Shown here one piece after another: positions 1-32,000 of a stretch of DNA of 32,000 bases. The notes beneath the pieces are model-generated. The model had not been told where the DNA came from. It did not search any database and saw only the letters and a list, made by a program, of their open reading frames with translations. Numbering within the stretch: the stretch's first letter is position 1; every line of letters begins with the position of its first letter. Both the position numbers and the translations under genes were made by a program. This DNA comes from Haloferax volcanii DS2 (GTDB taxonomy: Archaea; Halobacteriota; Halobacteria; Halobacteriales; Haloferacaceae), in contig NC_013967.1 in the NCBI RefSeq assembly GCF_000025685.1, positions 2,815,758 through 2,847,757 on the forward strand. The letters are read 5' to 3'.

Positions 1-154
1 GGGTCGCGTCGGGGTGGCGCTCCTCGATTTCGGTGACGAACGCCTCCGCCTCCTCGACCGTCTCCGCGGGGGAGACGTAGCCGATGAACTCCGAGCCGTT
101 GACCTCGAAGCGGGCGTCGCTCCGGCCGGCGACGGTTCGATAGGCGTCGGTCAT
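1..154 (-). CDS. IMPACT/YigZ (UPF0029) family protein, N-terminal part only; the gene runs off the left edge
   Basis: Absent from the ORF track because it is truncated. Reverse-strand ATG at 154..152 gives MTDAYRTVAGRSDARFEVNGSEFIGYVSPAETVEEAEAFVTEIEERHPDAT. This follows the N-terminal pattern of YigZ/IMPACT proteins (S.F.G, EA.AF, HPDA). Third codon positions are GC-rich. Confidence 0.6.
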   Translation of the reverse strand, partial: MTDAYRTVAGRSDARFEVNGSEFIGYVSPAETVEEAEAFVTEIEERHPDAT

Positions 155-295
155 GCCACCGAGTTGGCGTCGCGGCGTGGAAAAGCGTTCGCACCGTGTC
201 GTCGGCGCACCGACGCGGGCGGCGAGGAGGGCAAGCGACGCGACCAACGGGGAGCGACGGCGACGGCGACGGGGATTCGAACCGGAATCGACGCG

Positions 296-412
296 CTACT
301 GGCCGCAGGCGTCCGCGTACGACGTACACCCGTTTTGGATGCAGACGCCGCAGAGGTGGCGCGTCTCGGAAATCGGCTCACCACAGCACATGCAACTGCG
401 CATGGACACCAT
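296..412 (-). CDS. Small cysteine-rich zinc-finger-type micro-protein (38 aa)
   Basis: Below the ORF-track size cutoff. Hand translation: MVSMRSCMCCGEPISETRHLCGVCIQNGCTSYADACGQ*, with 7 Cys including a CxxC pair. About 84% G/C at third positions (32/38 by my count), like real genes here. AATAAGA TATA-like motif about 31-37 nt upstream. Confidence 0.45.
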   Translation of the reverse strand: MVSMRSCMCCGEPISETRHLCGVCIQNGCTSYADACGQ

Positions 413-487
413 GCGAAAAACTACCGCGGGAGGTTACAAGAATCTTATTGTCGTGTTGACAGAATATTCGCGTGCCGACGGGCGGGC

Positions 488-991
488 TCAGGCGATGGTG
501 ATTCGGCGGACGAAGCCGAGGTTCGACAGGTCGTTGAGCAGGTCGCCGGGAATCGGCTCGTCGGTGATGATGTAGAGCTTCGGGTCGTCGGTGAACTCGG
601 GGTCCTCGCTTATCGTCTGGCGAATCGAGATGTCCGCGTCAGCGAGTTTCGAGGTGACGGTGGCGACGATGCCGGGTTCGTCGGCGTCGGCCACCTCGAC
701 GGTGAGCACGGAGAGGTCGAGCACCGGCGCGAGGTCCATCAGGCTCGGAATCGACGAGATGTTCTGGAAGATTCGTCGAAGCTCCTCGTCGTCGAGGATG
801 GCGTCGGTCGTCGAGTCGACGACCCGCCGGTCGACCTCGGCCTCGCGGGCGATTCCGGTGTTCGGTATCTCGATGCCGCCCGAGACGACCCGTCCCTGGT
901 CGTTGACGGAAAAGCCCCGTTCCAAGAGGAGCCGAATGACAGCCTGCTGGCTCGGGCTGCCCTCGAACTTCTCCATAATCTCGTCGAACAT
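488..991 (-). CDS. ACT-domain protein (predicted regulator of amino acid metabolism, COG2150-like)
   Basis: 167-aa ORF from the track. N-terminal wHTH-like segment (SPSQQAVIRLLLERGFS) and C-terminal ACT-like segment (LTVEVADADEPGIVATVTSKLADADISIRQ). Codon bias fits. Confidence 0.8.
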   Translation of the reverse strand: MFDEIMEKFEGSPSQQAVIRLLLERGFSVNDQGRVVSGGIEIPNTGIAREAEVDRRVVDSTTDAILDDEELRRIFQNISSIPSLMDLAPVLDLSVLTVEVADADEPGIVATVTSKLADADISIRQTISEDPEFTDDPKLYIITDEPIPGDLLNDLSNLGFVRRITIA

Positions 992-1110
992 TCGTTGGTC
1001 GGGGGATTTGCGGGCGGATGCATTAAGTGGTCCGTCACCGCCGACGCCGCGGCCGAGGGATTCGGCGGCGACCCCGCCGGCGGGCCGCCGACGCCGCGGC
1101 CGGGGAATGG

Positions 1111-1118
1111 GTTTAACC
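1111..1118 (+). promoter_or_regulatory. TATA-box-like element (GTTTAACC) for the 1142 gene
   Basis: Lies at -31..-24 from the ATG. Haloarchaeal promoters have a TTTAWA-like TATA about 26-28 nt upstream of the TSS, and most mRNAs are leaderless. Confidence 0.45.
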
Positions 1119-1141
1119 GTCGGCGCGGAGACCGGTCGTCC

Positions 1142-1837
1142 ATGCGCGAACTACGCACCTGCGATTTCTGTGGGACCGACGCCGTCGGCGTGTTCGAGGT
1201 ACTCCCGCCGGCGTTGACGCCGGCCGACGACCAGCGGCGCGTCGTCCTCTGCGAGCACTGCGAGGAGACCCTCAGCGAGGTCATCGCGCCGCTTCTCTCC
1301 CGACTCGGCGTCGACGCCGACGTGGACGTGGCCGACGACGCGCGGGCCGAGACCGGCGCGTCCGCGACACCGGAGCGAACCACGAGCGGGTCGGGCGGCG
1401 AGGCCGCCTCCGTCGACGTGAACGCGGTCGACCCCGCGCCGACGCCGCCGGAGCCGGCGGACCACGACTCGCCCGACGAGGGCGACGACGCTGGTTCTCC
1501 GGGAGACGACGCGAACGACAACGACGGCGTGGACGACGAAGCCGAGGTCGAAACCGAAGCCGAGGCCAGGACCGAAACCGAGAACGAGCCCTCCGCGTCG
1601 GCGGCCGACGAGCAGCCCCGACCCGACGGCGAGTCCGGCCGGGGTGAGGAGCCGCCGAAGTTCCGGAAGGTCATCCGTATCCTCCAGAACCGCGAGTTCC
1701 CCGTCGAGCGGGCGGAGGTCGAGGCGTTGGCGTCCGGCGCGTACGACCTCGACGACGACGAGGTGGCCGACATCTTCGACTACGCAATCGAACGCGGGCT
1801 GCTCGTCGACGACTCGGGGACGCTCCGGCGGCCCTGA
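1142..1837 (+). CDS. Hypothetical protein: N-terminal CxxC..CxxC zinc ribbon, acidic low-complexity linker, conserved-looking C-terminal domain
   Basis: In-frame ATG inside track ORF 14..1837. Product starts MRELRTCDFCGTDAVGVFEV...LCEHCEETL. The upstream part of the track ORF is antisense to the ACT gene and looks like junk. A TATA element sits at -31..-24. Confidence 0.75.
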   Translation: MRELRTCDFCGTDAVGVFEVLPPALTPADDQRRVVLCEHCEETLSEVIAPLLSRLGVDADVDVADDARAETGASATPERTTSGSGGEAASVDVNAVDPAPTPPEPADHDSPDEGDDAGSPGDDANDNDGVDDEAEVETEAEARTETENEPSASAADEQPRPDGESGRGEEPPKFRKVIRILQNREFPVERAEVEALASGAYDLDDDEVADIFDYAIERGLLVDDSGTLRRP

Positions 1838-1873
1838 GCGGTCGAACGCGCGGAATCAGAGAGCAGGCGGCGA

Positions 1874-2467
1874 TTACAGTTTTCCTTTCGTGCTCGGCGT
1901 GTCGGAGCGCCGCGGGTCCACGCGGGTCGCGTCGTCGAGCGAGCGCGCGAGCGCCTTGAACAGCGCCTCGACCTCGTGGTGGGCGTTGTCGCCCTCGACG
2001 CCCGCGTGGAGCGTGAGGCCGGCGTTCATCGCCAGCGACATGGCGAAGTGTTCGGCCATGTGGCTGGTGAACTCGCCGACGTACGGTTGGGAAAAGTCGC
2101 CCGAGAACTCGAAGAAGGGGCGGCCCGACACGTCGACGACGACGGAGGCGACGGCCTCGTCGAGCGGGACTTTGCGGTCGGCGTAGCGGACGATACCGCG
2201 CTTGTCACCGAGCGCTTCGGTGAACGCCTCGCCGAGGACGATAGCCACGTCCTCGACGGTGTGGTGGTCGTCGATGTGGAGGTCGCCGTCGCACTGGACC
2301 GTCAGGTCGAACAGGCCGTGTTTGGCGAAGGCCTCCAGCATGTGGTCGAAAAATCCGATACCGGTGTCGACGACCGCGTCGCCGTCGCCGTCGATGGCCA
2401 GCGTCACGTCGATGGTCGTCTCGGCCGTCTCGCGGGAGACGGCCGCGCGTCGGTCGGCGTCGCTCAT
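1874..2467 (-). CDS. hisB: Imidazoleglycerol-phosphate dehydratase
   Basis: Motifs [12 protein letters not shown] and [14 protein letters not shown] chose the internal ATG at 2467 ([21 protein letters not shown]), which has a TATA element at -29..-22. Length 197 aa. Confidence 0.93.
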
Positions 2468-2488
2468 GTCGCGTTCGATGCGGGCCGC

Positions 2489-2496
2489 GCATATAG
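2489..2496 (-). promoter_or_regulatory. TATA-box-like element (CTATATGC on the minus strand) for hisB
   Basis: Position -29..-22 relative to the ATG at 2467. Confidence 0.45.
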
Positions 2497-2535
2497 GGAT
2501 TCTCGTCGTCGAGCGGGCGGAGCACGCCACCGACG

Positions 2536-2555
2536 CGTCAGACGCGCGTCTGACG
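2536..2555. promoter_or_regulatory. 20-bp perfect palindrome CGTCAGACGCGCGTCTGACG; candidate regulator binding site
   Basis: Read directly. It is located 69-88 nt upstream of the hisB start, in intergenic DNA. Confidence 0.4.
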
Positions 2556-2787
2556 GACGTTCATGCGTTCGGACGCGTACGGTGGGGTATGCAGCGAAAG
2601 GGAGCGCTGGTGGTGGGGTACACCATCTGCGTCGGGGGAGTTCTGCTCACCGCGCGGTCCGGGGTCGCTGTTCGGCGTCGCGCTGGTGACGCTCGCGGTC
2701 AGCGCGGTCGTGCTCGGCGGGGGCGTCTGAAGTGATAGAGAGCGAACCGACGCGAAAAGTGTCGACCCGTCAGGGGGCGGGCGACTG

Positions 2788-2976
2788 ATGGGCCACGGAG
2801 CGACCGCCAGTCCGAAACGCGACGTAGTGACGATCAGTATGCTCGTCCTCGCCGGGCCGTTCCTGGCGACCTCGCGCCCCGTGACGGCGATTATCGGCGC
2901 GCTGTTCGGCGCCGCCGGCGTCTACGGGACCGTCGAGAGCCTCGCTGCGGCCGTCGCCGCGTATCTCGACGCGTAG
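2788..2976 (+). CDS. Small hypothetical membrane protein (62 aa, two hydrophobic segments)
   Basis: Track ORF with an ATG start. GC-rich third positions. Hydrophobic stretches ISMLVLAGPFLA and AIIGALFGAAGVYG. No recognisable family. Confidence 0.4.
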   Translation: MGHGATASPKRDVVTISMLVLAGPFLATSRPVTAIIGALFGAAGVYGTVESLAAAVAAYLDA

Positions 2977-2994
2977 CGGCGCGCGGCGTCCCGA

Positions 2995-3016
2995 CCACGC
3001 CTCGGCCACGCCTCGG
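2995..3016. repeat. Perfect 11-bp tandem duplication (CCACGCCTCGG x2)
   Basis: Read directly between the convergent genes 2788..2976 and hisA. Confidence 0.85.
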
Positions 3017-3032
3017 CGTGCCGGCGACGCGA

Positions 3033-3749
3033 CTACGCCTCCATCGCTTCTTCGAGCGTGAATCGACCCTCGTAGAGCGCGGTGCCGACGACGGTCGCCG
3101 CCGCGCCCGCCTCGCGGAGCGCGCGCACGTCGTCGAGCGAGGCGACGCCGCCGGAGGCGACGACCGGGATGTCGACCGCGTCGACGACCGCCGAGGTCGT
3201 CTCGAGGTGGACGCCTTCGAGTTGCCCCTCCACGTCCACGTCGGTGAAGAGGATGGCCGCCGCGCCGAGTTCCTCGTAGCGGGCGGCCGCCTCGGCGGGG
3301 TCGAGGCCGGTGCCCTCGGTCCAGCCGGAGACGACGACTTCGCCGTCTTTCGCGTCGAGGCTGACCATCACGCCGCCGGGGTAGTCGGCGGCGAGTTCGG
3401 CGACGATGTCGGGGTTCTCGACGGCCGCGGTGCCGAGGATGACGCGGTCGACGCCGCGGTCCAAGAGGTCGCGGGCGTCGTCGGCGGTGCGGATGCCGCC
3501 GCCGAGTTGGAGCGGCACGTCGACCGCGTCGAGGACGGCGTCGACCGCCGGGGCGTTCTTTCGCTCGCCCTCGAACGCGCCGCCGAGGTCGACGAGGTGG
3601 AGCGTCTCCGCGCCGGCGTCGACCCAGCGGCGGGCGGCCTCGACCGGGTCGCCGTAAGTCTTCTCGGTGCCGCGTTCGCCCTGCACGAGCTGGACGACTT
3701 CGCCGTCTTGCATGTCGACCGCGGGGACGACTTCGAACTCCGGGAACAT
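3033..3749 (-). CDS. hisA: ProFAR isomerase (1-(5-phosphoribosyl)-5-[(5-phosphoribosylamino)methylideneamino]imidazole-4-carboxamide isomerase)
   Basis: 238 aa. VVPAVDMQDGEVVQLVQG and LHLVDLGGAFEG are typical of HisA. (beta/alpha)8 glycine-rich phosphate sites (GGGIRT, ASGGV). Confidence 0.93.
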   Translation of the reverse strand: MFPEFEVVPAVDMQDGEVVQLVQGERGTEKTYGDPVEAARRWVDAGAETLHLVDLGGAFEGERKNAPAVDAVLDAVDVPLQLGGGIRTADDARDLLDRGVDRVILGTAAVENPDIVAELAADYPGGVMVSLDAKDGEVVVSGWTEGTGLDPAEAAARYEELGAAAILFTDVDVEGQLEGVHLETTSAVVDAVDIPVVASGGVASLDDVRALREAGAAATVVGTALYEGRFTLEEAMEA

Positions 3750-3874
3750 ACGTCACCGTGGGCGAGCGGCGTGCGTAAACGCACCGGATACGGCGACTCG
3801 GGTTCACCGAGGAACGTAACGAGCGAACCAACAGTTCGGAACGGCTTTGTCGCGCCGGGGTTCACACACACTCA

Positions 3875-5239
3875 ATGAAACTCTTCGGTTCCAGCGGCAC
3901 CCGCGGCGTGGTGGGTGAGAGCCTCACCCCGGAGTTCGTCCTCCGCGTCGCCAAGGCCGCCGGCACGGTCTGGAACACCGGCCGGGTCGCCATCGCACGG
4001 GACACCCGAACCACGGGCGAGATGTTCGTCAACGCCGCCGAGTCCGGGCTGGCGAGCGTCGGCGTCGACGTGGACGACCTCGGCGTCGTCCCCACCCCCG
4101 CGGCGGTCCGCTACTGCGAGAATCAGGCCGTTCCGGGCGTCGTCATCACGGCCTCGCACAACCCCCCGGAGTTCAACGGCGTCAAACTCGTCGGCGACGA
4201 CGGCGTCGAACTCGCCGTCGAGGAGCTAGAGCGCATCGAAGACCACATCCTCGCCGAGGAGTTCGACGTGACCGAGTGGGACGCCGTCGGGAGCGTCCGG
4301 TCGGTCGAGACCGCGAACGACGACTACCACGAGGACCTCCTCGCCAACGTCGACCGCGAGAAAATCGCTGCCGCGAACCTCACGGTCGCGCTCGACCCCG
4401 GCCACGGCGCCGGGTCGCTCGTCACGCCCGACTTCCTCCGCGAACTCGGCTGCGAGGTCCGCACGGTCAACGCCCAGCCCGACGGCCACTTCCCCGGTCG
4501 CCAGTCCGAGCCGGTCCCCGAGAACCTCCGCGACCTCGAACGCCTCGTCCGCGCGACCGACGCCGACGTGGGAATCGCCCACGACGGCGACGCCGACCGG
4601 GCCGTCTTCGTGAACGAGCGCGGCGAGTGCATCTCCGGCGAGGCGTCGCTGGCCGCCCTCGCGGCCGCCGCCCTCGAACCGGGCGACGCGACCGTCTCCG
4701 CCGTGAACGTCTCCCAGCGCCTCGTCGACGTCTGCGAGGAGGTCGGTGCCGACCTCGAACTCACGCCCATCGGCGCGACGAACCTCATCACCCGCATCCG
4801 CGAGCTCTGGCGCGAGGGTCGGAACGTCCCCGTCGCGGGCGAGGGGAACGGAGGAGTGTTCTACCCCAACTACCGCCTCGTCCGCGACGGCGCGTACATC
4901 GCGGCGAAGTTCCTCGAACTCGTCGCCGAGCGCTCCGCGAGCGAACTCGTCGCGCCCTACGAGGACTACTACAACGTCCGCATCAACCTCGAATACGACG
5001 AGGAAGCCGAGTTGACGGCGATGCTCAACGCCGCCGCCGACTACGCCGAATCGGCCGACGCGACCCCGAACACGACCGACGGCTACCGCCTCGACTACGG
5101 CGACGCGTGGGTGCTCGTCCGCCCCTCCGGGACCGAGCCGAAAGTCCGCGTCTACGCCGAAGGCCGCTCCGAGGAGCGCGCGACCGAACTCGCCGAAGAC
5201 GCCGCCGACGCGCTCCGAAGCGCGGTCGCGACGCTGTAA
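3875..5239 (+). CDS. glmM: Phosphohexomutase family enzyme (phosphoglucosamine mutase / phosphomannomutase type)
   Basis: 454 aa. Phosphoserine loop TASHNPPEFNG, metal loop HDGDADR, phosphate loop RPSGTEPKVRVY. The exact sugar specificity cannot be read from sequence. Confidence 0.88.
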   Translation: MKLFGSSGTRGVVGESLTPEFVLRVAKAAGTVWNTGRVAIARDTRTTGEMFVNAAESGLASVGVDVDDLGVVPTPAAVRYCENQAVPGVVITASHNPPEFNGVKLVGDDGVELAVEELERIEDHILAEEFDVTEWDAVGSVRSVETANDDYHEDLLANVDREKIAAANLTVALDPGHGAGSLVTPDFLRELGCEVRTVNAQPDGHFPGRQSEPVPENLRDLERLVRATDADVGIAHDGDADRAVFVNERGECISGEASLAALAAAALEPGDATVSAVNVSQRLVDVCEEVGADLELTPIGATNLITRIRELWREGRNVPVAGEGNGGVFYPNYRLVRDGAYIAAKFLELVAERSASELVAPYEDYYNVRINLEYDEEAELTAMLNAAADYAESADATPNTTDGYRLDYGDAWVLVRPSGTEPKVRVYAEGRSEERATELAEDAADALRSAVATL

Positions 5240-5326
5240 TCGGTCTGAACAAGGAGACGTTCATCGAGACACCCCGCAACACACCAAACGATCTTCAGAT
5301 GCTTCGTTGATACTTCCAGACCCAGA

Positions 5327-5338
5327 GCCGAATTCGGC
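5327..5338. promoter_or_regulatory. 12-bp perfect palindrome GCCGAATTCGGC (copy 1 of 2)
   Basis: Read directly. A TTTAT motif lies 21 nt to its right. An identical copy is at 9817..9828. Confidence 0.35.
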
Positions 5339-5495
5339 GTTACAGGCCCCAAAGACCCATTTATCCGCATTTGAGCGTCTTTACTAAGATTTAAGCATTT
5401 TGCCGATCAACGATTTAACCGAGAAGTGACGCTGGAGAGATAATGATCCCTCTCTGCAGGGGCTGAGTTCTCTTTCGGCGGTGGATTTTACACAC

Positions 5496-6191
5496 TTAGA
5501 GTCGGTGGTCCCGAACTACGTTACTAGCGGCGGCACAGTCCCCTTTCCGCTGGTTTCGAGGCCACGAGTAGGCCGCTAAGTCGGCTATTTGTAGCCCCGG
5601 TACGGACCTGCTATCTTGGGTTGTGAATGTAGTAGGGACACCAATCTCCTCGTGAGAATCGAAGCATCCACCGACGACGTCTGCGGGAGCGTCCCACACG
5701 GTATCGTCCAGTACAACGTTGATTTCGTCGATCACGTCGAGGTTCATCAACCCTTCTTGAAAGAGCGGGCTGATAGCCGAGATAAGACTCATCGAGCGTA
5801 TCATTTGGCCGTTCGAAAAGCTACCGGATGTTCTCCCGTCAAAAGCCCCTCTTGTTATGTCGGGAAGAGTCGTGTACGCCGAATATCGGATTGGTTGGCC
5901 GGTGGTCCAGACACGAGGCGTTTCGATGGTCTTGTCGCTGTGAAGCTTCGGGACCATGGCCTGCATCAAATCGTCGACGTAGCTCGGGTGAAGTTTCGAG
6001 GACTTGATTTCCGAAAAGTCGTCATCGTCTCTTAGGCGGCGGGCTTGTTCCAGCAAGAATCCCTTGGTTGAAGCGAGGACCTCGTACTCACTAGACCGCT
6101 TGGAAACACACCAACAACCGACAATCGAGAACCCCGTCCCTGCATCGGCGTTCCCGCTTTCGTCGACGAAAAAATAGAGAATACGAGTCAT
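5496..6191 (-). CDS. DUF3800-family protein
   Basis: 231 aa. N-terminal ILYFFVDESGN (the D-E-S-G motif) and C-terminal GLQIADLAAY are the hallmark motifs of DUF3800 as I recall the family. Codon usage is atypical for this window (AAA, TTT, ATA, AAT are common). Confidence 0.85.
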   Translation of the reverse strand: MTRILYFFVDESGNADAGTGFSIVGCWCVSKRSSEYEVLASTKGFLLEQARRLRDDDDFSEIKSSKLHPSYVDDLMQAMVPKLHSDKTIETPRVWTTGQPIRYSAYTTLPDITRGAFDGRTSGSFSNGQMIRSMSLISAISPLFQEGLMNLDVIDEINVVLDDTVWDAPADVVGGCFDSHEEIGVPTTFTTQDSRSVPGLQIADLAAYSWPRNQRKGDCAAASNVVRDHRL

Positions 6192-6207
6192 TTGAAAGTG
6201 GTTGAAG

Positions 6208-6215
6208 TATTTAAT
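6208..6215 (-). promoter_or_regulatory. TATA-box-like element (ATTAAATA on the minus strand) for the DUF3800 gene
   Basis: About -17..-24 from the ATG at 6191. Confidence 0.4.
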
Positions 6216-6433
6216 ACGCTACCTCGACTAAAATGTGAATGGTTCCACCCGTCTTCTGTGCTGACTAACACGAGAGCGGCCATCTCGATCTCAGCGCAAA
6301 ACATCGATCTCCGCTAGTCCGTGCCGCTACTCCGCAAGAAAATCGAGACCGAGGTCGGCGACGAGACGTACCCGGCCGTCGTCATGGCGCGGACGCTAGA
6401 TTCGTAGCGATTCTACGCGACGTTCTCCGCCGC

Positions 6434-6685
6434 TCACAGACTAATCGCCGCGAACAAAAGCGTCAGCGCCCCGAACACCAGAAGCATGAAGCCGCGTTCG
6501 AGGTCGTCGCCGTCGAGGTCGTCGTCCGGCGGGTCCTCGCGGGTCGGGTCGAGGACGAACTCCGGGTCGTCCGAGCGGGCGACCCGACGGGCGGCCGCGG
6601 CGCTCTTGAGCAGTCGGCCGCCGAGGGCGAAACAGCTCAGCCCCACGACGATGGCGACCAGCGAAATCGGACTGACGTTCACCAT
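6434..6685 (-). CDS. Small hypothetical membrane protein (83 aa, two TM segments with an acidic loop)
   Basis: Track ORF with an ATG start. ISLVAIVVGLSCFALGG and FMLLVFGALTLLFAAISL flank an acidic loop. GC-rich third positions. Confidence 0.55.
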   Translation of the reverse strand: MVNVSPISLVAIVVGLSCFALGGRLLKSAAAARRVARSDDPEFVLDPTREDPPDDDLDGDDLERGFMLLVFGALTLLFAAISL

Positions 6686-6775
6686 CGGCCCGCGCCCGCG
6701 GTCATAGGTCGGTCGCCACGGGAGTCGCCGTGGTCGCCGCGCCGGTCGGTGTCGTCATCGGTCGGCTCGCATCGG

Positions 6776-7144
6776 TCACTCGTCGTCGTAGACCGCGTCG
6801 GGGTCGAAGACGCGCTCGCCGACGTGCTCGCCCTCGACGGTGCGGTAGAAACACGACCGGTGGCCGGTGTGGCACGCGCCGACGTTCTGGTCGACGAGAT
6901 ACAGCAGGGTGTCGGCGTCGCAGTCGACGCGGACCTCCCGAACCTCCTGTGTGTGGCCGCTCGAAGCCCCCTTCTCCCAGAGTTCGTCGCGGCTCCGCGA
7001 GTAGTAGTGCGCCCGGCCCGTCTCGACGGTTCGGTCGAGCGCCTCCGGCGAGACGTACGCCAGCATGAGCACCTCTCCGGAGTCGGCGTCCTGCGCCACG
7101 GTGGGTACGAGGCCGTCCTCGCCGAAGTCGACATCGACGGTCAT
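6776..7144 (-). CDS. hisI: Phosphoribosyl-AMP cyclohydrolase
   Basis: Motifs [26 protein letters not shown] and [12 protein letters not shown]. The track start at 7156 is GTG. I prefer the ATG at 7144 because a GATAAC TATA-like motif then lies at -25..-30. Confidence 0.9.
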
Positions 7145-7225
7145 GATTCGGGCCACGCGGTCGCGGGGGTTATCTCTTGTGCGTCGCCGCGCGGAAGGCG
7201 CGCCCGACGCCGACTCCGCAGCGAC

Positions 7226-8278
7226 TCAGACGATACCGAGCGCGCCGAGGACGCCGAAGAGCACGTCGCCGTAGACGAACGCGACGACGAGGCCGACGAA
7301 CATGGGGACGAGAAACGGGATGCCCGGGGAAATCCACACCGACTCGCGGGTCGTCACGAGGTCCAGTCCGCCGCGGAGTTTCTCCGGCGACGTGCCGTAG
7401 GCGCTGCCCTCGATGCTGTCGAGGAACTGGGCCGCGCCCCACGGGTCGTCGAACGACCCGCCAGAGTCGGCTTCGCGGCCGTCGTCTCCGGGGGCGTCTC
7501 CGCCGGCGGCGTCCGCGGTCTCGCCGTCGCCGTCGAAATCCGCCGACGCGCCGCCGTCGGTGGCCGCGCGGTGGACCGCGCCGTCGGTCGGGTCGAACGT
7601 CTCGCCGATGCTGTCGGGGTCGCGGAGGGTCTCGGGGCCCGCCAGCAGGTCCGCGAACGTGAGGCCGCGCCAGCGGAGGTACATCCGGAGCGCGTCGAGG
7701 TCGAGGCCGTTCCGCGTGACGCCCTCGGGCGACTCGAACAGGCGGCCGTGGGCCGTCGAGAGCGACGTCACGGAGACGCGGCGGCCGACGAACGAGATGG
7801 GGAACTCGAACTCGCCGTCGGCGAGGTTCCGGGCGGCGAGGAAAAGCGGGTAGGCGAGGCCGACGATGACCGTGTTCGTGAGAACCGTCATCGAGAAGAC
7901 GCCGAGGCGGGTGGTGGCGAGCGGGAACTCCGTCCCGGCGAGGGTGTAGCTGGGGAACGTCGGGAGCAGGACAGCGAACACCATGAGCGCCTTCGCGTCC
8001 GCGCCGCCGAAGCCGCCGAGCCGCCAGAACAGATACGAAAGCGGGACGACGAGACAGACGCTCACGCCGACGCGAATCAGGTAGAGCCGGTCGAAGACGG
8101 TCTCGGGCGGAAAGTGGCCGAGCAGTTCCCACGCGAGCAGAGCGATACCCAGCGCGGCCAGCGGATACCAGACGATGTTGGGGACGCGCCGCGTGCGAAC
8201 GTCGCGTACCGCGGTCCACGCGAGGACGGGGAGTACCGCCAACCGCAGGAGGTCGGGGAGCGTGCCGATACCGAACAT
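7226..8278 (-). CDS. pibD: Archaeal prepilin/preflagellin peptidase (A24 family)
   Basis: 350 aa, polytopic. First catalytic-Asp context AVRDVRTRRVPN and second GGFGGADAKAL. Contains a long acidic cytoplasmic insertion. Confidence 0.87.
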   Translation of the reverse strand: MFGIGTLPDLLRLAVLPVLAWTAVRDVRTRRVPNIVWYPLAALGIALLAWELLGHFPPETVFDRLYLIRVGVSVCLVVPLSYLFWRLGGFGGADAKALMVFAVLLPTFPSYTLAGTEFPLATTRLGVFSMTVLTNTVIVGLAYPLFLAARNLADGEFEFPISFVGRRVSVTSLSTAHGRLFESPEGVTRNGLDLDALRMYLRWRGLTFADLLAGPETLRDPDSIGETFDPTDGAVHRAATDGGASADFDGDGETADAAGGDAPGDDGREADSGGSFDDPWGAAQFLDSIEGSAYGTSPEKLRGGLDLVTTRESVWISPGIPFLVPMFVGLVVAFVYGDVLFGVLGALGIV

Positions 8279-8302
8279 ACCCGGAGACTGGGGGCAGGGG
8301 AG

Positions 8303-9261
8303 TTAGGTGTTCGGGACGGGTATCAATCCTGAAACCGGCCCCAGCGGCGGGTCAGAACGCCGCGAGTTCGACGAAGCCGACGAGCCGACCGAAAGCGAAA
8401 ACAGCGCCAGCGCGGCCGCGGGGACCCACACCGACCGCGAGCGCTGGTAGCCGACGGCGGCGAGTCCGAACGCGAGCGCCCACAAGACGTGTTCGACGCC
8501 GCCGGGAACGTCGACGAAGACGGTTCCGAAGACAACGAGACCGAGCAGTCCGAAGGCGAACACGGGGGCGAGCGTCGGTCGCGAGACGGGCCGAAGCGAG
8601 CGCTCGGCCGCGCTTCGGTACGTCACGCCGACCGCGACACAGCCGCAGACGGTCGCGACGAGGAGCAGGCCGAGGACGGTGACGCGCCACGGTTTCGGGA
8701 AGACGACCAGCGTGAAGGCGGCGTCCCGAAGCACCGACTGAAAGAACGTCGCGAGCGCGAGTCCGACCCGCGACGAGGCGAGGTCGAACACGGCCGCGAC
8801 GAGGAACCCGAAGCCGAGACCGGAGAGAACCACGTCTTCGGCGGCCCGTGCTGCCGCCGCTCCAACTGACGCCTCGGGGTGGTACGTCCACCCGACGAGC
8901 GCGGCGAGCGAGGCGTCGAAGCCGACCGCGAGGAGCGCGCTCGCGGCGACGACGGCGATCCCGGCGCGAGAGCCGCCGCCAGCGCGTCGGTGATGCGGGA
9001 GCGCTCGGGGAGACCGAACGACGGCGGGACACCGCGATAGCGCGCGTAGACGAGCGTCGGAACCGCGAGGCCGGCGACGTTCGGCGACGCGAGCGCGCCG
9101 ACTACCGGGACGCCGAGAAGTCTGAGCGACACCCAGTAGCTGGCCGCGCTCGCGGCTGCGAGACAGGCAAGAAACAGCCCGATTCGACCGAGTTCGGACG
9201 CTTCGCTGGGGTGCGAGCGGTCGGGTCGAAACGCGCGGACGGCGGTCGCGAACCTCGACAC
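8303..9261 (-). pseudogene. Polytopic membrane protein interrupted by a frameshift (frame A ~9261..8963, frame B ~8962..8303); weak CPBP/CAAX-protease-like motifs
   Basis: Frame A reads ..GRIGLFLACLAAASAASYWVSLRLLGVPVVGALASPNVAGLAVPTLVYARYRGVPPSFGLPERSRITDALAAALAPG and then turns into R/S/P-rich junk. Frame B is junk upstream, then reads GIAVVAASALLAVGFDASLAALVGW..AAEDVVLSGLGFGFL..HVLWALAFGLAAVGYQRSRSVW. The switch is at the C-run 8960..8962. Candidate GTG start at 9261, with an ATTTGT TATA-like motif at -24..-31. Confidence 0.5.
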
Positions 9262-9379
9262 GGGTGGAGCGACCGCGCCGCGGGACAAATCGCTGTCGGC
9301 TCGCGGCTCACTGCGCGGACATATGGCGGACCCACCGGTCACGGGTCGGCGCGTCGAAAGAAATGTGCGGGTGAGCGCC

Positions 9380-9769
9380 TTAGATGACGCGGTTCTGCAG
9401 GTAGTCGAGGTGCTTCGCGTTGTAGACGATCTTGACCTCGTCCTCGACCGGCGAACCGATGCAGGTGAGGCGGACGTTCTTCTCGTTGACTTCCTCGTCG
9501 GAGAGAATCTGCTGCATGTCCATGTCGATTTCGCCCTCCTTCACGATGGCTGCACAGTTCGCACAGGCACCTGCGCGGCAGCTGAAGGGCCAGTCGTAGC
9601 CCTGCGCCTCGGCGGCTTCCAGGATGTACTCGCCCTGGTTCACTTCCATCTCACCGTAGTCTTCGGCGTCGAGACCGGCGTCGGCGGCCTGCTCGAAGAG
9701 GCCGTCGTCGTCGAGGTCCCAGCCGTTGTCGTCGAGAACTTCGTAGTTGAGGTAGGTTACCGTGGGCAT
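9380..9769 (-). CDS. fdx: Halophilic plant-type [2Fe-2S] ferredoxin
   Basis: [22 protein letters not shown]..., the acidic N-terminal extension typical of haloarchaeal Fdx. Cluster motif [10 protein letters not shown]...LTC. Internal ATG chosen at 9769 (129 aa). Confidence 0.95.
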
Positions 9770-9816
9770 CGACAGAGGATTCGAAGGCCACCCCATTAGA
9801 CTTTGCTGTTCCGTGC

Positions 9817-9828
9817 GCCGAATTCGGC
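9817..9828. promoter_or_regulatory. 12-bp perfect palindrome GCCGAATTCGGC (copy 2 of 2), in the fdx 5' region
   Basis: Lies 48-59 nt upstream of the fdx ATG. It is 24 nt from a TTTATTA motif (9853..9859), which reads TAATAAA on the fdx strand, so the palindrome falls near the predicted TSS. Confidence 0.35.
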
Positions 9829-9909
9829 CCGCGTTCCGGCGGCGACCGCCCGTTTATTACATTTTTGACCGTGATGATTGCAGAATGACAGGTGCGACGG
9901 GTGCACGGG

Positions 9910-11070
9910 TCAGACAATGCCGGCGGAGAACAGCGCGTACGACGCGAGGGCCGAAAGCGAGGGCGTGAGCATCCAGAAGAAGATGACCCGCCCGGTCGTG
10001 CCGGGGTCGAACAGGTCCTGCGCGGAGAGTTCGTCGGGGGCTTCCTCGCCCATCTTCGGCACCTCGTCCTCGCGTTCGACGGTGAGGGCATTGACCGATA
10101 CCTGCGGGGCCTCGCCGCCGCTCAGGGCCTCGCCGAGAGTGACAGTTCGGGTCGCCCGTCCCCAGCCGAGGCCGACGATGCACATCGTCGCGCTCACGGC
10201 GAGGCTGGCGGGGATACCGATGGCCGACAGGAAGGAGATGAGCGACGCGCTCACCGTCTCGACGATGAGCGCCGCGAGGATGGGCAACTGCGTGAGGTCG
10301 TTGCCGACGGTGTCGAGCGTCCGACGGGCGATGGTGAACGCGCCGAGGCCGATAGCGCCGCCGGCGATGAGGATGCCCGTATTCATCTCGAGCGCGCCGT
10401 TGCCGACGAGCGGGGCGACCGCGTTGGCGACGTTCGACGCGCCCGCGGAGAACGCCATGTAACAGGCGACGACGACGACGAGGACGGTGCTGCCGAACTC
10501 GCGGTAGGTCGTGTTCGGGCCGAGTCGCGGCCGCGGGAAGCCGCCGTCGCGGTCGAGCCTGACGAGGGCACCGGGGCTCTGGTCGAGTTTGAGCCACGCA
10601 TCGAGGTAAGGGTAGATGTACCGACCGATGACCGCGCAGATCCAGAAGGCGATGACGGGCGCGACGATCCACCACGAGATGATTTCGAGCATCACGCGGG
10701 AGTCGAGCGACCCGTTGGCGAGGCCGAGACCCGCGATGGCCCCGACCGCCGTCATCGACGTGGAGGCGGGGACGCCGAAGGTGTTAGAGACCAACAGCGC
10801 GAGGCCGACGAAAAAGAGGACGGCGACGCTCGCCGCGAGGGTGAACTCGCTTTGCGGGACGATTTCGCCGCCCATCTTGGCGACGACCTCCCTCCCGAGC
10901 GTCCACCCGCCGAGGAGCGCGAACCCCGTCATCAGGGCCGCTGCGGCGAGTTTCCCGAGCACACCGCTCCCGACCGCGGGACCGAAGGAGACCCCCGTGG
11001 ACGAGCCGCCGATGTTGAACCCGACGAACACTGCCACCAGGAGACCGACGAAGAGGAGTGCTTCTACCAC
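9910..11070 (-). CDS. pitA: Inorganic phosphate transporter, PiT family
   Basis: 386 aa, polytopic. Duplicated PiT signature-like segments NIGGSSTGVSFGPAVGS and SAGASNVANAVAPLVG. GTG start. CTTTTATTGC TATA-like motif at -29..-20. Confidence 0.88.
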   Translation of the reverse strand: MVEALLFVGLLVAVFVGFNIGGSSTGVSFGPAVGSGVLGKLAAAALMTGFALLGGWTLGREVVAKMGGEIVPQSEFTLAASVAVLFFVGLALLVSNTFGVPASTSMTAVGAIAGLGLANGSLDSRVMLEIISWWIVAPVIAFWICAVIGRYIYPYLDAWLKLDQSPGALVRLDRDGGFPRPRLGPNTTYREFGSTVLVVVVACYMAFSAGASNVANAVAPLVGNGALEMNTGILIAGGAIGLGAFTIARRTLDTVGNDLTQLPILAALIVETVSASLISFLSAIGIPASLAVSATMCIVGLGWGRATRTVTLGEALSGGEAPQVSVNALTVEREDEVPKMGEEAPDELSAQDLFDPGTTGRVIFFWMLTPSLSALASYALFSAGIV

Positions 11071-11149
11071 GGAACTACCAACTGGCGCGGCAATAAAAGG
11101 AATGGCGGTCGGTGGCCGGCCAGTCCGCCGACGCGGCGGCCGGGAACGA

Positions 11150-11164
11150 CTCGCCCGAGGCGAG
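11150..11164 (-). terminator. Hairpin CTCGCC-CGA-GGCGAG downstream of the metY stop
   Basis: 6-bp stem with a 3-nt loop, 11-25 nt after the stop at 11175. A T-rich run follows further downstream on the minus strand. Function is uncertain, since archaeal termination relies mainly on oligo-T. Confidence 0.25.
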
Positions 11165-11174
11165 CGCGCTCAGT

Positions 11175-12470
11175 TCAGTTCGACGCGGCGCGAATCGCCT
11201 GGTCGAGGTCGTCGACGATGTCGTCGACGTCCTCGATGCCGACAGACAGGCGGACCATGTCGGGCGTGACGCCCGCGGCGGCCTGCTCGTCGTCGGTGAG
11301 TTGCTGGTGCGTCGTGGACGCCGGGTGGATGACGAGCGTCTTCGCGTCACCGACGTTGGCGAGGAGCGACGCGAGTTCGACGTTGTTGACGGTGCCCTTG
11401 GCGGCCTCGTAGCCGTCGGTGAGGCCGAAGGTAATCATGCCGCCGTAGCCGCCGTCGAGGTACTTCGACGCCTCCTCGTGGGTCTCGTGGGAGTCGAGGC
11501 CGGGGTAGTTCACCCACGACACCTTCTCGTGGTCGTCTAAGAACTCCGCGACGGCCTGCGCGTTCTCGCAGTGGGCGCGCATCCGAAGCGGGAGCGATTC
11601 GAGCTTTTCGAGCGTCTGCCACGCGTCGAACGGCGACTGGGCGTTGCCGAGGTCGCGCAGGCCGCGGGCGATGGCGGCGTAGGTGAAGCCGGCGGGGCCG
11701 AACGTCTCGTCGAAGTTGACGCCGTGGTACGCCGGGTTCGGCTTGGCGATTTCGGGGTAGTCGTCGGCGTACTCGTCCCACGGGAAGCTGCCGCCGTCGA
11801 CGAGGATGCCGCCGATGGTCGTGCCGGCCCCGTGAATCCACTTCGTCGTCGACTCCCAGACGAGGTCAGCGTCGTGTTCGATGGGGTTGCAGAGGTAGGG
11901 CGTCGCGAACGTGTTGTCGACGAACAGCGGCGTCCCGTGGTCGTGGGCGACCTCCGCGATGGCCTCGATGTCGGGCGTCACGAGCGCCGGGTTGCCGATG
12001 GTTTCGAGGTGGACGAACGCGGTGTCGTCGTCGATGGCCGCCTCGTAGGCGTCCACGTCGAGGGTGTCCACGAACCGGGTCGTGACGCCGCGGCGCTCGA
12101 CGGTGTGGGTGAGGTAGGTGTAGGTCCCGCCGTACAGCGACGACGCGGAGACGATGTTGTCGCCGGCCGAGGCGAGCAGGAAGGTCGCGAGGTCGAACGC
12201 GGCCATCCCGGACGACGTGGCGACCGCACCCACGCCGCCTTCGAGCGAGGCGAGGCGCTCCTGTAACATCCCGACGGTCGGGTTCATCAGCCGCGAGTAG
12301 ATGTGACCCGGCTTTTCGAGGGCGAACTGCGCGGCCGCGTCGGCGGCGTCGTCGAAGACGTACGAGGTGGTCTGGTACAGCGGCGGGGCGCGCGCGCCCG
12401 TCGCGTCGTCGGGGCTCTGACCGGTGTGGAGGCTCCGCGTGTGGAAGCCCGGGCTGTCGTCGTCGCTCAT
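11175..12470 (-). CDS. metY: O-acetylhomoserine sulfhydrylase (Cys/Met-metabolism PLP enzyme), paralog 1
   Basis: [17 protein letters not shown] and the PLP-lysine context ESTTKWIHGAGT. Internal ATG chosen at 12470 (MSDDDSPGFHTRSLH), supported by a TATA element at -31..-24. Confidence 0.9.
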   Translation of the reverse strand: MSDDDSPGFHTRSLHTGQSPDDATGARAPPLYQTTSYVFDDAADAAAQFALEKPGHIYSRLMNPTVGMLQERLASLEGGVGAVATSSGMAAFDLATFLLASAGDNIVSASSLYGGTYTYLTHTVERRGVTTRFVDTLDVDAYEAAIDDDTAFVHLETIGNPALVTPDIEAIAEVAHDHGTPLFVDNTFATPYLCNPIEHDADLVWESTTKWIHGAGTTIGGILVDGGSFPWDEYADDYPEIAKPNPAYHGVNFDETFGPAGFTYAAIARGLRDLGNAQSPFDAWQTLEKLESLPLRMRAHCENAQAVAEFLDDHEKVSWVNYPGLDSHETHEEASKYLDGGYGGMITFGLTDGYEAAKGTVNNVELASLLANVGDAKTLVIHPASTTHQQLTDDEQAAAGVTPDMVRLSVGIEDVDDIVDDLDQAIRAASN

Positions 12471-12493
12471 GACCCGAACGTCGACCCGGACGG

Positions 12494-12501
12494 GGCTAAA
12501 G
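12494..12501 (-). promoter_or_regulatory. TATA-box-like element (CTTTAGCC on the minus strand) for metY paralog 1
   Basis: Position -31..-24 relative to the ATG at 12470. Confidence 0.45.
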
Positions 12502-12602
12502 CACGGCGTCGGTCGCAATTCCCGCCGGGTTCTGCGACACGGTAGCGATTCACAAGAAACCCCTGAGAACCGAGGGTCGTCCCCGCGTCGCCCCCCCGCG
12601 GC

Positions 12603-13850
12603 TCAGCGCGAGAACAAAGAGGAGTGGACCGGGGCGAAGTCCTCGTCCTCGTCGGGTTCGCCGCCGTCGGGTGCGGTGTCGGTCACGGCGCGGCCCGCGA
12701 CGCCCTCGTCGACGAAGTCAGCGAGCGGCGGGCCGACCTTCTCGGGTTCGACGAGGAAGGCGTCGTGGCCGTGGTCGGACTCGACGACGTGGTGGGCGAC
12801 CGGCACGTCGCCGCGGCGGAACGCGCCCGCCAGCGACTCCGACTGCTCGGTCGTGAAGTGCCAGTCGCCGGTAAAGGAGACGAGGAGCGCCTCGCCCTCG
12901 AAGGCGGCGAGCGCGGCCGCGTCGGACTCGTAGCCCTCCGAGAGGTCGAAGTCGTCCATGGCGCGCGTGAGATACAGGTACGCGTTGGCGTCGAAGCGCT
13001 CTGCGAACTTCTCGGCCTGATAGTCGAGGTAGGACTCGACCTCGCGGTACGGGAAGAAGGACGCCGCGGGGTCCGACGGGAAGGCGTCGCCGCGCTCGCC
13101 GCGACCCGCGGAGCGCCGGCCGAACTTGCGCTCCATCGAGTCCTTCGAGAGGTACATCAGGTGGCCGAGTTGGCGGGCGAGGCCGAGACCCGCGTCGGGC
13201 GAGGGGCGCTCTTCGCCGTAGTAGTCGCCGCCGTTCCAGTTCGGGTCCGAGGTGATGGCGCGGCGGGCGACGGCGTCGATACCGAGACACTGCGAGTCGA
13301 GGCGGGCCGCCGAGGCGACGACCGCGAGGCGCTCCACGTCGTCGGGGAACTGCACGGCCCAGTCGAGGGCGTTCATGCCGCCGACGGAGCCGCCGACGAC
13401 GGCGTGTAGGCGGCCGACGCCGAGGTGGTCGAGCAGGCGGCGCTGGGCGCGGGTCCAGTCGTGGACGGTGACCGGAGGGAAGTCCGTGCCCCACGGCTCG
13501 CCGTCGGGACCCTCGCTGGCCGGGCCGCTCGTGCCGTAACACGACCCCGGGACGTTCACGCAGATGACGTAGTAGTCGTTCGTGTCGATGGCCTTGCCCG
13601 GCCCGACGATGTCGCCCCACCACGCGCGGGCCTGCCCGGAGACGCCCGACTCGGTGCCGTGGCCGGCGACGTGCTGGCTCCCGGTGAGACCGTGACAGAC
13701 GAGGACTGCGTTCTGTCCGTCGAACTCGCCGTAGGCCTCGTAGGCGACTTTCAGGTCGGGCAGTATCTCGCCCGACTCGAACTCGTGTTCCCCGATGTCG
13801 ACGACATCGGATTCGACCCGCCGGCCGGGCGTGGTTCGGGTACGGCTCAT
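12603..13850 (-). CDS. metX: Homoserine O-acetyltransferase
   Basis: Alpha/beta-hydrolase with nucleophile elbow [12 protein letters not shown] and an N-terminal region ([14 protein letters not shown]) typical of MetX. The ATG at 13850 overlaps the upstream gene's stop (ATGA). The rest of track ORF 12603..14360 is out-of-frame junk. Confidence 0.92.
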
Positions 13851-15166
13851 CGCTCCTCCGCGTCCCCGTCGGCCTGCTGACGCAAGGCGTGTTCGATTGC
13901 CCGGTCGAGGTCGTCGATGATGTCGTCGGCGTCCTCGATGCCGACCGACAGCCGGAGCATATCGGGGGCGACGCCCGCGGCGCGCTGTTCGTCCATCGAG
14001 AGCTGGGCGTGCGTGGTCGAGGCGGGATGGATGAGCAGCGTCTTCGCGTCGCCGATGTTGGCGAGGAAGCTCACGAGGTCGACCGACTCGCAGACGGTCT
14101 TGGCGGCCCCGTAGGCCGCCTCGTCGTCCTCGCCGTCGAGGCCGAACGTGACCATGCCGGCGTAGCCGCCCTGCAAGTACTTCGAGGCGAGGTCGTGGGT
14201 TTCGTGGTCCTCGAAGCCGGGGTGGGTGACCCACGCGACGCCGTCGCGGTCGCGGAGGAACTCGGCGACGCGGCGGGCGTTGTCGCAGTGGGCGCGCATC
14301 CGGAGCGCGAGCGTCTCGACGCCCTGGAGGGTCTGCCACGCGTCGAACGGCGACTGGCAACTGCCGGTGCTCCTGACGGCGCGCTGGCGGACCGCCTCGG
14401 CGAAAGCGCGCTCACCGAATCGCTCGACGAAGTCGACGCCGAACGCGGGGTTCTCGCCGGAGAGTTCGTCGTAGTCGGCCGCGTCCCACGGGAAGGTGCC
14501 GCCGTCGACGACGACGCCGCCGACGGTCGTACCGGAGCCGTGGAGCCACTTCGTCGTGGACTCCCAGACGATGTCCGCGCCGTGTTCGATGGGCCGACAG
14601 AGCGCGGGCGTGGCGAACGTGTTGTCCACGACGAGCGGGACGCGGTTCTCGTGGGCGACCTCGGCGATGGCCTCGAAGTCCGGCGTCTTCAGCGAGGGGT
14701 TCGCCACCGTCTCGACGTGGACGAAGGCGGTGTCCTCGTCGATGGCGTCCTCGTAGGCGTCCACGTCGAGCGTCTCGACGGTCCGGGATTCGATGCCGCG
14801 CCTGACGGCGGTCTTCGAGAAGTACGAGGCCGTGCCGCCGTACATGTCCTCCGAGAGGACGACGTTGTCACCGACTGACGCGAGGACGGTCGTGAGCGCG
14901 TCGAGCGCGCCCATGCCCGAGGCGGTGGCGACCGCGTCGACGCCCGCTTCGAGGGCGGCGAGGCGGCGTTCGAGGATGCGAGTCGTCGGGTTGGAGATGC
15001 GGGAGTAGACGTCGCCGTCGGCTTCGAGGGCGTACAGGTCCGCGGCGTGGTCCGCGTCGTCGAAGACGTACGACGTGGTCTGATAGAGTGGCGGGGCGCG
15101 GGCCCCTGTCGCCGGGTCCGGGTCCTGTCCGGCGTGGAGGCCGAGCGTGCGGAAGCCTCGGTTCAT
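13847..15166 (-). CDS. metY: O-acetylhomoserine/O-acetylserine sulfhydrylase (Cys/Met-metabolism PLP enzyme), paralog 2
   Basis: 439 aa. [29 protein letters not shown]. By eye roughly 60% identical to paralog 1. Confidence 0.9.
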
Positions 15167-15199
15167 GTATGAGGTGCATAATCTTCGACAGAGGAATAA

Positions 15200-17497
<2,298 letters not shown>

Positions 17498-17526
17498 AAC
17501 GGTCAATCGGTTCGCTGAGACGGGCG

Positions 17527-17544
17527 CTGAGGCGACCGCCTCAG
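17527..17544. terminator. Inverted repeat CTGAGGCG-AC-CGCCTCAG between convergent ligN and the ABC permease
   Basis: 8-bp perfect arms, 30 nt after the ligN stop and 17 nt after the permease stop. Candidate bidirectional 3'-end structure. Confidence 0.3.
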
Positions 17545-17560
17545 GCCCGGTACGTCGGCC

Positions 17561-18484
17561 TCAGAGGTCGGCCTTCTCGAACGCCCGGTAGCCGAGCAGC
17601 GGCGGGACGACAATCCACGCGACGAGGATGGCGAGGATGAACGGCCCGGTGAAGTAGAACGGCAGCGACTGCGAGAACGTCGATTCGATGGTGAGTCGCT
17701 CGGCGAGGCCGGCCTTGAACAGGCGGGCGGCGACCGCGGGCCCGTACAGCTCCGCGACCAGCGTCTCGTAGGCCCGAAGCGGGTTCAGGTACTTGATGAA
17801 AAGCCGCATCTGGACGATTTGCGGCGCGGTCAGCGCGGTGAGACCGAGCTGTTCGACGACCCAGTTGACGAGCCGCGGGACGCCCGTGGCGACCGTCGAC
17901 CAGAGGACGGCGAAGATGAAGTACAGCCCGACGGTGCCGAACAATGCCTGCCGCTGGGAGGCCGAGGTCGCAGAGAGCCAGACGCCGATGGAGACGAACG
18001 CCGTGGCGAGCAGTCCCGAGAGGGCCACCTGCCCGGCGTAGGAGACGAACATGACCTGCCCGCCGGTGAACAGCATCGCGAAGAGGGCGACGACGAAGCC
18101 GACGAGCATCGAGACGAGGACGACGAGCGTGCGGCCGACCAGCTTTCCGAACACCACGTCGCGCCGGGAGTTCGGCAGCGACAGCAGGAGCTTGATGGTG
18201 CCCGACTCGCGCTCGTCGATGAGCGAGCCGTGGGCCGTCACGAGCGCGATGAGCGCGAGGACGAACCCGAGCATGCCCGCGTACGAGAAGTTGAACAGCC
18301 CGCCCGGGGCGGTCGTGAGGCCGAACAGCGTCTCGGAGTTCGCGCCCGCGCCCGAGAGCAGGACGCCGTAGAACAGCGCCGTCGACCCGCCGATGAGCAG
18401 GGCGAAAAACAGCGTCAGCCCGAGGAGCCACCGCGACCGGAGGGCGTCGCGGAAGTCCTTGCGCGCGACGGATTCGAGCGTCAC
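17561..18484 (-). CDS. ABC-2 type transporter permease
   Basis: 307 aa with about 6 hydrophobic segments. Its start overlaps the stop of the upstream ATPase gene by 4 nt (18481..18484). Confidence 0.85.
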   Translation of the reverse strand: MTLESVARKDFRDALRSRWLLGLTLFFALLIGGSTALFYGVLLSGAGANSETLFGLTTAPGGLFNFSYAGMLGFVLALIALVTAHGSLIDERESGTIKLLLSLPNSRRDVVFGKLVGRTLVVLVSMLVGFVVALFAMLFTGGQVMFVSYAGQVALSGLLATAFVSIGVWLSATSASQRQALFGTVGLYFIFAVLWSTVATGVPRLVNWVVEQLGLTALTAPQIVQMRLFIKYLNPLRAYETLVAELYGPAVAARLFKAGLAERLTIESTFSQSLPFYFTGPFILAILVAWIVVPPLLGYRAFEKADL

Positions 18485-19461
18485 GCCGCCACCTCCGGTT
18501 CGTCGGCCGGGTCGTCGCCCTCGGTGTACGCGAGGAAGATGTCCTCCAGCGACGCGGAGTCGGTCTCGAAGTCGGCGACGGTCGCACCGTCGGCCTCGAC
18601 GGCCTCGATGACGCGGGTCTTGGCGTTGTCGGTACAGCCGACGACGAGGCGGTCGCCGTCAGATTCGACCGACGAGACGCCGTCGAGCGCGCGGACCGCG
18701 TCGAGGTCGGCGTCGCCGTCGACGTCGATGCGGAGCACCGCCTCGGCGTCAACGCGGTCGCGGAGGCCCTCGATGGTGTCCTCGGCGATGAGTTCGCCGT
18801 CGCGCATGATGCCGACGCGGTCACAGACCGCTTCGACCTGTGCGAGGACGTGACTGGAGAAGAACACCGTCGCGCCGCGGTCGGCCTCGGTGCGGACGAT
18901 GTCGCGCATCTCGCGCGCGCCGGCGGGGTCGAGACCGGAGGAGGGCTCGTCGAGGACGAGGAGGTCGGGACTGCCGGCGAGCGCCATCGCGAGCGCGAGG
19001 CGCTGGGACATCCCCTTGGAGTAGCCGCCGGCGCGGCGGTCGGCCTCGTCGGGGGTTAAGCCGACGCGGGAGAGCAGTTCGTCGGGGTCGTCGTCGGCTT
19101 CCTTGGACTCGATGGCGAACTCGACGTGTTCGCGCCCGGTGAGCCGGTCGTACACCTCGTAGCCCTCGGGGAGTACGCCGGTCCGACGACGGACGGCCAC
19201 GCTCTCGGCCTGCGCGTCGTGTCCGAGCACGTGGACGGACCCGCTCGTCGGACGCACGAAGTCGAGAAGCATGTTGATCGTCGTCGATTTTCCAGCACCG
19301 TTGGGACCGAGAAACCCGAAGACCTCCCCTTCGGCGACGGAAAACGAGAGGTCGTCAACGGCGGTGACGGTGTCGGGTTCGGACGACGGGAGGAGGGTAT
19401 CGAACAGTCCCTCGTCGTCTTCGAACCGTTTCGTCACCCCGTTTAGTTCGATGGCGGCCAT
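18481..19461 (-). CDS. ABC transporter ATP-binding protein
   Basis: Walker A GPNGAGKST, signature YSKGMSQRLAL, Walker B LLVLDEPSSGLD, H-loop SSHVL, plus an extra C-terminal domain of about 100 aa. Confidence 0.93.
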   Translation of the reverse strand: MAAIELNGVTKRFEDDEGLFDTLLPSSEPDTVTAVDDLSFSVAEGEVFGFLGPNGAGKSTTINMLLDFVRPTSGSVHVLGHDAQAESVAVRRRTGVLPEGYEVYDRLTGREHVEFAIESKEADDDPDELLSRVGLTPDEADRRAGGYSKGMSQRLALAMALAGSPDLLVLDEPSSGLDPAGAREMRDIVRTEADRGATVFFSSHVLAQVEAVCDRVGIMRDGELIAEDTIEGLRDRVDAEAVLRIDVDGDADLDAVRALDGVSSVESDGDRLVVGCTDNAKTRVIEAVEADGATVADFETDSASLEDIFLAYTEGDDPADEPEVAA

Positions 19462-19483
19462 GGGCGGGCCTGCGTCGCACTGC

Positions 19484-19490
19484 CTTAAAG
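19484..19490 (-). promoter_or_regulatory. TATA-box-like element (CTTTAAG on the minus strand) for the ABC operon
   Basis: Position -23..-29 relative to the ATG at 19461; close to the TTTAWA consensus. Confidence 0.5.
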
Positions 19491-19575
19491 TGTTTTAGGT
19501 GCGGAAATCACGGCCGATAACGTTGCGGGCGGAAATCGGGGGCTGTCGGAGGCGCAGTTCGCCGCTGCTGGAACG

Positions 19576-19851
19576 TCAGACCTCGTCGTCGGGTTCGTGG
19601 GAGTCGGCCATCTTCGTCGCCTCCGCGGCGTACCGCTCGCGCAGGTCGTCGTCATCCACGGGTTCGAGATTCTCCGTCGGCGCGTCGATGGCGGCGGTCA
19701 CGGTCATCCGGCGCTGGTGCATCACGGCCGCGGCGAGCTCCTTCCGGAGTTCGTACTCGCCGTCGGGCGTCGCGTAGATGAGGATGATGAGGTCGCGGTC
19801 GTCGTAGGACCGCTCGACCAACCAGAGCCGCGTCGTGTCGTCGTCGCTCAT
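19576..19851 (-). CDS. Hypothetical acidic protein (91 aa)
   Basis: Track ORF with an ATG start. Strongly acidic composition and GC-rich third positions. No family recognised. Confidence 0.6.
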   Translation of the reverse strand: MSDDDTTRLWLVERSYDDRDLIILIYATPDGEYELRKELAAAVMHQRRMTVTAAIDAPTENLEPVDDDDLRERYAAEATKMADSHEPDDEV

Positions 19852-19931
19852 GGGCCGTGGTTCGGCCGGGGTTCCCTTACGCGTGCCGGCATCGCATCGC
19901 GGAGCGTGCCGCGCCGGGAGTCCCCCCTATC

Positions 19932-19939
19932 GTTTATTC
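19932..19939 (+). promoter_or_regulatory. TATA-box-like element (GTTTATTC) for the VIT-remnant gene
   Basis: Position -32..-25 relative to the ATG at 19964. Confidence 0.45.
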
Positions 19940-19963
19940 GCTCCGCAAGCGTACGATTCCGGC

Positions 19964-20191
19964 ATGTTGGAGACGCTGCTCGGGGACGACGTGGAGTCGT
20001 CGGGCCGATACCTTCCCGAACTCATCTACGGCGCGAACGACGGCATCGTCACGACGTTCGCCGTCGGCGCGAGCCGGAGCCTCGTGACGAATCGCTCGTG
20101 GCTCGCTAACGGCGTCGAGATGTTCGTCGTCGGAATGGCGGCCGCCACGGTCGCCTACGCGGTCGGGAACCTCCTTGCCGGCGTCGCCTGA
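19964..20191 (+). CDS. Truncated VIT1/CCC1-family protein (75 aa; N- and C-terminal ends of the family fused, middle missing); possibly non-functional
   Basis: RYLPELIYGANDGIVTTFAV matches the conserved VIT N-terminus. NGVEMFVVGMAAATVAYAVGNLLAGV matches the last TM helix. Full-length members are about 180-230 aa. There is no room for the missing part before the next gene at 20215. Confidence 0.5.
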   Translation: MLETLLGDDVESSGRYLPELIYGANDGIVTTFAVGASRSLVTNRSWLANGVEMFVVGMAAATVAYAVGNLLAGVA

Positions 20192-20214
20192 CGCGGGCGC
20201 GTGTCCGACTCACG

Positions 20215-21738
20215 TCAGGCGGACCGGCTCCCGGTCAGCTCCTCGACTTCGGTGGCGAGTGACGACAGCGCCTGCGTACTTTCGTCGGTCGCCGCGACGA
20301 TGCTGTCGACCGCGCCCTCGGTCTCGACGGTCCGGTCGCGCACGTCCTCGATGGTCGCGGTCAGCTCCTCGACCGCCTCGGCCTGCTCGTCGGTCGCGCG
20401 GGAGACCTCCGCGACGCCGTCCGCGGCGGTGTCGATGGAGGCGGCGATTTCCTCGAACGCCGCCAGCATCTCGGAGATGCGCTCGTCGGCGTGTTCGATG
20501 CGGTCGTTGGACTCCGTCGCCGCGTGGACCGCTTCGTCGGTCTGCGACTGGATGTTCTCTATCTGCGCGGTGATGTCTTCGGTGTGCTGGCGCGTCTCGT
20601 CGGCGAGCGACTTGACCTCCTCCGCGACGACGGCGAATCCGTCGCCGTCCTCGCCGGCGCGGGCGGCCTCGATGTTCGCGTTGAGCGCGAGCAGGTTCGT
20701 CTGTTCGGCCACCTCGGAGATGACCTCGACGACCGCCTCGATGTCGTCCATGCGGCCGCCGAGTTCGGTCACGCGGTCGACGAGTTCGTCGCCCATCGTG
20801 ACGACGCTCTCGGTCGCTTCTCGCGCCTCGCTGTTGGCCTCGCGACCCTCGGCGGTCGCCTGCCGCGCCTCGGTGGCTGCGGTGTCGACCTCGTCGGCGG
20901 TGGCGGCGACCTCCTCCATCGTCGCGCTGAACTGCTGCATCTGTGTCGCGCCCTCGTCGAGGAGGTCGCGCTGTTCGTCGACGTTCTCGACGATGGCGTC
21001 GGCCGCCGACGCCGCCCGCGTGACCGCCGCGGTCGCCGTCTCGGTCTCGTCTTCGACGTTCGACGCCAGCGTCGAGAGATTCCGCGCCGTCTCGTTGACC
21101 GCGTCGACGACGAGATACAGTTGGTCGTCGACGGCCCCGCTGTCGTCTATCGTCGCCCGCGCGTCGAGGTTCCCTTGGCTCAACTGGGTCAGCGTCGATT
21201 CGACCTCGGAGACGAGCGCGGCGACCTCGCGGTGGCGCTCGACCTCGGTCGTGCGGTTGCGGACGGTCTGGAGGACGCCGACGAGCTCGTCGCCCTCGTA
21301 CAGCGGCATCGCGGTGTGCCGGGCGTGACAGTCGTCGCCGTTCGCGTCCGCGAACGTCTCCTCCGCGGCGTACAGCAGCCGGTCGGGGTCGTCGAGTTCC
21401 ACGTCGTCGAGCGACGCGGCGTCGCGGGGGTTGTCGAGGACCTGCCCCGCGAGCACCCGGGCCGCGGCGTTGCCGTAGAACGTCTCACCGAGGTCGCGCC
21501 GGCCGAGCGCGTCGGCCGCGGACGTGCCGGTCAACGACTCCACGCCGGCGTTCCATGCCGCGATGCGGCCCTGTTCGTCGAGGACGAACGCCGGAAGCCC
21601 GACGCCGTCGAGCAGTACGTCGTCGTCGACGTTCAGGTCCGGCGCGTCGGTGGCGGAACCGGCGACGATTCCGCCGTCCGGTAACGGCGTCTCCTCACCG
21701 AACCACGAGCGGACGCGTGAGAGTATACCAAGTGACAT
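20215..21738 (-). CDS. Soluble methyl-accepting chemotaxis transducer (Htr) with an N-terminal PAS domain
   Basis: 507 aa with no TM segments. PAS-like region [24 protein letters not shown]. Highly conserved MCP hairpin [35 protein letters not shown]. Confidence 0.92.
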
Positions 21739-21870
21739 TATCGACTTCGTTTCAGGGCATCACAGGAGTATCTTTCGAGGACAGTATCAAATAAGATAAT
21801 TGGATGGCCGCTGGAGGGCGGTGCGGCCGACGCGTCAACCTCAAGCCCCTCGCGCGGTAAGCCACCCCAG

Positions 21871-23610
21871 ATGGACCCTGCCGCGGTCAGCGAACGAGCC
21901 AGCGCGCTGCCGTCGGACCCCGGCGTCTACCAGTTCGTCGCCGGCGACGCGGTGCTGTACGTCGGGAAGGCGGTCGACATCCGCGCGCGAGTTCGGTCGT
22001 ACGCGGACCCGCGCTCGGAGCGCATCTCCCGGATGGTCGACCGCGCGGAGCACATCGACTTCGCCGTTACCGACACTGAGACGCAGGCGCTGCTCCTCGA
22101 AGCCAACCTCATCAAGCGCCACCAGCCGCGCTACAACGTCCGGCTGAAAGACGACAAATCCTACCCGCTGGTCCAACTGACGGCCCACGCGGTCCCGCGC
22201 ATCGAGGTCACCCGCGACCCCGAGGACTCCGCGACCGTCTTCGGGCCGTACACCGACAAGGGCCGCGTCGAGACGGTCGTGAAGGCGATTCGAGAGACCT
22301 ACGGCCTCCGCGGCTGTTCTGACCACAAGTATTCGAACCGCTCGCGGCCGTGTCTCGACTACGAGATGGGCCTGTGTACGGCCCCCTGTACCGGCGAAAT
22401 CGCGGAGCGCGACTACCGCGAGGACGTGGAGTCGGCGGTTCGATTCTTCGAGGGCGAGACGGGCGTCCTCGCGGACCCGCTCCGCCGGGAGATGGAGGCG
22501 GCCGCGCAGGACGCGGAGTTCGAGCGCGCCGCCAATCTCCGCGACCGACTGGAGGCCGTCGAGTCGTTCCACGGCGCGGGCGAAGACGCCGTCTCGTCGC
22601 AGTCCGACGAGCGCGCCATCGACGTGCTCGGCGTCTCGCTCCGCGGCGACTCGGCGACGGTCGCCCGGCTCCACGCCGAGCGCGGTCAACTGGTGGACCG
22701 GACCCGCCACCACCTCGACGCGCCCGAGGGCGAAGACCGCACGGCCGCCGTCCTCTCGGCGTTCCTCGCGCAGTTCTACGCCGAACGCGACCTCCCCGAC
22801 GCGGTCGTCCTCTCGGAGCACCCCGACGACGAGGACGTGGTCGCGTGGCTCGAAGCCGAGGGCGTGGGCGTCCGCATCCCCGGCGCCGGCCGCGAGGCGA
22901 AACTGGTCGAACTCGCGCTGAAGAACGCCCGCCGGCGCGCCGGCCGCGACGACGGCCTCGCGACGCTCGCCCGCGAACTCGACCTCGACGTGCGCCGCGT
23001 CGCCCGCATCGAGGGCTTCGACGTGAGCCACGCGCAGGGCAAGGCCGTCGTCGGGAGCGACGTGTGCTTCGTCGAGGGAAGCGCCGAGACCGCGGACTAC
23101 CGCCGGCGGCGACTCCCCGAGCGCAACGACGACTACGCGAACATGCGCGACCTCGTCCGCTGGCGGGCGACCCGCGCGCTGGAGGGCCGCGACGACCGCC
23201 CGGACCCCGATCTGCTCCTCATCGACGGCGGCAAAGGACAGTTGAACGCCGCGCTCGACGCCCTCGACGAGACGGGCTGGGACGTGCCCGCCGTCGGCAT
23301 CGCCAAGGACCGCGAACTGGTCGTCACGCCCGACCGAACCTTCGACTGGCCGGACGACGCGCCGCACCTGCACGTCCTCCAGCGGGTCCGCGACGAGGCC
23401 CACCGCTTCGCCGTCCAGTACCACCAGACGCTCCGCGACGAGGTGAAGACCGTCCTCGACGACGTGCCCGGCGTCGGTGAGAAGACCCGCCGGGCGCTGC
23501 TGACGCGGTTCGGCAGCGTCGAGGGCGTGCGCGAGGCGTCTGTCGAGGACCTGACCGACGTGCCCGGCGTCGGCGAGAAGACGGCCGACGAACTGAAGCG
23601 GCGGCTCTGA
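21871..23610 (+). CDS. uvrC: Excinuclease ABC subunit C
   Basis: 579 aa. GIY-YIG N-terminus ([23 protein letters not shown]), UVR domain ([12 protein letters not shown]) and C-terminal tandem HhH (VPGVGEKT..). Confidence 0.95.
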
Positions 23611-23631
23611 GCGGCGTCAGATACTCGGGTG

Positions 23632-23636
23632 AAAAA
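23632..23636 (-). terminator. Oligo-T run (TTTTT on the minus strand) downstream of mdh
   Basis: About 40 nt after the mdh stop. Archaeal termination typically occurs at oligo-T. Confidence 0.3.
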
Positions 23637-23674
23637 GACGGATTGGATTCGTCGCGCGAGCGAACCGGAGCGGC

Positions 23675-24589
23675 TTACGCGATTTCGTCGTACTGGTCGC
23701 GGAGCTTCTCGGCCGCGTCGTCCATGAGGTCGGCCTCGTAGTCGTCGAGGTCCCACTCGACGACCTCCTCGATGCCGTTCGAGCCGAGTTTGACGGGGAC
23801 GCCGAAGGCCGTGTCCTCGTAGCCGAACTCGCCGTCGAGGACGAGCGAGCCGGGGAGCACTTCGCCGGTGTCGTGCAGGACGGCCTCGACCATGTGGGCG
23901 ACGCCGGTCGCCGGGCCCCACTGGGTCGCGCCCTTGCGCTCGATGACGTCCATAGCGGACTCCTGAAGGTCACCGAGAATCTCCTCTTTCTCGTCGGCGG
24001 AGAAGGCGGGGTCGTTGCCGTCGACGCGGACCTTCGAGAAGACCGGCACCTGCGCGTCGCCGTGCTCACCGAGGATGGTCGCGTCGACGTTCTTGACCGG
24101 CACGTCGAAGCGCTGGCTCAGCACGTAGCGGAAGCGGGCGGAGTCGAGGCGGCCGCCGAAGCCGATGACTTTGTGGCGGTCGCGGTCGCCCGTCTCGTAG
24201 AGGTGACGGTTGAGCAGGTCCACGGGGTTCGACGTGGTGATGGAGACGAAGTCGTCGTTGTACTCCGCGAGCGAGGAGCCGATGTCGTCCATGATGGGGG
24301 CGTTGTCGCCCGCGAGGTCGATACGGGTCTGTCCCGGCTGCCGCGGGATGCCCGCCGTGATGACGACCACGTCGGAGCCGGCGGTGTCCTCGTAGCCGCC
24401 CTGCGTCACGACCGTGTTGGAGTCGTACGCGATGCCGTGGTTCGTGTCCGCCGCCTGTCCGACCGTCTTGTCTTCCATCTTCGGGATGTCGACGAACACG
24501 AGTTCGTCACAGACATCGCGAAGCGCGAGGTTGTACCCAGCCGCGGCACCGACCGTGCCGGCCGCACCAATCACGCTAACTTTCGTCAT
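23675..24589 (-). CDS. mdh: Malate dehydrogenase (LDH-like MDH)
   Basis: 304 aa. Rossmann motif [11 protein letters not shown], substrate loop [13 protein letters not shown], catalytic-His context [10 protein letters not shown]. Confidence 0.95.
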
Positions 24590-24795
24590 GCCACATTAAC
24601 GACGCTGTGGATTCCGAGTAAACGTTTCGGAACGGGCACCGAACCGCAGTCTGTCGATTTCGTGTTCGTCAGTCGTCGAACTTCGGGCGACAGCGACGGG
24701 GTGGACTCGGGCGCGAGAGCCGGTGAAACCGCCGGTGACGAAACCGGTCGAACGACGCCGTGGGGTTTTTCGACGCACGTCGCGTCCACACGCAC

Positions 24796-25401
24796 ATGAG
24801 CGACTTCGACAAGGAAGCAGAGCGCCAGCGACTTCGGGAGAAGTACGAGCGAGACGAAACGAAGCGACGGTCGACCCAGCGGATGAGCGAGCTGCTCCTC
24901 AAGGGCGCGACGATGACGAACAAGCACTGCGACAACTGCGGCGACCCCTTGTTCCGCTACGAGGGGCAGGTGTTCTGTCCGACCTGTCAGGCCGAGGGGC
25001 AGGCCGCGGCGAACGCCGACCAAGACGCCGAGCAGGCCGCCGAAGCGGCCGTCGAAGCCGACGAAAGCGAAGCCGAAGCCGAAGCCGAGGCGAACGCGAA
25101 CGAGACGGCCGCCTCCGCGGGGAGCACCGAGGCCGCCGACGAGACGCGCCGCAACCCCACCGGCGCGAACGGGCGCGCCGCGGCACCGACTCGGACGCGA
25201 ACCGCGGGCGAGCGGGAGGCGACCGAGCGACGCGCGCCTCGCGAGGTCGCCGGCGACGTGACCGCCGCGCGCGAGTCGCTCGTGCGGACGCTGACGTGGG
25301 CCGCCGAACAAGCCGAGTCGACCGACGACCCGCGGCGGGCAACGGAGTATCTGACCGCCGCGCGCGAGGCCGCCGAGGCCATCTCGGCGCTCGACCGATA
25401 A
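24796..25401 (+). CDS. Autoantigen-p27 / UPF0148-like zinc-ribbon protein with an acidic Ala/Glu-rich tail
   Basis: N-terminus KEAERQRLREKYERDE..MSELLLKGATMTNKHCDNCGDPLFRYEGQVFCPTCQ fits the Sjogren/scleroderma autoantigen-1 (p27) family. ATG at 24796 preferred over the track's GTG at 24760 (GTTTTTCG at -31..-24). Confidence 0.78.
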   Translation: MSDFDKEAERQRLREKYERDETKRRSTQRMSELLLKGATMTNKHCDNCGDPLFRYEGQVFCPTCQAEGQAAANADQDAEQAAEAAVEADESEAEAEAEANANETAASAGSTEAADETRRNPTGANGRAAAPTRTRTAGEREATERRAPREVAGDVTAARESLVRTLTWAAEQAESTDDPRRATEYLTAAREAAEAISALDR

Positions 25402-25442
25402 CCGACTGCCTGTCCTCGCCACCTCGCGTCGGCTGTCGCTCC

Positions 25443-25462
25443 GGGCGGTAGAACTACCGCCC
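25443..25462. promoter_or_regulatory. 9-2-9 inverted repeat GGGCGGTAG-AA-CTACCGCCC upstream of the usp gene
   Basis: Read directly. Located -39..-20 from the usp ATG, where a TATA box would be expected, and 42-61 nt after the p27-like stop. Either an operator or a 3'-end hairpin. Confidence 0.35.
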
Positions 25463-25481
25463 CGCGGGTCCTCTGTTTCGT

Positions 25482-25871
25482 ATGGACGTTCTCATCCCCA
25501 TCGACGGCACCGACGCCAGCAAACGCGCGCTCGACTTCGCCATCGAGATGGTCGGCGGGATGGGCGGGAGCCTCCACGTCGTCCACTACACGAACAACCA
25601 GACCGACGCGACGGAGGCCATTCTCGACGACGCGCGCGGCAGACTCAAAGCGGGCGACTTCGGCGGCGAACCGGAGCTTTCGACCATCACGGTCGACGTG
25701 TGGACCGCCGACCGCGTCGGTGAGGAGATTCTCGACACCGTCGAGCGCGGCGGCTTCGACCACGTCGTGATGGGCCACCACGAAGACGGCATCGTCGAGC
25801 GAACCGTCTTCGGGAGCGCCGCCGAGACGGTGCTCCGGACCGAGGCCGTTCCGGTGACTATCGTCCCCTGA
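25482..25871 (+). CDS. Universal stress protein (UspA family)
   Basis: 129 aa. MDVLIPIDGTDASKRALDFA... and C-terminal VMGHHEDGIVERTVFGSAAETVLRTEAVPVTIV. Confidence 0.9.
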   Translation: MDVLIPIDGTDASKRALDFAIEMVGGMGGSLHVVHYTNNQTDATEAILDDARGRLKAGDFGGEPELSTITVDVWTADRVGEEILDTVERGGFDHVVMGHHEDGIVERTVFGSAAETVLRTEAVPVTIVP

Positions 25872-25895
25872 CGCGCTCCGGGCGGTGAACGCGGC

Positions 25896-28472
25896 TCAGC
25901 GGTACTCCGAGCCGACGACCTCGCGGATTCGCTCGGCGGTGACTTGGCCGACGCCGCGGACCTCCTTGAGGTCCTCCTCGTTGGCGGTCATGACCGCCTC
26001 GACGCTCCCGAACGCTTCGAGCAGCGTCCGCGCCGTGACCGGGCCGATGTCCGCGATGGCGGAGACGACGTACTCCTGTTGCTCGTCGAGCGTCTTCGCG
26101 CTCTTGCCGCCGTGGACGCTCACGGTGCGCTCGCGGTCCGTCTGCTCGCGGGTGGCGATGGTCGCCAGCAGCTCCGCGGTGTCGTCTTCGTCTTCGGTGA
26201 ACAGCACGCTCACGTTGAAGTCGACCGCGACCGACGACAGCGCCCCGCGAATCGCGCCGGGGTGGATGTTGCGCTCCTCGTAGAGCCCGCGCCCCTCGAT
26301 GACGAGCAGCGGCCGGGCGTAGTGGCGCGTGAGGTCCGCTATCTGCTCGAATATCGAGCGGTCGCCGCCCGTGAGCGTGTCGAGGAAGTCCGAGACGCTC
26401 TTTCGCTCGACCGCGACGCGGTCCGAGAGGACGTAGTCACCGACCGCGAGCGTCTCCAGTCGGGTCGTCAGGTCCTCGCGCTTCGAGAGGGTGCGGGCGA
26501 TGTTGGAGTCGAGTTCGCGCTGGTCGACGACGATTTCGACGGTGTCCTCGTCGTCGGTGCCCGCCGCGGCGACGGTGGCCGAGTCGTCCACCTCGTCTCC
26601 TTCTGCGTCCGACGCCGGGTCGTCGCCCGAGTCGGCCGGGTCGGCGTCCTCGCCGTGGCTGTCGTCGCCGTCGTCCGCCCGCGCCAACGCCTCGTCCGAG
26701 GGACCGAAGTCGGCGAGGCCGGACTGCCCGTCCGAGTCGGTCGCCGCCGCGGTCGCGGTCCGGCCGTTCGAGGCGGATGACGCGGTAGCCGACGCCCCGT
26801 TTGCATCGCCCTCGCTCGCGACGTCAACCCCCTCGTTTCGGGTGGAACTCCCCGCGCTACCGGCTGAACTGGCGTCGTCTCCCGCGAACGCCGAGAGGTC
26901 GCGTTGGGAGGGGTCGAGTTCGGCTTCGAGGTCGTCGGCCGCGCCCTTGAGGTCTCGAAGCTCGTTTTGCATCGTCTTCTCGCGGCGGCGCGATATCCAG
27001 AAGTACGCCTCGTCGCGGGTGTCCTCCGCGAGGAGGACGACCACGCGACCGTCGGCCTGCCGGCCGGTCCGCCCCTTCCGCTGGATGGACCGGATGGCGG
27101 TCGGCACGGGTTCGAAAAAGAGCACGAGGTCGACCTCGGGCACGTCGAGACCCTCCTCCGCGACGGATGTCGAGACGAGTACCTCGAACTCGCCGTTTCG
27201 GAACTTGTCGAGGGTCTCCTGCTGTTCGTTCTGGGTCATCCCGTCGGAGCCTTCGCGGTCGCCCTGCCCGACGAACCGCCGGACCGAGAAGCTCTCCGAG
27301 AGGAACTCCGTCAGCGCCTCGGCCGTGTCGCGCGACTCGGTGAAGACGATGACGCGCTCGCCGTTCTGGATGCCGAGCGTCTCCGCGAGGAGGATGCGCG
27401 TCTTCCTGAACTTCGGGTGGAGGCCGTCGAACGACTCGGCTTTCCGCATCGCCTCGCGGACTTTCGGCTCGGCGACGAGTCGCTGGCTCGCCTTCGACGC
27501 GCCCGACGACCGGGCGGCGTTGCGCTGGCGCTCGAAGTACCGCCGGACCGACTCCACCGACTGGGTCTCGACGAGTTCGACCGCCCGGCGGAGCTTCATC
27601 ACCTCCGCGTGCGTCGACATCCCCTTGTAGCCCTCCGACTTGTCGGCGTTCATCAGCCGCTGGAGCTCCGCGCGCATCCGGTTGAGCTTCTTCTGGGAGA
27701 TATCGGGCTTCGTCGATTTGGTGACGCCCAACTGCTTGAGCTTCTCCAGTCGGTCGGTGATGACCTCGTTGAGCGCGTCGCGTATCTCCAGAATCTCGTC
27801 GGGGAGTTGGATGCGGTTCCACTCCACGTCCGTGTCGTGGGTGTACTCCGACACGTCGGCGTCCTCCTCGGTCATCACCTCCACGTCGACGATGCCGAGG
27901 TTCTCACAGACTTCGAGGATGGCCTCCTCGTCGCCGCCGGGCGAGGCGCTCATCCCCGTGACGAGCGGGTTCTCGGCGGCGGCGTGGTAGCGCTCTGCGA
28001 TGTAGACGTAGGCGTAGTCGCCGCTCGCGCGGTGGCACTCGTCGAAGGTGAGGTGCGTCACGTCCCGAAGCGAGATGCGGTTGCCGATGAGGTCGTTTTC
28101 GATGACCTGCGGCGTGGCGATAACGATTTGGGCCTCCTGCCAGAGTTCGGCCCGGTCGTCGGGCCGAACGTCGCCGGTGAAGACGACGATTTCGTCGTCC
28201 GGGACGGTCAGCGCCTCGCGGTAGAAATCGGCGTGCTGCTGGACCAGCGGCTTCGTCGGCGCGAGAAACAGCGACTTTCCGCCCACGTCGTGGAGGCGCT
28301 GGGCGGTGACGAGCAGGCTGACGGTCGTCTTCCCGAGGCCGGTGGGGAGACAGACCAGCGTGTGGCCGTCGCGCGCGGTCCCGGCGAGGCGAATCTGATA
28401 GAGCCGCCGCTCGATGAACGACGGCGCGAGTAGCGGGTGGTCCACGTACGCAACGTCCTCGGAGGCCGACAT
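25896..28472 (-). CDS. hef: Hef helicase/nuclease (XPF/FANCM-like: SF2 helicase + ERCC4 nuclease + HhH2)
   Basis: 858 aa from the internal ATG at 28472. Walker A CLPTGLGKT, DExH FDECHRA, motif VI QRKGRTGR, an acidic disordered linker, ERCC4 motif GDYVLSDRVAVERKSVSDF and a C-terminal HhH pair. CTTATC TATA-like motif at -25..-30. Confidence 0.93.
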   Translation of the reverse strand: MSASEDVAYVDHPLLAPSFIERRLYQIRLAGTARDGHTLVCLPTGLGKTTVSLLVTAQRLHDVGGKSLFLAPTKPLVQQHADFYREALTVPDDEIVVFTGDVRPDDRAELWQEAQIVIATPQVIENDLIGNRISLRDVTHLTFDECHRASGDYAYVYIAERYHAAAENPLVTGMSASPGGDEEAILEVCENLGIVDVEVMTEEDADVSEYTHDTDVEWNRIQLPDEILEIRDALNEVITDRLEKLKQLGVTKSTKPDISQKKLNRMRAELQRLMNADKSEGYKGMSTHAEVMKLRRAVELVETQSVESVRRYFERQRNAARSSGASKASQRLVAEPKVREAMRKAESFDGLHPKFRKTRILLAETLGIQNGERVIVFTESRDTAEALTEFLSESFSVRRFVGQGDREGSDGMTQNEQQETLDKFRNGEFEVLVSTSVAEEGLDVPEVDLVLFFEPVPTAIRSIQRKGRTGRQADGRVVVLLAEDTRDEAYFWISRRREKTMQNELRDLKGAADDLEAELDPSQRDLSAFAGDDASSAGSAGSSTRNEGVDVASEGDANGASATASSASNGRTATAAATDSDGQSGLADFGPSDEALARADDGDDSHGEDADPADSGDDPASDAEGDEVDDSATVAAAGTDDEDTVEIVVDQRELDSNIARTLSKREDLTTRLETLAVGDYVLSDRVAVERKSVSDFLDTLTGGDRSIFEQIADLTRHYARPLLVIEGRGLYEERNIHPGAIRGALSSVAVDFNVSVLFTEDEDDTAELLATIATREQTDRERTVSVHGGKSAKTLDEQQEYVVSAIADIGPVTARTLLEAFGSVEAVMTANEEDLKEVRGVGQVTAERIREVVGSEYR

Positions 28473-28557
28473 CGGTGACGATTGCTCGCCCTTGCCGATA
28501 AGGGTTCGCAGAGCGGGGTGAAAGTAAAGCGTCCGCCGGGCCTCGCCGCGGCGGTCG

Positions 28558-28671
28558 TTACCCCGTGCTGTCAGCGGTATCGAGGTCGGGGTCGTCTGGT
28601 CGCGCGGTCGGGAGCGACGCTCCGAGGAGCGACGCCCACTCGGCGACCTTTTCGTTGTGCGGATTGGACAT
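28558..28671 (-). CDS. Candidate micro-protein (37 aa, acidic) upstream of hef
   Basis: Below the ORF-track cutoff. MSNPHNEKVAEWASLLGASLPTARPDDPDLDTADSTG*. 30/36 G/C at third positions by my count. TTATATA motif about 35-41 nt upstream. T-rich tract (CTTTACTTTC) 27-40 nt after the stop. Confidence 0.35.
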   Translation of the reverse strand: MSNPHNEKVAEWASLLGASLPTARPDDPDLDTADSTG

Positions 28672-28766
28672 AGCGCTTCCCCAAGGAGATATACTCTCAA
28701 CTATCGTATATAACGGTTATGCCGATTCGACGGATGGACTCGCGCGTACGTGGCCGGACGGTCGGC

Positions 28767-28789
28767 GTTCCACCGGAAACGACGGGGTG
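28767..28789 (+). promoter_or_regulatory. Outlying ORB-like element GTTCCACCGGAAACGACGGGGTG
   Basis: 21/23 identical to the ORB at 31367..31345 (GTTCCACCTGAAACGAAGGGGTG). Lies in the 345-bp oapC/hef intergenic region. A partial copy CGGGGTGAAAGT is at 28514..28525. Confidence 0.55.
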
Positions 28790-28817
28790 AAAAGTCGGGC
28801 GGGCGCGGAAAGCGCGC

Positions 28818-29810
28818 TCAGTCCTCGCGGTTGCCGGGGCCCCACGTGTCCGGAACTTCGATGACGTACCGGCCGTCCTCGCGGAGCGAGATGATGTACT
28901 CGCTTCGGTCGTACAGCTCCATGAGGTTGAGTTCGTACTGCCCGGGGTTGACGATTTTGATGCTCTCGAACTGGTCGTTGAGCTCCTCGCGAAGCTGGTC
29001 CAGGTCGGGCCGCTCGTCGGACGAAGGCTCGATGACCGTGCCGTCCGCGTCCGTGGGCGCGTCGGCGGGCTGACCGGCCGGCCCCTCGGAGGCGGGCGGC
29101 GCTTCGGACGGCGTCTCAGCCGCCGAACCGCGTCGGTTCGCGTCGGCGGCGGCGAGTTCCTCCGGCGTGACGACATCGCTCCGAGCGCTCTTCTGGGAGT
29201 TGTCTTCGTCCGTCTCGCGCGCGTTGATTTTACCGGGGTCGCGGTCCGGAGGCGAAGCCGAGTCCGCCGAGCTACTGGGTCGCTCCGTCGCGTCACCTCG
29301 GAATTTGTTCCGCGACGCTGAAGGTTCCTGCGGGTCTGCTCCCGGAGACTCGCCGGGCGCGGACGGCCACTCGCCCCAACCGCGAGGTTTGTCTTCGGGT
29401 TCGCCACCCGCGTCGGCCGCGTCGGACGCGTCGCTCGACCCGGCCGCACCGGTCGACGACGGTTCGCTTCGGGTCGAACCGGCGGTGTCACCGGTCTCGG
29501 ATCGCTGTGGGGCGTTCGCGTCCGCATTCGCGTCCGCCCAGTCGCTGACGGTCATCGACTCCTCGTCGGTCGAGTCGGGATAGGACTGCTGCTGTGCGCG
29601 GTCTCGGACGGCGTCGGCCGCCGAAGAGCTCAGGTCCCGCGTTCCGGCGCCGCCCGTCGACGGCGTGTCGTCGCTTGCGCTCGCGGGAGCGCTCCCGCTC
29701 GACGCGGGCTTGAACTGAAACTTGTTGCCGCCGCAGTTCGGGCACCCCGAGAGCATCTCCTTCGAACCGTCGGGGAACACCTTACCGCACGTGGTGCATT
29801 GATGTGGCAT
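28818..29810 (-). CDS. oapC: Origin-associated protein OapC type: N-terminal zinc ribbon, long low-complexity middle, conserved C-terminal domain
   Basis: MPHQCTTCGKVFPDGSKEMLSGCPNCGGNKF, then an S/A/D/P-rich middle, then C-terminal LDQLREELNDQFESIKIVNPGQYELNLMELY. Position is third in the operon next to the origin. Confidence 0.75.
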   Translation of the reverse strand: MPHQCTTCGKVFPDGSKEMLSGCPNCGGNKFQFKPASSGSAPASASDDTPSTGGAGTRDLSSSAADAVRDRAQQQSYPDSTDEESMTVSDWADANADANAPQRSETGDTAGSTRSEPSSTGAAGSSDASDAADAGGEPEDKPRGWGEWPSAPGESPGADPQEPSASRNKFRGDATERPSSSADSASPPDRDPGKINARETDEDNSQKSARSDVVTPEELAAADANRRGSAAETPSEAPPASEGPAGQPADAPTDADGTVIEPSSDERPDLDQLREELNDQFESIKIVNPGQYELNLMELYDRSEYIISLREDGRYVIEVPDTWGPGNRED

Positions 29811-29858
29811 TGGTGGATGTTGGCGCCGGATGACGCGTGAGGGCGTTCGTGGGGCCCC

Positions 29859-30251
29859 CTACTTTCGCGAGACGAGCGCGCTGATGAGATTCTCGTCCTT
29901 GTGAAGCGTCTGAATCTGGTTCGCGGGACCGATGACCGTGAGCTTCTGGGTCGACTGTCGGCCCATGAGCCGGTCGAGGAAGCTCTGGTCTGCGGTCTGC
30001 GAACGCGGATACGTCTCGATTTCGATACCGTTGAACTCGTCGGGGCTTATCTCGGCCATCGTGACTTCGATAAGCTTCGACTCCTCGTCGGGCGAGAGGC
30101 CTTCCTCCAGGATGACGATGTTCCCGTCACGGACGCCGTCGAGGATGAGTCGAATCTTCTCCATGCTGGTGAGGTTTGCCATCCGATTCCCGCTGAAGAG
30201 GTCTATCTGGACCCCGTCGGAGCCGTTGTCGGAGGCGGTTGCTTCAGGCAT
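29859..30251 (-). CDS. oapB: Origin-associated protein OapB type (DUF2073-like, 130 aa)
   Basis: Track ORF starting 6 nt after the upstream GTPase gene's stop. Family assignment rests on position and my recollection of the Haloferax oap operon, not on a motif I can verify. Confidence 0.7.
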   Translation of the reverse strand: MPEATASDNGSDGVQIDLFSGNRMANLTSMEKIRLILDGVRDGNIVILEEGLSPDEESKLIEVTMAEISPDEFNGIEIETYPRSQTADQSFLDRLMGRQSTQKLTVIGPANQIQTLHKDENLISALVSRK

Positions 30252-30257
30252 GGTGGA

Positions 30258-30899
30258 TCACGCGAAGTACTTCGCGATTTTGGCGTACACTTCGTCCATG
30301 TTCTCCCCTTCGAGCGCTGACAACTCGACTGTTTCGTGCTGTGGGTACGCGTTCGCGATGCGCTCGACGTTCGAGTCTTCGAGGTCGATCTTGTTCGCGA
30401 AGATGAGCACGGGCAGGTCCTGGCTCTCGATGATACCGATGAGCATCGTGTTGACCTGCGATATCGGGTCCTTCGTGCTGTCGAGCACGTAGATGACGCC
30501 GTCGACGTCCTCGCGGAGCCAGTGCATGGCCTCGGCGACGCCCTCGGTCGCCTCGCGGGACCGGCGAACGGCGTCGTCTTTCTCCATGTCGTGTTCGAGG
30601 AACTCCTTGTAATCGACCTTCGTCGTAACCCCCGGGGTGTCGACGATGTCGATAGTGACTTTCTTGCCGTTCCGCTCGATTTCGACGTTCTCTTTCCGCC
30701 TGGCGCGGCGAGTCTCGTGAGGGATGTGGCTCTCGGGACCGACGGCGTCACCGGTCCAATCACGGGCGATACGATTTGCGAGAGTCGTCTTCCCGGCGTT
30801 GGGCGGGCCATATATACCGATCCGCTTCGGCTCGCTCTCCGAAAAGAGCCGGTCGACGACTCGTGAGATGCTGTCTCTTAAATCTGTGAGCAGTCCCAT
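30258..30899 (-). CDS. oapA: Small GTP-binding protein (origin-associated protein OapA type)
   Basis: P-loop GPPNAGKTT (G1), DTPG (G3), NKID (G4 NKxD). Internal ATG at 30899 (MGLLTDLRD) preferred. The track start at 30953 is GTG and lies upstream of the TSS predicted from the CTTAAG motif at 30967..30972. Confidence 0.85.
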   Translation of the reverse strand: MGLLTDLRDSISRVVDRLFSESEPKRIGIYGPPNAGKTTLANRIARDWTGDAVGPESHIPHETRRARRKENVEIERNGKKVTIDIVDTPGVTTKVDYKEFLEHDMEKDDAVRRSREATEGVAEAMHWLREDVDGVIYVLDSTKDPISQVNTMLIGIIESQDLPVLIFANKIDLEDSNVERIANAYPQHETVELSALEGENMDEVYAKIAKYFA

Positions 30900-31337
30900 C
30901 CTGGGCCTCCCGCACCTCCCGAACGCGTCGTGGAGGGCGTATGGAGGTATCACCCAACCGGACTCACTTAAGCACTACGTCAGACACCAGTCACGTGGTC
31001 GACAAAACGACAGAAAAGAACGTCGGTGACGGCGGCCAGTCCGATTGGGCGAACTCGAACGACGAAATCGACAGGCCGGCGTTCGAGCGGGACGTACCGA
31101 GCGATAGAAAGGCGGCCGCTCGGCGGCGATACGCGTTCATTTAGTTGTTACTTTGGGCGTACACGTGCGTAACTCGAACGGATACCGAGCATGACTCCGG
31201 AGTACCGCAGTGTCTCTCGAACACGACGAGCGTTCTGAAGCCGCCGCGCCGACCTCCCCACAGTCTGTCCTCGCCGCAGTAGCCGTGATTCTGATATAGT
31301 GACACGTGCCGCGGGGACGTGAACCACTCGCAAGGCA

Positions 31338-31367
31338 ACACCCCCACCCCTTCGTTTCAGGTGGAAC
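31338..31367 (-). repeat. Origin recognition box (ORB) with G-string: GTTCCACCTGAAACGAAGGGGTGGGGGTGT
   Basis: Read directly and anchored to the track ORF 31137..31478 frame. Inverted relative to the copy at 31540..31569. Confidence 0.8.
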
Positions 31368-31371
31368 GGGC

Positions 31372-31390
31372 CGAAGGGGTGGGTGGGGGG
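31372..31390 (+). repeat. ORB half-site / G-string CGAAGGGGTGGGTGGGGGG
   Basis: Its first 12 nt (31372..31383) form a perfect 12-bp inverted repeat with 31343..31354 (CCCACCCCTTCG), separated by 17 nt. Confidence 0.6.
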
Positions 31391-31539
31391 AGACCGCTAG
31401 ACGGCGGTCGGATGTTAATTGAATAGAGAGGGTGAGTAATATTATCCATTTTCTCTCTACTACGGGTTTGATATGCAAATATCTGTGATAAAACCACCGC
31501 TATACAAAGACTACCGAACCCCCTCCCCTCCTGTTCGCG
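31391..31539. other. AT-rich duplex unwinding element (DUE) candidate
   Basis: 31411..31500 is 32/90 G+C by hand count, versus about two thirds for the window. It is bounded by inverted ORBs and has no credible ORF. Confidence 0.7.
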
Positions 31540-31569
31540 GCTCCACCTGAAACGAAGGGGTGTGGGGGA
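31540..31569 (+). repeat. Origin recognition box (ORB) with G-string: GCTCCACCTGAAACGAAGGGGTGTGGGGGA
   Basis: The 21-nt core TCCACCTGAAACGAAGGGGTG is identical to the minus-strand copy at 31365..31345. Confidence 0.8.
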
Positions 31570-31692
31570 ACCGAGACGCAGGGGTTTCCCGTCGAACTGG
31601 AGAACGACAGTTAATTACAAGAGAAATCGAGACGTTACACAAGGTCAATACTCGCTCTACTACCCGAATTCGTCCAAATCGTTATTCGGACA

Positions 31693-31715
31693 TCTCCACG
31701 CGAAACGAAGGGGTT
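31693..31715 (+). repeat. Origin recognition box (ORB), third copy: TCTCCACGCGAAACGAAGGGGTT
   Basis: Shares TCCAC..GAAACGAAGGGGT with the other copies. Preceded by a second AT-rich block (about 31603..31692). Confidence 0.7.
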
Positions 31716-32000
31716 ACTCCCATCGAATTTTCTGTCGGGGACACATCGCACGTCGAGTTCCACTCCAACGACGCCCGTTGGTCAGTCACCGCCACCGCTC
31801 AGTTACTGTCGGTACTCGGTCTCCGACACCCATCCGGCTACCCACCATCGTTCAGTCACGCTGCCGCGCAGTTGCCGGCGCAACTCGTTACCCACCACTC
31901 GGCCGACTCGACCTGTTTCGACTCGAGCCGAGCCGACTTTCCGACGCGGCTCGATTCGCCCGTTCGCCATCTGGTTCGTCTCCCAGCGACCGCCGGTACT

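What the first reader, a model, noticed from the sequence alone, without database searches (positions are those of the whole stretch)
31338..31777. Chromosomal replication origin: inverted G-string ORBs flanking a ~36% GC unwinding element
Seen: GTTCCACCTGAAACGAAGGGGTGGGGGTGT lies on the minus strand (31367..31338) and GCTCCACCTGAAACGAAGGGGTGTGGGGGA on the plus strand (31540..31569). They share an identical 21-nt core and are arranged as an inverted pair with their G-rich tails pointing outward. Between them, 31411..31500 is 32/90 G+C by my count. A third plus-strand copy (TCTCCACGCGAAACGAAGGGGTT, 31693..31715) follows a second AT-rich block. A half-site at 31372..31390 forms a 12-bp inverted repeat with the first ORB, and a weak copy (GTTCCACTCCAACGACG) is at 31757. 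The two AT-rich blocks also share short motifs (GTTAATT..AGAG; CTCTACTAC at about 31454 and 31653). No credible ORF covers 31140..32000. Established: archaeal origins consist of inverted Orc1/Cdc6 origin recognition boxes around a DUE, haloarchaeal ORBs carry a G-string, and the main haloarchaeal origin lies between the oap cluster and orc1. Inference: this is oriC of the replicon, and an orc1/cdc6 gene should begin shortly beyond coordinate 32000.
Basis: partly seen in the sequence, partly recalled or inferred. Interest (0 to 1): 0.7.

Follow-up and report, generated by a model that had tools for sequence, protein, structure and literature searches.

The report
Known Haloferax volcanii origin oriC1
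This is the main chromosomal replication origin (oriC1) of the salt-loving archaeon Haloferax volcanii, correctly recognised from sequence alone but already mapped and dissected experimentally since 2007.

Summary
Two perfect 21-nt origin recognition box (ORB) cores (31345-31365 minus, 31542-31562 plus) face outward around the least stable 100 bp of duplex in 40.9 kb (31414-31513, 34% GC). A third ORB follows a second AT-rich block.

An identical contig shows orc1/cdc6 starting 258 bp past the window end, preceded by a fourth ORB. The window is the last 32 kb of the H. volcanii DS2 chromosome record:
- its malate dehydrogenase equals PDB 4bgu;
- published oriC1 deletion primers map at 31179-31205 and 31269-31285;
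- a published transcription-start table quotes the sequence just beyond the window and puts the orc1 ATG at chromosome position 258.

Norais et al. 2007 described this 1,360-bp intergenic region (two DUEs, Halo-ORBs with extended G-strings) and showed autonomous replication and initiation in or near the DUEs. It is the most active of three chromosomal origins and is dispensable.

Novelty: already known. The side observations may be new: ORB-like sites at repair genes and a conserved box upstream of oapA.

The parts
30258..30899 (-). oapA (= arvA, HVO_3014), a small GTPase gene. It is the left boundary gene of the origin-containing intergenic region and is transcribed away from the origin.
   Evidence: Pfam MMR_HSR1 4.9e-14. 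The identical protein was called in 8 assemblies next to OapB and OapC. Named HVO_3014/OapA/ArvA in PMC10927574.
30900..32000 (.). The left 1,101 bp of the 1,358-bp oapA-orc1 intergenic region. The last 257 bp, including a fourth ORB and the orc1 ATG, lie beyond the window.
   Evidence: Mapping to L006. [quoted passage not shown]
31338..31367 (-). ORB1: a Halo-ORB (mini-ORB plus G-string plus extended halophile G-string). The tail points left, away from the DUE.
   Evidence: Exact 21-mer core at 31345-31365 with 0 expected by chance. Near-invariant in 5 Haloferax species (two substitutions in H. mucosum). In H. hispanica oriC1 the equivalent ORB and its G-string are essential (PMC3936714).
31372..31390 (+). 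Left arm of the inner G-rich inverted repeat (CGAAGGGGTGGGTGGGGGG).
   Evidence: 12-bp perfect inverted repeat with ORB1 (I5). Conserved in Haloferax. Inner C/G-runs flank 24 of 48 ORBs in other genera against a 2% background, p = 4e-28. Described as an enhancer of oriC1 in H. hispanica (PMC3936714).
31392..31409 (.). Palindrome GACCGC-TAGACG-GCGGTC at the left edge of the DUE. Its function is unknown.
   Evidence: Near-invariant in 5 Haloferax species (the last three bases vary) within an otherwise divergent spacer. Forms a hairpin in single-strand folds.
31411..31513 (.). Primary duplex unwinding element (DUE1).
   Evidence: 32/90 G+C over 31411-31500. 31414-31513 is the least stable 100 bp in 40.9 kb, z = 5.3. 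Initiation was mapped within or near the DUEs by RIP mapping (PMC1868953).
31519..31531 (-). Right arm of the inner G-rich inverted repeat. It reads CCCCCTCCCCTCC on the + strand.
   Evidence: Part of the 48-nt, 75% complementary inverted repeat 31341-31388 / 31519-31566 (I1). Conserved in Haloferax. Matches motif IV CCCCCTCCCC of H. hispanica (PMC3936714).
31540..31569 (+). ORB2: a Halo-ORB whose tail points right, away from the DUE.
   Evidence: Exact 21-mer core at 31542-31562. Conserved in Haloferax. All 24 close haloarchaeal pairs in other genera have this same '-,+' outward arrangement, 182-337 bp apart.
31570..31605 (+). Conserved block directly after ORB2. It contains a degenerate ORB 3' half (CGAGACGCAGGGGTT, 31572-31586).
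   Evidence: Direct repeat D5. Conserved in 5 Haloferax species.
31595..31694 (.). Second AT-rich block (DUE2).
   Evidence: GC 0.42. Third least stable 100-bp stretch, z = 4.0. The literature describes two A/T-rich DUEs (PMC1868953).
31693..31715 (+). ORB3: has the core and a short G-string but no extended G-string.
   Evidence: No mismatch to TCCACNNGAAACGAAGGGGT. Conserved in 5 Haloferax species.
31757..31773 (+). Weak ORB-like copy (5' half only). Probably not functional.
   Evidence: Present in the sequence but not conserved outside close strains.
28769..28788 (+). Outlying ORB-like site, about 30 nt past the oapC stop and about 300 nt upstream of hef, with no extended G-string.
   Evidence: 1 mismatch to the core, against 0 expected for up to 3 mismatches. 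A counterpart lies 30-55 nt past the oapC stop in all five Haloferax loci examined, although OapC is only 45-57% identical between them.
26827..26846 (-). ORB-like site inside the hef coding sequence. It lies on the sense strand and encodes SSTRNEGV in the variable acidic linker.
   Evidence: 1 mismatch to the core. An exact core is present in the corresponding, otherwise diverged linker of H. elongans hef.

Best explanation
The region is oriC1, the orc1-adjacent and most active replication origin of the Haloferax volcanii main chromosome. The window is the last 32 kb of the linearised DS2 chromosome record.

Proposed mechanism:
1. Orc1/Cdc6, encoded 258 bp to the right of the window, binds the origin recognition boxes. 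Its winged-helix domain reads the mini-ORB (TCCACnnGAAAC) and its AAA+ domain contacts the G-string.
2. The two Halo-ORBs face away from each other. Two oppositely oriented Orc1 molecules therefore bracket the roughly 100-bp AT-rich unwinding element, and each loads one MCM hexamer there.
3. The extended outer G-strings are required for function, and the inner G-rich inverted repeat raises efficiency.
4. ORB3 lies beyond the second AT-rich block. ORB4 ends 8 nt before the orc1 ATG. Both are accessory Orc1 sites, and ORB4 is placed where bound Orc1 would repress its own gene.

What is shown and what is inferred:
- Shown here: the anatomy, orc1 adjacency, conservation, and identity with the published locus.
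- Shown in the literature for this locus: autonomous replication of the intergenic region alone, initiation in or near the DUEs, and the strongest replication-profile peak.
- Shown only in the H. hispanica orthologue: the requirement for both ORBs and both outer G-strings, and the enhancer role of the inner repeat.
- Inferred: Orc1 occupancy of each box in H. volcanii, and autoregulation through ORB4.
For: Identity with H. volcanii DS2:
- The MDH is 100% identical to PDB 4bgu. That this entry is the H. volcanii enzyme is from my own knowledge.
- L006 is 100% identical to the window over 4,001 bp.
- Published H. volcanii primers oriC1-BamHL and MHorc1R2 map at 31179-31205 and 31269-31285.
- The dRNA-seq supplement of PMC4983044 quotes, upstream of chromosome position 278 in HVO_0001, exactly the sequence found just past the window end. 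That places the ATG at chromosome position 258.
- The neighbours match the published description: Hef, UvrC, NAD-dependent ligase and the PolD small subunit (PMC1868953).

Anatomy:
- ORB cores are far beyond chance.
- The DUE is the stability minimum.
- orc1 is adjacent.
- No RNA family, tRNA or coding ORF lies in the spacer.

Comparative evidence:
- ORB1, ORB2, ORB3 and both inner G-strings are conserved islands in 5 Haloferax species.
- 24 of 24 close haloarchaeal ORB pairs in other genera are inverted with tails outward around a GC trough.
- 82 of 120 loci carrying the core have Orc1 within the held stretch.
- An ORB just upstream of the orc1 ATG recurs in many genera.

Experiments in the literature:
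- ARS activity of the 1.1-kb and 692-bp intergenic fragments without orc1 in cis, and RIP mapping (PMC1868953).
- Most active origin by marker frequency (PMC6063281; PMC7776575).
- ORB and G-string mutagenesis in H. hispanica oriC1 (PMC3936714).
Against: There is nothing against the identification itself. The qualifications are these:
- The origin is dispensable. H. volcanii deleted for all chromosomal origins is viable and grows 7.5% faster (PMC7776575). 'Origin' therefore describes what the element does in wild type, not a requirement.
- It is one of three chromosomal origins, not the sole oriC.
- I found no direct Orc1 footprint or ChIP for these particular boxes in the papers I read.
- The weak copy at 31757 is not conserved.
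- Only the left ORB module has significant hairpin potential (z = -3.7 and -3.1, against -0.3 and -0.6 for the right module). Cruciform extrusion is therefore not a general part of the mechanism.
Confidence: 0.97

Rival explanations
1. The repeats are copies of a dispersed generic element, such as a MITE-like or REP-like repeat, that happen to lie in an AT-rich spacer and have no role in replication.
For: Single copies of the core do occur away from orc1. Two ORB-like sites lie in or near hef in the window, and 14 haloarchaeal loci in the genome scan have neither orc1 nor oapA in the held stretch.
Against: 118 of 120 loci with the core are archaeal. 82 carry Orc1 and 7 more carry oapA within the held stretch of up to 8 kb. 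Paired copies are always inverted with tails outward around a GC trough (24 of 24). The extended G-string is found only on origin copies, and none of the non-origin copies has it. There are no terminal repeats, target duplications or transposase. The window holds only 5 sites with one mismatch or fewer in 32 kb, and 3 of them are in the intergenic region.
Confidence: 0.01
2. The boxes are primarily operator sites through which Orc1, or another factor, controls the divergent oapA and orc1 promoters. Replication initiation would be incidental.
For: ORB4 ends 8 nt before the orc1 ATG, and an equivalent box recurs in many genera. A mapped internal TSS at chromosome position 278 places ORB4 over the expected TATA/BRE position. 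The spacer also holds conserved promoter-like blocks for oapA and orc1.
Against: The intergenic fragment replicates autonomously without orc1 in cis, and nascent-strand transition points map in or near the DUEs (PMC1868953). ORB1 and ORB2 lie about 450 and 700 bp from the two start codons and bracket the stability minimum, not a promoter. Regulation through ORB4 is compatible with origin function rather than an alternative to it.
Confidence: 0.02
3. The region encodes a structured non-coding RNA, or a small protein, and the inverted repeats are RNA stems.
For: The ORB1 module can form a 12-bp-stem hairpin (z = -3.7). Some assemblies call small ORFs in the spacer.
Against: There is no Rfam match at gathering threshold in the window and none better than E = 0.76 in the spacer. 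The small ORFs have no Pfam hit. Those ORFs are not conserved beyond the first ~100 nt next to oapA. The arms are 130 nt apart and flank AT-rich DNA. The right module does not fold better than shuffles.
Confidence: 0.005

Closest known systems
Haloferax volcanii oriC1 (Norais et al. 2007, PLoS Genet 3:e77; PMC1868953)
   Same: It is the same locus. [quoted passage not shown] The neighbours are DP1, Hef, UvrC and LigN. Published primers and published flanking sequence map onto the window and its extension.
   Different: Nothing differs in substance. My map adds the two hef-linked ORB-like sites and places the fourth ORB 8 nt before the orc1 ATG. I could not see their figure, so I cannot say whether those are among their numbered repeats.
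Haloarcula hispanica oriC1-cdc6A (Wu et al. 2014, NAR 42:2282; PMC3936714)
   Same: It is the orthologous origin with the same architecture. Two inverted ORBs carry outer extended G-strings around an AT-rich region, and a G-rich inverted repeat lies directly inside the ORBs (GGGGAGGGGG / CCCCCTCCCC there; GGGGTGGGTGGGGGG / CCCCCTCCCCTCC here).
   Different: Genus, spacing and exact sequence of the inner repeat differ. The mutational evidence (ORBs and outer G-strings essential, inner repeat an enhancer) exists for H. hispanica, and I found none for H. volcanii. In H. hispanica at least one chromosomal origin is required, whereas in H. volcanii all can be deleted.
Sulfolobus solfataricus oriC1 and Pyrococcus abyssi oriC (the classic archaeal ORB / mini-ORB origins)
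   Same: Both have Orc1/Cdc6 boxes with the consensus GTTCCAGTGGAAAC-AAA----GGGGG in inverted orientation around a DUE, next to the initiator gene. The H. volcanii repeats are 89% identical to that consensus (PMC1868953). The core also turns up next to orc1 in methanogens, Thermoplasmatota, DPANN and other archaea.
   Different: Those origins lack the extended halophile G-string and the inner G-rich repeat.
Escherichia coli oriC and datA (DnaA boxes, DUE, and an initiator-titrating locus)
   Same: The logic is the same. Initiator boxes flank an unwinding element, and outlying box clusters can titrate the initiator, as proposed for oriC2D in H. hispanica.
   Different: The initiator is unrelated (DnaA versus Orc1/Cdc6), as are the box sequences and the helicase-loading route. 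This is analogy only.

Membership tests
Archaeal Orc1/Cdc6-dependent replication origin (haloarchaeal oriC1 family) | Multiple origin recognition boxes matching the ORB / mini-ORB consensus | tested here: met
   Four sites with 0-1 mismatch to TCCACNNGAAACGAAGGGGT lie in the intergenic region, against 0 expected.
Archaeal Orc1/Cdc6-dependent replication origin (haloarchaeal oriC1 family) | Two ORBs in inverted orientation flanking an AT-rich duplex unwinding element | tested here: met
   ORB1(-) and ORB2(+) are 196 bp apart start to start. The inner region holds the least stable 100 bp of 40.9 kb. The same arrangement is seen in 24 of 24 close pairs in other genera.
Archaeal Orc1/Cdc6-dependent replication origin (haloarchaeal oriC1 family) | An orc1/cdc6 initiator gene directly adjacent | tested here: met
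   A 564-aa protein with AAA+, Cdc6 lid and winged-helix domains starts 258 bp past the window end in the 100%-identical contig L006.
Archaeal Orc1/Cdc6-dependent replication origin (haloarchaeal oriC1 family) | Halophile-specific extended G-string at the outer end of the DUE-flanking ORBs | tested here: met
   GGGGTGGGGGTGT follows ORB1 and GGGGTGTGGGGGA follows ORB2. Positions +1 to +7 after the core are 52-82% G in 126 haloarchaeal ORBs.
Archaeal Orc1/Cdc6-dependent replication origin (haloarchaeal oriC1 family) | [quoted passage not shown] 2014) | tested here: met
   Present at 31372-31390(+) and 31519-31531(-). Enriched at 24 of 48 inner flanks against a 2% background.
Archaeal Orc1/Cdc6-dependent replication origin (haloarchaeal oriC1 family) | Conserved oriC1 synteny: oapC-oapB-oapA | origin | orc1, with the PolD small subunit beyond | tested here: met
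   Pfam hits for OapB, OapC and the GTPase. orc1 and the DNA_pol_E_B/Metallophos gene are in L001-L008. oapA and orc1 flank the ORBs in most haloarchaeal loci.
Archaeal Orc1/Cdc6-dependent replication origin (haloarchaeal oriC1 family) | Autonomous replication (ARS) activity of the intergenic fragment | not testable with these tools
   Reported for this locus. The 1.1-kb fragment (pTA441) and the 692-bp fragment (pCN11) replicate without orc1 in cis (PMC1868953).
Archaeal Orc1/Cdc6-dependent replication origin (haloarchaeal oriC1 family) | Replication initiates there in vivo (nascent-strand mapping or a replication-depth peak) | not testable with these tools
   Reported. RIP-mapping transition points lie within or near the DUEs (PMC1868953). 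oriC1 is the most active origin in marker-frequency profiles (PMC6063281; PMC7776575).
Archaeal Orc1/Cdc6-dependent replication origin (haloarchaeal oriC1 family) | Direct binding of the cognate Orc1 to the boxes | not testable with these tools
   I found no such result for H. volcanii Orc1 in the papers I read. It is inferred from other archaea. S. solfataricus Cdc6-1 recognises Halobacterium NRC-1 oriC1 ORBs, as cited in PMC3528665.
Dispersed repeat or mobile element | Many copies scattered in the genome without a fixed gene neighbour | tested here: not met
   There are only 5 sites with one mismatch or fewer in the 32-kb window. In the genome scan, 89 of 120 loci carry orc1 or oapA beside the match.

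The most novel reading that the evidence does not exclude
Beyond the origin proper, single ORB cores that lack the extended G-string are placed next to DNA-repair genes.

In this window one lies about 300 nt upstream of hef (28769-28788) and one inside the variable linker of hef (26827-26846). Both are retained in other Haloferax species within sequence that has otherwise diverged.

In other haloarchaeal genera, the non-origin copies found by the genome scan lie beside Hel308 (twice), an XPD/Rad3-type helicase, UvrB and Hef. That is 5 to 7 of 14 such loci.

The reading not excluded is that Orc1, or one of the 16 Orc paralogues, also binds these sites. It could then couple repair-gene expression to initiator availability, as a euryarchaeal counterpart of the Sulfolobus Orc1-2 damage regulon. 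Alternatively the sites could act as initiator-titrating sites, like datA or H. hispanica oriC2D.

The sample is small and comes from a capped scan. In Haloferax, repair genes cluster near oriC1 anyway, so linkage rather than function could explain part of the pattern.
Probability: 0.2. Interest if true: 0.5.

Novelty: already known. Interest (0 to 1): 0.08.

Why it matters
As a discovery it does not matter. This origin has been cloned, mapped, deleted and profiled since 2007, and its orthologue has been dissected base by base.

It is useful as a calibration point. A reader working from raw sequence alone located the origin correctly, gave the right boxes, orientation, G-strings and unwinding element, and predicted the unseen orc1 gene to within 258 bp.

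The locus itself remains biologically important. H. volcanii tolerates loss of all its origins, which makes oriC1 central to the open question of why origins are kept at all.

The side observations could give small new handles on two things:
- how the initiator is connected to genome maintenance (ORB-like sites at repair genes);
- how the neighbouring vesicle-formation operon is controlled (a 20-nt box conserved upstream of oapA/arvA across genera).

Tried and rejected
- **Structured RNA in the spacer.** Rfam at gathering threshold on the whole window and at E <= 1 on the intergenic region gave nothing meaningful. The only hit was mir-598 at E = 0.76. There are no tRNAs.
- **Small proteins in the spacer.** The 113-aa, 67-aa and 55-aa ORFs have no Pfam hit. 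Footprinting shows no conservation consistent with coding beyond the first ~100 nt next to oapA.
- **Cruciform or hairpin extrusion as a general feature of the ORB modules.** Only the left module folds better than shuffles, so I dropped this.
- **A covarying hairpin in the oapA leader.** By eye the arms differ between genera while pairing is kept. However, whole-leader folding energies are not better than shuffles (mean z = -0.48, 52 sequences). Variable loop lengths made an alignment-based covariation test unreliable. I report the conserved box only and leave the hairpin as a suggestion.
- **The 65-nt invariant block upstream of orc1 (window-equivalent about 32096-32160).** BLAST finds it only in other Haloferax species. 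It is genus-specific and remains unexplained.
- **The third published primer, MHorc1F2.** It did not match L006 at up to 3 mismatches without gaps. By eye it differs by an engineered site that changes the length, so this counts neither for nor against.
- **The weak ORB copy at 31757.** It is not conserved, so I reject it as a functional box.
Full report
**Observation**

- ORB1 (reverse complement of 31338-31367) and ORB2 (31540-31569) share the exact 21-mer TCCACCTGAAACGAAGGGGTG at 31345-31365(-) and 31542-31562(+). None was expected in 100 dinucleotide-preserving shuffles.
- The pair is inverted with the G-rich tails pointing outward.
- A nearest-neighbour stability profile covered the window plus 8.9 kb of extension. 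It puts 31414-31513 as the least stable 100 bp of all (z = 5.3) and the second AT-rich block, 31595-31694, third.
- The third box (31695-31714) matches the degenerate core TCCACNNGAAACGAAGGGGT without mismatch.
- The 12-bp perfect inverted repeat between ORB1 and the 'half-site', and the short shared motifs of the two AT blocks, are confirmed.
- The weak copy at 31757 exists, but it matches only the 5' half of a box and is not conserved in other Haloferax species.

**Surroundings**

Left of the non-coding region lie, in order (Pfam):
- oapA, a small GTPase (30258-30899, minus strand);
- oapB (29859-30251);
- oapC (28818-29810);
- hef, a helicase/ERCC4 nuclease (25896-28472);
- a universal stress protein gene and a p27-type zinc-ribbon gene;
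- malate dehydrogenase;
- uvrC;
- further left, an NAD-dependent DNA ligase (15200-17494).

The window ends inside the non-coding region. I looked up the OapA protein in public assemblies and obtained eight contigs with 10 kb on each side. One of them, L006, is 100% identical to window 28000-32000. In it a 564-aa Orc1/Cdc6 gene starts at the position equivalent to 32258, which is 258 bp past the window end, and reads away from the origin. A fourth box (TCCACTTGAAACAAAGGGGT, equivalent to 32231-32250) ends 8 nt before its ATG. The full oapA-orc1 spacer is 1,358 bp.

**Identity**

Four lines of evidence place the window in H. volcanii DS2.
1. The malate dehydrogenase is identical over all 303 residues to PDB entry 4bgu. 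From my own knowledge, that entry is the Haloferax volcanii enzyme.
2. Norais et al. 2007 describe the H. volcanii chromosomal origin oriC1 as two divergent genes including orc1. [quoted passage not shown] The genes for DP1, Hef, UvrC, an NAD-dependent ligase and Hel308 lie nearby. [quoted passage not shown]
3. Primers published for the delta-oriC1 delta-orc1 constructs map in the window. oriC1-BamHL lies at 31179-31205 with only its two engineered mismatches, and the 3' part of MHorc1R2 lies at 31269-31285.
4. The dRNA-seq supplement of Babski et al. 2016 lists a start site at chromosome position 278 in HVO_0001. It quotes 70 nt of upstream sequence that is exactly the L006 sequence just beyond the window. 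That places the orc1 ATG at chromosome position 258.

The window is therefore the last 32,000 bp of the linearised DS2 main chromosome record (2,847,757 bp; PMC6063281). That explains why orc1 falls just outside it.

**What is known experimentally**

- The 1.1-kb intergenic fragment and a 692-bp sub-fragment replicate autonomously without orc1 in cis.
- Replication initiation point mapping found leading/lagging transition points within or near the DUEs (PMC1868953).
- oriC1 is the most active of the three origins of the DS2 main chromosome in marker-frequency profiles (PMC6063281; PMC7776575).
- All chromosomal origins can be deleted. The resulting strain grows 7.5% faster and depends on RadA (PMC7776575).
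- In the orthologous oriC1 of Haloarcula hispanica, deleting either ORB or mutating either outer G-string abolishes function. [quoted passage not shown]

**Independent comparative tests**

- 118 loci are archaeal, and most are Halobacteria.
- 82 have an Orc1 hit inside the held stretch of up to 8 kb, and 7 more have oapA.
- All 24 close haloarchaeal pairs are inverted with tails outward. They are 182-337 bp apart (196 bp here). The inner GC is 0.51 against 0.64 for the locus, and the lowest 60-bp window averages 0.32.
- Positions after the core are 52-82% G.
- Inner C-runs flank 24 of 48 of these ORBs, against 2% of background windows (p = 4e-28).
- A same-strand box a few nucleotides before the orc1 ATG recurs in many genera.

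Alignment of the whole spacer from five Haloferax species gives clear conserved islands in an otherwise fast-diverging sequence. These are ORB1 plus the inner G-string, a palindrome GACCGCTAGACGGCGGTC (31392-31409), parts of the DUE, the inner C-string plus ORB2, a block right after ORB2, and ORB3.

**Mechanism**

The best-supported account is the standard one. Orc1 binds the boxes. The two outward-facing Halo-ORBs position two Orc1 molecules in opposite orientation around the unwinding element, and each loads one MCM hexamer (PMC7776575). The G-strings are contacted by the AAA+ domain (cited in PMC3936714). ORB4 sits over the promoter-proximal region of orc1, which suggests autoregulation; that step is my inference. 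Direct Orc1 occupancy of these boxes in H. volcanii is also inferred.

**Rivals**

- A dispersed generic repeat is excluded by the orc1 association and the fixed architecture.
- A purely transcriptional role is contradicted by the published ARS and initiation mapping.
- A structured RNA or small protein is not supported. There is no Rfam hit, no Pfam hit and no tRNA, and only one of the two modules folds better than shuffles.

**Verdict**

The element is already known in detail, and interest is low.

**Things seen in passing**

These may be new.
1. Single ORB cores without the extended G-string lie near hef in this window. In other genera they lie beside Hel308, an XPD-type helicase, UvrB and Hef.
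2. A 20-nt box, GTCTGACGTAGGCTTAAGTG, lies 68-128 nt upstream of the oapA/arvA start in 43 of the 120 loci, once per locus. The window copy is at 30965-30987 on the minus strand. This explains why the ~97 nt next to oapA are nearly invariant in Haloferax. OapA is the vesicle-forming GTPase ArvA (PMC10927574).
3. A 65-nt block upstream of orc1 is conserved only within Haloferax.

Noticed in passing
window 30965-30987 (-), within the nearly invariant block 30900-30996: A box GTCTGACGTAG(T)GCTTAAGTG lies about 70-90 nt upstream of the oapA/arvA ATG. It is often preceded by a TATA-like TTTATATA in other genera. It occurs in 43 of 120 scanned loci with at most 3 errors, once per locus, always 68-128 nt (median about 75) upstream of oapA. 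It is followed by a GC-rich hairpin-like segment and GGAGG before the ATG. The ~97 nt next to oapA are nearly invariant among five Haloferax species. The box may be an operator or promoter element, or part of the leader, of the vesicle-formation operon. Rfam has no match. Whole-leader folding is not better than shuffles (mean z = -0.48), so the hairpin is unproven.
   Followed up: partly
window 28769-28788 (+) and 26827-26846 (-); loci L024, L030, L062, L099, L107: ORB cores lacking the extended G-string lie about 300 nt upstream of hef and inside hef's variable linker. Both are retained in other Haloferax species despite strong divergence around them. In other genera, non-origin copies lie beside Hel308 (L024, L099), an XPD/Rad3-type helicase (L030, 25 nt upstream), UvrB (L062) and Hef (L107). 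Cgi121 and DUF7089/DUF7090 genes are also adjacent.
   Followed up: partly
L006 8740-8804 (window-equivalent about 32096-32160, beyond the window end): A ~65-nt block (GGAGAAGTAAG.TTTTTGTACCAACTGTTCGTTTGGTTCCTTTGCATCATCTGGAATCGCC) lies 100-160 nt upstream of the orc1 ATG. It is nearly invariant in five Haloferax species but was not found in other genera. It could be the orc1 promoter plus a long leader, or a small RNA. Its function is not resolved.
   Followed up: partly
window 31392-31409: A perfect 6-bp-arm palindrome GACCGC-TAGACG-GCGGTC lies between the inner G-string and the DUE. It is near-invariant in five Haloferax species, where only the last three bases vary. I did not see it described in the papers I read, and its binding partner or role is unknown.
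   Followed up: partly
window 28473-28730: About 250 nt upstream of the called hef start are highly conserved among four Haloferax loci. There are long invariant runs such as TTGGACATAGCGCTTCCCC and an AT-rich TATATAA-containing stretch. A 934-aa ORF from a TTG at 28700 and a 37-aa gene call in two assemblies overlap this stretch. It may be a long hef leader or an unannotated small gene.
   Followed up: no
L006 8620-8642 (chromosome positions 258-278): The only orc1-associated start site visible in the truncated published dRNA-seq table is an 'internal' TSS at chromosome position 278, which is 20 nt inside the annotated ORF. With ORB4 at 231-250, that would place the box over the TATA/BRE position of this start. 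The true orc1 start codon or leader may need re-examination.
   Followed up: no
window 5237-6436, ORF 5496-6191 (-): This is a low-GC island. It holds 100-bp windows at 38-41% GC that rank second and fourth for low duplex stability. It carries a 231-aa DUF3800 protein gene (Pfam 1.7e-06). It looks like horizontally acquired DNA between a phosphoglucomutase-family gene and small membrane-protein genes.
   Followed up: partly
loci L019, L023, L029, L031, L049, L051, L052, L065, L074, L109: The same 18-specified-base ORB core lies 75-150 nt from the start of the Orc1 alignment in methanogens, Methanomassiliicoccales, Woesearchaeota and other non-halophilic archaea. This shows how far the exact core sequence is conserved across the domain.
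   Followed up: no
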